Shown here: piece after piece, positions 1 to 64,000 of the stretch
How positions within the stretch are numbered: position 1 is the first letter of the stretch
Layout of the letters: every line of letters starts with the position of its first letter
Assembly (NCBI GenBank): GCA_963760795.1
Contig: CAVXEP010000007.1
Location: 96,001-160,000 of the forward strand
Source of the DNA: an uncultured delta proteobacterium
Lineage (GTDB): Bacteria; Desulfobacterota; Binatia; UBA9968
Direction of reading: 5' to 3'
DNA: 64,000 nt
Position numbers and translations under genes: made by a program
Notes under the pieces: generated by a model
Databases searched by the model: none
Seen by the model: only the letters and a program-made list of their open reading frames with translations
Told to the model about the DNA's origin: nothing

Positions 1-1
1 C

Positions 2-196
2 AGCAATCCCAACTTCTCGCTCAACGAGAACCTACCCACACGCATCGCCGCATCCATGGCCGGCACCCTCGGCGTCAGCATCATAAATGTCGCCGAAGGA
101 CTCGGCAGCCTCGGCCGCAAGGGAGTGGAGGGCGCCGGCAGCGTGGTCGAAGGCGTCGGCTCGGCGATTAATAGCCTTTTCGGCGGCAAGCGATAG
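2..196 (+). CDS. C-terminal fragment of a DUF748/AsmA-like protein (runs off window start)
   Basis: Manual translation SNPNFSLNENLPTRIAASMAGTLGVSIINVAEGLGSLGRKGVEGAGSVVEGVGSAINSLFGGKR* resembles DUF748 C-termini. Confidence 0.55.
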   Translation, partial: SNPNFSLNENLPTRIAASMAGTLGVSIINVAEGLGSLGRKGVEGAGSVVEGVGSAINSLFGGKR

Positions 197-211
197 CCGG
201 TTTCAGAGTTG

Positions 212-393
212 GCCGCACAGAACGCAAAATCGCAAGAATAAATCGGATATTCCAAAACAGTGTTGAAACCCACCCTCTTGATTCTGGCATGACGACAATA
301 GTTGTGCGATTGCCGCAGAATTTGTCGCCACACAACGCTACCCAAGAATTTCGCGCCATGATTTATTTTGCGCCCCTCTGCGTTCTCTGCGGC
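212..393. repeat. Intergenic inverted repeat with ~9-bp periodic arms
   Basis: gccgcacagaacgcaaaatcgcaagaataaat (212-243) is an imperfect reverse complement of atttattttgcgcccctctgcgttctctgcggc (361-393); lies between convergent genes. Confidence 0.65.
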
Positions 394-416
394 TAGTTCT
401 CCGTATCCTGAGCAAC

Positions 417-1725
417 TCAAAACTCCACGCACTTCGAAAAGCCTTGGCCCCAAAGATCAGCGCCGCCGATCATGACATCGCGCGCTTCCAATGGCAGCGC
501 GGCGCGCCCGTCTACCGGCGCTGCGCCGGGGAATGGAAATATCTTGATCTGCCGGTACGGCCCGATCACTTTGTCCATGGCCGGCAGTTCAATCGGCCGA
601 TCCAGAGTGCCGGTGCTGACCGCCGCATCAGCCTCGGCGACGTTGAACAGCACCGCACTATCCGTGCCCGCCTTGCCGCCGTTTTCATAGGTCACCAGCG
701 TCGCCTTGATGTTCTGCCGTTCGCAGGCGCGCAGCGTGAACATGACATCGACAAAGGCGTTGCCGCCGCCGATCCAGGTCACCAGCGCGCCATTGGCTCC
801 CATCGCCTTGGCGAGGCGCGCGGCATTTTGCGCGCCGACTTCTTTGCCATGGGAAGTTTCGAAGCGGATGCGCTGCAACACCACACCGGCAAAATTTAAT
901 GTTTTGCCATGGGCCGCGTACAACGCCAGCACCAGCGGATGATTCTGCCAATCCCATGTCGTCGGATAGTAACCGCGTCCCGAGCGCGTCGTATCGACGG
1001 TCACTGCGCCATCGAATAGCTCGTTGGGATGAACGTAGGTGGCCAGCGAACTGCGCAGCGACAAGCCGTAATAACCGACGCCCGAGTGAACATGCTGCGG
1101 ATCGGTGATAACGCCTTGTATCAGCATCACGTTGGGCAGGCGGGAGTCGGTGGCGGCGAGATCATAAGTAGTAACATGCGCCGGTGCCAATTCGGCGGTG
1201 ATTCGCGCCAAGCGCTCGGCGACTTTGAACTCAGCCAATTGAATCGCCGTGTGCGCATCGAGTTCCGCCAGACCGTCAACAATCGTGAAGCTGATAACCA
1301 GGTGACAGAGCGAACTAAAACGCGACACCGCCGCGCCAGGCCCAGACATGTCGAGGATCGCACTGCGCTGCACGGTCGTACCCGCGCGAATCGTCCCTTC
1401 ATAGGCCGCCGCCGCGACCACCGTCATGCCGGAAAGCCGATGGGTCCGCCCCGCGCCGACATCTTCGACCGCAGCCCAACACCCCGGCAAAAACCTGTCC
1501 GCCGCCGGAAACTTTGCATCGCGGCTCGACGATGTCGCGAATACCGGTAATGCGCGTCTTCTCCCCCGGCAGCGCCACCGCCAGCGAAACATCCTCAATC
1601 CGCGCATCCTCGCGCACCAGCGCGAGCAGCTCCCCTTCATCGACCTCGAGCACCTGGTTCTCGTACGAGAAACGATGGCTCAAGCGAATTTGCTTTACCG
1701 GAAATTCCGCGATCTCAAGTTTCAT
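417..1725 (-). CDS. Glycine/sarcosine/betaine reductase component B alpha/beta subunit (GrdE/GrdI-like), frameshifted near 1490
   Basis: N-term MKLEIAEFPVKQIRL...PGEKTRITGIRDIVEPRCK in one frame; C-term HPNELFDGA, QNHPLV, GGGNAFVD, EADAAVSTG in ORF 417..1640. Confidence 0.8.
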
Positions 1726-1755
1726 AATTACCGATGACCGACTGCAGTCCGAATA

Positions 1756-1795
1756 AACGATTGGAACGTTTTGAACGACTGGAACAATTGGAACG
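1756..1795. repeat. Periodic (t/g)gaac 9-bp repeat
   Basis: aacgattggaacgttttgaacgactggaacaattggaacg; same family at 8197, 30743, 33622, 43737. Confidence 0.7.
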
Positions 1796-1805
1796 TGTTC
1801 TGCGG

Positions 1806-2880
1806 TTACGGCGCCCCCATAATCTTGCGAAAGTCCTGAATATAAGTCGGCAAGATTCGCCCCCAGCTTGGGATTCACCACATAGTCCGGCTTCACTTGG
1901 AACTCTTTGAACTTGCTGCGCACTCCCTTCATGGCGCTGCCCTTGCCCAAGCTGCCGGCGAGAAAGTTCTGCGCCTCATCGGACAAAACCCACTCGACGA
2001 ACAGCAAAGCGGCATGTGGATGCGGCGCATTTTTCGCTACGAACAATCCTTCCGGTTTGACGATGGCCGGCGCCAGGACCTTGAAGCCTAACGGCGCGCC
2101 TTTTTCGCGGATCGCCGCCGAAGTCTCGCCGTTGATGGCGATGCCGATGGGATATTCGCCCGAGGTCACCACTTGCGTCGTCAAGGTCCCGCCGCGCCGG
2201 TAACTCAAGTCCTGCTTGGCAAGGCGCGATAAATAATTCACCGCCTTTTCGCGGCCCCACGCCTCTTCCATCGCCGCCAGAATGTAGCCCGCCTCCGGAT
2301 CGAAGAGCATTTTGCCTTTCCACGACGGGCTGAGCAGATCTGCATAACTCTTTGGCGCCTGCTCCGCTTTCACCGCGGCGCTGTTGTAGATGAGAGCCGT
2401 GGTTAAATAGTACATGCTGTGCCAGTTGCCGCTGGCATCGAAGGTGCCGTCAAAGTAACGGTTCGCGCCGGGCACTTGATACGCCTGCACCAGATTGGCG
2501 TTCATCAACTGGTAGCCATAGCTCAGGTCAACTTGTACCACATCCACCGCATGCCGCCCCGCCCGCGCTTCCGTCAAAGTCCGACTGAGAATGCCGTCCC
2601 GCGGCGAAAAATAATGATTCAGCTCCATGGCGCGATAGCGCGAGTTGTAAACCCGCGCCAACGGCAAAAACTCGTCGATCGGCAAGGTGCCGTAATAAGC
2701 CAACTCCCCTTCCGCCTGCGCGCCTTTGAGGAGATAGGCAATTCGCTCCTACGCTTTGAACGACTTAACTTTCGCCGCCACCTCGGCGACCGTTGCGGCG
2801 TGAAGCGGAACCAACCCCGCGGCCGTGCAAACCCATAATGCGCTAAAATAAACGAAAATATTTCCGAAGCCGCGTCCCAT
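1806..2880 (-). CDS. Extracellular solute-binding protein, Fe3+/AfuA-like family (frameshifted at both ends)
   Basis: ORF 1399..2703 core (PKSYADLLSPSWKGK, SGEYPIGI, KNAPHPHAALLFVEWVLS); ATG at 2880; likely true stop at 1806. Confidence 0.75.
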
Positions 2881-3111
2881 CAAATTCTCCTGTGCTCTGT
2901 GGCAACTGCTCCTACCTGAGCTTGGTTGTACAAAACGGCAGAGTTCCGGTCAATCTCGCTCTTCCACGTGCTTAACTACCATTTTGTGGTTAAGACTCGG
3001 GCCATGAAGTGAGACGCATTTGCGGAAATCAGCTACTAGTCTCACATCGGGAATTCGGATAAAGTCCATCCGTATTTCTTTCGGATAGATAGATCCGAGG
3101 AGGAGAAAATC

Positions 3112-4737
3112 TTGGTGCAATGGGATGAAGAAGTCGATCTGATCTGCGTCGGCTCCGGTATCAGCGGCTGCGCCGCCGCAATAGCCGCGGCGGAAGCCGG
3201 CCTCAGGGTCATGCTCATTGAAAAGTCATATAAGCTGGGAGGCACCACGACCTGGTCATTGGGGATCGTCTGGGTGGGCAATGGTCACCTCGCGCGAGCC
3301 AGCGGTGTCGCCGATACCGAGGTGGAGGCGCGCGCCTACCTCGAATATCTGGGCGGCGGCCGCAACGATCCAGCAGTTACTCAAAGGTTTGTCGATCAGG
3401 CGCCGGAAGCGCTGCGTTTCTTCGAAGAAACCGCGCGGGTTCCGTTCTACATGGTCGACAAATTACCGGACCATTATTATCCAGCCGGGGAAGGTTCAAG
3501 GCCGTTCGGGAGAAGCCATCAGGTGCGCGCCTTTGAAGCGTCTTCGCTGGGCAGTTGGCAGAAGCATTTGGATCTCACCCCTTACCGCCATGGCCGGGTA
3601 ACCTTTGAAGAGATGGCCGCCCGCGGCGGCATGGCGGGACAATGGGATAAAGCACTGCTCGCGGAACGCGAAGCGAAAGATATTCGCACGTTCGGCGGCG
3701 CGCTCGCGGGTTATTTTCTCAAAGCCGTCATCGACCGCCGCATCCCGATAAGGATTGAAACTGAAGTCGCTCGCTTGATCGTCGATGCCGGGCGCGTTGT
3801 CGGCGTGGAATCAATTTCACGGGACAAGACCACCGCGATTGCCGCATCGCGCGGGGTAGTCTTGGCCACCGGGCAATACGATTCGAATCCGCGTCTCATG
3901 AACCTTTTCGATGAATTCAATTCCTGGCCGCCGCGCGGCGCGCCACGTAATCAGGGCGACGGCCTCGTGCTCGCCGCGGAACATGGCGCGGCACTCAAGG
4001 TCATGCACGGGACTCTCTCCATTCTCCTCGGTTATCACGTCAAGGGTGAGAGCGTCGACGGCCAGCCGCTCATGCGTGGGGCTGGTTCCCGGGAAGTTGC
4101 CTATCCCCACTGCATCATCGTCAACCGAGCCGGCAAGCGCTTCGCCGATGAATCCTCTTTCGGTGAAGTCGCCGCCAAGCTGCGCGAGTTCCATGTCTGG
4201 AGCCATCGCCCCGTCAATGTGCCTTGTTACCTGATCTTCGATTCGCAGTATTGGGGAAAGTATGGGCTCCAACCTCTCCCGCCCGGAAGTCAACCGCCAG
4301 AATGGCTCGACAGCGCCGCCACGGTTGGCGCATTGGCCGAGCGATTGGGCATCGCAAGCGTTGGATTGACCGAGACTGTCGAGCGCTTCAATGGCTTTGC
4401 CGCCGCCGGCCACGATGAAGATTTTCACCGCGGACGCATGCCTTGGTCGCAGCAGGCGTCAGGAGACTTGCAGCAGAAAAACGCCAACCTCGGCTCACTG
4501 TCACAACCGCCCTATTTCGCCATAGAGTTGAAACCGATCTCGGGTCACTCGGTGGGATTGCTAACCAACGGCAACGGCCAGGTGATTCATCTACGCGGCC
4601 ATGCCATGCAGGGTCTCTACGCGTGTGGCGACGTCGCCGCGTCGTTACATGTTGGCGTAGGTTATCAAGCGGGACTGAGTCTTGGCGGTGGAATGACCTT
4701 TGGATTCCTGGCGGCTCAACACGCGGCACAGCACTAG
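3112..4737 (+). CDS. FAD-dependent oxidoreductase, 3-ketosteroid-delta1-dehydrogenase/fumarate reductase flavoprotein-like
   Basis: VGSGISG dinucleotide motif, GGTTTWS, VVLATG, IIVNRAGKRFADE, GLYACG; strong RBS gaggagg. Confidence 0.85.
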   Translation: MVQWDEEVDLICVGSGISGCAAAIAAAEAGLRVMLIEKSYKLGGTTTWSLGIVWVGNGHLARASGVADTEVEARAYLEYLGGGRNDPAVTQRFVDQAPEALRFFEETARVPFYMVDKLPDHYYPAGEGSRPFGRSHQVRAFEASSLGSWQKHLDLTPYRHGRVTFEEMAARGGMAGQWDKALLAEREAKDIRTFGGALAGYFLKAVIDRRIPIRIETEVARLIVDAGRVVGVESISRDKTTAIAASRGVVLATGQYDSNPRLMNLFDEFNSWPPRGAPRNQGDGLVLAAEHGAALKVMHGTLSILLGYHVKGESVDGQPLMRGAGSREVAYPHCIIVNRAGKRFADESSFGEVAAKLREFHVWSHRPVNVPCYLIFDSQYWGKYGLQPLPPGSQPPEWLDSAATVGALAERLGIASVGLTETVERFNGFAAAGHDEDFHRGRMPWSQQASGDLQQKNANLGSLSQPPYFAIELKPISGHSVGLLTNGNGQVIHLRGHAMQGLYACGDVAASLHVGVGYQAGLSLGGGMTFGFLAAQHAAQH

Positions 4738-4748
4738 CATTTAGTTTC

Positions 4749-4833
4749 ATTCACCACGAAGACGCGAAGGACACGAAGGTCTCGGCAAATTAATATTCCG
4801 AACTTCGTGCTCTTCGTGTCCTTCGTGGTGAAT
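4749..4833. repeat. cacgaag triplet inverted repeat (REP-like hairpin)
   Basis: attcaccacgaagacgcgaaggacacgaag ... cttcgtgctcttcgtgtccttcgtggtgaat between convergent genes. Confidence 0.85.
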
Positions 4834-4848
4834 ACTTCTTCCCGCGAT

Positions 4849-5839
4849 TTATTTGAGGCGATCGATAAAGCCGCTGTCGTCCAATTCTTTCACGAACCTG
4901 GCATCGATGAAACGCTCGGGCTCGGCCGTCTTCGCGGCGGGGATGGTTTGGGCGAGCTGCTCTAGGACTAATTCAATCCCCTGAACAAAGGGATAGGGTT
5001 TCTGCCGATAGGTTTGAGCGTTGAAGTCGTATGCGATCTCGATCAACCGTGGATCGGCGACCTTCATATACTTGGACATCAAATCCACACTCCTGGCCTT
5101 ATGGGTTCGATAGAAATGAATCCCCTCGACGATCGACCTGATGAATCGGCGGACTGTCTCTTCGTCTTTCTTGATGAACGATCTGGTCGTCACGACGCCG
5201 GAGCTAAGAACTTCGATACCGAGCTTGGGTATATCGACCAGGATCCTTAGTCCGAATTTCTCCGCGACCAGACGATCCTCCACGGTGATGGTGGTGGCAT
5301 CGATGGAACCCGATTGCAGCGCCGCCAAGCGAACCGGAGACTGGCCCACTTGACGCAATGTCACGTCTTTCTCGGGATCGAGCCCCAACTTTCTCAGAGT
5401 GCGGCGTAGAATGAAATCGCCGGTGCCACCAAACCGGTCGATACCGATGGTTTTGCCCTTGAGCTGCGCGGGGCTAGTAAGTTTCGGCGACGAGACAAGA
5501 TATGCGATGCCCGAAACATTGCTCAGGCTAGCGATCAAAACCAAATCGCTGCCGCTCAAATTGCTCGATACCGCCGGCGCGCCGCTGGTCAAGCCGATGG
5601 GCGCATTTCCCGCCAGCATGGCGGCGACGAGAATCGGCGAGCTCTGGATGAAGAGCAATTCCACATCCAAGCCATGCTTGCGAAAAATCTGTTCTTCCTT
5701 GGTGATCCAAGCCATCAGCATAGCCGGATGTCAAAGTTGGATAGGCGACACGCAGTTTGATAGGTGCGTCCGCGCCATAGCTCAGCGAGGAAAAAACAAA
5801 CGTGAGAAATAAACTAAGAACCATTCTGCAACTGCGCAT
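4849..5839 (-). CDS. NitT/TauT-family ABC substrate-binding protein (frameshift near 5725)
   Basis: Signal peptide in ORF 5528..5839, body in ORF 4849..5721 (FRKHGLDVEL, LKGKTIGI, FVKELDDSGFIDRL). Confidence 0.85.
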
Positions 5840-5976
5840 CCGACGATCTCCTAACCATCACAGGAACGGTGACTCTTGCTAACTCCGAACTGTGGCGAGG
5901 AACCCACATGCTCCTCATCCCTGTGGCCAATCTCCGCGCACAGCCATGACGAAATATCGTGCGAAACCAGAAAATT

Positions 5977-6561
5977 TTACTGCGTTAGCGGCGCGTTCCA
6001 AGTCTTAAGCGCTGGAGTGTCGTAGTAATAACCGAGCACATTTAACGTCGCGGTGTCGAGCAACAAGTGCTCGCCGAAACTCGGCGGCTGATCGATCCAC
6101 CGCGCCGCAATGACCCTGAGGATATGGCCATGCGCGAATAGCGCTACATCGCCATCGGTGGCGCGCACTTTGGCGAGCACGTGATCGGCGCGGGCAGCGA
6201 CTTGCTCCGGTGATTCACCGCCGGGACAGCCATGATGAAATACCGACCAACCCGGCCTCGCTGATTGAATTTGCTTGGTCGTGAGTCCTTCGTATTCGCC
6301 GTAGTTCCATTCCATCAAGTTTGGTTCAATAACCGCAACTTTTGCGAGCCCCGCCAGTTCGCAGGTTTCGCGCGCTCGCTGAAGCGGGCTGGTCAGCACC
6401 AAAACGAACTGCTCTCGCGCCAACACCGGCTGCAACAATCGCGCGATTTTCCGGCCCTGCTCGGTAAGCGGCACATCGGTGACCCCGGTATGTTTGCCGT
6501 CGCGGCTCCATTCGGTTTCACCGTGGCGGATCAAATAGATTTTTTGCGCTTCGTTAGCCAT
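5977..6561 (-). CDS. Histidine phosphatase (phosphoglycerate mutase) family protein
   Basis: LIRHGETEWS, SPLQRARET, EWNYGEYEG, FAHGH. Confidence 0.92.
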   Translation of the reverse strand: MANEAQKIYLIRHGETEWSRDGKHTGVTDVPLTEQGRKIARLLQPVLAREQFVLVLTSPLQRARETCELAGLAKVAVIEPNLMEWNYGEYEGLTTKQIQSARPGWSVFHHGCPGGESPEQVAARADHVLAKVRATDGDVALFAHGHILRVIAARWIDQPPSFGEHLLLDTATLNVLGYYYDTPALKTWNAPLTQ

Positions 6562-6621
6562 CCTTCAACCGGAGATTTTTTGCGTTCTTTTGCGTTCTTT
6601 GCGGCCAATCACTCCGGCCGG

Positions 6622-8056
6622 CTATCTGACGCCGACCTTGTCGTTCAAAAACCCCTGCCAGTCGCCGGCGACTTTGTCTTTCAGCTCGCGGCTGTGGCCG
6701 CTCGACTTGGGGAACTTGTCGCGCCACTCGTACGGGCGCGTCGCGTCGATGATGGCGCGCGAGTTGAAGCCTTTTTCACCGACCGGAATGCGCGGGTCGA
6801 GGGGGCCGCTCCAGCAGCGCCGGAGAATTTCGATGGAGTCGACGGGGTCGGAGCGCGAGCTGATCGCCCAGATGACTTCTTCGGTATTGGTGATGTCGAT
6901 GTCTTCGTCGACGACGATGACGTAGCGGCCGAGATAGGCGCCGGAGCGGCACTGGCTGGCGATCATCGCCGCCTGGCGCGCGTGGCCGGGATAGCGCTGC
7001 TTGATCGCCAGCACGGTCATGAAGCGGCCGCCTGAAGGATGCGACCAAACGGCTTGCACGTCAGGCACGCCGGCTTCGTCGAGAGCGTTCCAGATCAACG
7101 CCGAGAGCATCAACGAGAAATGCAGGTTGTCGCCGCTGGAAGGTTTGAGCAATGGGAAAGCCGCACAGGATCGGATCGTTGCGATGATAGACCGCTTTGA
7201 CACGGATCACCGGCACGGCGGGTTGGTTGCTGGCGTAGTACCCGGTCCACTCGCCGAACGGCCCTTCGGGCATGAAATCGTTGGGCGCCACCTCGCCTTC
7301 GATGGCGATCTCGGAGTCGGCGGGGATCGGCAGTCCGGTGAGCGGCCCTGCGACGATGTCGAGGGGCTGGCCGGTGATGCCGCCGGCATAGGCGTATTCG
7401 TTAACCCGGTAGGGCACGTCGGTGGAAGCGACGAGAAAATTGATCGGATGATGGCCGAAGGAGACTGCGATGGGCAGCGGCTTGCCTTCGGCGTGAGACT
7501 TGTCGCGATGGACGCGACCATGCTTGCCCGGCGACATATGCAGCCCCATGTGATCGCGGCCATGAATCATGATGCGATAGGTGCCGACGTTGACCCATTT
7601 TTCTTCCGGATCGCGGGTGACCACCAAATCGTCGGTGCCGATGTAGCGGCCGCCGTCGAGCTCATGCCATTTCGGCACGGGAAATTTGAATAAATCGATA
7701 TCAGCGCCCTTCTGAACGTTTTCAAACAGCGGCGCGCTTTTGACCAGGCGCGGCTCGATGGGTTGAATCGATTTAACCCGCTTGCGCCACTGCTGCACGA
7801 AGTCGAAGGGCGCTAAATTCGGGTCCATGCCCATGGTCAGCGCGAGCCGCTGCAACGACGACAGCAAGTTAACCGCTACTCTATGACCGGCGGGATACTC
7901 TTTGATCTTGTCGAAGACAATCGCCGGCCGGGTCTTCGAGCGCTCGTTGATGAGTTCGGTCAGCGTCGACAGCTCCAGATTCCAATGGGCGTCGTTGACG
8001 TTCATCAACTGGCCGAGTTTGTTGACCTCATCGAGCCAAGTCCGTAGGTCTGCCAT
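6622..8056 (-). CDS. UbiD-family (prFMN-dependent) decarboxylase, frameshift near 7155
   Basis: DGGRYIGT, NVGTYR, EGPFGEWTGYY, VIVVDEDID, DATRP across ORFs 7061..8056 and 6622..7203. Confidence 0.88.
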
Positions 8057-8196
8057 AATAAATATTCCTATCTCGCTGAAAAATTCTGAAACTTTTAAGC
8101 AGCGGCGAATTTACCCCTTGTCTCTCTGAGAGAAGCCAGGGATGAGGACTGCCGCAGCGTTTGCCTCACCTCACTCTCCTCCGTGTCATCGGGGAG

Positions 8197-8238
8197 TTGA
8201 ACGGAGCGAAGCGGTTGAACGGCTTGAACGTTTCGAAC
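8197..8238. repeat. ttgaac periodic repeat with gagcg-aa-gcgg core
   Basis: ttgaacggagcgaagcggttgaacggcttgaacgtttcgaac. Confidence 0.7.
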
Positions 8239-8251
8239 TTCTTTCTTCAGC

Positions 8252-9310
8252 TCACCGCGGCGGCAATTTCTTCGGACCGGCGATGATTTTAAACAGCTCG
8301 ATCGCCTCCGGGTCGCGCGGCACGTCTCTGATCGCCTTCTCGTGGTTTTCCGGCAGCAACGGCGTCGGATCGTCGGCGGTGAGCTTGTGATAGTACTTGG
8401 CGAACTCGGGATCCAGATAGGTCTTGCGGAAAGCATCCTTCAAGATGTCGACACGATCCTTGGGTGTTCCCGGCGGCAGCACGAACGGCGTGCCGGTGAC
8501 ACGGAAGCCGCGCTGCAAGGCGAGCATCCTACGCTCACGGTCGTTCTTGGCAAAAGTCTCGATCTCGGGCAGCTTGGCAAAAAATGGATGAGGGTGCTTG
8601 TCGCCTCGGGGCGTTTCCATGATCGCATGAATGTTGGCTAAACCCTTGTCGATCCACTCGCGGTTGCGTTGCAGAATGGTGTCCGGGCCGGTGGCGCGGC
8701 CGTCGATCTCACCGCGCATCAGTGCCGGATCGAGCTCGGCGCCGCCAAAGGCGGCGATGAACAACGGATCCTTGAGACCGAGCATGTAGCCGAACAGCCG
8801 CCCTTCATTGTAAGTGGAGAATCCGAGAGACTGGCCGCCGATCTTGAGCCCGGTGGCCGCGCGCAGCTTGTCGAGGGTGTCGAGGCCGGCGTCTTTGCGG
8901 GTGACAAACACCGAGTGATAGGCGCTGTAGGGCGAGCCCAAGTAATGGAACTTATCGATATCGTATAAAACTCCGGATTCCCCGAGTATGGCAAGGGAAA
9001 CCATGCCTGAGCTCAAGTTGCCGATGGTCAGGCCATCGGGACGGGACGAGCGGAACACATGATTGGCCGCCTTGCGGCTGCCGCCGCCAGGCATGAATTC
9101 CATGATAATCGTCGGACTGCCGGGAATATATTTTTGCAGGAACGGAACCAATGCGCGCACCCGCAAATCGCCGGTGCCGCCGGGGTCGCGGCCTTGCACG
9201 ATGGTGATCGTCTTGCCTTGAAAGAACGGCGCTTGGCCGTAGGTTAGACTGGGAAATAAATGGCTGAATAACAGAACGCCGAGAGTAGCAAACCAATTCG
9301 ACCTGTTCAT
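8252..9310 (-). CDS. Bug/TctC-family tripartite tricarboxylate transporter substrate-binding protein
   Basis: FFQGKTITIV, PGGTGD, MPGGGS, PDGLTIG, PPGTP. Confidence 0.88.
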   Translation of the reverse strand: MNRSNWFATLGVLLFSHLFPSLTYGQAPFFQGKTITIVQGRDPGGTGDLRVRALVPFLQKYIPGSPTIIMEFMPGGGSRKAANHVFRSSRPDGLTIGNLSSGMVSLAILGESGVLYDIDKFHYLGSPYSAYHSVFVTRKDAGLDTLDKLRAATGLKIGGQSLGFSTYNEGRLFGYMLGLKDPLFIAAFGGAELDPALMRGEIDGRATGPDTILQRNREWIDKGLANIHAIMETPRGDKHPHPFFAKLPEIETFAKNDRERRMLALQRGFRVTGTPFVLPPGTPKDRVDILKDAFRKTYLDPEFAKYYHKLTADDPTPLLPENHEKAIRDVPRDPEAIELFKIIAGPKKLPPR

Positions 9311-9379
9311 CTTTGCCTCCTGACTGACTACCGAGGACTTGTACGCTATTTGTCGCTTCGGTCAAGTGATCTATCGCGC

Positions 9380-10417
9380 TCAGTTGCCCAAGACTTTCTT
9401 CAACCGCTCGATGATCTCCGGCGGCTGGCCGATGACTTCCTTGGCGAGTCTTTCCAGTTCTTCGCCGCCGACCGGATCGAATTCATAATTGCGCTTCTTC
9501 ACGTCGGCGCGGAACTGCTCGTCGGCCATGGTTTTGACGAAGGCGTCGCGCAGCGTCTTCAAGCGCTCCGCCGGCATTCCTGGCGGACCGAACATGGGCC
9601 GGCCCATGTCGTCGGCGCCGAGGAGCACGGTCGCTAACCGTCGCCCGGCCTCGGGAGTTTTATAGCGATCCATGATCTCAAAAATTGTCGGCGTATTGGG
9701 CAGGCGCGCGTCGCGTTTGCCGCCGCTCTGAAACATATGATGGACAAAGTTGGTCTTGCGCCAGGTGTGATAGGGTTCGCGGCCGAAGAATGCTTCGATG
9801 GTAAACGCCCGGCAGTGAATTTCGCCGCGCTCGACGCCGAGATCGATGTCGGTGCCGCCGGGATAGCCGGTGACGATTTGAAACTTGGCGCCGACCGTTT
9901 CTTGCAGCAGTTTGGGAAAGTAAGAGTCTGGCCCGGTGACGCCGGTGGCGCCGCATTTGGGCGGTTCCTTGGCGGTGCGGACTTCTTCGATGGTTTTGTA
10001 CGGACTGTCGGCGCGCATGTACATCTGACTGTTGCCGCGCGCCGGCGAGCCGATCCAGGCAAATTTCGACCAATCGAATTGAATCTCCGTTCTGCCGACC
10101 AGCTGATTCAGATAGAGCGAGGGAATGACCGAGCCGATGATCGTCAGGCCGTCCGGCTTGACCCCGGTGTACAGATGGTTGACCGCGATCACATGGCCCG
10201 CGCCGGGCATGTTCTGAACGACGAAACTGGGATTGCCGGGGATATGCCGGCCCATATGGTCGACGATCAGCCGCGCCCAGAAATCGTAAAGATTCCCCGG
10301 CGGCGTGCCGACCAGCACGCGGATAGTCTTGCCTTGGTAGAAGGGGGCCTGCGCTTGAGCGATAGCGCTGAATCCTAAGAGAAAGCTGCAGAGAACCAGC
10401 CAGAAGCACTTTTTCAT
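9380..10417 (-). CDS. Bug/TctC-family substrate-binding protein
   Basis: Signal peptide MKKCFWLV, FYQGKTIRV, QNMPGAG, KPDGLT; RBS ggaggt upstream of ATG 10417. Confidence 0.9.
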   Translation of the reverse strand: MKKCFWLVLCSFLLGFSAIAQAQAPFYQGKTIRVLVGTPPGNLYDFWARLIVDHMGRHIPGNPSFVVQNMPGAGHVIAVNHLYTGVKPDGLTIIGSVIPSLYLNQLVGRTEIQFDWSKFAWIGSPARGNSQMYMRADSPYKTIEEVRTAKEPPKCGATGVTGPDSYFPKLLQETVGAKFQIVTGYPGGTDIDLGVERGEIHCRAFTIEAFFGREPYHTWRKTNFVHHMFQSGGKRDARLPNTPTIFEIMDRYKTPEAGRRLATVLLGADDMGRPMFGPPGMPAERLKTLRDAFVKTMADEQFRADVKKRNYEFDPVGGEELERLAKEVIGQPPEIIERLKKVLGN

Positions 10418-10476
10418 TTCGCACCTCCGAGACTTGAACATTGCGCTGGCTACTGTACTAAAAAAACGCCGTAATG

Positions 10477-11598
10477 CTAGAGGGATTTTTTTGCAATCAG
10501 CGTCTCCAACCAAGGGCGGAACTCGTTGATCTTGTCTTTGTGCTCTTCCAAGCCGGTGAAGAGATACTCTTTCTTCGGGTCGAGGATGTAGAACGGGTTG
10601 ACGATGCCTTCTTTGGCGATGTCGACGCGCAGGGAGTTTTCGCGGGTGAGTTTTTGAAATTGGCTCTGGCCGTCGCGGCTCAAGATCCAGTTCAAGAAAA
10701 CTTTGGCGGCATTGACATTGGGCGATGAGGCGAGCCAGGCGGCTGGGTCGGTGCCGGCTCCCACGGCGGCGATGCCTTCGAAATGGATCGGCACCACCGG
10801 CAGCCCCTTGACCGCCAGGTCGTCGCAATCGACGCCGCCGATGGCGATGGCGTACTTGCCGCTGGCCACCCAGTCGGCGATCTGCGGCAAATTCCTAGAG
10901 ATCGTCACATCCATCTCGCCGTAGAGACGCTTTAAGTATTCGGCACCGAGATCCTTACGAGAGTAGACCGTGTACATCTGATTGCGCGCGCTGCCGATGC
11001 GCAAATCCTGCGAGACGATCTTGCTCTTCCACTTGGGCTGGAGCAGATCCCAGTAACTTTTGAGCTCATTGGCTTTGACTAAGTTGGTATTGATGCACGC
11101 CGCCGTGTAGGGCACGGCGCGCCACATGGCGACGAATTTATCTTCATTGTCGGCAAACCAAAGTTTGCCTTTGAACCAAGCGTTGGCATCGAGGACTTCC
11201 GGGAGCACGAGCGCGGGACGGATCGGCTGGAGCAAACCTTTGTCTTTGAGCGTGCCGAGCAGAATGTCGGTGCCGCCGAGAACCAGATCGGCCTGGCGCA
11301 TGCCGGCGCGCTGCTCGGCCATGATGCGCGAAATGAGTTCGCTGATTCGCCCCGGCGTGTAGTTGACCCTGATTTTCGGAAACGCCTGTTGGAAAACCTC
11401 GGTGTAGAGTTTCTGCTGATCGGCGCCCGGGGGGCCGTAGATGACGAGCTTGGCTTCTTTCTCCGCGGCGCGTTGGCTGGCTTCCCAGTCAGCTTTCCAA
11501 TTCGCCGGCGCTTGCGCGGCGAAGAGCTCACCTCGCATGAGCAAATGAATTAGTGCCAGAAAAATCAGGACTGCCATTCTCGATACTCGATCATCCAT
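10477..11598 (-). CDS. Extracellular solute-binding protein, Fe3+/AfuA-like family
   Basis: AAEKEAKLVIYG, LKSYWDLLQPKWK, SPNVNAAKVFLNWILSRDGQ. Confidence 0.85.
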   Translation of the reverse strand: MDDRVSRMAVLIFLALIHLLMRGELFAAQAPANWKADWEASQRAAEKEAKLVIYGPPGADQQKLYTEVFQQAFPKIRVNYTPGRISELISRIMAEQRAGMRQADLVLGGTDILLGTLKDKGLLQPIRPALVLPEVLDANAWFKGKLWFADNEDKFVAMWRAVPYTAACINTNLVKANELKSYWDLLQPKWKSKIVSQDLRIGSARNQMYTVYSRKDLGAEYLKRLYGEMDVTISRNLPQIADWVASGKYAIAIGGVDCDDLAVKGLPVVPIHFEGIAAVGAGTDPAAWLASSPNVNAAKVFLNWILSRDGQSQFQKLTRENSLRVDIAKEGIVNPFYILDPKKEYLFTGLEEHKDKINEFRPWLETLIAKKSL

Positions 11599-11621
11599 CC
11601 TCGACCAGCCGTCGCGCCGAT

Positions 11622-12813
11622 TCAGATCCTTACCACCCGCGGCCGGTGCTCGACCATCTCGCCTTGATTTACCAGCCGGCCAGAGCCGACGACGTCGAAG
11701 TGGAGCATCTCAGTTTCTTTCAAGTCACGCAGGATGCCGGGCGGGTCGTCGCCGCGCATGACCGCTTGGATCGCCGACATCCAGAGCTTGCGCACTTGAA
11801 TGACGCCCCGGTCTGAGTAGCCGAGATGCTCGGCGACGCGGTCGGCGATGCGGCCCTGGCCGATCTGCGCCGCAGCGTCCTGGCCGTTGACCGTGGTCAT
11901 GTCGAACTTCATCCGGGTGCCGCGCAGGAGCGGCGGCGGCCGAGGCGAATTGCGTTTGGGCCGAATTGTCGAGCAGCCATCTTTGAATGGAAAAAATTTT
12001 AGAATGAATGACTGCGTGCTGTAGTCGTCCACCGGCACGCGCCAGGCAACATCGGCGAAATAGCCGTTTGGGTCGCCAGGGGTTGAACCGCCGTCATGAA
12101 TGACCAGCACGGGGGGCGTGTACGAAACTTCTCGATGCCACTCCTTCCCGGCAACCGGACCCTGGCGCCGCGCCACGTAGCTGGCGAATAATTCATCGGC
12201 GAGCACTTCGAACTCCGGCGTTTCAGCGCGTTCCGGGTTTTCCCTGGCGCCGTTGACTTCGCGGCCATGCAGGATGGTGGCATGCACCGGGTCGAGGCAA
12301 TTGTCGAGCTGGTTCAAGAAATTGCACTCGCGCACATAACCATCGTAAGTTCGCTCGCCATCCTGGCGAAACAGAAAGTCGTAGCGCGGAAACGGCGGCG
12401 GTTCGCCTGGCCCCATGTAGGCGAAAATTAGGCCGCCGACTTCTCGGGTGGGATAGGCTTTGAGCAGAATCTTAGCCTTAAAATTGCTGTCCGCAGGCTC
12501 GCCGGGCTGCTCGATGCAACGCCCGTTCACGTCGAACACCCAGCCATGGTAGCAGCAGCGGATGCCGCCGGCTTCGATCCAGCCATATTCCAGCGAGGTG
12601 CCGCGGTGCGGGCAGGTCGGCTCGGTCAAACCGACACGGCCCTGCTCATCGCGGAAGATCAACAGGTCTTCGCCCAAGCGGCGGACAATTTTCGGCTCGT
12701 CGGAATTGATCTCTTGGGAAAAACTCACGGGCAGCCAGTAGCGCCGCAGGGTTTCGCCGGCCGGTGTGGCTGGGCCGACGCGGGTCATCATGTCGTTTTC
12801 TTGTTTGCTCCAT
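11622..12813 (-). CDS. Rieske non-heme iron oxygenase alpha subunit (phthalate 4,5-dioxygenase-like)
   Basis: TRVGPATPAGETLRRYW, CPH...CCYH Rieske motif, DPVHATILH iron site; start uncertain (12791-12845). Confidence 0.9.
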
Positions 12814-12899
12814 GGTCCGATTCGTGTTAGGTGATTGGGTGGCAAACTTCAAGATCGCCGATCCAACCCTAGCCGCAACGTTTTTGCTGCTTTTCAGCC

Positions 12900-12977
12900 G
12901 TAGGATGGGTGGAGCGTTAGCGATACCCATCATTCTGAACGGTGGGTATCGGCGCTTTGCGCCTCCACCCACCCGAC
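12900..12977. repeat. GTAG-type REP doublet (REPIN-like)
   Basis: gtaggatgggtggagcgttagcgatacccatc ... ggtgggtatcggcgctttgcgcctccacccacccgac. Confidence 0.75.
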
Positions 12978-13029
12978 AATTCACTCGAAGTGCGCTTACT
13001 TTGATATCCCGCAGCCTGACTGTGGCATA

Positions 13030-13320
13030 TCATTTGACGACGTGGGTCAGAAAGTGGCCGCCGTCGCTCTTGACCGTCTGATACTTTGACGTCGCCTCGC
13101 GCATGGCGTTATGCACCGGCGTGCCCCGATGCTGGGTATGCGCCTCGACGCTGTCCCACTCGATCATCAAGATCACCCGGCTCGGATCTTCGACGCTGGT
13201 AAAAAACTTGATGCCATGGGAACCGGCGAAGTTGGCTTTCTTGAGAATGTCGGCAAAAACTTGGACATACTCGTCGCGCTTTTCCGGTTGGACCTGCTGA
13301 ATGAGGATTTCTTGGATCAT
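13030..13320 (-). CDS. Antibiotic biosynthesis monooxygenase (ABM) family protein
   Basis: 96 aa, SVEDPSRVILMIEWDSVEAH; RBS aggag. Confidence 0.82.
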   Translation of the reverse strand: MIQEILIQQVQPEKRDEYVQVFADILKKANFAGSHGIKFFTSVEDPSRVILMIEWDSVEAHTQHRGTPVHNAMREATSKYQTVKSDGGHFLTHVVK

Positions 13321-13419
13321 GTTATTCTCCTGTTCAAATAGTTCAAATCGTTCAGTACCGCCTCAATTGCTGATGCTAACGTCATGACCCATAAATAGGT
13401 TTATTGAGCTGCTCAGGTT

Positions 13420-13454
13420 TCCCCCTTTGAAAAAGGCGGACTGAGGGGGATTTT
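13420..13454. repeat. ccccctttgaaaaaggggg-type palindromic repeat
   Basis: tccccctttgaaaaaggcggactgagggggatttt; also at 14681, 59588-59836, 63238. Confidence 0.75.
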
Positions 13455-13583
13455 CCCTTATCCCCTTTCCAAAGCTGATCATGCGACGCATCTTGTTGGC
13501 TGGACACGGAGCTGCGGCGCCGGTGGCTCGGCAGGGTCAGACAGTGAAAATAGATCGACGCATGGAAGATCCTGTTGCGGCGA

Positions 13584-13613
13584 ATCCTATGAGATCGGCC
13601 AGCCTTGTGTCAA
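13584..13613 (-). promoter_or_regulatory. Possible sigma70 promoter
   Basis: Minus strand TTGACA-18 nt-TAGGAT upstream of the ABM gene. Confidence 0.35.
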
Positions 13614-13637
13614 CGCGCGCAGCCGCGCTGTAAAAAT

Positions 13638-14681
13638 CTAATTGTCGCCCAGAAGTTCTTTAACTCGTCCGATCAGTTGCGGCGGCTGATCGATTACTTC
13701 CCGCGCCAAGGCTTGCAGTTCTTCGCCGCTGACTTGTTCCAAGCTCCAGTTACGTTTTCTTGCTTCTTCGATCAGATCGGGGTCTTTCAACGCGCGCGCG
13801 TAGGCTTCGCGCAGAATCTTCACACGCTCGGCGGGCGTTGCCGGCGGCGCGACGGCGGGATATTGGCCGAAATGATCGGCGCCGAGCAGCACCGCCGCTA
13901 GACGCTGTTTGGCTTCGGGCGTTTGATGGCGCGTCATCAGTTCGTAGATTGTCGGCACATCGGCGAGTTTTGGGTTACGCTTGCGCCCGCTCTGTACCAG
14001 GATGCGGACGAAGCCATTTTTCTGCCAACTGATAAACGGTTCGCGGGCGAGGAAAGACGCCGAGGACACCGAACGGCATTGCACTTCGCCTCTCTCGATG
14101 GCGAGGTCTTGATCGCTGCCGCTCTTGTAACCGGTGACGATGCGAAACTTCGCGCCCAGCGCATCTTCCAAAACTTTGAGGCTGATATGTCCGCTCGACC
14201 CCGGAGCCGTGGCGGAACATTTGGGCGGCTCGCCGGCAGTGCGAATATTTTCTATCGATTTGTACGGCGCATCGGCGCGCATCATCAACAGCGCCTCAAC
14301 CAGGCCCGCCGAGCCGATCCAGCTGAACTTGCGCCAATCGAACTGGACTTCGCGCCGGCCGGTGAGCTGCTGAAAATAAAGACTCGCCGAGATTTGGCCG
14401 AGGGTAAGGCCGTCCGGTTTGGCGACGCTGTAGAGATAATTGGCCGAGATCATCGAACCGCCGCCGGCCATATTCTGCGCCACGATGTTCGGGTTCCCTG
14501 GAATATATTTCACCAGATTGCGCGCCAGGGCGCGCGCCCAAAGATCGTTGGCATCGCCGGCCGCCATGTTGACGATGAACGTCATGGTCTTGCCTCGATA
14601 GAAATCGCTTTGAGCTGATGCGGGGATGTTTGCGAAAAGCACCATTGCGGCGCAGCTGAGAAGCCAAGCGAGCAGTCCCAT
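13638..14681 (-). CDS. Bug/TctC-family substrate-binding protein
   Basis: FYRGKTMTFIV, QNMAGGGS, KPDGLTLG; ORF extends to 14825 through repeat DNA, start uncertain. Confidence 0.85.
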   Translation of the reverse strand: MGLLAWLLSCAAMVLFANIPASAQSDFYRGKTMTFIVNMAAGDANDLWARALARNLVKYIPGNPNIVAQNMAGGGSMISANYLYSVAKPDGLTLGQISASLYFQQLTGRREVQFDWRKFSWIGSAGLVEALLMMRADAPYKSIENIRTAGEPPKCSATAPGSSGHISLKVLEDALGAKFRIVTGYKSGSDQDLAIERGEVQCRSVSSASFLAREPFISWQKNGFVRILVQSGRKRNPKLADVPTIYELMTRHQTPEAKQRLAAVLLGADHFGQYPAVAPPATPAERVKILREAYARALKDPDLIEEARKRNWSLEQVSGEELQALAREVIDQPPQLIGRVKELLGDN

Positions 14682-14797
14682 CCCCCTTTGGAAAAGGGGG
14701 ACTAAGGGGGATTTGTTTTTGCGTGCGTGGGAAAGTTCCGCCTGTGAAAATCCCCCTATAGAAAATCCCCCCATACCCCCCTTTTTCAAAGGGGGGA
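14681..14797. repeat. Inverted pair of ccccctttg-aaaggggg repeats
   Basis: tccccctttggaaaagggggactaagggggattt ... aaatccccccatacccccctttttcaaagggggga. Confidence 0.8.
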
Positions 14798-14854
14798 ACT
14801 GCCAAGCATAGATCGAGCTGATCATTATACGTTCGCGGTAGAGGTCGTTTCAGT

Positions 14855-15579
14855 CTAAAAGGTAACGCGGGCCAGCTGGCCAACAGCTTGCCGAATCCGC
14901 GCAGCGGGTGTTTCAATCCAAGCTTGGACAGCATGTACCAATTCATCGCCGGATTGCTCGCGACGACCGGCAGATTCAATTCGCGCTCCATCTGTTCAAG
15001 ACACTCCATCGGATCGAGCACCGCACCTTGGAAATAGATCGCGTCCACTTGGCGCTGCTCGCTGATCGCCCGGCGCGCGTAGGCGATGACATCGTCGGGG
15101 GTCATTTTGAGCGCGTCGGTGTAGTGCGGCAAAGTTTCGCCAGGGGAAATGGCAACCAGGTCGAATCGGCCGAGAAAGTCGCGAATCAGTCGATTCAACG
15201 ATGGATCGAACGGCGTGAGCAGGAGAATCCGTTTGGCGGCAAAAGTTGTCAGCGCCGCCGCCGAGGCGCGCAATGCCGTGGCGACGGGAATTTTGAGCGC
15301 CGCGGCAAAGGCGTCAGACAAATTAGGATTCAACACTTCGCGCGGCGCGCCGGGGAATATCAAGCCGTTTAGCTTCTGCTTGTCGGCGAACTGCACGGCG
15401 CGGCTGACGATCAAATCCAGTTTGCCCTGGACGTCATTCAAGACACCGTCGTGCAGCACCAGCTGCTCGTAAAGGACTTCGACGTTGGCCGGCACCAAGT
15501 TGAGAAACTTTTTAATATGCGAGCTCGACTGCGCGCTGGGTCCGAGCCAGCCGATTCTTGGGTTGTGATTGTCAGACAT
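14855..15579 (-). CDS. Asp/Glu racemase superfamily protein (maleate isomerase/arylmalonate decarboxylase-like); stop probably lost by a homopolymer indel
   Basis: KRILLLTPF, DAIYFQG, LEQMERELNLPVVASNPAMNWYML, GFGKLL; out-of-frame TAG right after the domain in cc-ttttag. Confidence 0.75.
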
Positions 15580-15727
15580 CGGCCACTCCATTCGACGATT
15601 CTACTGCGCCGGCGTAGATTTAACTCCGCCGCGATCAGACTGCTTTCCCTATAGAGTAGAATCCGCCGCGCGATTGCCGCCGCACCATTGTCCGTAAGTA
15701 GCCGCGCTCAATGAGAAAAATCCATCT

Positions 15728-15847
15728 CACCACGAAGGACACGAAGAGCACGAAGTTCAGAGAATTAATTCTCCAAACCTTCGTGTCCTTCGTGACCTTC
15801 GTGGTAAAAACTCTCTCCCATTTGGTTGCGGCTGTGCCGCGATTAGG
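15728..15847. repeat. cacgaag triplet inverted repeat plus ttggttgcggct tail
   Basis: caccacgaaggacacgaagagcacgaag ... cttcgtgtccttcgtgaccttcgtggt; tail cccatttggttgcggctgtgccgcg shared with ~24525 and ~57100. Confidence 0.85.
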
Positions 15848-15870
15848 GATTTGGCGGTTCGTTACTTTTT

Positions 15871-16973
15871 TTACGCCTGGCCCCAGACTTTAACGGCGGT
15901 ATCGACTACCAACTTGAGCTTTTGCCACTGCTGCTCCTCCGTCAACAGATTGCCCTCCATCGTCGAGGCGAAGCCGCATTGCGGACTGAGCGCGAGATTC
16001 TCCAACGGCACGTACTTGGCGGCTTGGTCGATGCGCCGGGCCAGTTGGTCCGCCGACTCCATGGCCGCCAGCTTGCTGCTCACCAGGCCGAGAACCACGC
16101 TCTTGCCGCCCGGCATGAAGCGCAGCGGTTCGAATGTCCCGGCGCGCTCGGACTCGTACTCGAGCAGAAACGTGTCGACCTGCAACTGGCCAAACAGTTT
16201 CTCGGCGATGGCGTCGTAGCCGCCCTCGGCGTACCACTGGCTGCGGTTGTTGCCGCGGCACAGATGTATCGCCATGATCACCCCCTCGCGCTGCGCTCCC
16301 TCCAGGCAAGCGTTGTCGGCGCGAATCGCTTCGTCAAGCGCCTGCTCGGGATCGAGCCCCATTTCGTCTTTCACGTAGCTGCGCCACTTCGGATCGATGT
16401 AGTAGCTGTAGCGCGGCGCGTCGATTTGGATGTAGCGCGCCCCTTGGGTCGACAAGGCGTCAATCTCGGCCTTGATCACCGGCACGATGTCCCACAGAAA
16501 AGCGGAATGGTTGGGATAGACCTGGTCGCTGATGCCTTTCTTATAATAGATCGCGGGAAACTGATTGGCGGTGGGCAGCGTGACTTTGATGTCGCCAGGC
16601 TGCTGCTGCTTCAAGAAGGCGAACTCATGGTCGGTCAGGCGCCGGGTTTGTTTGATCTTGCCGACAACCGTGCCGGGCACCATCGAGGGACGGGACGATG
16701 CGCCGGCTGCCGTTTGCCAAGTGCGCGGCACCGCCACCCCTTCGTCGATTCCTTCCACGGCTTCGTTGAAATCGCTCATGAAGTTGCCGCGGCGCAGCTC
16801 GCCGTCGGTAAAGATCTTGAAACCGAGCTCCTTCTGCTTCTCGATCACTCGCAGGATGTGCTGTCCTCGAGCGCGCGCAGCTCTGTGCCGCCGACATTCG
16901 CGCTGCGTGCCTGCAATAGCTCCGCGGGCCGAAGCAAACTGCCAATGTGATCGGCGCGATACTGGGTTGCCAT
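15871..16973 (-). CDS. Cobalamin-independent methionine synthase core-domain family protein (YxjH/MetE C-terminal-like), copy 1; frameshift near 16863
   Basis: YRADHIGSLLRP, TDGELRR, Zn ligands HLCRGN, LEYE, PQCGFAS. Confidence 0.88.
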
Positions 16974-17064
16974 AATACCTCCTTAAGAGCCGCTTAATTG
17001 ATCCCTGTCGATGCCTTTCCGCTTTCGCGGGAAAGACACCGGTAACTAAACAAATGGTTCTCTC

Positions 17065-18078
17065 TTAACCAGTGATTGGCTCACTCTCTAATGACAAACC
17101 CGCCACAGTTGCCAACGCTCTCTGGGTATAAACCTTGGCCATGCGCTTACGATACCAATAGTCCAGATCGGCGTTGTCGAGGGGATGGGAAATCTTCGCC
17201 GCGGCATCGGCGACGGCGTCAATCAACTCCTTGGTGACTTTCTTGCCCTGAAGCAAGGTCAAGGCTTCGGTCACAACCTTTGGCGCCGAGGCGACCGCCG
17301 TCAGTACCACGCGCGCATCGCGGCATTCACCCCGATCATCGATGTCCAGGGTCGCCGCCACTCCCAGGATCGGAAAGTCGAAGGAGCCGCGCCGGCGCAG
17401 CTTCATGTAGATGTTGCGCCAGCCCAACACTTGCCGCGGGATGAGCAAACCTTTTAGCACTTCATCGTTAGCCTTGGTCGAATAGTCGATACCGTCATCG
17501 CGGTATAGCTCTTCGAGGTTGACCCGCCGCTCGCCTTTTGGACCGACTAGGACCGCTTCCGCTCCCAAGCTCACCAGCACTGGCGCGGTATCCGATGACG
17601 CGATCGCCAGGCACTTGGCGCTGCCGGGAGCGACCAAACAAATATCGCCGTCTTTCTTAATGCAGAAGCCGGCCGCCTGACGCCAGAAAAAAGTTTGGTC
17701 GTAATAGTTGCAGCGAGTGTCGACAAGAACGTTACCGCCGATGGTGCCCATGTTGCGTAGTTGCGGTGTGGAAACCGATACCGCCGCGTGGGCGAGGGCG
17801 GGAAAATGTTTTGCGATCAGGCGATGATGCGCAATCGCCGTAAGGCTTTCGCCGGCGCCGATCCATAGGCCTGCTTGGCTCTGGCGAATGCCTTTAAGCT
17901 CACGCAGCGATCGGAGCGAAATGAGATGACGCGGCGTGAATTGCCCGCGCTTCATTTTCGGATAGACGTCCGTGCCGCCGGCCACGAGCATCGCGTCCGG
18001 GCCAAATTCAGACAACATCTTCGTTGCTTGGCGCAACGTCCGTGGTTGAAGGTAATTAAATTCTGGTAGTCGAAGCAT
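17065..18078 (-). CDS. hcrB: 4-hydroxybenzoyl-CoA reductase beta subunit-like (FAD plus [4Fe-4S] insert)
   Basis: AGGTD, QLRNMGTIGGN followed by four-Cys insert RCNYY...FCIKKDGDICLVAPGSAKC, KLRRRGSFDFP. Confidence 0.85.
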   Translation of the reverse strand: MLRLPEFNYLQPRTLRQATKMLSEFGPDAMLVAGGTDVYPKMKRGQFTPRHLISLRSLRELKGIRQSQAGLWIGAGESLTAIAHHRLIAKHFPALAHAAVSVSTPQLRNMGTIGGNVLVDTRCNYYDQTFFWRQAAGFCIKKDGDICLVAPGSAKCLAIASSDTAPVLVSLGAEAVLVGPKGERRVNLEELYRDDGIDYSTKANDEVLKGLLIPRQVLGWRNIYMKLRRRGSFDFPILGVAATLDIDDRGECRDARVVLTAVASAPKVVTEALTLLQGKKVTKELIDAVADAAAKISHPLDNADLDYWYRKRMAKVYTQRALATVAGLSLESEPITG

Positions 18079-18096
18079 GGTATCTCGATACCTGCA

Positions 18097-18179
18097 CCCT
18101 CACCCTTCCCTCTCCCTCGATTACGAGGGCGAGGGTAAGACTTTTCCCCTCTCCCGTTGGCAGAGGGCTAGGGTGAGGG
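18097..18179. repeat. ccctcaccc/ctctccc palindromic repeat between hcrA and hcrB
   Basis: ccctcacccttccctctccc...gagggcgaggg ... cccctctccc...gagggctagggtgaggg. Confidence 0.75.
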
Positions 18180-18196
18180 AATTCTGTGACATAATT

Positions 18197-20573
18197 TCAA
18201 CTCTTCTGGGTTACTTCCACACCATCGCCCGGATGCCACTTGATCGGCGCGGGAAATTTAAAGTCGGGAATCGAAGTCGCTTTCAGCCGGCCGTCGAGGG
18301 CGCGCAGGATCTTGTCCGGCGTGATCGGCACTTCATGGATGCGCACGCCGATGGCGTCATAGAGCGCATTGGCAACCGCGGGAACCACCGGCAGGAGCGG
18401 ACCCTGGCCGGCTTCCTTGGCGCCGTAGGGGCCTTCGGGATCGATGGTCTCGACCAAAATCGTTTCAATCTCCGGCGTCTCCAACGTCGTCGGACTTTTG
18501 TATTCCAGAATCGACGGAATTTTATGCAGACCGTTTTTGCGGAAGATCTGCTCTTCCATCAGCGCCTCGCCGAGAGCCATGTAAACACTGCCTTCGGTTT
18601 GACCTTCGACGAGCAGCGGATTGAAGGCGCGGCCACAGTCGTGGGCGATCCAAATTTTATCGATTTTAATCTCGCCGGTGGCGCTGTCGCAGTGCAGCTC
18701 GACGATAGAAGAAGTAAAACTATAGGCCGGCGTGGGGCCGACGCCCGAGCCTTTGAAGTCGCGCGGGTTCTTGGGCGGCCAATAGCTGCCCGTGGCGCCC
18801 AGCGCGCCGTGTTTGCTCTCCGCCTTGACTACGGCATCGGCAAAGCTTATGCCGCGCTCCCGCAGGCTTGCGCTGCGAACTTTGCCTTCGGCAAATTCGA
18901 GATCATCCGGCGGAACCTCCAACGCTTCGCTCGCCGCTTCGAGGAGCAGGGGCTTGAGCTTGGCGCAAGCCTGAATCGCTGCGTTTCCGGTCATTACGGT
19001 CACGCGGCTGGAATAGCTGCCGAGATCCACCGGCGTGAGATCGGTATCGGCGGTCAACACCCGGATGTCGCCGGGGTCGATGCCGAACTCTTCGGCCACG
19101 GCGTAAGCCAGAATGGAATCCGATCCCTGGCCGATGTCGATGGAGCCGCAAAAAACCGCGACGCCGCCGCTGCGGTCGAGCTTAATCTGCACGCCGGAGT
19201 GAGGCATGTTGTTCCAATAAATCGGCAATCCCGCGCCGCTGATGTAGGAGCTCGCCGCGAAGCCGACGCCGTGGCCGAACGGCAGCTGGCGAAATTTTTT
19301 CTTCCACTCGGCGCGCTCGGCGACGCGTTCGGTGCATTCGCGTAGCCCCGTGCTGCTGACGCGCAAACCGTTCACCGTGATGCTGTTGGGCTTGACGAGC
19401 TGTTTGAGCCGCAACTCGATCGGGTCGAGGTTGAGTTTCTCGGCGATTTCATCGAGCTGAATCTCCAGCGCGAAGCGCGGCTGCGGCGTGCCGTGGCCAC
19501 GCTTCGGTCCGCAGGCCGGCTTATTGGTAAAAACTCGCACGCCCTCGAACTTATAAGCCGGCACTTCGTAAGTCACCGTCTGCAGCGCGCCGGTATAATA
19601 GACCGAAGCCAAGCCGTAGCTGCTGTAGCCGCCGCCGTCGAGATAGGTTTTATACTGCATCGCCTGGATCGTGCCGTCGTTCTTCACGCCGGTCTTGGCG
19701 AACATCTTGACCGGGTGGCGGCCGCGATGGACGTAAAACGTTTCCTCCCGTGTGAGCGTGATCTTCACCGGCCGTCTGGTGATCATCGAGAGTTTGGCCG
19801 CGCAGATCTCGTGCGAAAAAGGATCGCTCTTGCCGCCGAAGCCGCCGCCGACCGGAGTTGCGACAACGCGTATTCTGCTCGCGGGTAATCCCAGAACTTT
19901 CGCCAAGGTGCGATGGACATAATGCGGCGTCTGCGTCGAAGACCACAACGTGAGCTTGTCATCGGGGCCGTAGAAGGCCACCGCGGCGTATTGCTCCATC
20001 GGTAGATGAGTATTGCCCTGGTAGAAAAATGTCCCCTCTAAAACAAAATCTGAGCCGGCGAAGCCGCCGTCGACGTCGCCGAATTCGAACGACACGGCCT
20101 TTTGAATGTTGGCGTGACGGTTCCAGGTATGAATCCGTTCGCTCTCTTCGGTGCAAGCCAGCGCTTCTTCGATGGAAAGAATCGGTTTCAGGACCTCGTA
20201 CTCGACGTCAATGCAAGCCGAGCGCTTTTTCGGCTATACTCTCGCTCGCCGCAGCCACTGCCGCCACCGGATCGCCGGCGTAACGGACTTTGTCAATCGC
20301 CAGCGCCTCTTCGTCTTCGGTCGAAGGCATGATGCCGAATTTTTGCGGCAGGTCCGCTCCGGTGAGCACGGCGAACACACCGTCGAGTTTGACTGCCCGC
20401 GCGATATTGACGCCAAGCACCCGCGCGTGCGGGTGGGGACTGCGCAAAAGTTTGGCATACAGGGTGCGCGGCAGATTGAGATCGTCGGCGAAGACGGTGG
20501 TGCCGGCGCATTTCGCCATGGCGTCGATCTTGCGCAGCGGCTTGCCGATTACCGACAGAGTCTGCTTTTTCAT
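18197..20573 (-). CDS. hcrA: 4-hydroxybenzoyl-CoA reductase alpha subunit-like molybdopterin protein (frameshifts near 20100-20220)
   Basis: VIGKPLRKIDA, LLRSPHPHARV, QTPHY, GGGFGGK, KRGHGTPQ, DLGSYSSRVT, GAKEAGQG. Confidence 0.85.
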
Positions 20574-21085
20574 TTGCTTATTTCCTGAGCCGCGAGCTCC
20601 ACCGCTTGCAAGATTTTCGTGTAGCCGGTGCAGCGGCAGAGATTTCCCGACAAGGCTTGGCGGATTTCCTGCCGCGTCGGATGCGGATTGGCGTTCAACA
20701 ACGCCTTGGCCGTGAGCAGGATTCCAGGGATGCAATAACCGCACTGGGCCGCACCCAAGTCGGCAAAGGCGGTTTGCAGCGGATGGGGTTTGCCATCTTG
20801 CATCAATCCCTCAACGCTGGTGATCTCGGCGTCGACTGCTTCAATGCCGAGCATCAGACAGGAAAGCACCGGCTGGCCGTCAACCAGCACGGCGCAAGTG
20901 CCGCACTCGCCGACTTCGCACCCATGTTTGGTGCCGGTCAGCCCCAGATCTTCGCGCAGAACTTCCAATAGAGTCTTGTTGATTTCCGTGGCGGTCTCGT
21001 GCAGCTCGCCATTGACACGCAGCCGAAGAAGGATCTTGCCGGCAGGCTGATGATCGCGGGGCTTTTTTCTCGGTGGCATGTTCAC
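20570..21085 (-). CDS. hcrC: [2Fe-2S] subunit (HcrC/CoxS-like)
   Basis: GTKHGCEVGECGTC, QCGYC, NLCRCTGY; overlaps hcrA start. Confidence 0.88.
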   Translation of the reverse strand: MNMPPRKKPRDHQPAGKILLRLRVNGELHETATEINKTLLEVLREDLGLTGTKHGCEVGECGTCAVLVDGQPVLSCLMLGIEAVDAEITSVEGLMQDGKPHPLQTAFADLGAAQCGYCIPGILLTAKALLNANPHPTRQEIRQALSGNLCRCTGYTKILQAVELAAQEISK

Positions 21086-21091
21086 GGCGAT

Positions 21092-22366
21092 CTACAGTTT
21101 GAAAAACCGTCTGGCTTTAAGTTCAAATCGCGGCAATGTTCCCGGCGCGACCAAGTCAACATCGGCGCGCAGCCCGATGCGCTGGCGCAACCGCTGGGAA
21201 ATTTCCTGGCGCAAGGCGTCGCCGGTGCCGTGAAGCACGCTTGGCTCGACCACCAGCCTGATCTCGCGCATCGCTTCGCGTTCGAAGACTTCGACGCGAA
21301 ACTCCTCGATCTCGGCGAACTCACGGATGACGTTTTCCACCGCGCTGGGAAACACGTTGACGCCGCGCACCACGACCATATCATCGACCCGCCCAAGCAC
21401 GCCACCTTGCAAGAGCAGGAATGGCCGGCCGCATGGACAGGATGCATAACTCGGTTCAACCAGATCGCCGGTGCGGTAGCGGATGACCGGGCTGCCGATC
21501 CTGCCCAGGTTGGTGAGCACGAGCTCGCCCTGGTCATTTTCATCCACGGGGGCAAGGCTGACGGGATCGACAACTTCGGCGATGAATTCATTCTCGTTGA
21601 CGTGGACGCCGCCGGTCTGGAACTCGCACTGAAATCCGAAGGCGCCGACCTCGGTGGCGCCCGGGTGGTCGAAGCAGCGTGCGCCCCAGGATTCTTCGAT
21701 AATTTTTCGCGTGCTCGGAATGCTCGCTCCAGGCTCGCCGGCGTGAATGGCGATTCTGACGGCGGAATTTTTGGCTAGATCTATGCCAGCTTTTTTCGCT
21801 TCCGCCGCCAGATGGAGCGCGTAGGTCGGCGTGCAGACCAATACGGTCGCGCCGTAATCGACCATCGATTTCAGCCGCTGCGCGGTCGACTGCGCGCCAC
21901 CGGAAATCGCCAGCGCGCCGATTTTTCGCGCGCCTTCCCAGCCAGCCCAGAAGCCGATGAACGGGCCGAACGAGAAAGCGAAATAAATACGATCGTGAGC
22001 GCCAACTCCCGCGGCAGCAAAAATTGTTTTCCAGCACTCGGCCCACCAATTCCACGACTGTTCGGTATCGAGCCAGTACAAGGGTTTGCCGGTGGTTCCT
22101 GAAGTCTGGTGGATGCGGATGTAATCTTGCTGGGCAAAGGTCAGATCGCTGCCAAAGGGCGCATGGCGCTGCTGGTCCTCGACCAACTCGCTCTTGGTTG
22201 TAAACGGCAGCTCGCGCAAGGACGCCAGCGAATCAATATTTTCAACATTGGCCTGGGCAAACTTGCCGCGATAGAATTGATTCGCTGGCAAAAGCCTGTC
22301 GAGCATTTCGCCCAGCCGCGCAAGCTGCTGTTGCTCTAGGTGTTCGCGGCTCGAAGAAACATTCAT
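21092..22366 (-). CDS. Phenylacetate-CoA ligase (PaaK)-family acyl-CoA ligase
   Basis: LPFTTK, HQTSGTTG, AGEPG, GATE, IRYRTGD, GRVDDM, GVNVFPS. Confidence 0.88.
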   Translation of the reverse strand: MNVSSSREHLEQQQLARLGEMLDRLLPANQFYRGKFAQANVENIDSLASLRELPFTTKSELVEDQQRHAPFGSDLTFAQQDYIRIHQTSGTTGKPLYWLDTEQSWNWWAECWKTIFAAAGVGAHDRIYFAFSFGPFIGFWAGWEGARKIGALAISGGAQSTAQRLKSMVDYGATVLVCTPTYALHLAAEAKKAGIDLAKNSAVRIAIHAGEPGASIPSTRKIIEESWGARCFDHPGATEVGAFGFQCEFQTGGVHVNENEFIAEVVDPVSLAPVDENDQGELVLTNLGRIGSPVIRYRTGDLVEPSYASCPCGRPFLLLQGGVLGRVDDMVVVRGVNVFPSAVENVIREFAEIEEFRVEVFEREAMREIRLVVEPSVLHGTGDALRQEISQRLRQRIGLRADVDLVAPGTLPRFELKARRFFKL

Positions 22367-22378
22367 GGCGATGGCAGA

Positions 22379-23245
22379 CTATGCTTTGCCCGGTTCGATG
22401 ATTTTCCCCGCTGCGAAATCGACGACCACTTCCCAACCGCGCTCGGCGAACAGGCGATGGGTTGCTGCGGCGCCGGGAAGAGCGATGCCCGCTTTGCCGG
22501 CCAATTCCATGGCTCGGCCGGTGCGCTCGGGGCGTAAATTCAAACGATAGCGTTTGTCGCCGAGATTGAAGACGCCGTTGACCAGTTCGTCCAACCGCCA
22601 GCTCTGAGCGCAGCCGGCGGAGGCGGCGCGGGCAAAACTTTGCAGATCCAGACCCATCTTCTCGGCCAGTTGCAATCCTTCGTAAATCGCCAGTTGGGAG
22701 AACGTCTGCATCATCTCGTTGATGATCTTGCCCAGCTGGCCGTTGCCGTTCTTGCCCAGATAGGTGACCGTGCGGCCGATGATCTGCAGCACCGGCAGGC
22801 TCTGCTGGAACGCCTGGTAGCTGCCGCCGACGAATAGAGTCAAGTTGCCGTTGGTCGCGCCGATATCGGCGCCGCTCAGCGGCGAGTCGAGCATCTCGAT
22901 GCCGCCCTGGCGCAAGCTTGACGAGATTCTAACCGCCAGCTCCGCAGCGGTGCTGCTGAGATCGACGAACAAAGGCGCCGGGGTTGCGGCTTTGTCGATG
23001 CCCTGTTTGCCCAGGGCAACTTCCTCGAGGTCGCCGGCTTGGAGCGAAGCGATGACGATGGTCGCATGATCGGCGACTTCGGCGGGGGATCCAGCTTCCA
23101 GCGCACCCTCGCGCAAAAGCGGCAGCATTTTTTCTCGCACCAGATCGAAAACCGTCAAGGGATAGCCGGCGCGCAAAAGGCGCAGGGCGATCGCCCCGCC
23201 CATGTTGCCCAGGCCGATAAAGCCAAGCTGTTCAGGCGTTAGCAT
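22379..23245 (-). CDS. Beta-hydroxyacid dehydrogenase (3-hydroxyisobutyrate/tartronate semialdehyde reductase family)
   Basis: GFIGLGNMG, DSPLSG, GNGQLGKIIN. Confidence 0.87.
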   Translation of the reverse strand: MLTPEQLGFIGLGNMGGAIALRLLRAGYPLTVFDLVREKMLPLLREGALEAGSPAEVADHATIVIASLQAGDLEEVALGKQGIDKAATPAPLFVDLSSTAAELAVRISSSLRQGGIEMLDSPLSGADIGATNGNLTLFVGGSYQAFQQSLPVLQIIGRTVTYLGKNGNGQLGKIINEMMQTFSQLAIYEGLQLAEKMGLDLQSFARAASAGCAQSWRLDELVNGVFNLGDKRYRLNLRPERTGRAMELAGKAGIALPGAAATHRLFAERGWEVVVDFAAGKIIEPGKA

Positions 23246-23256
23246 GACGATGCTTT

Positions 23257-24468
23257 CTAACCGAGCTTGGAGATGCTCTCTTGAAGCTCAGGGATGAGAT
23301 CGCGGAGTACCTCGGGAACTTTGTCGATGTCATATTCCTGCAGGCCGATTTCCAGATCGATGCTGGCGAGTTGTGTTTCTAACACGCCTTTGGGCCGCTT
23401 GCCGTTGGCCACCGCGGCGATGCCTTCGCGCAGCATTTTGCGCAGGAGCAAGATGGCGCGGTCGCCGTAGCCGGGATGTTCGAGGGTGCGATCGACGATC
23501 GCGCCCTGGCTTTCGACCATGGCTTTGTCTTCCAGCGGAATATTGCCGCGGATCTCGCCGTAGAATCTACGGTCGTAGGGTTTGCGCTCTCGCTGCTTGG
23601 CCTTTTCGACGTAGCCGCCGTGATAACTTTTCTGCTCGGGCGCTTTGGAATAGACGGTGAGGCGCATCTCCTCGCAGTGGGTATCGTCGATGGGCAGAAG
23701 CCAAATCGCCTGCTGGATCGGCTGCTCAAGTCCGCCGCCTTCGTCCCAGGGTTCGCGCGACTTGCGGTTGATGTTGGGAAGCACGGTACAACGCCGGCGC
23801 ACTTGTACCCTGTTGGGCGTCGCGCCGGGCGAGACGATGTAGATCGTCACGCCGTAGTCGCTCTCCACGGCTTTAAAGATCGGACATTGTTTATAGATGC
23901 CGTGGAGATAAGTCATGTGCGTGGTGTCGGTGGTGTTCTCCGCGCCCTGAAGCCAATTGCAGCTGTAGCCTTTGCCGAGCCGGGTGTCGCCCCGTTCGGC
24001 GACGCGATGGCCATCCATCACCAAGACATCGTAGCGCGGCAGCGGCGGCGGATTGGTTTTTTCCGGTCCCATGTAGGCAAAGACAAAGCCGCCCAACTCC
24101 TCGACCGGATACCAGGGATGGCGAATGTTGGGCGCGCTCTTGATCGGTTCGGCGGGGCGGTCGACGATGTTGCCCTTCCGGTCGTAACACCAGCCATGAT
24201 AGGCGCAACGAATGCCGTGATTTTCAATGATGCCGTACTCCAAAGAAGCTCTTCGATGAGCGCACTGGCGTCCGAGCAGGGTTAGAGAGCCGGAGAGATC
24301 GCGAAACAGCACCAGCTGTTCACCCAGGGCGTCGACCGGCACCGGAATGTCTTTGACTTCGTCGGAGAGCGCCACCGGCCACCAAAATTGGCGCAAATAG
24401 TTGCCGCCGAGACTTCCCGGCCCGACCTTCACGATGTCGTCCCAACTGAGATCGCTCGCTGTGGTCAT
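23257..24468 (-). CDS. Rieske non-heme iron oxygenase alpha subunit
   Basis: CAH...CAYH, ENTTDTTHMTYLH, EDKAMVESQG. Confidence 0.9.
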   Translation of the reverse strand: MTTASDLSWDDIVKVGPGSLGGNYLRQFWWPVALSDEVKDIPVPVDALGEQLVLFRDLSGSLTLLGRQCAHRRASLEYGIIENHGIRCAYHGWCYDRKGNIVDRPAEPIKSAPNIRHPWYPVEELGGFVFAYMGPEKTNPPPLPRYDVLVMDGHRVAERGDTRLGKGYSCNWLQGAENTTDTTHMTYLHGIYKQCPIFKAVESDYGVTIYIVSPGATPNRVQVRRRCTVLPNINRKSREPWDEGGGLEQPIQQAIWLLPIDDTHCEEMRLTVYSKAPEQKSYHGGYVEKAKQRERKPYDRRFYGEIRGNIPLEDKAMVESQGAIVDRTLEHPGYGDRAILLLRKMLREGIAAVANGKRPKGVLETQLASIDLEIGLQEYDIDKVPEVLRDLIPELQESISKLG

Positions 24469-24596
24469 CTATTTTTACCTCCGTTCATAATCCACCGTGG
24501 CACACGAAGATTTTGCAGAACTCTTTCCCATTTTGTTGCGGCTCTGCTGCGCCAGGCTCGTTGTGATTAATTCGTTTTCCGCTGTTCCACGGCGGT

Positions 24597-25580
24597 TTAG
24601 CGATACAGCTGTTGAAAAAACCCTTCCCGTTCGAGATTGCGCAAGATCGTGTCGTCGTAAAATTCTTCCGGCTTGGCCGTTTTGGCGCGGGGCTCGTCGG
24701 ACAGGCTTTCCAACGCCAGGCGAATGCCGTTAAGGGTCGGATAGGGAATGCGCGGCATCTTGGGCGCGAACAGATTGTAGGTTTCGTCGAGAATTCCTTG
24801 ATCCTGAACCCGCAGGTACTTTCCCATCACGCGCTTGGTAAACGCACCATCGGTCTTGTAGCGGTGCAGGCCTTCGGCATAGCCCATGAGAAATCGGCGC
24901 GCCATGTCCGGCTGGGTCTGGAGAAAACGGTCGGTGACGGTCACGTTGGAATTGGGAAACTCGAGGCCGATGTCGGAGAAATCCACCAGCTCTTTGAATC
25001 CCTTTCTGATCGCTGCGGCCGTGGTCGGGTAAGATAGTACGCCGCCGTGAATCGCGCCGGTCTGGAGCGCGACGAAGATCCCCTGGGCCTCGCCGAACTG
25101 GAGAAAAGTAACATCGCGATCCGCAATGTTGTGCTTTTTCAAAAGATAACGCATGCCGAAGTCGGTATTGCTGCCGAAGCGCGAGATGCCCAGACGTTTG
25201 CCTTTCAAGTCGGTCATGCTGCGAATGTCGGTCTGAGTAATCATCGACAGCGCGAGAGTATTAAAAGCCACCGCGATGATTTTTATTTCCGCGCCGCGCA
25301 GCCGGGCGCCCAACGGCGCGGCGCCGCCCACCTGGCCAATCTTGATATCGCCGCCGACCAGGGCCTGGACCATCTTGGTGCCGGTGCTGATGTAGATCAG
25401 ATCCACATCGAGACCGTGGCGCTGAAACGCGCCCGCCTCCTTGGCGAGCCAAAGCACGGCTTGGGTTCCCGACAGAGAGCTGTAGGCCGCGACCAATTTC
25501 TGCCCGCTCTGCGCCGCGACTAGCCTAGCGCAGCCGATTACGACAAGCAGGAAAATGCTGGCGCAACGGAAGGGTGTCAT
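24597..25580 (-). CDS. NitT/TauT-family ABC substrate-binding protein
   Basis: Signal peptide, FQRHGLDVDL, LKGKRLGISRFGS. Confidence 0.9.
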   Translation of the reverse strand: MTPFRCASIFLLVVIGCARLVAAQSGQKLVAAYSSLSGTQAVLWLAKEAGAFQRHGLDVDLIYISTGTKMVQALVGGDIKIGQVGGAAPLGARLRGAEIKIIAVAFNTLALSMITQTDIRSMTDLKGKRLGISRFGSNTDFGMRYLLKKHNIADRDVTFLQFGEAQGIFVALQTGAIHGGVLSYPTTAAAIRKGFKELVDFSDIGLEFPNSNVTVTDRFLQTQPDMARRFLMGYAEGLHRYKTDGAFTKRVMGKYLRVQDQGILDETYNLFAPKMPRIPYPTLNGIRLALESLSDEPRAKTAKPEEFYDDTILRNLEREGFFQQLYR

Positions 25581-25680
25581 TTCGCTCCGACTCTACGCGA
25601 GCGGCAAAGTTCAAGTCAAGGAAGTGACCAGCGTGAGTTTGCCTTGACAAGCACAACCGTGCATAGGAGATTTGCCTGCC

Positions 25681-26655
25681 ATGGCCAAGATCGTTTTAGG
25701 ACTGGCGACCTCGCACAGCCCGATGCTGTGCGTGCCGTCGAACCAGTGGGTGACGAGCTACGGTGCCAAGGATCAGCATGATCCGAGCTTGCCGCACTAC
25801 CCCGAGCTGCACCGGCAAAATTCCGCGCGGCTCGTGGCAGAGATAACCGCTGAAAAATGTCAGGAGCGGTTCGCCCTGGTGCAGGGAGCCATGGACCGGA
25901 TGGCGAAAACCTTGCAACGAATCTCCCCGGACGCCGTGATCGTCATCGGCGACGATCATCACGAAATGTTTCCCGAAGATCACATGCCCGCGGTCAACGT
26001 CTATTGGGGCGACAAGTATTTAAATTCCCCCGCGGACATGGAAAGGATTCCACCCTTTCGCCGCGCCGGCATGTGGGCCTATCATCCGCAGGAGCCGGAG
26101 TGGTATCCCTGCGACGCCGAGCTGGGACTGCGGTTGATCGAGTCGCTGATCGAGCAACAGTTCGATATCGCGCACTCGCGCGCGGTGTCGTCGGATCGCG
26201 GCATCGGCCATGCGTTTAACTTCATCGTGCGCCGCTTCATGTCGGCGATCGAACCGATCCCGCTGGTGCCGATTTTTCTCAATACCTATTTCCCGCCGAC
26301 CCAACCCACCGTGCGGCGCTGCTACGCGTTCGGCATGGCGCTGCGGCAAGCGGTGGAAAGTTGGGATGCCGACAAGACCGTTGCCGTGGTCGCTTCTGGT
26401 GGCTTGTCCCACTTCGTCATCGATGAAGCGATGGACCGCGCCCTGCTCGCCGCCATGGCGCAAAAAGATCGGGCCGCGCTCTGCCGCTGGCCGGAGCAAA
26501 TCTTTCAGTCGGGCACCTCGGAGATCAAGACCTGGATGGTTCTTGCCGGCGCCATGGAACAGACCGCGCTCCAAATGGGCTTGATCGATTACGTTACCTG
26601 CTACCGCTCGCTGGCCGGCACCGGCGTCGGCGCCGGATTCGCCGAGTGGGTGTGA
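25681..26655 (+). CDS. LigB-superfamily extradiol dioxygenase (3-O-methylgallate dioxygenase DesZ-like)
   Basis: MAKIVLGLATSHSPML, GDDHHE, GHAF, NTYFPP, SGGLSHF, SGTSEIKTW. Confidence 0.85.
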   Translation: MAKIVLGLATSHSPMLCVPSNQWVTSYGAKDQHDPSLPHYPELHRQNSARLVAEITAEKCQERFALVQGAMDRMAKTLQRISPDAVIVIGDDHHEMFPEDHMPAVNVYWGDKYLNSPADMERIPPFRRAGMWAYHPQEPEWYPCDAELGLRLIESLIEQQFDIAHSRAVSSDRGIGHAFNFIVRRFMSAIEPIPLVPIFLNTYFPPTQPTVRRCYAFGMALRQAVESWDADKTVAVVASGGLSHFVIDEAMDRALLAAMAQKDRAALCRWPEQIFQSGTSEIKTWMVLAGAMEQTALQMGLIDYVTCYRSLAGTGVGAGFAEWV

Positions 26656-26873
26656 TTGAGCCATCGGCGTCGCGTCGCATTCGAAAATTTTTCGCCGAGT
26701 CTGAGCACACTTCATGCCGCCAGAAGTTTTTTAATCGCTGTAACCGAGATAGAACTGCAAGGCGATCCATCCGAAGCCCGCACAAGACAGGCGAGTGCTT
26801 GACGCTACTCAGCCTTGCCCTGGTCATTCGCCTTGTTATAACCTGCCCCTCTCAAGCTATAGTCGGGAAACCC

Positions 26874-27680
26874 ATGGCGGCATTAACCAAGATCGAAATT
26901 CGCGATGTCGAGCATGTCTACCAAAGCGACTTCGCAACCGTCCCGGCATTGGCGAGCGTGAGTCTTACGGTCGGCGACGGCGAATTTGTCGCGCTGTTGG
27001 GGCCAAGCGGCTGCGGCAAGTCCTCGCTGTTACGCATCGTCGCGGAGCTGTTGCGACCGACGGCCGGCTCCGTGCAAATTTTTTCTTCAAGCGGTTTAGT
27101 TCAACAAGGCAACGGCCGGCCAAAAACCGCGCTGGTGTTTCAAGAGTATGCGCTATTTCCCTGGCGCACGGTCCTCGATAATGTCACCTTCCCGCTGGAG
27201 ATGCGCGGCATGACCCGTCATGACGGTCTGACTCGGGCAGGCGCGGTGTTGGCGCGCGTAGGGCTGCAACCGTTCGCCGGCGCTTACCCGCATCAGCTCT
27301 CAGGCGGCATGCGTCAGCGCGTCGGCATCGCCCGCGCCCTGGCGGCCGAGCCTGAGGTGCTGCTGATGGATGAACCGTTCGGCGCGCTCGATGCGCAGAC
27401 CCGCACGGTGCTGCAAGAAGAACTGCTGCGGGTGTGGGAAAGCGAGCGCAAAACCGTTCTCTACGTTACCCACAGCATCGACGAAGCCGTCTATCTGGCC
27501 GACCGCATCGTGCTCCTGACGGCGCGCCCTGGGCGGATCAAAGCCGAGTATGCGGTAGAGTTGCCGCGCCCGCGCCATATGGAGATGCGCGGTTGGAGTA
27601 CCTACACGAAGTTGTCGTTGGAAATTTGGCACGCGCTCAAAGACGAAGTGGATATGGCGTTGGCTTCGGAAGTGCCATGA
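26874..27680 (+). CDS. NitT/TauT ABC transporter ATP-binding protein
   Basis: GPSGCGKS, LSGGMRQR, LLMDEPF, YVTH. Confidence 0.93.
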   Translation: MAALTKIEIRDVEHVYQSDFATVPALASVSLTVGDGEFVALLGPSGCGKSSLLRIVAELLRPTAGSVQIFSSSGLVQQGNGRPKTALVFQEYALFPWRTVLDNVTFPLEMRGMTRHDGLTRAGAVLARVGLQPFAGAYPHQLSGGMRQRVGIARALAAEPEVLLMDEPFGALDAQTRTVLQEELLRVWESERKTVLYVTHSIDEAVYLADRIVLLTARPGRIKAEYAVELPRPRHMEMRGWSTYTKLSLEIWHALKDEVDMALASEVP

Positions 27681-27950
27681 CTCGCGCAAGTAATGGCAAC
27701 AGGGCGGTGGTGCGGCCTTTGCGAACTTCGCGTGCCTGGCGCGAACCAAATCCGAATCCGGAGAAGAAATTTTCTCGCAAAGGCGCAAAGACGCCAAGGT
27801 AAGATTCGGATTTTTTCGGGGTCGGTTCGATCCCTAAACTTTGCGCCTTGGCGTCTTGGCGAGAGTAATATCCGAATTCCGAGAAGAATTATCTCGCGCA
27901 AAGCATTTCCTGAGCACCGTCGAAGGGAGCGCAATGGACGCCAAGCTCGG
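27681..27950. repeat. Composite repeat: cgcaaag/cgccaag periodic inverted arms with a nested cctgagc-gtcgaaggg unit
   Basis: tctcgcaaaggcgcaaagacgccaag ... ctttgcgccttggcgtcttggcgaga; tcctgagcaccgtcgaaggg at 27908-27927. Confidence 0.75.
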
Positions 27951-27956
27951 AGAGTA

Positions 27957-28748
27957 ATGATGTCTTCTGGCCTTTTATCTCGCGAGGTCACTATTCCGCT
28001 GGCGACTTCGCTTGCCATGCTCGCCGCTTGGGAAACCCTGGTCCACGCCGGCTTGCTGCGCGCCGCCTTCTTTCCGGCGCCGACGCACATCGCTCACACC
28101 CTTTTCAGCTTGGCCTTGAGTGGCGAGTTGTGGCTTCATATTGCGACGACGTTAGCGCGTCTGATTGCCTCGTTCCTGATGGCAGTGATACCCGGCACGG
28201 CGCTCGGCCTGGCGATGGGCTGGTGGCTCGAGATGCGCCTGGCAGCCGATCCGCTCGTGCGGCTCTTGTTTCCGATCCCGAGCATCGCTTTTTTCCCGGT
28301 GGTGATTTTCTATTTCGGTCTGAGCGAATGGGGCTTGCTTCTGACCGCCGCGATCACGCCGTTTCTCTTGATCACGGTGCAGGCCGCCGCGGCCGTCGAG
28401 GGATTGGAGCGGACGCTCTTGGAAGCAGGGCGGAATTATGGCGCCACCGGACGGCGGCTGTTCATGCGCGTGATACTGCCGGCGGCGCTGCCGCAGCTGT
28501 TCATCGGTTACCGCCTCGCTCTAGGAGTCGGCTTCATCGTCACCGTGGCGGTGGAAATGATCGCGGCTAAACATGGACTAGGCGGTTTTCTCTGGCACTC
28601 CTGGCAGATCCTGCGCATCGAGGAAATGTATGTCGGTCTGGCGCTGATCGGGCTGCTCGGAATTGTCGTAACCTACGGATTGGCAGCGCTCGCGGACCGC
28701 TTAATGCCGTGGCAAGTCGATTTGTTACGCTCGAAGGGACAGCGGTAA
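27957..28748 (+). CDS. NitT/TauT ABC transporter permease
   Basis: Hydrophobic helices, FFPAP, EAGRNYGA, VILPAALP. Confidence 0.9.
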   Translation: MMSSGLLSREVTIPLATSLAMLAAWETLVHAGLLRAAFFPAPTHIAHTLFSLALSGELWLHIATTLARLIASFLMAVIPGTALGLAMGWWLEMRLAADPLVRLLFPIPSIAFFPVVIFYFGLSEWGLLLTAAITPFLLITVQAAAAVEGLERTLLEAGRNYGATGRRLFMRVILPAALPQLFIGYRLALGVGFIVTVAVEMIAAKHGLGGFLWHSWQILRIEEMYVGLALIGLLGIVVTYGLAALADRLMPWQVDLLRSKGQR

Positions 28749-29524
28749 TGGCGCGACGGCATAGCGCTTGGCGCGCTGTTGTTTCTCCGGCGATCGCCGT
28801 CCTCGTCTGGGAGCTGTTAGCGCAGGCTGGAGTCCTGCGCGCCAACTATGTCCCTGCGCCGAGCCAACTGGCACCTCATCTCGTCGAGCTTTTGGCCGGT
28901 GGCGAGCTGTGGCGCCACCTCTCCGTGACTCTGTATAGGCTTTCACTGAGTTTTCTATTCGCGCTCATCCCCGCCGTGCTGCTAGGCTTGAGTCTGGGCA
29001 TGTCGCGCGGCTTGCAGCTAGCTCTTGAACCTCTGCTCAACTCGCTCTACGCAATCCCGAAAATCGCCCTGTTGCCATTGGTCATGCTGATATTGGGCGT
29101 CAACGAGCGCACGCTGATCTTCACGTCGACGCTGACGAGCTTCGTGCAGATGACCGTGAGCACGACTGGCGGGGTGTTGGCGGTCGATCGCAGCATCTTG
29201 GAAGCGGGCAAGAACTACGGCGCCACCGGCTGGCGTTTGTTCCGCTATGTGCTATTACCCTCAGCCTTGCCGGACATCTTCACCGGCATGCGCATCGGGC
29301 TGGGTCTGACCCTGGTTCTGGTGATCGCCGTTGAGCTGACCGCCGCGCAGGAAGGGCTCGGCGCGTTTCTTTGGACCGCGGGCCAGACTTTTTCGGCGAA
29401 AAATTTATTCTCCGCATTCATCGTGATCGGCGTCCTCGGTTGGACGCTCAGCTATGGACTGGAGCGCATCGGGCGGTGGTTAATGCCTTGGCAGCAGCGG
29501 TCGAGCGCTGCTATGTTCTTGTAA
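28748..29524 (+). CDS. NitT/TauT ABC transporter permease
   Basis: IPKIALLP, EAGKNYGA, LLPSALP; TAATG coupling to previous gene. Confidence 0.9.
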   Translation: MARRHSAWRAVVSPAIAVLVWELLAQAGVLRANYVPAPSQLAPHLVELLAGGELWRHLSVTLYRLSLSFLFALIPAVLLGLSLGMSRGLQLALEPLLNSLYAIPKIALLPLVMLILGVNERTLIFTSTLTSFVQMTVSTTGGVLAVDRSILEAGKNYGATGWRLFRYVLLPSALPDIFTGMRIGLGLTLVLVIAVELTAAQEGLGAFLWTAGQTFSAKNLFSAFIVIGVLGWTLSYGLERIGRWLMPWQQRSSAAMFL

Positions 29525-29548
29525 GGCTGGCAAAAGGCGGCAAGAACA

Positions 29549-29678
29549 GAAATTCGAAGCGCGGCCGAACCGAAACAAATTGATGAAAAACAACTCAATG
29601 CTCCGAACGAGAAGGATCGGATTCGGTTTGTTTCAGTTTGTGGCCCGTTTTCGATTTCGGCTTCGGATTTTATTTCGC
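29549..29678. repeat. tccgaaacaaatt/tttcggattt-type imperfect inverted repeat
   Basis: aattcgaagc...cgaaacaaatt ... ttcgatttcggcttcggatttt; similar to 38606-38770. Confidence 0.55.
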
Positions 29679-29718
29679 TAGCGTCTTGACGCGAGGAATA
29701 ATTTGAGGAGGAAAACAT

Positions 29719-30723
29719 ATGAACGGCAGTAAATCGTGGCTTAGTGTACTGCTTGTCCTTGGAGTTGCGATCTCACTGGGCACCAACGGTTGGGCGCAAT
29801 CGGTGGTGAAGATCGGTTTCGTTCCTTCCGAATCGTTTGCGCCGCTGTTCGTGGCGCACGAGCGGGGTTATTTCAAGGCGCAGGGTATAACCACCGAGCT
29901 GGTGCGCTTGCCCAGCGGCGCGGCGATTCTTACCCAGGTTTCCACCGGCGACATTCAAGCGGGCGGCGGCGCTCTGGGCGCGGCGGCATTCAACGCGGCC
30001 AATCAGAAACTACCAGTGGCGTTTGTCGCGCCAATGCATTTTGCCTACGTCGAAGATTATCTGGTGATTCGAAAGGTGGAGATTGACGCGGGCCGGTTCA
30101 AGTCCGTCGCTGACTTGCGCGGCAAAGCCTGCGCCATCAATGCCAAAGGCGTGGCAACCGAATGGGTGCTCGACGAAGTGTTGAAACCGGGCGGACTCAG
30201 GATCGACAACGTCGACGTCAAGACACTGCCGTTTCCTGAAATGTTACCGGCCCTGGACAATGGCGCTATTCACTGCGGCATCATCACCGAGCCTTTCGCG
30301 ACGCAAGCGGAGGAGAAAAACATCGGCGTGCGCCCGCTCAAGGCGAAGCCCGGCGCCAAGCCGGTGCCGATCACGGTCGCCTTCTGGAATAGCGACTGGG
30401 CGAAAAAAAACGATAGCGCCGCCAGGGCGTTCATGAGCGGTTATCTGCGCGCGGTGAGAGATTTGAGCGAGCCCAACGCTTGGAAAGCGCCCGTGCACAC
30501 CGAGATCATCAACAAACACACCGGCGTTGCCGCCGCCGTCTTGCTCAAGACGCGCGCGCCGGTTTTCAGTCCCAACCTGGAGCTTGAAGATAAAGAGATG
30601 ATGTCGCAGCAGGAGTTCAACCTGCGGCTGGGTTATTTGAAATACAAAGAGATCAAACCGATTAAAGAATTGGTCGATCTGTCCTACGCTGAAGCGGCGG
30701 TGAAGCAAGCGGGGCGGAAGTAG
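29719..30723 (+). CDS. NitT/TauT-family ABC substrate-binding protein
   Basis: Signal peptide, APLFVAHERGYFKAQG, DLRGK, TEPF; RBS gaggagg. Confidence 0.9.
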   Translation: MNGSKSWLSVLLVLGVAISLGTNGWAQSVVKIGFVPSESFAPLFVAHERGYFKAQGITTELVRLPSGAAILTQVSTGDIQAGGGALGAAAFNAANQKLPVAFVAPMHFAYVEDYLVIRKVEIDAGRFKSVADLRGKACAINAKGVATEWVLDEVLKPGGLRIDNVDVKTLPFPEMLPALDNGAIHCGIITEPFATQAEEKNIGVRPLKAKPGAKPVPITVAFWNSDWAKKNDSAARAFMSGYLRAVRDLSEPNAWKAPVHTEIINKHTGVAAAVLLKTRAPVFSPNLELEDKEMMSQQEFNLRLGYLKYKEIKPIKELVDLSYAEAAVKQAGRK

Positions 30724-30742
30724 CCGGTCATTTTTGAATAAC

Positions 30743-30825
30743 CGTTCAAGACGTTCAAAGATCGGTTGACAAATCGTTCAAACCGGAGTTTGAACGGAGC
30801 GTAGCGGTTAAATTGCTTCTGAACA
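30743..30825. repeat. gttcaa/ttgaac periodic inverted repeat
   Basis: cgttcaagacgttcaa ... ttgaacggagcgtagcggtt. Confidence 0.65.
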
Positions 30826-30855
30826 TCTTGCGCTTTACAACATTGAGGAGCCGCC

Positions 30856-31113
30856 ATTAGCCTCTACGACGTCCAGAAACTTTTCTTCCAGGTCAATCGT
30901 GATCCGAAGACGTTGGAACGCTTCCTCAAGGAGCGCGAAACACTGATTGCCGAATACCGGCTAACGGAGGAAGAGCGGCGCGCCGTCATGGCAACCGATT
31001 TTCGACTGCTCTACGAAATGGGAGTGCATTCGCTCTTGCTGGGTCCGCTGGCCGCCACGCTGGGCCTGAGCTTTCCAGATTATCTTGCGATCCTGCGAGG
31101 GCAACAGCCATGA
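30856..31113 (+). CDS. LigA-like small subunit of an extradiol dioxygenase (apparent ATT start)
   Basis: GAGGAG, 5 nt, ATT AGC CTC TAC = (M)SLYDVQKLFFQVNRDP, in frame with ORF 30913..31113 (YRLTEEERRA, LYEMGVHSLLL). Confidence 0.8.
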   Translation: MSLYDVQKLFFQVNRDPKTLERFLKERETLIAEYRLTEEERRAVMATDFRLLYEMGVHSLLLGPLAATLGLSFPDYLAILRGQQP

Positions 31114-31937
31114 GCCTCGTCGGCGCCTTTGCCGCCAGCCATGCGCCCGGCATTACCGGCCGCCCTGCGCTGCCGCCCGCGGCGGAGTCGGAGCCGATCT
31201 TGCGCGCGTACGATGAATTGCGCGCCCGGCTCATGGCGTTACAAGCGGATGTTTTGGTCGTCGTTGCGCCGGAGCACTGGGCGAATTTTTTCCTCGATAA
31301 TATGCCCTCGTTCTGCATCGGCATCGCCGACCAGTTCTGCGGACCGACGGACGAGAAGTTCGTCAATATTCCGCGCCAAAATGTCCGCGGTAATGCGCGG
31401 CTCGCGCGCGCGCTCGCCGAGGGCATTGCGGAAGAGGTGGACCTGGCAACTTCGCAGGAGCTGGCGTTAGATCACGGCGTAATGCTGCCGCTTCACTTAC
31501 TTCAAACCGAGCTGGCGATCATTCCCATTATCGTCAATTGTCTCGCAGGTATGCCCGCGCCGCTACACCGTTGTCATGCGCTCGGCGCAGCGATCCGGCG
31601 CACGGTGGATGGCTGGCCCGAGCGCGTCGCGTTGCTCGGCACGGGCGGGCTGTCGCACTGGCCGGCGATGCCGGAGTCGGGACGAATCGGCGTCGACTTC
31701 GACCGGCGTTTTCTCGAGGCATTCATCGGCGGCAGGATCGAGAGCTTTCTGCGCTATCCAAAAGAGCAGCTGGAAGCGGAAGCGGGGCCGGGTGGTCATG
31801 AGATTCGCACCTGGATCGCCGTCGCCGGCGCAGCGGGTGACGGGCAAGGATCATTGCTCGATTACCAGCCCGTGCCCGCGTGGTCGACCGGTTGCGCTGT
31901 CGCGGTGTTGCAGATCGAAGCAGCGAAACGGAGGTGA
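31110..31937 (+). CDS. LigB/MhpB-like extradiol dioxygenase catalytic subunit
   Basis: SHAPG, PEHWANFF, LDHG, TGGLSHWP, FDRRFL, EIRTW. Confidence 0.87.
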   Translation: MSLVGAFAASHAPGITGRPALPPAAESEPILRAYDELRARLMALQADVLVVVAPEHWANFFLDNMPSFCIGIADQFCGPTDEKFVNIPRQNVRGNARLARALAEGIAEEVDLATSQELALDHGVMLPLHLLQTELAIIPIIVNCLAGMPAPLHRCHALGAAIRRTVDGWPERVALLGTGGLSHWPAMPESGRIGVDFDRRFLEAFIGGRIESFLRYPKEQLEAEAGPGGHEIRTWIAVAGAAGDGQGSLLDYQPVPAWSTGCAVAVLQIEAAKRR

Positions 31938-31941
31938 GTCC

Positions 31942-33612
31942 ATGCGTGTCTACGAAGCCATCGGTGAAACGTTAAAAAAACTCGAAGTGCAGGCGACGTT
32001 CGGTCTGATGGGTGACGGCAATCTGCGTTTCATGACCCACCTGCACGACGAGTTGGGCATGCCCTACTACGCTTCGCGCCACGAAGGCGGCGCGGTAGCG
32101 ATGGCGGACGGCTACGCGCGCGTGACTGGCCGGGTGGGCGTTTGCAGCGTCACCCAAGGGCCGGGCGTGACCAACACGCTGACGGCGCTCACCGAGGCGC
32201 GCAAGGCCGGCTCACCTCTGCTGCTGCTCGCCGGCGATTCGCCGATGCGCTTTGTCCGCCACAACCAAGATGTCGATCAGACGGCGATTTTTAACTCTGT
32301 CGGCGTGGCTGTCGAGCGCGTGCGCGCTCCGGACACGGTCATCGCCGATGTCGCGCGTGGGTTCAATCGCGCGTGGGCCTCGCAGCGGCCGGTGGCCATG
32401 CAATTTCCCACCGATATGCAAGACCTGCCGTGCGACGCAACCGCGCTGCAAACGGTGTGCGCTCAGCGTCCGCCCGCCAGCCGGCCGCCGCCGGATGCTA
32501 TCAAACTGGCCGCCGATCTCGTCGCCGCTGCCAAGCGGCCGGCGATCATCGCTGGCCGCGGCGCTGTTCGGGCGAATGCCAAACAGTCGCTGGAAAATTT
32601 GGCGGAGCGGATCGGCGCGTTACTCGCGACCAGCGCCCAGGCCAAAGGTTTGTTTGCCGGCAATCCTTTCTACCTCGGCAGCTCCGGCGGCTTCGCTTCG
32701 GCGCTCGGCGAAAAGTTTTTGCCCGAAGCGGATTTGATTTTGGCGTTCGGCGCGAGCCTCAATCACTGGACGACGCGCAACCGCGAGCTGTTCGCCCCGT
32801 CCGCGCGGATCATTCACTGCGACGTGGAGCGCTCGGCGATCGGCGCGCTGACTGCCGTGGACCTTGGTTTGGCCGGCGACGCGGCGGCCAGCGCCGAAGC
32901 GCTGAGCGAGGAATTATCCCGCCGCGAAATCACCGCGATCGGCTTTCGCACGCCGGAGGTTCGAGGCGCGATCAACGCATTTCGTCTCGACGACTTCGCG
33001 GATCAAAGCAACGGCCGCACCATCGATCCGCGCACGCTGATGCTCAAGCTGGACACGATGTTGCCGCGCGAGCGCACGGTGGTGCTCGATAGCGGCCACT
33101 GCATGGGCTGGGCCGCCGTCTATCTCTCGGCGCCGGACGCCGCGGGTTTTATTTTTTCTAACGACTTCCAAGCGGTCGGTCTGGGGTTGGGAACCGCCTT
33201 CGGCGCGGCCATCGCGCGACCGGACCGTTTGACCGTCTTAACGCCGGGCGATGGCGCGCTGATGATGACTCTCGGCGAGTTAGAAACCTTCGTGCGCTAC
33301 AACATCCCGTTACTTGCCATCGCCATCAACGACGCAGCCTACGGCGCCGAGGTCCATCTGTTGCAAAATGTCGGACTGGCGTCGGACGGCGCGCTGTTCC
33401 GAGATAATGATTTTGCCGCGATCGCCGCCGCCATGGGCGCGCAGGGATTGACCGTCCGCGACGTTGCCGATCTCGACCGGCTGCAACCGTGGCTGGATCA
33501 GCCACGCGGGCCGATGGTCGTCGATTGCAAAATCGACCCGCAGATTCGCGGCGAATGGTTCGGCAAAGTTTTCGCCCCCGGCGGTTGGTACCAGCGCATG
33601 TGCGGGCATTGA
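31942..33612 (+). CDS. Thiamine diphosphate-dependent enzyme (acetolactate synthase/decarboxylase-like)
   Basis: RHEGGAVAMADGYAR, GPGVTN, GDGALMM...NDAAYG; ATG 31942 after ggaggt. Confidence 0.9.
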   Translation: MRVYEAIGETLKKLEVQATFGLMGDGNLRFMTHLHDELGMPYYASRHEGGAVAMADGYARVTGRVGVCSVTQGPGVTNTLTALTEARKAGSPLLLLAGDSPMRFVRHNQDVDQTAIFNSVGVAVERVRAPDTVIADVARGFNRAWASQRPVAMQFPTDMQDLPCDATALQTVCAQRPPASRPPPDAIKLAADLVAAAKRPAIIAGRGAVRANAKQSLENLAERIGALLATSAQAKGLFAGNPFYLGSSGGFASALGEKFLPEADLILAFGASLNHWTTRNRELFAPSARIIHCDVERSAIGALTAVDLGLAGDAAASAEALSEELSRREITAIGFRTPEVRGAINAFRLDDFADQSNGRTIDPRTLMLKLDTMLPRERTVVLDSGHCMGWAAVYLSAPDAAGFIFSNDFQAVGLGLGTAFGAAIARPDRLTVLTPGDGALMMTLGELETFVRYNIPLLAIAINDAAYGAEVHLLQNVGLASDGALFRDNDFAAIAAAMGAQGLTVRDVADLDRLQPWLDQPRGPMVVDCKIDPQIRGEWFGKVFAPGGWYQRMCGH

Positions 33613-33621
33613 AATGCGACT

Positions 33622-33762
33622 GTTCAAGACGTTCAAACCAGTTCAACCGCTGCGCTCCGTCAAGACGTTTGAACGTTGCACTTGAAGGCACAGAGTTCGC
33701 AGAGTTCGGAGGTTATTTGATCATTCACTCTTTACTCCGCGTCCTCGGCGCCTCCGCGGTGA
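33622..33762. repeat. gttcaa repeat followed by a cgcagag/ctccgcg periodic inverted repeat
   Basis: gttcaagacgttcaaaccagttcaaccgctgcgctccg; gcacagagttcgcagag ... ctccgcgtcctcggcgcctccgcggtga. Confidence 0.7.
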
Positions 33763-33798
33763 GTCATCTTCTGTCCCCCTTTCCCTAATCTTTCCTGC

Positions 33799-33827
33799 TT
33801 GACGCTCCGAACCACCTGACGTAAAAG
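33799..33827 (+). promoter_or_regulatory. Possible sigma70 promoter of the GAF kinase
   Basis: TTGACG-17 nt-TAAAAG, 27 nt before ATG 33855. Confidence 0.35.
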
Positions 33828-33854
33828 TCAGCGAGCCCGATCTCGGTCTATTTT

Positions 33855-36800
33855 ATGGCTTCCACCACAAAGAAAGGTTCCCGGAAAACCAAGGCAAAGC
33901 CGCGCCGCGCGGTGGTGAAAAAGTCACAGCCGAAAAAAGTAGAAAACATTCAGTCATTGCGTCGCGAACGCGACGAGTTACTCGCGCGGGAGGCGGCGAC
34001 CAGCGAGATCCTGCGGATGATCGCGCGCGCGCCGGCAGATCTTCAATCGGTGATGGATACGATTGCGGAGAGTGCTGCTAGGTTGTGTGATGCCAAGGAT
34101 GCATTGATCTTTCGCGTCGAGGGTGATGTTCAGCAACGGGTGGCGGTATTTGGAGCAATGCCAACGACAGCTATTGGAATGCGCGGCATTACTCGTGGGA
34201 CTCCCGTGGGCCGAGCTATCATCGATCGGCAAACGATTCACATACATGACATCGCGGAAGAGATTGAAACAGAGTTCCCAGAATACAGGACTGTCCAAAA
34301 AGCTACCGGCATTAGAACCGCGCTCGCCACACCGCTTATGCGCGATGGCGCGCCTTTCGGCGTGATCAACATCCGCCGCATGGAAGTGCGCCCTTTCACG
34401 GACAAACAAATAAAACTGCTCGAAACCTTCGCCGATCAGGCGGTGATCGCGATCGAGAACGCGCGGCTTATTCACGAGCAACAGGCGCGCAATCGTGACC
34501 TCACCGAAGCGCTGGAGCAGCAGACCGCGACGAGCGAAATCTTGCGTGTGATCGCCAGCTCGCCGACGGATATCCAACCGGTGTTGGATGTGGTCGCGGA
34601 AAATGCGGCGCGGCTGTGCGACGCGAAAGACGCTCTGATCTATCGCGTCGACGGTGATGTGCTTCCGGGTAGTGGCGCAGCTATGGTCCGATGCCATGCG
34701 AGCCGGCACGCTTGCGCCCGATCACTCGCGGTCATACCCGCCGGCCGAGCCGTGGTCGACCGGCAAACGATTCACGTCCACGACCTGGCGGCGAGCGCGA
34801 AACCGAGTTTCCCGGAATCTACGGCTTGCCAGCAGGCAGTGGCACTCGCACCTTACTCGCCACGCCATTGCTGCGGGAGGGTGTAGCTATCGGGTGCATT
34901 GGATTCGCCGCACGGAGGTTCGACCTTTCACCGACAAGCAGATCGCTCTTCTCAAAACCTTCGCCGACCAGGCCGTGATCGCCATCGAGAACGTGCGGCT
35001 TGTTCAAGGAACTCGGGAGCGCAACGCGGAATTGCGCGAGGCCCTGGAGCATCAGACGGCGACGGCCGAGGTGCTCGGCATCATCAGCCGCTCGCCGACC
35101 GACGTGCAGCCGGTCCTCGACGCCATCGTCGAGAGCGCCGCCCGGGTTTGTGGGATCGATGACGTGGTGCTGCGACTCCACGAGGGGAACACTATGGTTC
35201 CGCGGGCTCATTTTGGTCCCATACCCATTGGCCGCGTCGAGATCAGTATTGATGAGCCACAGTATCGCTGGATGCGCGAGCATGGCACGCTCCACATTCC
35301 CGACGTCCGCGCGCAGAACGATTTCCCAATGTTGGGTTCCGCCGGCAACTTCCGCACCTTCTTGGCCGCTCCCCTTCGTCAGCAGGGGGAACTCATTGGA
35401 TTGCTGAACGCACGTCGCATCGAGGTGCGCCCCTTCACCCCGGCGCAGATCAAGCTCCTCGAAACCTTCGCCGACCAGGCGGTGATCGCCATCGAGAACG
35501 TGCGGCTGTTCCAAGAACTCAAGGAGTCGTTGGAGCAGCAGACCGCGACGAGTGAAATTCTTGGGCGTCATCGCCAGCTCGCCGACCGATATTCAGCCGG
35601 TGTTGGACAGTAGTCGCCGAGAACGCCGCGCGGCTGTGCGAGGCCGATGATGCAGCATCATTCGCTGTCGACGGCGAGATGTTCACTCGACTGGTCGGCA
35701 TCTATGGATCCGATGCCGAACGCGCGCGAGGCATGACCGCCGATTCGCCGCGACAGTCGCAGCCGGCCGAGCCGTGATCGACCGGCAGACGATCCATATT
35801 CACGACATTCGCTGCCGAGCGTGAAGCCAAGATTTCCCGGACGCTCGAGCTGATCGGAAGCGTATCGGGAGCTCGAACATTCTTGGCTACGCCGCTGCTG
35901 CGCGAGGGCGTGCCCATCGGAGCGATCGTCAATTCGCCGCACCGAGGTCCGTCCTTTCACCGACAAGCAGATCGCGCTTCTCAAAACCTTCGCCGACCAG
36001 GCCGTCATCGCCATCGAGAACGTGCGGCTTGTTCAAGGAACTCGGCGAGCGCAACGCGGAATTGCGCGAGGCCCTGGAGCATCAGACGGCAACGGCCGAG
36101 GTGCTCGGCATCATCAGCCGCTCGCCCACGGACGTGCAGCCGGTGCTCGACGCCATCGTCGAGAGCGCCGCGCGGGTTTGTGGGATTGATGACGTGGTGC
36201 TGCGACTCCGCGAGGGGAACGCTATGGTTCCGCGGGCTCATTTTGGTCCCATACCCATCGGCCGCGTCGAGATCAGTATTGATGAGCCACAGTATCGCTG
36301 GATGCGCGAGCATGGCACGCTCCACGTTCCCGACGTCCGCGCAGCAGAACGATTTTCCAACGTTGGGTTCCGCCGGCGGCTTGCGCACCTTCTTAGCCGC
36401 TCCCCTTCGTCAGCAGGGGGAACTCATTGGAACGCTGACCGCACGTCGCACCGAGGTGCGCCCCTTCACCCCGGCGCAGATCAAGCTGCTAGAAACCTTC
36501 GCGCGGTTCAGAAGTGGCGCAGCAATGATCGATCGCGAAACTGTCCACACCGCTGACATGTCGAGTCCCGAGGCTCAAGCCGAATTCCCTGGCCTCTCGG
36601 CTAACGCTCAGCAAACCGGGATCAGGACTGTCTTGATAATGCCGTTGCTCCGAGAAGGAGTTTCCATCGGAGCGATTCACGTTCGCCGCACGGAAGTCCG
36701 CCCCTTCACCGATAAGCAAATCGCACTGCTGAAAACCTTCGCCGACCAGGCGGTGATCGCCATCGAGAACGTCCGGCTGTTCCAAGAACTCAAGGAATCA

Positions 36801-38568
36801 CTGGAGCAGCAGACGGCGACGAGTGAAATCTTGGGCGTGATCGCCAGCTCGCCGACGGATATTCAGCCGGTGCTGGACGCTGATCGCTAGAAAGCTGCCG
36901 CGCGCTTGTGCGACGCAACCGACGCTCAGATTCATCGCGTCGACGGTGACATGCTATCGAGTCGGTGGCTCATCACGGATCCGATGCCGCTCATTCGGGG
37001 CCGATGACGCTATAGACCGTAGCGTTCGTGGCCGAGCCATTCATTGACGAGCAGAACAATCCACGTCCACGACTTGCGCCAGTGAGGCGCAGAGCTGAAT
37101 TTCCGGAGGCTCGAGCACAACCAGTCGGGCACCCGCACATGCCTTGCCACGCCGCTGCTGCGAGAAGGTGTCGCGATCGGAGTTATTAGTGATTCGCCGC
37201 ACGGAGGTCCGTCCTTTCACCGACAAGCAGATCGCACTGCTCAAAACCTTCGCCGACCAGGCCGTGATCGCCATCGAGAACGTGCGGTTGTTCAAAGAAC
37301 TGGATGAGCGAACCAACGAATTGACACGCTCGGTGGGCGAGCTCAAAGCGCTCGGCGAAGTCGGTCAAGCGGTCAGCTCGACTCTCGATCTCGAAACCGT
37401 GCTGACGCGCATCGTTTCCCACGCGGTCCAGTTGAGCGGCACCGACGGCGGGGCGATTTACGAATACGACGAAGCCTCCGAAGAGTTTCACCTGCGCGCC
37501 ACCGATCACATGGAAGAGGAACTCATCAATGCGCTGCGCGCCAATCCGCCTCGGCTGGGCGATGGCGTGGTCGGGCCGGGCGGCGGCGAGCCGTGAACCG
37601 GTCCAGGTTCCCAATATTTTAGAAGAGCGCGCTTACGCGCCGCGCATGCGCCAGATGCTCGAGCGCTTCGGTTTTCGCGCCAGCCTGGCGGTTCCCTTGC
37701 TGCGCGAAGACCGCATCATCGGCGGCTTGGTGGTGCGGCGAAAATCCACCGGCGAGTTTCGCCCCGAAGTGATCGAGCTTTTGAAAACCTTCGCGACCCA
37801 GTCAGTCTTGGCGATCCAAAACGCCCGGCTGTTCCGCGAGATCGAGGAAAAGAGCCGGCAGATCGAAGCCGCCAACCGGCACAAGTCAGAGTTCCTCGCC
37901 AACATGTCCCATGAGCTGCGCACGCCGCTCAACGCCATCATCGGCTTCTCCGAAGTCTTGCAGGAAAGATTCTTCGGCGAGCTAAATGAGAAACAAGCCG
38001 AGTACACCGACGACATTCTCACCTCCGGCCGCCATCTGCTCTCACTGATCAATGAGATTCTCGATCTGTCCAAGGTCGAAGCCGGCCGCATGGAGCTGGA
38101 GCTGGCGACGTTCGATCTCCCGTTGGCAATCGACAATGCGCGCACCTTCGTGCGCGAGCGCGCTACCACGCACGGCATCACGATCGATGTCTCGGTCGAC
38201 GAGCGTCTTGGCGACATCGTCGGCGATGAGCGTAAGATTAAACAGATTCTGCTCAATCTGCTTTCCAACGCGGTCAAGTTCACCCCGGAGGGAGGACGGA
38301 TTGGAATCAACGCCAGGCAGACCGACGGCTCGGTGGAAATCTCGGTAACTGACACCGGCATCGGCATCGCCGAGGAGGACCAGCCCAAGATCTTCGAGGA
38401 GTTCCGCCAGGTGGGCACCGACTACGCGCACAAGGTCGAGGGGACCGGACTGGGGTTAACGCTGGCCAAGAAGTTCGTCGAGCTGCATGGCGGAAAGATC
38501 TGGGTGGAGAGCGAAGTGGGGAAAGGCAGTCGACCTTTATTTTTACGCTGCCGATCCACTCGGCGTAA
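33855..38568 (+). CDS. Cytoplasmic multi-GAF (about 8 domains) sensor histidine kinase, many frameshifts
   Basis: Repeated [29 protein letters not shown] units; His[16 protein letters not shown]; HATPase NAVKFT, DTGIGI, GTGLGL. Confidence 0.88.
34910..36502 (+). repeat. Intragenic near-identical direct repeat of one GAF unit (~34910-35471 and ~35940-36502)
   Basis: Both encode [54 protein letters not shown]...[29 protein letters not shown] with nearly identical DNA. Confidence 0.9.
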
Positions 38569-38605
38569 GGGGTGAAAGGTAAGGAGTAAGGGCGCTGCAG
38601 TGGGA

Positions 38606-38770
38606 AAACTCGAAGCACGAAATCCGAAACAAATTCAAATGATCCAAACGCTACAAATTCAAAACGAGCCCAAATCGGCATCGAGGTTTTGGATTTTCTG
38701 AGAAATATTTCGAACTCTGTTTGTCTGGGTCTGTGTGGGATTTCGTGCTTCGGATTTCGGATTTTGATTC
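38606..38770. repeat. tccgaaacaaattc/tttcggattt imperfect inverted repeat
   Basis: cgaagcacgaaatccgaaacaaattc ... ggatttcgtgcttcggatttcggatttt. Confidence 0.7.
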
Positions 38771-38814
38771 GTAATTGTGGTGCGACAAACTTTCTTGAAG
38801 AAGGAGAAGAAAAA

Positions 38815-39294
38815 ATGTCTCTACAGGTGAAGCGCGAAAATATGCCGGAGAAAAAGGTCGTGCTCAAGACCGGCGAGGGCGAAGGCTCGATGATCATTCG
38901 CCAGGCCTACGGTAACGAGAGCAGCCTCCTGGTCGCCTTGCGGCCGCCGGGCTATCACACGCGGCCGCACATGCACGCGTCGGAGCAAATCAACCATGTG
39001 CTCGAAGGCGAAATCTGGTTCTTCGTGGAAGACCAAGGTTATCACTGCATGAAGGGGGATTTTCACAGAATCCCGGCCAATCGTGTTCACTGGGCGTGGA
39101 ACCGTTCCAACGCCGTCACCACGGTGGTCGAGTCTCATTCGCCGCCGCTGGTCGGCGGCGATCTCCGAGATGGCGCGGCGGGATTGTTTGACGAAAATGA
39201 AAGTCCGCAGCTGCGAGCGGAAGGCGAGAATAAATTTGTTGCGTATGATTCGGCAAAGGTCGAAAGCAAGTACTTCTCCGGTAAGGAACGATAG
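38815..39294 (+). CDS. Cupin domain protein
   Basis: PHMHASEQINHVLEG and GDFHRIPANRVHW motifs; RBS aaggag. Confidence 0.87.
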   Translation: MSLQVKRENMPEKKVVLKTGEGEGSMIIRQAYGNESSLLVALRPPGYHTRPHMHASEQINHVLEGEIWFFVEDQGYHCMKGDFHRIPANRVHWAWNRSNAVTTVVESHSPPLVGGDLRDGAAGLFDENESPQLRAEGENKFVAYDSAKVESKYFSGKER

Positions 39295-39338
39295 CTATCG
39301 ATGTTTTCAGATCAATGGGTAAGAGAAATTCTAGGAGT

Positions 39339-39433
39339 GCTTCGACTAAGCTCATACTTCGCAAGCTCAGCAGAACGGAAAAGCCCAAATGAGTTTCATT
39401 ATCCCTCCGTTCGCCCTGAGCTACGTCGAAGGG
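39339..39433. repeat. cccttcgac-agctcagggcgaacgg family repeat pair
   Basis: Degenerate forward copy 39339-39378 and inverted copy ccgttcgccctgagctacgtcgaaggg 39407-39433. Confidence 0.75.
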
Positions 39434-39471
39434 TTCCGACAAGCAATTGCTAATACGCGGAATCTGGATCG

Positions 39472-39804
39472 ATGAGTTTCTGGGTTTACATTCTGCGATG
39501 TTCAGACAACTCCTACTACACCGGGCATACCGACAATCTTGAAGACCGGATCGCAAAACATAAGTCAGGTGAAATTGAGGGCTACACTTCGACGCGACTT
39601 CCAGCGAGGTTAATGTTTTCAGAGCAATTCCCAACCAGGGAAGAAGCTTTAACTTGTGAGCGACAGATCAAAGGCTGGAGTAGGAAGAAGAAGGAAGCAC
39701 TGATGCGCGGAGATTGGAATGAGATTTCACAGTTAGCTCATCGAAATTACTCGGACGCAAAACTCCTTAGGAGCCCTTCGACAAAGCTCTGGGCGAACGG
39801 TTAA
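39472..39804 (+). CDS. Small GIY-YIG nuclease (UPF0213/YhbQ-like)
   Basis: WVYILRCSDNSYYTGHTDNLEDRIAKH, GYTSTRLP, EALTCERQIKGWSRKKKEAL. Confidence 0.92.
   Translation: MSFWVYILRCSDNSYYTGHTDNLEDRIAKHKSGEIEGYTSTRLPARLMFSEQFPTREEALTCERQIKGWSRKKKEALMRGDWNEISQLAHRNYSDAKLLRSPSTKLWANG
39774..39800. repeat. cccttcgac-agctcagggcgaacgg family repeat overlapping the 3' end of the GIY-YIG gene
   Basis: cccttcgacaaagctctgggcgaacgg matches the reverse complement of 39407-39433 at 24/27 positions. Confidence 0.85.
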
Positions 39805-39832
39805 GAATCGAACTGAAACAAGGAAATAACAA

Positions 39833-40831
39833 ATGAATTTGCGTTATCGCCAAGTTGTTTTGTTCTCGCTTATCTGTTTTGTCGTCGGATTTTCTTCGGA
39901 TTCGATTTCCGCTCAAGAACTGAAGCGGCTTCGCTACGGCACTACGATTAGCACGGTCAATCTACCCGTCTGGGTTGCCAAGGAGAGCCGCCTGTTTGCC
40001 AAGCACGGGCTCGACCCGGAAGTGATCATGATTCAGGCCGGCGCTTTGACGACGCTGGCGATTATCAGCGGCGAGTTACAATTCTCCGGCGCCGGCGCTG
40101 CTTCGGTTTTGGCGGCGCGGATTAAAGGCGGCGATATTACTCTCGTCGCATGTCCGGCCGATTCCGATCTCGTCTATTTGATGGCGCGGCCTGAGATAAA
40201 GAGCGCCGCCGAGCTTAAAGGTAAATCAAGCGCGGTGACTCGCCTGGGCTCGACGACGCACTTCTATTTGCGCGCCGCTCTCAAATACGCCGGCCTTAAT
40301 CCGGAGAAGGATGTGACGATTCTCCAATTGGGAACGGAATACGCGGCGGCGTTGGAAACCGGCAGAATCGCCGCCGCGGCGTTGCCGTTCGATCTTGCCT
40401 TGCCTTACCTGCAAAGAGGCTGGCCGATTCTGTTGGATTTGTCCAAGACCGATTTCGTCTATCCGGCCTCCTGCGTGGTGAGCAGCCGGGCCTTCGTGAA
40501 GGACAATGCCGATACCGTGGAACGTTTTCTCAAAGCGTATATAGAAGCGATCCATCTGATGAAAAAAGATCACGGCGCCGGCGAAAGGGCCTACAACAAG
40601 TGGCTCAAACCGAAAGAGCCGCTGCTCGCCAAACGGGCGGTGGAAGCCTACGCGAACTTGTTCAAGCCGATTCCGCGGGTCACGGATCGGGGCATTCAAG
40701 CGGTCTTGGAGGATCTCGCGTTATCGACTGCGGTGCCGAAGGAGCTCATCGACCGTCCGGACTATTTTCGCGACAATGGGCCGTTGGAAAAATTGGTCGC
40801 CAGCGGCTGGATCGAACAACTCAGGAAATAG
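39833..40831 (+). CDS. NitT/TauT-family ABC substrate-binding protein
   Basis: Signal peptide, LPVWVAKE, FAKHGLD, LKGK. Confidence 0.9.
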   Translation: MNLRYRQVVLFSLICFVVGFSSDSISAQELKRLRYGTTISTVNLPVWVAKESRLFAKHGLDPEVIMIQAGALTTLAIISGELQFSGAGAASVLAARIKGGDITLVACPADSDLVYLMARPEIKSAAELKGKSSAVTRLGSTTHFYLRAALKYAGLNPEKDVTILQLGTEYAAALETGRIAAAALPFDLALPYLQRGWPILLDLSKTDFVYPASCVVSSRAFVKDNADTVERFLKAYIEAIHLMKKDHGAGERAYNKWLKPKEPLLAKRAVEAYANLFKPIPRVTDRGIQAVLEDLALSTAVPKELIDRPDYFRDNGPLEKLVASGWIEQLRK

Positions 40832-40923
40832 CGCGGTAGATCAATTCACCACGAAGTGTCCATGAGCTAACGCTCGCAACAGAAATGAAATCGGATGGAA
40901 TTCCTCGCAAGCGGTCGCTAACG

Positions 40924-40996
40924 CGTCATTCCGCGCACGCGGAATCCAGGATGGTCTGCGCCATTAGCCTGGATACCCGCTTTCGCGGGTACGACG
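40924..40996. repeat. gtcattcccgc-gcgggaatccag (dRS3-like) inverted repeat pair
   Basis: cgtcattccgcgcacgcggaatccagg ... cctggatacccgctttcgcgggtacgacg. Confidence 0.8.
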
Positions 40997-41137
40997 GAAC
41001 CAGGTACTCTTCATTCCGGAGACCTTGCCCTACATGCATTTCTCAAGGAGGTCATCAAGGACAGTAAACTTCGCTGGCGTCTTGCGCGCGATAAAATTTC
41101 TTGACGCCGTTTTGTTGAACAATTCAAGAGCAAGGTT

Positions 41138-42052
41138 CTACGCCCGACGAGAAACTAGCCGACGCAGGCGGCTCCAGGCTTCGACCAACCCGCCGGGGAG
41201 AAACAATACGACCAGCATGAAAAGAATGCCGAAGATTATCAAATGGAATTCTACCAGTTTTACCGCCAGTAATTCTTTTAAGATGACGTAAAAGAGCGCG
41301 CCGAGCACTGGGCCATGGACGGTGCCGACGCCGCCGATGTAGGACATCAGCACGGCGTCGAAAGTCCAGGCTGGAGAAAAAGTGTGCTGCGGGTAGTAAC
41401 TGACGTGATAATAGGCGAAGGCGCCGCCGGCTAGTCCGGCGAGCGCCGTGGAGAGCGCCAACGCGAGAAGCTTGTGGCGCAGCGCGCTCACGCCCGTAGC
41501 TTCCGCCGCGGCTTCATCCTCGCGCACGGCGCGGATACCGAGGCCGAGGCGCGAGGGGACCAACCATGCAACCACTCCTACACTCACCATCGCCAAGGTT
41601 AAAGTCAGATAATAACGCGGCAAAATATTATACGATGTAAGTTCCGCCGCGGGGATGGTGGAAATCTGCGGCAATAAATTCCCGATCGTGATGCGCAGTA
41701 TCTCGGCCAATCCCAACGTGCCGATGGCGAAATAGGCGCCGCGCAGACGGAATGCCGGAACGCCGATGATCAAGCCAAATAACATGGCCACGAGCGCGCC
41801 GGGAAAAAGCGCCAAGAGTAGCGGCGTCCCGCCGACCCAAAGCGTGCGCGTGACCAGGGCGCCGAGTCCGAAAAACGCCGCGTGGCCGAGATTGATCTGG
41901 CCGGCGTAGCCGCCGAGCAGATTCCAGCTCTGCGCCAGGACGACGGCGAGAAATATTTGCACGCCGAGATTGAGCAGATCGCTGCGTATTGTAACAAGCG
42001 GCAGCGCGGCGAACGCCGCGGCGAGCAGGAGTCCCGCGCCAAGCAATTTCAC
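41138..42052 (-). CDS. livM: Branched-chain amino acid ABC permease (LivM-like)
   Basis: SWNLLGGYAGQINLGHAAFFG, RLRGAYFAIGTL, AVREDE. Confidence 0.88.
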   Translation of the reverse strand: MKLLGAGLLLAAAFAALPLVTIRSDLLNLGVQIFLAVVLAQSWNLLGGYAGQINLGHAAFFGLGALVTRTLWVGGTPLLLALFPGALVAMLFGLIIGVPAFRLRGAYFAIGTLGLAEILRITIGNLLPQISTIPAAELTSYNILPRYYLTLTLAMVSVGVVAWLVPSRLGLGIRAVREDEAAAEATGVSALRHKLLALALSTALAGLAGGAFAYYHVSYYPQHTFSPAWTFDAVLMSYIGGVGTVHGPVLGALFYVILKELLAVKLVEFHLIIFGILFMLVVLFLPGGLVEAWSRLRRLVSRRA

Positions 42053-42921
42053 GCGCGCGCTCCGAAAAGCCCCTGGGGCCGCACCACTAACACGATGAGG
42101 AAAAGAATCAGTCCGACGACTTCGCGGTACGGACCGCCGAGAAACACCACGCTCATCGCTTCAGCGAGGCCGAGGATGATGCCGCCGGCGAAGCTGCCGA
42201 AGAGCGAGCCGAGGCCGGCGAGAACGATGACGATGAGCGCCTTGAGAGTCCATTCCATGCCGATGGATGGACTGATCGAATAAGAAATGCTGACGAGTCC
42301 TCCGGCGATTCCGGCGAGCGCGGTGCCGAGGGCGAAGGCGAGCAGGTAGGTTTTCCCGACCGGGATTCCCATCAGAGCCGCAGCTTCCCAATCTTCGGCG
42401 GTGGCGCGAATCGCGCGGCCCCAACGCGCCTTGGCGAGAAACAGATGGAGCGCGGTGAGAATCGCGAACGCGAACAAGAGGCTGCTCAAGCGCAACCACG
42501 GAATTGCCAAATTGCCTAGCCTTAACACCGCGCCGGCGTAGGCCGTTGTCACCGCGCGCTCATCCGCAGTCCATAGTCGAATAGCGAGGGCGTGCAAAAC
42601 CAGCGTGAGACCGAAACCGATGAGCAGCGAATTTTTGATGCGCGTTTCTTCGTGGGCTTTGACGACGAATTGAAACAGCGCCCAATAGAGCAGCATTCCA
42701 AGCACGAACATCGCCGGGGCGACAGCGAGCAGCGAGACAAACGGATCGATCCGCCAAAGTGTGAACAGCCAAAAAGTGCCGTAGCCGCCGAGCATGAGCA
42801 GCTCGCCGTGGGCCACGTTCAAGACGCGCAGCACGCCGAACGTCAGCGAAAGACCGGCGGCCGCCAAACCGTAAAGACCGCCGACGAGAAGGCCGAGAAT
42901 GAGTTGTTGGGCGAGAATCAT
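42049..42921 (-). CDS. livH: Branched-chain amino acid ABC permease (LivH-like)
   Basis: GLSLTFGVLRVLNVAHGE, GRAIRA, VRPQGLFG. Confidence 0.88.
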   Translation of the reverse strand: MILAQQLILGLLVGGLYGLAAAGLSLTFGVLRVLNVAHGELLMLGGYGTFWLFTLWRIDPFVSLLAVAPAMFVLGMLLYWALFQFVVKAHEETRIKNSLLIGFGLTLVLHALAIRLWTADERAVTTAYAGAVLRLGNLAIPWLRLSSLLFAFAILTALHLFLAKARWGRAIRATAEDWEAAALMGIPVGKTYLLAFALGTALAGIAGGLVSISYSISPSIGMEWTLKALIVIVLAGLGSLFGSFAGGIILGLAEAMSVVFLGGPYREVVGLILFLIVLVVRPQGLFGARA

Positions 42922-42933
42922 TGTTCAACATGG

Positions 42934-42994
42934 CAAGGCGTAAATGGTAAGTGGTGAGGTGTTGGCTTAACCCCTGACGCCTTACCCCTTACGT
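42934..42994. repeat. 7-bp periodic gtaaggg/ccttac inverted repeat
   Basis: aggcgtaaatggtaagtggtgagg ... cccctgacgccttacccctta; similar at 38565 and 53882. Confidence 0.55.
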
Positions 42995-42996
42995 CT

Positions 42997-43719
42997 TCAT
43001 CCACCTCCCCGCGCCAGCGGCCCGAGATAAGCGGCTTGGATGTGCTCGTCGGCGAGCAGTTTTTTACCATCGCCCTCGCCGACGATTCTGCCGCCTTCGA
43101 GTATGTAGGCACGTTGGACCAAGGCCAGGACGGCGTGGACGTTTTGCTCGACGATCAACAGGCTCATGCCGTCGCGATGCAGCTCGGCGAGAATGGCAAA
43201 GATCGACTCGACGATTTTCGGCGCCAGGCCGAGGGACGGCTCGTCGAGCAGGAGCAGGCGAGGAAGCCCCATCAACGCGCGGCCGAGAGCGAGCATCTGC
43301 TGCTCGCCGCCGGATAGTAATCCAGCCCTTTGGCGCTGGCGCTCGAAAAGGCGCGGGAAGAGAGTGAAGACGCGCTCCATTTGAGCGTGTTTTTCTTTGT
43401 GCGCGCGTTCGGTGAAGGCGCCGAGCTCGAGATTTTCACGCACGGTCATCGCGGCGAAGAGCCTGCGCCCCTCCGGGACCAGCGCAATGCCGTGTTCGAC
43501 GATCCGTTGCGGCGATGCCGCGCTGATTTTTTCATCTTGCCATCGAATCGCGCCCGCGCGCGGCGCGAGCAGCCCGGAAATAGACTTGAGCAGTGTCGAC
43601 TTGCCGGCGCCGTTGGGGCCGACCAGGGCGACCATTTCGCCGGGGCGAATGATCAAGTCGACGCCGTGCAGGGCCAGAAGCGGGCCGTAGGCGACTTGGA
43701 GATTTGTTATTTCGAGCAT
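42997..43719 (-). CDS. livF: Branched-chain amino acid ABC ATPase (LivF-like)
   Basis: GPNGAGKS, VPEGRRLF, LSGGEQQM, DEPSLGLAP. Confidence 0.92.
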   Translation of the reverse strand: MLEITNLQVAYGPLLALHGVDLIIRPGEMVALVGPNGAGKSTLLKSISGLLAPRAGAIRWQDEKISAASPQRIVEHGIALVPEGRRLFAAMTVRENLELGAFTERAHKEKHAQMERVFTLFPRLFERQRQRAGLLSGGEQQMLALGRALMGLPRLLLLDEPSLGLAPKIVESIFAILAELHRDGMSLLIVEQNVHAVLALVQRAYILEGGRIVGEGDGKKLLADEHIQAAYLGPLARGGG

Positions 43720-43736
43720 TCTATTATTGACTGACG

Positions 43737-43878
43737 CGTTCCAAGCCGTTCAAAACGTTCAACGCTGCGCTCCATTGCAATCCCCAAGCGTCTTTCCTCT
43801 CCCGCGACGCAAGGGATTGGATGAAGGAGCGAGCTTGAACGACTTGAACGGCTTGAAACCATTTGAACGACTTGAACT
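43737..43878. repeat. gttcaa/ttgaac periodic inverted repeat enclosing a tctccc-type element
   Basis: cgttccaagccgttcaaaacgttcaacgctgcgctcc ... cttgaacgacttgaacggcttgaaaccatttgaacgacttgaac. Confidence 0.75.
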
Positions 43879-43881
43879 CAT

Positions 43882-44604
43882 TCAGTTCGTTTCTCCGAGA
43901 TAGACTTCGATCACGTGCGGATCTTTTGCCACGCTTGCCGGCGCGCCTTCGGCGATTTTCTCGCCGGCGCTGAGCACGACGATACGATGCGAGATATCGA
44001 GTAGCGCCCAGACGATATGTTCCACCAGGATGACGGTCAGACCGCCGCGCTGCAATTGTCGAATGAGGTTTATCGCCGCCGAGGTTTCAGTGGGCGTCAA
44101 TCCTGCCATGAACTCGTCGAGCAATAAAAGTTTCGGCGCTGTCGCCAGGGCGCGCGCCAATTCGAGGCGCTTTCGATCCATCACCGTGAACGTATTGGCA
44201 AGCCGATTCGACTGGCCGGCCAAGCCGACGGAATCCAAAAGTTCGCCGGCCTTGTCGCGCGCCTTGGATCCCGTTAGCCGATCTCTGCCGTAGCCGAGAC
44301 CGACGAGAACATTCTCCTCGGCGGTGAAGCCGAGGAATGGACGCACGAGCTGAAAAGTTCGCGCCAGGCCGCGATGACAAAGCTGATGGGGCGGCAGTTT
44401 ATTGGTACGCTCGTCCTGAAAGAAAATGTCCCCACTATCCGGATAAAAAACACCGCTGACGAGATTGAACAGCGTCGTTTTTCCCGATCCGTTCGGACCC
44501 ATGATGCCGAGGATCTCGCCCTCTTCAACGGTCAGACTGACATCTTTGACCGCAGCGACGCCGCCGAAGGTCTTGGTAGCTTTGCTTACAGTCAGCAGGG
44601 GCAT
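43882..44604 (-). CDS. livG: Branched-chain amino acid ABC ATPase (LivG-like)
   Basis: GPNGSGKTT, ARTFQ, LLLDE, VIEVYLG. Confidence 0.92.
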   Translation of the reverse strand: MPLLTVSKATKTFGGVAAVKDVSLTVEEGEILGIMGPNGSGKTTLFNLVSGVFYPDSGDIFFQDERTNKLPPHQLCHRGLARTFQLVRPFLGFTAEENVLVGLGYGRDRLTGSKARDKAGELLDSVGLAGQSNRLANTFTVMDRKRLELARALATAPKLLLLDEFMAGLTPTETSAAINLIRQLQRGGLTVILVEHIVWALLDISHRIVVLSAGEKIAEGAPASVAKDPHVIEVYLGETN

Positions 44605-44669
44605 TGTTGAATTGGCAAGAAGGGATTACGAGCGTAAGTGAGCTTCGACTGTGGTGGCAAGAATGTGAC

Positions 44670-45863
44670 TTAGCGCTGGTTGAAAGGCAGCGCCGGATAA
44701 GCAAAGGCTGCGGTGGCGTTTTCTTTGGGCCAAATTAGATGTTGTTTGCCCTTTTGCCACTGAATAAATACGCCGGAAATCTCTGCTGTTCCATCCGCGC
44801 GGAAGCGCAAGGGGCCCGACACCGTCATCATATTCGTACTCGCTAGTGCTTGGCGAAGCGCGTCGCGGTCCACCGCCTTGGCTCTCGTCAGCGCATCGGC
44901 AAGGATCTGGACAACGGCGTAACCGGGACCTACGACGGGGTCGGCCAGCCGGTTGTGTTTGCGCATGTAAGTATCGTTCAGCTCCTTGACCTGCGGATAC
45001 TTGAGGGCGGCGTGCCAACCCGTGCCCAATATCGCGTAGTCACCCACGGCGCCAAGATTGTTCGTCCAAGACGGCGAGTCTGACCCGCGCAGCAACACCA
45101 GAAACTTCGGCGTAAAATCCAGCTCTTTCATTTGTTTGACCAGCGTCATGCCGTCGGGCGGCGATGGCACGCCCAAGACCGACTCAGCGCCTGCTGATCT
45201 GGCCAGTAAGATCATGTTCGAGAAATCTTTGGCACCTGGCGCATATTCTCCCTTCACGACGACTTCATACCCGGCTTCCTTGCCGAACGATTCCCAGTAA
45301 CCGCCGATTTCTTGTCCCCAATCGGTTTTCTCCAGAAACAAAGCTACCTTCTTAGGACGTTGATTCTCCGCCAGTGAGCCATTGAGAAGACGATAGGTTT
45401 CTCTGGCGATTTGCGGCGACTTCCAAAAAGGCGAGAAGAGATAGCGATAACCCTGCTTGTGAATGCTCTCCAGGGCAAATCCCACACCCAGGTAAGGAAT
45501 CCGATTCTTCTCAGCGACAGTGGCGCCCGCGGCATGAAGATCAGAGCCGACTCCTCCCAGGTAAGCGACCACGCCCTGAGCGGCGTGAGTCTCCAATCGC
45601 GCGACGGTTTTAGTTGCATCGGATTCGTCATCGAGCACGATCAACTCCAAAAGTAAGCGCCGGTTCCCCACTTGGACGCCGCCGCCGGCGTTGATTTTCT
45701 CCACGGCAATGTCGTATCCGTGTTTGAGTTCATTGCCGATGGCGGCGTAGCGACCGGTGAGAGGCGTTACGACGCCGACCTTAATGGTTTGTCCCATTGC
45801 CGCAACGCCAAAGCCGAGCCATGCGATCTGCATTGCGAAGAAAGCCGAAACTATCGGTTTCAT
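44670..45863 (-). CDS. LivK-type ABC substrate-binding protein
   Basis: IKVGVVTPLTGRYA, INAGGG, DDESD. Confidence 0.9.
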   Translation of the reverse strand: MKPIVSAFFAMQIAWLGFGVAAMGQTIKVGVVTPLTGRYAAIGNELKHGYDIAVEKINAGGGVQVGNRRLLLELIVLDDESDATKTVARLETHAAQGVVAYLGGVGSDLHAAGATVAEKNRIPYLGVGFALESIHKQGYRYLFSPFWKSPQIARETYRLLNGSLAENQRPKKVALFLEKTDWGQEIGGYWESFGKEAGYEVVVKGEYAPGAKDFSNMILLARSAGAESVLGVPSPPDGMTLVKQMKELDFTPKFLVLLRGSDSPSWTNNLGAVGDYAILGTGWHAALKYPQVKELNDTYMRKHNRLADPVVGPGYAVVQILADALTRAKAVDRDALRQALASTNMMTVSGPLRFRADGTAEISGVFIQWQKGKQHLIWPKENATAAFAYPALPFNQR

Positions 45864-45947
45864 AATCGCCTCACGAATCAATTGAACATGCCTTTCATAT
45901 CTGCACGCGCATATGCAGCGGGAGCGCAGGATTTGGCCTCATGGCGG

Positions 45948-47141
45948 TTAGCGTTGGCTGAACTCCGGCGCGGGATAGCCGAACGGCGCGGTGGCAAACT
46001 CCTTGGGCCAGACCAACTCTTGTTTGCCCTTGAGCCATTGCAGGACAAAGACTTTGACCTCGCCGGTGCCATCGGAGCGGAATTGAACCGGTCCGGCTAC
46101 CGTGGTCATTTTTGTCGCTGCGATGGCGTCGCGAAGCTTGTCGCGGTCCAGGGTTTTCGCGCGCGCGACCGCATCGGCAAGAATCTGCAAGCAAGCGTAG
46201 GATGGCCCCACAAGCGGATCGGACGGGCGGTTGAAAAGTTTTTGGTGCGCTTCGTTCAGCTCGGCGACTTTGGGGTATTTGGCGGCGAAGTGCCAGCCGG
46301 GCGAAAAGAGCACATAATCGCCGTCCTTGTTAAGGTTTTGCGACCAGACCGGCGGGTCCGCGGCGCGAATGAAAAGATTGACCTTGGGGTTGAAATCCAG
46401 TTCCTTCATCTGTTTGACGATGGTCATGCCGTCCGGCGGCGATGGTAGCGCGAGGAGGGCTTCGGCGCCCGCCGATTTGGCTTTCAAAATCAAATCGGAA
46501 AAATCTTTCGACCCCGGCGCGTATTCGCCACTCGCGGCGATCTGATAGCCATGCTTCTTGGCCGCGCTTTCCCAGCCCGAGGCCATTTCCTTTCCCCAGT
46601 CCGTCCGTTCGAGAAAGAGCGCCACTTTGCGCGGACGCTGCGCGGCGGGAATCAGCGCATCGAGGAAAACGAAGGTCTCGTTTGTCAGGTCCGGCGATTT
46701 CGGAAAAGGCGAGAAGAGATAGCGCAAGCCCTGTTTGTGAATGCCGTGAAGCGCAAAGGCGATGCCGAGGTAAGGAATCTTGTTCTTATCGCCGATGGAA
46801 GCCGCCGCCGCGTGCAGATCCGAGCCTGCTCCACCCAAATACGCTACGACACCCTGGGACGCGAGGGTCTCCATGCGCGCGACGGTTTTGGTCGGATCCG
46901 ACTCATCGTCCAACATGGTCATTTCGATCTGCAGCTTCTTGCCGCCTACCGTCACGCCGCCCGCGGCGTTGATTTGCTGCACGGCGATCTCGTAGCCGGT
47001 CTTAACCTGACCGCCAAGCGCGGCGTATCTCCCGGTGAGCGGCACCACCGCGCCGACTTTTATGGTTTGGGCGAGGCTATCGAAGGAGCTGGTAAAAAGC
47101 GCGACCGCTATGGCAAGCGAAATGAGAATCATCCGTCTCAT
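45948..47141 (-). CDS. LivK-type ABC substrate-binding protein (tandem paralog)
   Basis: IKVGAVVPLTGRYA, DDESDP; ATG 47141 after ggagga. Confidence 0.9.
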   Translation of the reverse strand: MRRMILISLAIAVALFTSSFDSLAQTIKVGAVVPLTGRYAALGGQVKTGYEIAVQQINAAGGVTVGGKKLQIEMTMLDDESDPTKTVARMETLASQGVVAYLGGAGSDLHAAAASIGDKNKIPYLGIAFALHGIHKQGLRYLFSPFPKSPDLTNETFVFLDALIPAAQRPRKVALFLERTDWGKEMASGWESAAKKHGYQIAASGEYAPGSKDFSDLILKAKSAGAEALLALPSPPDGMTIVKQMKELDFNPKVNLFIRAADPPVWSQNLNKDGDYVLFSPGWHFAAKYPKVAELNEAHQKLFNRPSDPLVGPSYACLQILADAVARAKTLDRDKLRDAIAATKMTTVAGPVQFRSDGTGEVKVFVLQWLKGKQELVWPKEFATAPFGYPAPEFSQR

Positions 47142-47209
47142 GCTGTCCTCCCAAGATTTGGCTTTCCCGCCGCGACGATAGATAGCACTGTCGGAGCGGC
47201 GCGTCAAAG

Positions 47210-48315
47210 TTAAACCGTGCCCCAAACTTTAACGGCGGTATCGACTACCAACTTGAGCTTTTGCCACTGCTGCTCTTCCGTCAACAGATTGCCCTCCATC
47301 GTCGAGGCGAAGCCGCATTGCGGACTGAGCGCGAGATTCTCCAACGGCACGTACTTGGCGGCTTGGTCGATGCGCCTGGCGAGTTGGTCCGCCGACTCCA
47401 TGGCCGCCAGCTTGCTGCTGACCAGGCCGAGCACCACGCTCTTGCCGCGCGGCATGAAGCGCAGCGGTTCGAATGTCCCGGCGCGCTCGGACTCGTACTC
47501 GAGCAGAAACGTGTCGACCTGCAACTGGCCGAACAGTTTCTCGGCGATGGCGTCGTAGCCGCCCTCGGCGTACCACTGGCTGCGGTTGTTGCCGCGGCAC
47601 AGATGAATCGCCAAGATCACGCCCGTCGCGCTGCGCTCCCTCCAGGCAAGCGTTGTCGGCGCGAATCGCTTCGTCGAGCGCCTGATCGGGATCGAGCCCC
47701 ATTTCATTTTTCACGTAGCTGCGCCACTTCGGATCGATGTAGTAGCTGTAGCGCGGCGCGTCGATTTGGATGTAGCGCGCGCCTTCGGTCGACAAGCGCG
47801 TGAATCTCCGCCTTGATCACCGGCACGATGTCCCACAGAAAAGCGGAATGGTTGGGATAGACCTTGTCGCTGATGCCTTTCTTATAATAGATCGCGGGAA
47901 ACTGATTGGCGGTGGGCAGCGTGACTTTGATGTCGCCAGGCTGCTGCTGCTTCAAGAAGGCGAACTCATGGTCGGTCAGGCGCCGGGTTTGTTTGATCTT
48001 GCCGACAACCGTGCCGGGCACCATCGAGGGACGGGACGATGCGCCGGCTGCCGTTTGCCAAGTGCGCGGCACCGCCACCCCTTCGTCGATTCCTTCCACG
48101 GCTTCGTTGAAATCGCTCATGAAGTTGCCGCGGCGCAGCTCGCCGTCGGTAAAGATCTTGAAGCCGAGCTCCTTCTGCTTCTCGATCACTCGCAGGATGT
48201 GCTGGTCTTCAAGCGCGCGCAGCTCCGTGCCGCCGACATTCGCGCTGCGTGCCTGCAATAGCTCCGCGGGCCGAAGCAAACTGCCGATGTGATCGGCGCG
48301 ATACTTGGTTGCCAT
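47210..48315 (-). CDS. Cobalamin-independent methionine synthase core-domain family protein, copy 2 (frameshifts near 47630 and 47795)
   Basis: MATKYRADHIGSLLRP...HLCRGN...PQCGFAS; near-identical to 15871-16973. Confidence 0.88.
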
Positions 48316-48330
48316 AATACCTCCTTAGGA

Positions 48331-48438
48331 ATGGAGTATGGAGTATTGGGAGTTCGAACTCGGAGCTCGCTCCGACGTACTCCATTACTCCAATACTCCA
48401 TCTAAATCTCCACCACTGCCATACTCCATCACTCCAAT
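48331..48438. repeat. 8-bp periodic ggagtaat/tactcca inverted repeat
   Basis: atggagtatggagtattggg ... tactccattactccaatactcca ... atactccatcactcca. Confidence 0.8.
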
Positions 48439-48449
48439 TTTCATCCACT

Positions 48450-49579
48450 CTATTCCGCCAAGAGTTTTTTCAACCTGGCGATCACCTCTGGCGGCTGGGC
48501 GATGACCTCTTTCGCCAGCGCGCTAAGCGCTTCGCCGCCCACCGCTTCCACCGGCCAGCATGCGCTTCTTCGCCTCGGCGAGCAGTTCGGGATCTTTCAT
48601 TGTGTTGCTCCAAGCGTCGCGCAGGGTTTTCAATCGGTCCGCCGGCATAGCCGGCGGCGCGGTCCAGGGCCGGCCAAATTCATTGGGCGCCATCACCAGC
48701 GTGGCGAGGCGGCGGCCGGCATCGTTAGTTTTGTAGCGATCCATCAGGTCGTAGAACGTGGGTGTTTCCGGCAGCAGAGGATCTCGTTTTTTGCCGGTCT
48801 GCACGAACGGACGCGTGAATCCTCTTTTGAACCAGCTGATGTGCGGTTCGCGGCCAAAAAACGCCGCGATGGTGATCAGCCGGCACTGCAACTCGCCGCG
48901 TTCGAGCGCCACGTCAATGTCCGCCGCGCCTTGATAACCGGTGATGATGGTAAATTTTACCGCGAAGATTTCCTCGATGAGCTTGGGCACATGATAAGTC
49001 GTCGAGCCGGTGCCCGTGGAGCCGCATTTGGGAGGCTCGGTCGCCTTGCGCAGGTCGTCGATCGTCTTGTACGGGCTATCGCCGCGGAAAAAAAACACCG
49101 CCTCGGTTTGTTCCGGCGTGCCGAGCCAGTTGAATTTCGCCCAATCGAACTGCACTTCCTTGCGGCCGATCAGCTGATCCATGTAGATGCCCGGATTGAG
49201 CGAACCGATGGTGAGCCCATCGGGCTTGGCGATATTATAAACATGATTCGCTGCGATCACCGATCCCGCGCCCGGCATGTTTTGCACCATGACGCTGGGA
49301 TTGCCGGGGATATGTTTGCCCAGATAGGTCGCGATGTGACGCGTCCAAAGATCGTACAGATCACCCGGCTGGCCGCCGCGGATGACGCGCACGGTTTTGC
49401 CTTGGAAAAAGTTCGATTGGGCGTGGGCCATCGCCCCACACACCGCGAGTGCGACAGCGATAGTGATAATCCCACCAATTTTGGTCCGCGGGACCGCTTT
49501 TGGATCTGCGGGACCGCTTTTGGATTTTGGATTGTCGGATCGAAAACCAAGCAACATCGTAAGAAGTATTTTGTGTCAT
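48450..49579 (-). CDS. Bug/TctC-family substrate-binding protein (frameshifts at both ends)
   Basis: ORF 48523..49557 FFQGKTVRV, QNMPGAGS, PPKCG; C-term ...VEKLLAE-like with stop at 48450. Confidence 0.82.
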
Positions 49580-49614
49580 GTCTTTTCCCCAATCCAAAAT
49601 CCAAAATCCAAAAT
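49490..49614. repeat. aatccaa 7-bp periodic repeat with duplicated gcgggaccgcttttggat
   Basis: gcgggaccgcttttggat twice, ttttggattttggatt, aatccaaaatccaaaatccaaaat. Confidence 0.7.
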
Positions 49615-50612
49615 TATCTTATGACCCGGTCCGCCCGCACCAGCACGTTGGGCGGAATCGTCAGGCCGATCTGCTTCGCCGCTTTCAGATTGATGATGAA
49701 CTCGAACTTCATCGGCTGCTCGACGGGAAGATCGGCGGGCTTCGCGCCTTTCAAAATCTTGTCCACATAGGTGGCGGCGCGGCGGTAGAGGTCGTTGAGA
49801 CTCACGCCGTAGCTCATAAGCCCACCGTCTTCCACAAAGTCTGTCAGCGGAGTACATCGCCGGGAGCCGGTTCTTTACCGCGAGATCGGCAATCTGTTTT
49901 CGCTGAAAGAGTGAAGACGGCGCCTCGCGCAGCACCAGGACTGCCTCAGCACGCCCCTTGCTTGCGGCTCGGAATACAGTCTCAATATCCTTGGGACCTA
50001 GTACGTCTAGATATTGAAGCTTCACTCCGAGCGCCCCGGCGGCGAGTTCCGTCTCTTTAGCGCTTGTGCGTTGCCCGGCATGGTTGAAGTCCCGAAGACG
50101 GCCACGCGGGAGAGCTTAGGAACGATCTCTTTCAAAAGCTCCAGCCGTTTGCCGCTTAGCTCCGGCGCAAGGGTTGACAATCCAGTGATGTTTCCACCAG
50201 GTCGCGCAAGGCTGGCGACGATCCCGGTTCCAACAGGATCGCTATCCTGCGCCATGACAATGGGAATCGTAATAGTTGCTTCCTTAGCAGCCCGGGTCGC
50301 TGACCGGACCGCCTGTGACGATGACGTCGACTTTGAGACGCACTAACTCGGCGGCAAGCGCGGGGAGACGATCGAGTTTTCCCTCTGCATATCGATACTC
50401 AATGACAATGTTTTTCCCCTCCACGTACCCAAGCTCGCGCAGGCCCTGGCGGAATGCCTCGATGCGGTCCGAGACAACGGAAGGGGAGGCACATCGTTAG
50501 GAATCCTATCCGGGGGATTTTCGTTGGCTGCTGCGCCTGCGCGGTCAAGGCTAAGCGCGAAGAGCAAAGCGCAAAGTGAAAGACGCTTGATGTTATTTCT
50601 CAAATGTCTCAT
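49614..50612 (-). CDS. ABC_sub_bind (PF04392-type) substrate-binding protein, frameshifted
   Basis: Fragments [52 protein letters not shown]. Confidence 0.8.
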
Positions 50613-50667
50613 TTGTGTTTTCTTGTTTCTTGCGCATTGCTCTCTGCCCTATGCGCTTGGCGTTCTA

Positions 50668-51665
50668 TCACCGAATCACTTTATCCGCCCGCACCAGCAC
50701 GTTGGGCGGAATCGTCAGACCGATCTGCTTCGCCGCTTTCAGATTGACGATGAACTCGAACTTCATCGGCTGCTCCACGGGAAGATCGGCGGGCTTGCGC
50801 GCCTTTCAAAATCTTGTCCACATAGGTAGCGGCACGGCGGGCCAAGTCGGCTAGGCTCGCGCCGTAGGTCATAAGCCCACCGGCTTCGACAAATTCACGC
50901 CGTGGAGTAGATCGCCGGGAGCCGGTTCTTTACCGCGAGATCTGCAATCTCTGTTCGATGAACATTGATGACGGAGCTTCGCCAGCACGAGGACTGCGTC
51001 AGCACGCCCCTTGGTTGCGGCGCGGAATGCAGTCTCAATATCCTTGGGATCTAGGACGTCTAGGATATTGAAGCTTCACCTTGAACGCCCCGGCGGCGAG
51101 TTCGATTTCTCTTAACGTTTGTGCGTTGCCCGCGTTGGTTGAAGTCCCGAAGACGGCCACGCGGGAGAGCTTCGGAACAATCTCCTTCAAAAGCTCCAGT
51201 TGTTTTCCGCTTAACTCCGGCGCAAGCGTCGACAACCCAGTAATGTTCCCCCCAGGTCGCGCCAGGCTAGCGACGAACCCGCTGCCAACAGGATCGTTAT
51301 CCTGCACCATGACAATGGGAATCGTATCTGTTGCTTCCTTGGCGGCTCGGGTATCTGTCGCACCACCCGTGACGATGACGTCTACCTTCAGACGCACTAG
51401 CTCGGCGGCAAGCGCGGGGAGACGGTCGACTTTTCCCTCTGCAAATCGAAACTCAATGACAATATTTTTCCCCTCCACATAGCCCAAGCTCGCGCAGACC
51501 CTGCGCGGAAAGCCTCGATGCGGGCCGAGACAGCAGAAGGGGAGCTGGCACATAGGAATCCTATCCGCGGGATTTTCGTTGGCTGCTGGGCACCGCGGTC
51601 AAGGTAAGCGCGAAGAGCAAAACGCAAAGTGTAAGACGCTTGATGTTACTTCTCAAATGTCTCAC
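50668..51665 (-). CDS. ABC_sub_bind substrate-binding protein, frameshifted (tandem copy)
   Basis: [36 protein letters not shown]; N-term [10 protein letters not shown] like the neighbour. Confidence 0.8.
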
Positions 51666-51720
51666 ATGTGATCTCCTGTTTCTTGCGCATTGCTCTCTGC
51701 GCTATGCGCTTGGCGTTCGA

Positions 51721-52736
51721 TCACCGAATCACTTTATCCGCCCGCGCCAGCACGTTGGGCGGAATCGTCAGGCCGATTTGCTTGGCTGCTTTCAGATTGA
51801 CGATGAACTCGAACTTGATCGGCTGCTCGACGGGCAGGTCAGCGGGCTTGGTGCCTTTCAAGATCTTGTCCACGAAGTCGCGGCGCGGCGGAACAGGTCG
51901 GAACAGCTCGGCGCGTAGCTCATCAGGCCGCCGGCTTCTCACCAAACTCACGTCGCTGAGTACATCGCCGGGAGCCGGTTCTTGACCGCGAAGCTCCGAC
52001 ACTCTGTGTTCGCTGAGTAGCGAAAGTGCCTCCGCCCTGGCGTAAAGATCGCCTGCGTCGGCCTGTTGCTTGATCGTCATCGCGTAATGCGTCTGCGAAA
52101 TCGTTAAGACTTCGCACGGCAAGGACTCGCTGAAGCTTTCACTCCCAACGCCTGGCCGCGCCTCGATTTCCGTCAGATTCAGCTTCTTCTCGGTGCCACC
52201 CGCTTCGCACTAAGAAGACGGCGACTCGGACAGCTTTCGGAAGGACTTCCTTGAACAGCTCCAGCCGTTTGCCAGCTTAGGTCCGGCGCCATGTCAGCTA
52301 ATCCGGTGATGTTTCCGCCAGGCTTCGCGCCAGGCTGGCGACCAATTCCGGTTCCAACAGGATCGCCGGCGCAAGCGCGAATACGATGGGAATCGTTGTC
52401 GTCGCTTCTTTAGCAGCTGCAATTGTCCCGGACCACCGGTGACGATGACGTCGACTTTGAGACCGACCAGTTCGGCTGCAAGGTCAGGCAGGCGATCGGG
52501 ATTTCCCTCGGCATATCGGTACTCGAATGACGAATGTTTTCATCCTCGACATAGCCCAAGCTCGCTGCAGCCGCTGGCGGAAATGCTTCGATCCGGGCCG
52601 ATTGCGACGAGAGGCGGCGTATCAGTTCGAAGAGAATTCCTATCCGCGGGATTCTTCTCGGCTGCTGCGCCTCGGATGCAAAGCTAAGAGCCAAAAAAAT
52701 GGCGCCCAGAGCAAAGACGAAGATTTTTTTACTCAT
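51721..52736 (-). CDS. ABC_sub_bind substrate-binding protein, heavily frameshifted
   Basis: [17 protein letters not shown]...[10 protein letters not shown]; C-term [22 protein letters not shown]...ADKVIR. Confidence 0.75.
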
Positions 52737-52788
52737 AGGATTTCTTCGCGCTGCAAAGTTCAGAATCGAAAAAGCATTGTGTCGCGCA

Positions 52789-52901
52789 CGTCATTCCTGC
52801 GCGCGCGGGAATCCAGACCCGCCATCCTCCTGGATACCGTTTTTCAACGGTATGACGGACGCTGTCCGTCAGCTGGATTCCCGTTGTCACGGGAATGACG
52901 G
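52789..52901. repeat. dRS3-like gtcattcc/ggaatgac repeats (three units)
   Basis: cgtcattcctgcgcgcgcgggaatccag; ctggataccgtttttcaacggtatgacg; ctggattcccgttgtcacgggaatgacg. Confidence 0.8.
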
Positions 52902-52914
52902 ATGATGGAGCACA

Positions 52915-53838
52915 CTAGCGAAAAGTCTCCTTGATGTAGCGGTACGCCGCGATCGCCGCGGTGGCGCCGTCGCCGGCGGCGGCGATGGCTTGTCGCGCCG
53001 AGTCCTGGCGGATATCGCCGACGGCGTAGAGGCCGCCGCGCGTGGTTTCCATCCAGGTGTCGGTCGGGACATGGCCGGTGTCGCCTAGCTGAACGATATT
53101 TTTCACCAGCGCCGTGTTCGGCTGCAAGCCGACGTAAACGAATAGGCCGGCGAGCTCGACTTGGGAAGTTTCGCCGGATCTAACGGCGCGAGCGCGCACG
53201 CCGGTGACGACTTCGTCGCCGAGAACTTCTTCGATGACCGTTTGGTAATGCGGCGTGATCTTCGAGTTGTCCAACACCCTTTGCAAATAGGTCTGCTGCG
53301 CGGCAAACGAATCGCCCTGATGAAAGAGCAAGACTTTCTCGGCGTAATTGGTCAGCGCCAACGCTTCCTGCAGCGCCGAGTCGCCGCCGCCGACGACGCC
53401 GACGGTCTGGCCGTTGTACATCGGGCCGTCGCAGCTGGCGCAATGGCTGACGCCGCGGCCCATGAGTTTTTCTTCTCCCGGGACACCGAGATGCTTGAGT
53501 GTCGAGCCGGTGGCGACGATCACCGCTTTGGCCTGATAGCTCTCTTCCTCCGTGACCACCGACCAGAGTTTTTCTGCCGCATCGAGTCGCAAAACTTCGG
53601 CGCGTTGAAACTCCGCGCCATGATCCGAAGCCTGACGCTGCAAGTTGGGGCAAATTTCATAGCCGGAAACGCCGTCGGGGAAACCGGGAAAGTCTTCGAT
53701 CTTTTCAATGCTGATCAGATGGCCGCCGGGGATGTTCGATTCGAAAACCAAAGTCGAGAGTCCCTGGCGCGCCGAAAAAAGCCCGGCGGTGAGGCCGGCG
53801 AGGCCGGAGCCGACAATGATTACATCGTAATCTGCCAT
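52915..53838 (-). CDS. trxB: Thioredoxin-disulfide reductase
   Basis: IVGSGLAG, GRGVSHCASCDG (CxxC), VGGGDSA, GLYAVGD, AAGDGATAA. Confidence 0.9.
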   Translation of the reverse strand: MADYDVIIVGSGLAGLTAGLFSARQGLSTLVFESNIPGGHLISIEKIEDFPGFPDGVSGYEICPNLQRQASDHGAEFQRAEVLRLDAAEKLWSVVTEEESYQAKAVIVATGSTLKHLGVPGEEKLMGRGVSHCASCDGPMYNGQTVGVVGGGDSALQEALALTNYAEKVLLFHQGDSFAAQQTYLQRVLDNSKITPHYQTVIEEVLGDEVVTGVRARAVRSGETSQVELAGLFVYVGLQPNTALVKNIVQLGDTGHVPTDTWMETTRGGLYAVGDIRQDSARQAIAAAGDGATAAIAAYRYIKETFR

Positions 53839-53881
53839 GATGTCTTAGTATTCTTTCGTGTACTGTGAGCTTCGTTCGAAA

Positions 53882-53952
53882 GTAAGGGGTCAGGGGTAAG
53901 GAGTTAGGTGTGGGGATGACGGACGCCTCACTCCTGACCCTTTACGCCTTAC
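53882..53952. repeat. 7-bp periodic gtaaggg/ccttac inverted repeat
   Basis: gtaaggggtcaggggtaaggagttagg ... cctcactcctgaccctttacgccttac. Confidence 0.7.
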
Positions 53953-53964
53953 TGTTCCCGTCTG

Positions 53965-55630
53965 TTATCTCCATTTATCCACCGACACCGTCTTCTGATA
54001 GTTGCAATCCATGATGCGCCAGTAGCCGTTGGTTTCGCCGCCGACGACGACGACGTGGATTTCCTCGGGCTTGAACATGTGGATCATTTCGTCCGGGCCG
54101 GCTTTTAACTTCGACGCGTAGGGTTCTTCGCCGAAGGTGGCGCGTGGATAGGATGTAATTTTGGATCAATTGATAATCCCAGTATTCCTTCGCCGCCATG
54201 AGCGAGTTTTCATAGGCCCATTCGATCAACTTCTCTTTGCTGTCGAAACCGCCGCGGTCGATGAACTGACGCGCGGTGATGGGATCGAGCAAGAAGGTCG
54301 GGCGGCTGTGGGCGTCGAGACCGCGCAGCATGCTGCGCACATGCTCGCGCCAATATTGCTCGCGCACGCCGAGGGTAAACGCCGTCGAGCGGCAGCCGGT
54401 GAATACGCTGACGGCGCTGTCGCTGGCCTTGAAACCATGTCCGACGTGGAACGGTGTCCACGGGCTGCGCTCCTCGTTCTCGGCAAAGGTCACGTTGTTG
54501 TAGGCGTAGTTGTTGCCCTGGGAGCCCATGTAGGTGACGCCGGGCACCGAGCTGCCTTGGCCGTTTTGCGAGAGCAGGCCGTAGGCGCGGCCGATGGTGG
54601 CGTTGGCGTGGTTGAACGGTCCCATGGCGCCGGTGCCGCTGTTCATCTTAATTTCGTTTCTAATCGGTCCGTTGACGACCACCATGGCGGCCGCTGAGCT
54701 CGACGTGCTGCCGCGGGCGGTGACGCCGGTGGACGCGAGCGCCAGGATCACCGGAAAGTATTCCGGCCGGGCGCCGGACATCACCGCGTTGACCGCGACT
54801 TTTTCCACCGTGTATTCCCAGTATTCTCTGAAATGGGTCGAGCGCATGTGGCCGACCACTTCGTCGGGCTTGTGGCTGGTGTGCGCGAGCATTTCCTTGA
54901 CGCGTTTTTCCGTCGGCAGGACGATGGGCAGCTTGTCGGTCCAATTTTTGTCGAGAAATAGCTGCTGCAAATTCTCTTCGCTATCGGCATCGACCAGGCG
55001 CGGCGTCGCGGCATGGGCGAATTTCTCACTGACAACGCCGCTGTCGTCGATCGGTTGGGTCAGCCCCTCGATGACTTCCTGCATCACCGGCCGGCCGCTG
55101 AGCGGGTCCTTGCCGTCGATGTAGGCGCGCAGTTGTGCCGCGGTCTTGCCCATCACCGGTTGCGGCACGAAGGCGCGCGGCGCCCGCGGCATGCCATGGA
55201 CGCGGTTCACCGACTCGACGACTTTTTCAAACACATGGGTGTGCAGCGCCACCGTGGGCACACCGTATTTATTATCGAGGGTCATTGCATGCGCGGCGAC
55301 CGCCGGCGCACAGGTGCTTCAATGACCGACACCGACGATGGCGGCATCGCCGTCGGCTTTGATCTTCTCCCAGGTCTGCGGATCGTCCTTGGTGTAGACG
55401 TTGTTCATCTCGATGAACTTGGTTTTTACCGTCGGCATGTTGTCGGTGAACCAACTCTGCAACTGGCGCAGAAACAGTCCCGAGTCGTCGAAGCGCGGAT
55501 CGACTAAATAGACGGTCTTGCCGTCCAAGCTGTCGAGCCGCGGCGCCAGCGCTTTGGGCGTGATCTTGGGCGGATAGCCCACCGGGTTTAACACCGACAT
55601 GTTTTGGGTTGCGTTAGTGCTGTCAGCCAT
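53965..55630 (-). CDS. UGSC-family selenoprotein (Sec at TGA 55319-55321, motif GH-U-STC) fused to a large domain of unknown function; frameshift near 54148
   Basis: ORFs 55319..55630 and 53975..55285 are in frame, separated only by TGA plus 11 sense codons (STCAPAVAAHA); SECIS-like hairpin follows; corrected C-term ...GGETNGYWRIMDCNYQKTVSVDKWR*. Confidence 0.85.
55288..55312 (-). promoter_or_regulatory. Bacterial SECIS element
   Basis: After UGA: AGCACC UGUGCG C CGGC [GGUC] GCCG CGCAUG; 4-bp upper stem, one bulged base, GGUC loop starting 18 nt after UGA. Confidence 0.75.
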
Positions 55631-55718
55631 AGGTAAATCCTCCTGGTTCTATTTATGATCTAGCTGGAAAGTAATCAACCGATTTTTTCGGCAGTGGTTC
55701 AGTTTCATAAAAACTTTG

Positions 55719-55802
55719 GTAGGGGCTACCCGGCGCCTGCCCTGAGCGGAGTCGAAGGGTGGTCGCCTGTCCCAGAGGGCAGACACGCAGGCCTACCCCT
55801 AC
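55719..55802. repeat. GTAGGGGC-type REP doublet with a nested cctgagc-gtcgaaggg unit
   Basis: gtaggggctacccggcg[cctgccctgagcggagtcgaaggg]tggtcgcc ... gggcagacacgcaggcctacccctac. Confidence 0.75.
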
Positions 55803-56869
55803 TCGGCGAGAAGTTTTTTTACTCTCTCGATCACCTCGGCGCTCTGGTCCATGACTTCGTGCGCGAGCTTTTGCAACTGCTCTCCCGGCGTGTAGTCGAC
55901 ATCCAGGTTGCTCTTCTTCACCTCGGCAAGCAGCTCGGGGTCCTTGAGCGCTTGCGCGTAAGCGGCGCGCAGGATCTTCACGAGTTCCGCGCGCGTGCCC
56001 GGCGGCGCGATCAGGGCGCGGCCAAAATCATTCGCCGTGAGCACCGTTTCGGCAACACTCCGGCTCACCTGCGGGGTCTTGTATTCACTCATGATCTCCC
56101 AGATCGTCGGCGTCTCGGGCAGCCTCGGGTCGCGGCTGCGCGCGTCCTGCACCAGATGGCGGTCGTAACCTTTCGCATGCCAAGTGTTAAACGGTTCACG
56201 GCCGAAGTGAGATGAGATGTCATGACCGCGGCAGACCACCTCGCCCTTTTCCACGGCAAGATCGATTTCTTTGCCGCCGGCGTAACCGACGATGACATTG
56301 AATTTCGCGCCGACGGTTTCCTCCAGAATCTTGGGTAAAATGTAGCCGGAGCTGGCAAAGCCCGAGGCGCCGCATTTCGGCGGCTCTTTCGCCTTGATGA
56401 CATCGCCGATGGTTTTGAAAGGAGCGTCGCCGCGAAAATAGAGCATCTGCGTCCATTTTTCTTGGCTGCCGATCCAGTCGAATTTGCGCACGTCGAACTT
56501 GACCTCGGTGCGTCCGACCAGTTGGGTTAGATAGAGGCTGCTATTCGGTATGCCGACGGTGAGGCCGTCCGGTTTGGCGACGCTGTAAACGAAATTGGCT
56601 GCCACCACCGAACTGGCGCCGGGCATGTTTTGCACGATCATGTTCGGGCGCCCCGGAATGAATTTCGGCATGCTCCGGGCGAACATGCGCGCCCATTGAT
56701 CGGACAAACCGCCGGCGGTGAAACCGACGATAATTCGAATCGTCTTGCCTTGGTAGTAGGGCTCCGTTTGCGCCTGACCTGGAGCCGTTATAGCGCCGCA
56801 GAGCAGAATCGCGACCAAAGGCAGCGCACACATCGACGCGCGCACTAAGAATGGAAATTTTTCAAACAT
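55799..56869 (-). CDS. Bug/TctC-family substrate-binding protein
   Basis: YYQGKTIRIIVG, QNMPGAS, KPDGLT, PPKCG. Confidence 0.9.
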   Translation of the reverse strand: MFEKFPFLVRASMCALPLVAILLCGAITAPGQAQTEPYYQGKTIRIIVGFTAGGLSDQWARMFARSMPKFIPGRPNMIVQNMPGASSVVAANFVYSVAKPDGLTVGIPNSSLYLTQLVGRTEVKFDVRKFDWIGSQEKWTQMLYFRGDAPFKTIGDVIKAKEPPKCGASGFASSGYILPKILEETVGAKFNVIVGYAGGKEIDLAVEKGEVVCRGHDISSHFGREPFNTWHAKGYDRHLVQDARSRDPRLPETPTIWEIMSEYKTPQVSRSVAETVLTANDFGRALIAPPGTRAELVKILRAAYAQALKDPELLAEVKKSNLDVDYTPGEQLQKLAHEVMDQSAEVIERVKKLLAE

Positions 56870-57008
56870 TTTATACCTCAGAAGAGAAGGGAGATTACCA
56901 CAAAGTCTGTCCTGAGCGAATGCGAAGGAACTGCGTCGCGCAAAGAGCGCAAAGAAGATTTCCGAATGGTAGGGGTGGGTTTGCCGTGCGCAATGAGGAA
57001 ATCCTATC

Positions 57009-57130
57009 TCACCACGAAGGTCACGAAGAGCACGAAGTTCGGAGTAATAATTTTCCGAACCCTTCGTGTCCTTCGTGAGCTTCGTGGTGAAAACTCTTTC
57101 CCATTTGGTTGCGGCTCTACCGCGTCAGGC
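57009..57130. repeat. cacgaag triplet inverted repeat plus ttggttgcggct tail
   Basis: tcaccacgaaggtcacgaagagcacgaag ... cttcgtgtccttcgtgagcttcgtggtga. Confidence 0.85.
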
Positions 57131-57273
57131 ACTCTGGGGTTAAATTTCTTCTCCCCTTTTTAACCGCGCTGCCAGCGATCGTCCTTGACGTTCAAATTCG
57201 ATCTGCCTTATGGTGCAGACCGCGCGGGTTTCGTCGATTGGCTTGGCGTTTTCGAATGCATAACGGAGGCAAT

Positions 57274-58308
57274 ATGAAAAAGACCAGCTGTTTGGCTCTT
57301 GTCCATTCTCTTGTGGTCGGTCGAAGTTGCGGCGCAAACTCCCTACTTCCAGGGTAAGACCATCAGGGTTGTCGTCGGTTATCCCAGCCGCCAGCGCCCA
57401 TGACCTGTGGGCGCGGCTAATCGCGCCGCAGTTGACCAAACATATTCCCGGCAACCCGGCCACCGTCGTGCAAAACATGCCCGGCGCCGGCTCGATGACC
57501 GCGACCAACTACATTTACAGCGTGGCGAAGCCGGACGGCTTGACCCTCGGCGTCAATAACGCGGCGCTTTACTTCGAACAGCTCCTCAAAAAGAAAGAAG
57601 TTCAGTATGACTGGTCGAAATTCACCTGGGTCGGCAGCACGACGCCGACTAACCCGTTGTTGTATATGTGGGCAAACACACCCTACAAAACCATCCAGGA
57701 CGTGCGCACCGCGACCGTGCCGCCGAAGTGCGGCGCGACCGGCACGGGAAACACCGGCTATTATCTTCCCGAAATTGCTCGAAGAGATCATCGGCGCGAA
57801 GTTTCAAATCGTCACAGGCTATGAAGGCGGCGCGAGTATCGAATTGGCGGTGGAGCGCGGCGAAGTGCAGTGCCGCGCCTTTACCGTGCAAGTGTTCTTC
57901 GGCCGCGAGCCGTTTAACACCTGGCGCAGCAAGAACCTGGTGCGGGTACTGGTTCAAGGCGGCAAGAAGCGCGACCCGCGCTTGCCGGAAACGCCGCTGT
58001 TGAGTGAGTTAATGGATCAATACAAGGTTTCGGAAGCCAATCGCCGATTGGTGACCGTGATGATGGGATCGGGCGAATTCGGCGCCGCGCCGATGTTCGC
58101 CGCGCCGGGAACTTCGCCGGAGCTGACCAAGATATTGCGCGCGGGTTATGCCAAAGCGCTCACCAGCCCTGAGCTCATTGCCGACGCCAAAAAGCAGGGT
58201 CTCGAACCTGAGCTGATTCACGGCGACGAGATCGAAGCACTTGCCAAGGAAGTGTTGACCCAGCCGGCCGAAGTTATCGCGTCGATGAAGAAAGTCATGG
58301 GAGAGTGA
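57274..58308 (+). CDS. Bug/TctC-family substrate-binding protein (several frameshifts)
   Basis: ATG 57274 after ggagg; HDLWARL, QNMPGAGS, PPKCGATG, GEVQCRA across ORFs 57327..57824 and 57607..58308. Confidence 0.85.
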
Positions 58309-58310
58309 AG

Positions 58311-58410
58311 AATTGGAGTACTGGAGTGATGGAGTAATGGAGTACTGGGTTGAAGCAGTCCGGATCCTAAACCCAATAGCTCCACCACTCCAATACTCCA
58401 TCACTCCAAT
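58311..58410. repeat. 8-bp periodic ggagtaat/tactcca inverted repeat
   Basis: attggagtactggagtgatggagtaatggagtactgggt ... ctccaccactccaatactccatcactccaat between convergent genes. Confidence 0.85.
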
Positions 58411-58420
58411 TTGTCTTCTC

Positions 58421-59415
58421 TTACCGCTTGCCGCCCCACAGGTTGTCGAAGAAGCCTGCTATTTTCCATCTCGTCGAGATAGCGGCGATCGATGAGCTGC
58501 TGCGGGTTGAACTTTTTTGGCGCGCGGGTCGTTGATGGCGAGCTCGTCGAGGATGGCTTGCAGCGCTTCTGGCCGCACGTCGAATCTCGGCTCCATGGCT
58601 TTGAGTTCGTTGTTGTACGAGGTTTCGAGGACCTTGCGATCGCTGACGCGCAAGTACTTGGCTAAAATCTTCAATGTCGTTTCCCTCTCAGCGTGAAAAA
58701 TCTTCGACGCTTCGGCCATCGAGCGCATGAACTGGCCGATCACCTGCGGTTTGCGCGCGATCACCGAACGCCGGGAGACGAAAGCCGCGGCGGCGTAGGG
58801 AATGCGCAGGTCGGGGCCGTAGATCAAATAGTGAAACCCCTGGGCGACGGCGTTTTGACCGTAGGTCAGCATCGCCGAGGCGTCGACCGAGCCGTTGAGC
58901 AGCGCGATCAGGTCGGCGGCATCGCCGCCGGTCTGGCGAAAGATCACATCCTTGGCCGGGTCCAAGCCGATACGCTGCAAAACTTGGATGGCGAAATAAT
59001 GGTTGTTGCTGCCGAGGCGGTTGACGCCGATACTTTTGCCTTTGAGATCTTCCGGCCGTTTGATCTCCGGTTTGGCGACGATGCTGTGCGTCAGAATATT
59101 CTTTACCGCGCCGACGATGACGAAGTCCTGGGCGCCTTGGACATAGGCGCTCAGGATGCCGATGCCGCCGATTATGCCGACGTCGGTTTCACCACCGATC
59201 ATGGCTGCGGCAGCAGTGCTGGCGGAGCGCATGAGCACCAGATCGAAGTCGAGGTTATGCTTGCGAAAGATGCCGGCATCGCGCGCGATCCAGGGCAAGG
59301 ATTGTGAGATCGCCAGGGCGGAGTGAATGCCGACGAGCTTGTCGGCGCCGGCCGCGTTGTGCAATGGCAAGACGACGAGCAGGAAACCAAGAACGGCGAT
59401 TCTTTGGACTCGCAT
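58421..59415 (-). CDS. NitT/TauT-family ABC substrate-binding protein (frameshift near 58500)
   Basis: MRVQRIAVLGFLL signal, LPWIARDAGIFRKH, DLKGK; corrected end GFFDNLWGGKR*. Confidence 0.85.
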
Positions 59416-59587
59416 AGGCCAGGGCTCCCTTCGCTGGTTCTGAGATAGCGCACGCTTACTCTTCTGTCGCACCGGCGTCAATTGAATTCTAGCGGTGCCG
59501 GGTTCCCAATTTGAAAAATCAGATCATGGGTGACTTCTGATTGGCTGGACACAGAGCTGACGAAGTAAATCAGTAGCGATGATCGAT

Positions 59588-59836
59588 TCCCCCTTTGGAA
59601 AACTGAGCGTTGCCCATAAGCCGGCTGGACACGGCGGGTGCGGGCAAATCAACGAATTATGTAAAGCACTCAAGTCGCGGACGAGTTTTCCGGTCCCCTC
59701 TTTGGAAAAGAGGGGCTAGGAGAGATTCGTCGCGCCTACGCAGTCCATTTACAGCACTGGAATGTCACGCTGGTGCTAAAGAAACCTCCCCAGGTCACAA
59801 CCAGATCCCCCTGAGTCGCCCTTCTCCAAAGGGGAG
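59588..59836. repeat. ccccctttggaaaa-ggggg family repeats
   Basis: tccccctttggaaaa; cccctctttggaaaagaggggctaggagagatt; atccccctgagtcgcccttctccaaagggga. Confidence 0.65.
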
Positions 59837-59906
59837 ATGGAATACGTGGACTTACCGCCATTTGTCGAATATGATGCAGCGACTTCCCCTACATGGATGG
59901 TGCTCA

Positions 59907-60917
59907 ATGACGAAACTTCGATCGATTCCGTTCTTGATGTTGCTGCTTTGCGCGCCGTTGGCTGCGCTAGCTGCCGCGGCGGCGCCGGTGCGCGTCAATA
60001 TCGGCGCGGCGTCGGCGAGCAGCAGCATGCTCAGTCTGTGGGCGGCGCAGGAGCAGGGGCTGTTTGCCAAGCATGGTATCGACGCGCAGTTGATCTTGAT
60101 TCGCGGCGGTTCGACCCTGGTGGCGAGTTTGGTCACCGGCGAAATTCAGCTGGCGTTTACCTCCGGCGTATCGGTGCTCGGCGCGGCGGCGCAGGGTGTC
60201 GATGTGAAAATGCTGACGTCGATCTCCAGCCGCGTCAGCTGGAAGCTGATCGCCAATCCGCAGATCAAAACCGCCGCCGAGCTGCGCGGCAAACGCTTTG
60301 GCGTGCAAAGTATCGTCGGCAGCACCTGGATGTACGCGATGCTGGCGCTGGAGCAGTTGGGATTGGAACCGAAGCGCGACAACATTTCCTTTCTGCCCAT
60401 CGGCGATGCGGTGACCATCGGTCATTCTTTAGAAGCCGGCCGTATCGACGCCGCGGTGCTCGACCCGCCGCTCAGCCGGCGGCTCACCGGCAAAGGATTT
60501 TCGCAATTGGTCGATCTCGCCAAGACGAACGCGAGTTTTCCTGGCCTCGGCGTCGGCGTGACGCGCAGTTATCTCGATCAGCAGCCCACGACGCTTGAAA
60601 AGGTTGTCACTGCTTTGACGGAAGGACTGGCGTTCGCTCAGTTGCCGGCCAACAAGCCGGTTGTCCTGAAAATTCTCATGAAGCATTTGCGTGTCACCGA
60701 CTCGGTCGTCGCCGAAGATGGCTACCAAGATCATCTGTCCACGCTCAACCGTAAGCCTTATCCTTCGCTCGACGGTCTGCGCAGCGCGCAAAGATTGATG
60801 GCGCAGCAGAATCCGAAGATCGCGACGCTGAAGGTGGAAGATTTGGTTGACGCGCGGTTTGTCCGAAAGCTGGACGACAGCGGCTTCATCGATCGGCTGT
60901 ATGCCGGGCCGCGGTGA
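59907..60917 (+). CDS. NitT/TauT-family ABC substrate-binding protein
   Basis: Signal peptide MTKLRSIPFLMLLL, FAKHGID, LRGKRFG, FVRKLDDSGFIDRLY. Confidence 0.88.
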   Translation: MTKLRSIPFLMLLLCAPLAALAAAAAPVRVNIGAASASSSMLSLWAAQEQGLFAKHGIDAQLILIRGGSTLVASLVTGEIQLAFTSGVSVLGAAAQGVDVKMLTSISSRVSWKLIANPQIKTAAELRGKRFGVQSIVGSTWMYAMLALEQLGLEPKRDNISFLPIGDAVTIGHSLEAGRIDAAVLDPPLSRRLTGKGFSQLVDLAKTNASFPGLGVGVTRSYLDQQPTTLEKVVTALTEGLAFAQLPANKPVVLKILMKHLRVTDSVVAEDGYQDHLSTLNRKPYPSLDGLRSAQRLMAQQNPKIATLKVEDLVDARFVRKLDDSGFIDRLYAGPR

Positions 60918-60948
60918 GTGCGCTTTAAAGCTTGTATTCGGAAATGCC

Positions 60949-61160
60949 TCTCGCAAAGGCGCAAAGACGCCAAGTTCGGAATCAATGTCATTTCGATTCT
61001 TGGGAGAAATCTTGATTAGATCCCTCCTGTCCCTCCGGATGACGGGCGTCAGCCCGTCACCTTTGCGTCTTTGCGCCTTGGCGAGAGAAATTCCGAGACT
61101 GACCGGTGCGCGAAGCGCACCCTACGAAACCCTTCGTGTCCTTCGTGCCTTCGTGGTGAA
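60949..61160. repeat. Composite repeat cluster: cgcaaag inverted arms, GTAG-type REP and a cttcgtg arm
   Basis: tctcgcaaaggcgcaaagacgccaag ... ctttgcgtctttgcgccttggcgaga; ggtgcgcgaagcgcaccctac; cttcgtgtccttcgtgccttcgtggtgaa. Confidence 0.8.
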
Positions 61161-61248
61161 ACCAACGTTGGTATGAGCAACTCGGTTTGAATCGGCGGGG
61201 TGATTGCGATATTCGCTGATTAGACAATCATATTTTCGGAGGTAGATC

Positions 61249-61989
61249 GTGTTGGAAAACAAGGTAGTGGTGATTACCGGCAGCGGCCAGGGAATCGGCA
61301 AACATGCGGCGATGACCTTCGCCAAGGAAAAGGCGAAAGTGGTGATCGCCGACTTCAATGCCGACTTGGCGAAGAAGACGGCGACGGAGCTCGGTGCGCT
61401 GACCGAAACCTTGGCGATCCACGCCGACGTGCGCGAAGAAGAGAGCGTCAAGCAACTGATCGATCAAGTGATCGGCCGTTTCGGCCAGATCGATGTGATG
61501 ATGAACAACGCGGCGATTGTACCGCACTTCGCGTGGAACATCCCGCGCTGGCCGCTGATCGCCGACATGCCTTTGGAATTTTGGGATCGGGTAGTCAAAA
61601 CCAACCTTTACGGCACCTTTTTCGGCACCAAGCATGCGATCCCGCATATGGCCAAGCGCAAATCCGGCCATATTATCAATCTGTACGGCGGTGGCGGCGT
61701 CAAGCCGGGCGGCGCCGGCACCTATATGGTGACCAAGGACGGCATTCGCACGTTCTCGCGTTACGTCGCGGAGGAAGTGCGCGACGCGAATATTTGCGTC
61801 GTGACGTTTTCGCCGCGGGTGCCGATCGCCACCGAGACGGCGCCGGCGGAAGCGATTCAGCGATTGCCCGGTCCAGACGTACTGGGCATGGGATTCGTGC
61901 TCTGCGCGCAGTTGCCGATGGCGCAGAGCGGCAAATGCTTTGCCCATGAGAACGGCAAGCTGGTGGATGAAGCGGTGCGGGAAGGGTGA
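61249..61989 (+). CDS. Short-chain dehydrogenase/reductase (SDR)
   Basis: TGSGQGIG, NNAAI, YMVTK (YxxxK); GTG start after ggaggt. Confidence 0.9.
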   Translation: MLENKVVVITGSGQGIGKHAAMTFAKEKAKVVIADFNADLAKKTATELGALTETLAIHADVREEESVKQLIDQVIGRFGQIDVMMNNAAIVPHFAWNIPRWPLIADMPLEFWDRVVKTNLYGTFFGTKHAIPHMAKRKSGHIINLYGGGGVKPGGAGTYMVTKDGIRTFSRYVAEEVRDANICVVTFSPRVPIATETAPAEAIQRLPGPDVLGMGFVLCAQLPMAQSGKCFAHENGKLVDEAVREG

Positions 61990-61991
61990 AA

Positions 61992-62132
61992 CAGGCAATG
62001 GGCATTGGGCACTAGGCAATGTAGGGGCGGATAAGGGAGCGCGGGTTTTCCAACCCGCGATTAACCGCGGACAAGAATGTCCGCGCTCCAATGTCGCCCG
62101 TTCTGAGGGCCGACACGCAGGTCGGCCCCTAC
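61992..62132. repeat. 7-bp ggcaat repeat plus GTAGGGGC REP with nested ggagcgcgg/ccgcgctcc doublet
   Basis: gtaggggcgg...[ggagcgcgggttttccaacccgc ... gcggacaagaatgtccgcgctcc]...gagggccgacacgcaggtcggcccctac. Confidence 0.75.
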
Positions 62133-62179
62133 ACGCGTCCGAATTGGAAAAGGGGAAGCAAGAGTCGAGGGAAACCCCC

Positions 62180-63174
62180 ATGCGTAAGAAAATCACTCGG
62201 CGAGCTTTTTGCTCGATGCTCTTGGCTCTTCCCTTTCCAGCTCAGGCGCAGCAGGCAGGGAAAATCTTCCGCATCGGTTTCCTGGATGCAAGCACTGCTT
62301 CCGGTAGCGCGGTCCTCATGGAGGCGTTCCGCGCAAGAGCTGCGCAAGCTTGGCTGGATTGAGGGAAAGAATATCACCATCGAGTACCGGTTTGCCGAGC
62401 AAAAGCCTGAGCGCCTGCCTGAGCTTGCGGCGGACCTGGTTCGTCTTAAGGTTGATCTGATCGTGGTCACAGGGGCACCATCGGCGTTGGCGGCCAAGAG
62501 CGCCACCACTACGATCCCCATCGTGATGACGAACGCTGCGGATCCCGTGGGCTGCAGGTTTGGTTGCCAGTCTGGCGCGGCCGGGAGGCAATGTCACCGG
62601 TTTCTCGAGCTTAGTCAGATCGAGCTAAACACCAAACGGCTAGAGATACTCAAGGACGCGGTCCCCAAGCTCGCCCGAGTTGGACTTCTGCGGACGCCGG
62701 AACAACGGCGGACACCAAACCTCCAACTGAAAGATCTCAGGGCTGCGGCTGAGGCACTGAAGCTAAAATTGGAGGAGATCGAGACTCAAGTCGACGCCAA
62801 AGGTTTAGAGAGCGCCTTTCAAACCGCAAAGCAGAAGCAGGTCAAAGCGATTATGACGACCGACCACTCGCCAATTTTTCGCGGAACGAAAGCGGATCGT
62901 CGAGCTTGCCGTCAAATACCGCTTGCCGGCTATTTACTTCCAGAAGGAGTTTGTCGATGAGGGCGGTCTCATGTCCTACGGGACGGACTACGAAGACCTG
63001 TACCGCAAGGCCGCCCACTACGTCGACAAGATTCTCAAGGGAACGAATCCTGCCGATCTGCCTGTACAGCAGGCGACGAAGTTTGAATTTATCATCAACC
63101 TGAAGGCGGCAAAACAGATTGGTCATACGATTCCGATCGGATTGCTGGAGCGGGCGAATCAGGTGATCAAGTGA
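62180..63174 (+). CDS. ABC_sub_bind substrate-binding protein, frameshifted
   Basis: MRKKITRRAFCSMLLAL, GWIEGKNITIEYR, GGLMSYG, DKILKGTNPADLPVQQATKFE. Confidence 0.82.
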
Positions 63175-63237
63175 AAATAGGCACAGGTAATGCTAGCATC
63201 GTGTCCCGGAATTACGTCAACTAAAATGCTGATAACA

Positions 63238-63323
63238 TCCCCCTTTGAAAAAGGGGGACTGAGGGGGATTTGAAGTTTATGCGCTTGAGAAAATCCCCCC
63301 TTCCCCTCTTTTTCAAGGGGGGT
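63238..63323. repeat. Inverted pair of ccccctttgaaaaaggggg repeats
   Basis: tccccctttgaaaaagggggactgagggggattt ... aaatccccccttcccctctttttcaagggggg. Confidence 0.8.
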
Positions 63324-63342
63324 TAATCGACATAGGGAGTTA

Positions 63343-64000
63343 ATGATGAAAGTTATCGATGCGGATGCCCATGTGATCGAGAACGAGTCGACTTGGGATT
63401 ACATGCTGGAGTCGGAGAAGGCGTTCAAGCCGAAAATCGTCGGCGCGAGCAATGGCAAAGATGCGTTCGACTACTGGATGATCGACGGCCGGGTGATTCC
63501 GCGCAACAACGTCGGCCGCGATCTGCCGGTGGAGTCGCGGGAGATGAGCGATCTGAGCGCGCGGATCAAGCATATGGACGAGTTGGGCATCGACGTCCAG
63601 GTGATCTACCCGACGTTTTTCATCACGCCGGTGAGCCGGCGGCCGGACATCGATCTCGCCGTGTCGCGCAGCTACAACCGCTGGATGGCCGACATCGTCA
63701 AAAAGCAGCCGGATCGTTTTCGTTGGGTGCTGGTGCCGCCGCTGCAAAGCCAGGAACATCTGTCGGAGGAATTGAAGTTCGGCAAGGAGAACGGCGCCTG
63801 CGGCGTCTACATGCGCGGCTTGGAGTGCGAGCGCAGTCTCAGCGATCCTTACTTCTATTCATTGTACGAACAGGCGAGCGCGCTGGATCTGCCGATCTGT
63901 GTGCACTCGGCCAACGGCGCGTTTACCACCTACGATTTTTTCGCCGACGATCCGGGCTTTAGTAAGTTCAAGCTCGCCGTCATCGGCGCGTTTCATTCGC
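63343..64000 (+). CDS. Amidohydrolase_2 family protein (ACMSD/decarboxylase-like), truncated by window end
   Basis: Manual translation MMKVIDADAHVIE...HMDELGIDVQVIYPT...SYNRWMAD...DLPICVHS; absent from the ORF track because it has no stop in the window. Confidence 0.88.
   Translation, partial: MMKVIDADAHVIENESTWDYMLESEKAFKPKIVGASNGKDAFDYWMIDGRVIPRNNVGRDLPVESREMSDLSARIKHMDELGIDVQVIYPTFFITPVSRRPDIDLAVSRSYNRWMADIVKKQPDRFRWVLVPPLQSQEHLSEELKFGKENGACGVYMRGLECERSLSDPYFYSLYEQASALDLPICVHSANGAFTTYDFFADDPGFSKFKLAVIGAFHS

Follow-up and report, generated by a model that had tools for sequence, protein, structure and literature searches.

A selenocysteine codon and a thioredoxin reductase-like gene stand side by side on the minus strand of a 64,000-nucleotide stretch of DNA (the window) from an uncultured delta proteobacterium of the Binatia, and raise the question of whether their products work together and, if so, as what kind of enzyme. 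In a preliminary description of the window, the pair was put forward as a candidate non-canonical relative of glycine reductase (GrdB) and D-proline reductase (PrdB), with the thioredoxin reductase perhaps reducing the selenoprotein directly. The locus gives a testable idea of how a common soil selenoprotein works, and with its 80 relatives it allows a cheap test of whether a thioredoxin reductase paralog feeds a U/CxxC pair directly and of what the fused C-terminal domain does.

The selenocysteine gene and its family

The open frame, its one in-frame TGA and the selenocysteine (Sec) context given earlier for the selenoprotein (...AIVGVGH-U-STCAPAVAAHAMTLDNKYGVPTVALHT) were confirmed in the sequence. 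Positions 53975-55630 (minus strand) are open over 551 codons if TGA is read as Sec, the single TGA being codon 104, and readthrough gives a fused protein of ~554 amino acids (feature coordinates are collected in Table 1). The TGA is beyond chance, since 41 of 80 homolog loci keep it and the other 39 encode Cys at position 104, and since independent public contigs carry it too, one spanning 55068-55330 with 0 differences (X1 record 7) and one spanning 55292-55498 with 1 difference (X5 record 23).

A SECIS-like hairpin begins 7 nt 3' of the UGA. Its 13-nt core (CCGGCGGTCGCCG, 55294-55306, minus strand) is invariant, occurring in every Sec form (33/33) and in no Cys form (0/38), and third codon positions +17, +20, +23 and +26 were 100% conserved in Sec forms only. 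The Sec machinery expected beside a SECIS-type hairpin in a UGSC selenoprotein is encoded in the genome (tRNA-Sec, selB, selD and selA). An Rfam search returned no SECIS family, the sole row being a chance miRNA (E 0.33). In one metatranscriptome (X15), RNA contigs with 90-99% likeness gave cover for 13 of the 30 bins, which is no proof of this gene's transcription; parts of the stretch covered by no public run were treated as not informative. The window gene is a genuine selenocysteine gene of the fused UGSC branch.

Family membership was assigned with PF24696, which matched residues 13-169 (82.7 bits; gathering score 25) and 16/16 family members, and positions 104 and 107 (U read as C) did not vary when 14 fused and 2 canonical UGSC domains were aligned. 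The equivalog model NF041046 scored 54.3 bits, under its cut-off of 125, and the protein was therefore placed on a divergent branch and not among the canonical short UGSC proteins. It shares with these the PF24696 match and the aligned U/CxxC pair, but has a USTC motif in place of UGSC, is fused to a 346-residue domain and has a TrxB-like gene linked to it. No such gene is near either of the genome's two canonical UGSC loci. All three UGSC genes of the genome are fused to, or adjoin, a homolog of the C-terminal domain. The full-protein model gave generic Rossmann-type rows only when searched against the PDB with Foldseek (best E 1.8e-4, TM 0.15-0.25), and the UGSC domain had no match in a PDB sequence search.

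The family is an established one. The search gave more than 5524 homologs, some of them titled 'UGSC family (seleno)protein', and NCBI already has a name for the fused form, which is abundant. The 'UGSC-containing protein' was described by Zhang and Gladyshev (PMC2398784), in whose 2008 report a 'UGSC/Unknown_1' fusion already stands in sections 9 and 17 and UGSC ranks among the most abundant predicted selenoproteins of ocean and non-marine metagenomes. In their UGSC passages, three papers give its function as unknown (PMC13188914, PMC9312934, PMC1976440), the first being a 2026 review that still counts it as uncharacterised. The UGSC passages of these papers mention no thioredoxin reductase neighbour and no GrdB/PrdB link.

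Table 1. Coordinates of features in and around the locus (positions are those of the window)
Feature	Position	Strand	Remarks
MetE-like gene, two overlapping frames	47229-48315	-	Directly follows the TrxB-like gene in relatives; cluster representative PF01717
TctC-family gene	48523-49557 (within 47229..49557)	-	Directly follows the TrxB-like gene in relatives
TrxB-like flavoprotein disulfide reductase, 307 aa	52915..53838	-	HCASCDG active site; HQGDSFAA replaces HRRxxxR
Intergenic gap, 126 bp	53839..53964	-	Stem-loop -33.3 kcal/mol, z -1.86; no terminator-like site
Fused UGSC-family selenoprotein gene	53965..55630	-	ATG 55630, TAA 53965-53967 in the conserved frame
C-terminal domain, 346 residues, from TPRL (residue 209)	53965..55006	-	No known family or fold
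1-nt insertion (frameshift)	54148..54152 (approximate)	-	Relative to close relatives
N-terminal UGSC domain, residues 1-195, U104-S-T-C107 motif	55046..55630	-	Predicted flavodoxin/CheY-like alpha/beta fold
SECIS-like hairpin	55288..55312	-	10-bp stem, one bulged C, GGUC loop; from folding
TGA codon 104 (Sec)	55319..55321	-	TGC or TGT in Cys-form homologs
AGGAGG ribosome-binding site	55639..55644	-	8 nt 5' of ATG; read from sequence
TctC-family periplasmic binding protein, upstream	55799..56869	-	PF03401; conserved neighbour in closest relatives

The TrxB-like neighbour and its linkage

The neighbour had been described as a trxB with a CASC motif, next on the same strand after a 126-bp gap and with no thioredoxin gene nearby. 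Each point stood: the 307-residue product is a HCASCDG flavoprotein, the gap is correct if the selenoprotein stops at its conserved-frame TAA, and none of the genome's 9 PF00085 (thioredoxin) matches was found on contig C7 by profile search, the three full thioredoxins being encoded elsewhere. PF07992 matched residues 4-291 (144.7 bits), with the CxxC and the FAD/NAD(P)H Rossmann domains in place, and TIGR01292 gave 327.1 bits, under the equivalog cut-off of 343.45. The NADPH-binding motif of TrxB is HRRxxxR. It reads HRRDKLRA in the genome's second, ordinary TrxB, which is 41% identical to the window enzyme, whereas the latter lacks the motif's Arg residues. A promoter scan gave 0 sigma-70-like sites.

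Linkage, which the preliminary description had proposed to check, proved to be conserved. Of the 80 homolog loci, 32 have a same-strand TrxB-like gene no more than 200 bp away, and 36 have a TrxB-like gene within 6 kb (31 and 35, respectively, if only the 67 loci with 1.2 kb or more to either side are counted); the linked loci belong to Alpha- and Betaproteobacteria, Agromyces, Binatia, 'delta' MAGs, Verrucomicrobiota and one Chloroflexota. In the protein tree, linked loci occur in the Sec clade as well as in the Cys clade, and the TrxB-like tree has the same Sec-group/Cys-group split as that of the UGSC fusions. Natural Cys forms with a TrxB-like neighbour occur in cultured Rhizobium, Neorhizobium, Sphingomonas, Ramlibacter and Agromyces. 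As a group, the linked enzymes form a TrxB paralog clade of their own: 37 of them split from the housekeeping TrxBs with a branch support of 100/100 (the outgroup consisting of two sequences), 34 of the 37 carry HCASCDG against ACATCDG in housekeeping TrxBs, and their HRRxxxR motif is degenerate.

The reading that we prefer, at slightly better than even chances, is that the fused UGSC selenoprotein and its dedicated TrxB-type flavoprotein form a thioredoxin-independent reductase whose substrate would be held by the C-terminal domain, and the TrxB-like neighbour probably recharges the selenoprotein. NAD(P)H would reduce the TrxB-like enzyme at its FAD and its CASC dithiol; this dithiol would reduce a selenenylsulfide between Sec104 and Cys107 of the flavodoxin-like UGSC domain; and the resulting selenol/thiol pair would reduce a substrate bound by the C-terminal domain. 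We infer the identity of the electron donor, the direct electron transfer from the TrxB-like enzyme to the UxxC pair and the catalytic role of the C-terminal domain. In having a low-molecular-weight TrxR-type CxxC flavoprotein beside a U/CxxC protein, the arrangement resembles TrxB-Trx and AhpF-AhpC; the acceptor domain is here predicted to be flavodoxin-like and not of thioredoxin fold.

Modelling of the complex, which the preliminary description had proposed, was carried out for the TrxB-like protein and UGSC domain of a natural Cys-form pair (L032). The score of 0.50 (runs 0.50, 0.50, 0.53) lay above the best control (0.00), but is 'weak support' in the verdict of the tool, by whose calibration 58 of 80 solved complexes, but also 2 of 110 mismatches, come up to the mark, while scores of 0.60 or lower take in just 7 of those 80 solved complexes, plus both mismatches. 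Contact agreement between runs was at least 59% and partner pLDDT at least 81. Among 36 longer TrxB relatives, 0 TrxB-UGSC fusion proteins were found, which is weak evidence by the tool's own account; one long ORF that apparently joined the two (L024) proved to run in a different frame and hence is no fusion.

Against a thioredoxin-independent reductase stand the missing Arg residues, the weak complex score, the lack of a fusion protein among those relatives and a frameshift in the window copy, as well as the absence of a TrxB-like gene within 6 kb at 44 of the 80 loci; these take in 32 of 41 Sec forms, all Rokubacteria, all Latescibacterota and 17 of 18 Chloroflexota. A whole-genome search of five unlinked genomes found an HCAxC-type paralog elsewhere in one, so the TrxB-like partner is not universal; the other four have ordinary TrxB types only. 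The unlinked loci and genomes would be expected if general thiol systems (housekeeping TrxB/Trx, low-molecular-weight thiols) served the UGSC fusion, and the TrxB-like enzyme, loosely co-inherited, did another job, e.g., an AhpF/AhpC-style peroxide or disulfide-stress function. The full thioredoxins encoded elsewhere in the genome fit that account, as do the scores of the TrxB-like protein on AhpF-type models, though these are far under the cut-offs. We regard it nonetheless as unlikely: same-strand pairs no more than 200 bp apart turn up in 32 loci, which represent at least five phyla and three gene orders, the two trees share their split, the linked enzymes have an active-site signature of their own, and the window enzyme, at 307 residues, lacks the AhpF N-terminal domain.

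Integrity of the gene and likeness to GrdB and PrdB

The 3' part of the window gene differs from its relatives by one inserted nucleotide, the window reading ATCCTATCCACG where 3/3 close relatives read ATCCTG-CCGCG, and the insertion moves the final ~60 codons into the frame ending at 53965. If the frameshift were real, the gene would be a decaying pseudogene at an inactive locus, an account with which the insertion in the assembly agrees, as does a tract of ~2.7 kb with fragmentary ORFs for binding proteins, which lies 3' of the TrxB-like gene and is absent from relatives. Decay is nevertheless improbable, and more so than supply by general thiols. Apart from this site the gene is undamaged and 94-96% identical to its relatives (L022/L027); both public contigs that span the site (X1, X7) are one base shorter there and thus lack the extra base; and at least three more genes of the MAG are split by frame changes (the GrdE-like gene, the MetE-like gene and a UGSC fusion on contig C13), a pattern that would fit indel errors in the assembly.

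The likeness of the Sec region to GrdB and PrdB, noticed by eye in the preliminary description, was also picked up by profile alignment. With hhalign, the UGSC-domain alignment scored a probability of 78.9% against the genome's GrdB-type selenoproteins (E 1.6e-5, 97 columns) and 85.5% against 19 PrdB-like selenoproteins (E 5.7e-6, 93 columns), with Sec over Sec and GVPTV over GIPTV in both; negative controls gave 0.15-20.5% (0.15%, 0.17%, 20.5%) and the positive control 99.7%. In both families a UxxC at the end of a beta-strand leads into a helix and then a G-[IV]-P-T-V strand, and glycine reductase is kept charged by TrxB with Trx. The likeness is confined to ~95 residues, and the window protein differs in being fused to another domain, in having no GrdE/PrdA-type neighbour and in belonging to a cluster without thioredoxin. 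Querying with the genome's own GrdB-like protein gave 120 rows, every one of them cut off at the Sec codon, and so added nothing to the Sec-region alignment. A PDB profile search returned no PF07355-type (GrdB/PrdB) chain by sequence. In GrdB/PrdB enzymes the Sec/Cys pair performs reductive chemistry, and the likeness of the UGSC Sec module was counted for the thioredoxin-independent reading.

The orphan GrdE-like gene, which had been cited as a hint of a dispersed Stickland-type toolkit, is real: it lies at 417-~1725 and is of Gly_reductase/GrdE type (PF09338, 220 bits), with its N-terminus in another frame (PF09338, 78 bits). The hint itself is unrelated to this locus, as the genome's five GrdB-like selenoprotein genes lie on other contigs, each beside a GrdE-like gene of its own. 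That the locus encodes a true Stickland-type (Grd/Prd-like) reductase, with Sec attacking a substrate on a pyruvoyl subunit such as this GrdE-like protein, is very improbable: the in-register Sec-module likeness (79-86%) and a genome rich in GrdB/GrdE-type genes speak for it, but PF07355 matched neither the window protein nor any of 16 UGSC domains up to E 10, no GrdE/PrdA-like gene was found by tblastn with the GrdE-like protein (0 matches) in 83 loci that include all 80 homolog loci, the window's own GrdE-like gene is 52 kb off, and the C-terminal domain scored 0.17% (no likeness) against the GrdB profile.

The C-terminal domain and neighbouring genes

The fused domain had been put forward as a new substrate-binding or catalytic module. 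An uncharacterised module it is, although the protein family itself is already known as UGSC. Foldseek against the PDB gave as best row a class I fumarate hydratase (E 3e-3, TM 0.2), with barbiturase/cyanuric acid hydrolase rows only at E of at least 0.27; a PDB sequence search gave no match, and an ESM Atlas search returned unannotated clusters only. Solving this domain would add a fold without a solved relative. It is also found as a separate protein adjoining stand-alone UGSC genes, and in two Vulcanimicrobiota MAGs the UGSC domain and the C-terminal domain are encoded by adjacent separate genes. Distant fused paralogs are often without any CxxC pair, which counts against the reading of a thioredoxin-independent reductase, and the chemistry of the C-terminal domain is therefore not always CxxC-dependent.

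Still more tentatively than that reading itself, and with a chance that we place well below even, the fused USTC/CSTC branch and its private TrxB-like enzyme might be a new two-component reductase class, in which a Sec/Cys module distantly derived from GrdB/PrdB would be recharged free of thioredoxin by a TrxR paralog and would be joined to a catalytic domain whose fold no solved structure has yet shown.

Recurring neighbours among the homolog loci were TctC (15 loci), AMP-binding (14), GntR (12), MCD (11), SDR (11), MetE-like (9) and Amidohydro_2 (6) genes, none of which is general across the family. The window's two MetE-like ORFs had no Pfam match individually. The substrate of such a reductase may be a small carboxylate. 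The hints at this come from the genes that flank the UGSC fusion: in Binatia-type genomes they encode TctC binding proteins and a MetE-like protein, and in Rhizobiales, sphingomonads and Agromyces malonyl-CoA decarboxylase/synthetase.

The UGSC-fusion selenoprotein and its TrxB-like neighbour

The N-terminal ~195 residues of the selenoprotein matched Pfam UGSC (PF24696; 82.7 bits, cut-off 25) and, weakly, the NCBIfam equivalog NF041046 (54 bits, cut-off 125). At least 5524 relatives were recovered by word-indexed search among the 8000 candidates to which it was capped; the best 120 of these were ~552-aa proteins or ~438-aa forms that begin at the Met after the Sec codon, and 7 of them were named 'UGSC family (seleno)protein' by NCBI. 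The UGSC-containing protein is an abundant, functionally uncharacterised selenoprotein family that has been on record in metagenomes from the mid-2000s onwards (PMC2398784, PMC1976440, PMC9312934, PMC13188914), and a 'UGSC/Unknown_1' fusion was already noted in 2008 (PMC2398784). Because family and fusion are already described, the gene is of a known kind: it is a further member of a selenoprotein family that is named but uncharacterised. What the locus adds is a conserved dedicated TrxB paralog, profile evidence that relates the Sec module of UGSC to GrdB/PrdB, and a large partner domain for which no fold has been solved.

The motif [GA]VGH-[U/C]-S-[TN]-C was found across 80 genome loci, with Sec at 41 and Cys at 39. 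In a FastTree phylogeny of 70 loci (the other 10, with a cut gene or a failed motif search, were excluded), Sec and Cys lay on opposite sides of one branch, a single change. Cys forms came from Proteobacteria and Agromyces, and Sec forms from Binatia, 'delta' MAGs, Rokubacteria, Chloroflexota, Latescibacterota, Verrucomicrobiota, Gemmatimonadota and Dormibacterota.

The same-strand pairing of selenoprotein and trxB genes reported in the preliminary description was confirmed, and its statement that no thioredoxin gene lies nearby held: of the 9 thioredoxin-type matches that PF00085 gave across the genome, none lay on the contig of the window. No terminator-like site was found in the 126-bp gap. 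Linkage was conserved, with a same-strand TrxB-like gene within 200 bp at 32/80 loci and within 6 kb at 36/80 (31 and 35, respectively, of the 67 loci flanked by at least 1.2 kb on each side). The gene was adjacent at 24/39 Cys loci and 8/41 Sec loci, mostly downstream (upstream in some Alphaproteobacteria), and was missing from Rokubacteria (6/6 loci), Latescibacterota (5/5) and Chloroflexota (17/18).

A branch with 100/100 support separated the linked TrxB-like proteins from the 2 ordinary TrxBs available; 34/37 linked proteins carried HCASCDG, where ordinary TrxBs have ACATCDG. The HRRxxxR motif, which binds the 2'-phosphate of NADPH, was degenerate in them (HQGDSFAA in the window). The division of the fusion-protein tree into a Sec-group and a Cys-group recurred in the TrxB-like tree, and presence within 6 kb required at least 8 changes; the agreement of the two trees fits an old co-inheritance with losses. 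For the natural Cys-form pair of L032, a homolog locus, the predicted complex scored 0.50 (0.50, 0.50, 0.53) versus 0.00 for the highest-scoring of three controls, classed as 'weak support', with at least 59% contact agreement among runs and partner pLDDT of at least 81. The score mark was reached by 58/80 solved complexes and 2/110 mismatches, and scores of 0.60 or below belonged to only 7 of the 80 solved complexes and to both mismatches.

The reading we lean towards is a thioredoxin-independent reductase made up of two proteins. Electrons would pass from NAD(P)H to the FAD/CASC of the TrxB-like enzyme, then to the Sec104-Cys107 pair and finally to a substrate on the C-terminal domain. The partnership does not look obligate, since an HCAxC-type paralog occurred elsewhere in only 1 of 5 whole genomes without linkage and no TrxB-UGSC fusion was found among 36 longer proteins. 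That general thiol systems serve the fusion protein, the TrxB-like enzyme being loosely linked, is considered unlikely beside the two-protein reductase.

The intergenic stem-loop was common to L027, a close relative, with some paired changes, and absent from L022, another; its sole Rfam row was a chance miRNA match (E 0.33). The TrxB-like and UGSC active-site stretches resemble each other over 10 residues, probably by convergence on a CxxC context.

Features in the window, on other contigs of the same genome (C) and at homolog loci (L)
Feature	Location	Strand	Remarks
Selenoprotein gene start, ATG	55630	minus	AGGAGG precedes ATG
TGA codon 104	55321-55319	minus	only TGA in frame
UGSC active site	55300-55330		GVGH-U-STCAP
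TrxB-type gene	52915-53838	minus	307 aa, HCASCDG; 126 bp downstream of selenoprotein gene
TrxB-like active site	53415-53444		GVSHCASCDG
Intergenic stem-loop	53871-53955		-33.3 kcal/mol, z -1.86
GrdE-like gene	417-2703	minus	split frames
MetE-like gene	47229-48315	minus	split between two frames
Fragmentary ORFs	50000-52750		~2.7 kb, repeated
ABC_sub_bind protein	62091-62960
Second UGSC fusion gene	C13 (L001 393-2202)	minus	split between two frames
selD, selB, selA	C11:1948-7514		clustered
GrdB-like/GrdE-like pairs	C13:10175-12413, C20:124131-126339, C4:120871-123733, C4:155454-158103, C1:107265-109405
Fifth GrdB-like gene	C4:155454-156504		split between two frames
Thioredoxin-like match	C20:123378-123620		adjoins C20 GrdB/GrdE pair
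Split UGSC/C-domain gene	L012 5950-7629		UGSC protein ends 6567, C-domain protein starts 6568 (next codon)
mat-like pair upstream	L028, L033, L035, L037, L040, L042, L043, L050, L053, L061
mat-like pair downstream	L011, L052

Reading frame and Sec decoding

Given readthrough of its single TGA, the frame from the ATG was open as far as 53975 (minus strand), and the Sec context quoted in the preliminary description matched exactly (AIVGVGH-U-STCAPAVAAHAMTLDNKYGVPTVALHT). The final ~60 codons of this frame encode an Arg-rich nonsense tail; the neighbouring frame, from ~54150 to a TAA at 53965, yields the conserved family C-terminus ...PRATFGEEPYASKLKAGPDEMIHMFKPEEIHVVVVGGETNGYWRIMDCNYQKTVSVDKWR. 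By DNA alignment the window carries 1 extra base (ATCCTATCCACG) versus ATCCTG-CCGCG in its 3 closest relatives, and 1 base was absent at this site in each of the only public contigs covering it (94-95% alike; from two studies, sequencing runs X1 and X7). Because other genes of the MAG also show split frames, the extra base seems better explained by an assembly indel than by decay, and a pseudogene in this genome is improbable. Split frames were seen in the GrdE-like, MetE-like and second UGSC fusion genes, a pattern that suggests assembly indel errors rather than many pseudogenes.

TGA codon 104 is assigned as a Sec codon with high confidence. Folding of the 60 nt that follow the TGA gave a hairpin 7 nt downstream (10-bp stem, one bulged C, GGUC loop); its energy was not unusual versus shuffles of this G+C-rich DNA (z 0.45), so the fold alone is no proof, and no Rfam family matched the region. 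It is the comparison of Sec and Cys forms that carries the assignment: the 13-nt core CCGGCGGTCGCCG (+15 to +27) was present in 33/33 Sec forms examined, window included, and in 0/38 Cys forms. Third codon positions +17, +20, +23 and +26 were 100% conserved in Sec forms versus 50-71% in Cys forms, the remaining third positions varying freely in both. The TGA was also found in independent public contigs, and the genome has tRNA-Sec and selB, selD and selA above curated cut-offs. Its selD contains an in-frame TGA and is thus itself a selenoprotein gene.

Likeness to GrdB and PrdB

Five PF07355 genes were found in the genome, each adjoining a GrdE-like gene; with TGA readthrough they are GrdB-type selenoproteins (...ILTST-U-GTSTRSGAAITTELEKAGIPTV...), a rich Grd-type set for a non-clostridial soil bacterium. 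Readthrough (..T-U-GT..) was seen in 4/5, and the Sec motif was not seen in the frame read of the fifth. A search of 60 other genomes of the class yielded short PrdB-like selenoproteins (...LVPV-U-PVCHQSVGLIARxxEAAGIPTL...), which gene callers would cut at the TGA; PF07355 matched in 30/61 genomes, mostly through this form. The motif VPV-U-PVCHQSVGLIAR...AGIPTL was seen in many genomes of the class (L095-L118).

In profile-profile comparison, a 16-row UGSC-domain alignment matched the GrdB type at 78.9% (E 1.6e-5, 97 columns) and the PrdB-like type at 85.5% (E 5.7e-6, 93 columns). Both alignments fell on UGSC residues 83-194 and placed Sec on Sec and GVPTV on GIPTV, with Cys on Cys for PrdB-like. 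Controls gave 99.7% for PrdB-like versus GrdB, 20.5% for UGSC versus TrxB-like (10 columns around CxxC), 0.15% for UGSC versus the C-domain and 0.17% for the C-domain versus GrdB. These alignments support, and do not prove, the view that the Sec modules share a distant origin, and such likeness does not make the window protein a Grd/Prd enzyme. The Grd/Prd-like system first proposed is upheld in part, for the likeness of the Sec module and for the trxB linkage, and not as an enzyme assignment. A true Stickland-type enzyme is very improbable: the 16 UGSC domains searched lacked a PF07355 match even at E 10, and none of the homolog loci had a GrdE-like gene in its flanks. A PDB search found no solved GrdB/PrdB structure.

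The C-terminal domain and gene neighbourhood

The L027 ortholog (96% identical) was modelled because the window copy is frameshifted; AlphaFold2, given 41 alignment rows and Cys in place of Sec, returned pLDDT 92.7 and pTM 0.91. The C-terminal 346 residues matched no Pfam or NCBIfam family and no relative in a PDB sequence search. With 4687 cluster representatives at E <=0.001, the domain family is large, and it includes stand-alone proteins. All 3 UGSC genes of the genome were fused to a C-domain homolog or had one after them, and two Vulcanimicrobiota MAGs (L012, L009) carry a naturally split gene encoding a 205-aa UGSC protein and a 353-aa C-domain protein. The C-domain is probably the core enzyme, because the CxxC pair is often missing from distant fused paralogs (28-50% identity) and would then be a feature of the window protein's branch. 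One or both CxxC residues were lost in alignment rows P0124, P0132, P0135, P0143, P0148 and P0202-P0268 (A4); the C-domain motifs NAVMAG and S-T-x-S were retained in distant paralogs without full CxxC.

Recurrent neighbours were lineage-specific: the window and the Binatia/'delta' group had TctC binding proteins and a MetE-like gene, and Rhizobiales, sphingomonads and Agromyces had malonyl-CoA decarboxylase, AMP-binding ligase, GntR regulator and ABC transporter genes. The decarboxylase and ligase (a mat-like pair) adjoin the UGSC-fusion/TrxB-like genes in more than one gene order and may hint at a pathway. Fragmentary ORFs between the TrxB-like and next TctC genes of the window resemble, by eye, its ABC_sub_bind protein. 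In relatives, L021, L030 and L036 among them, the TctC gene directly follows the TrxB-like gene.
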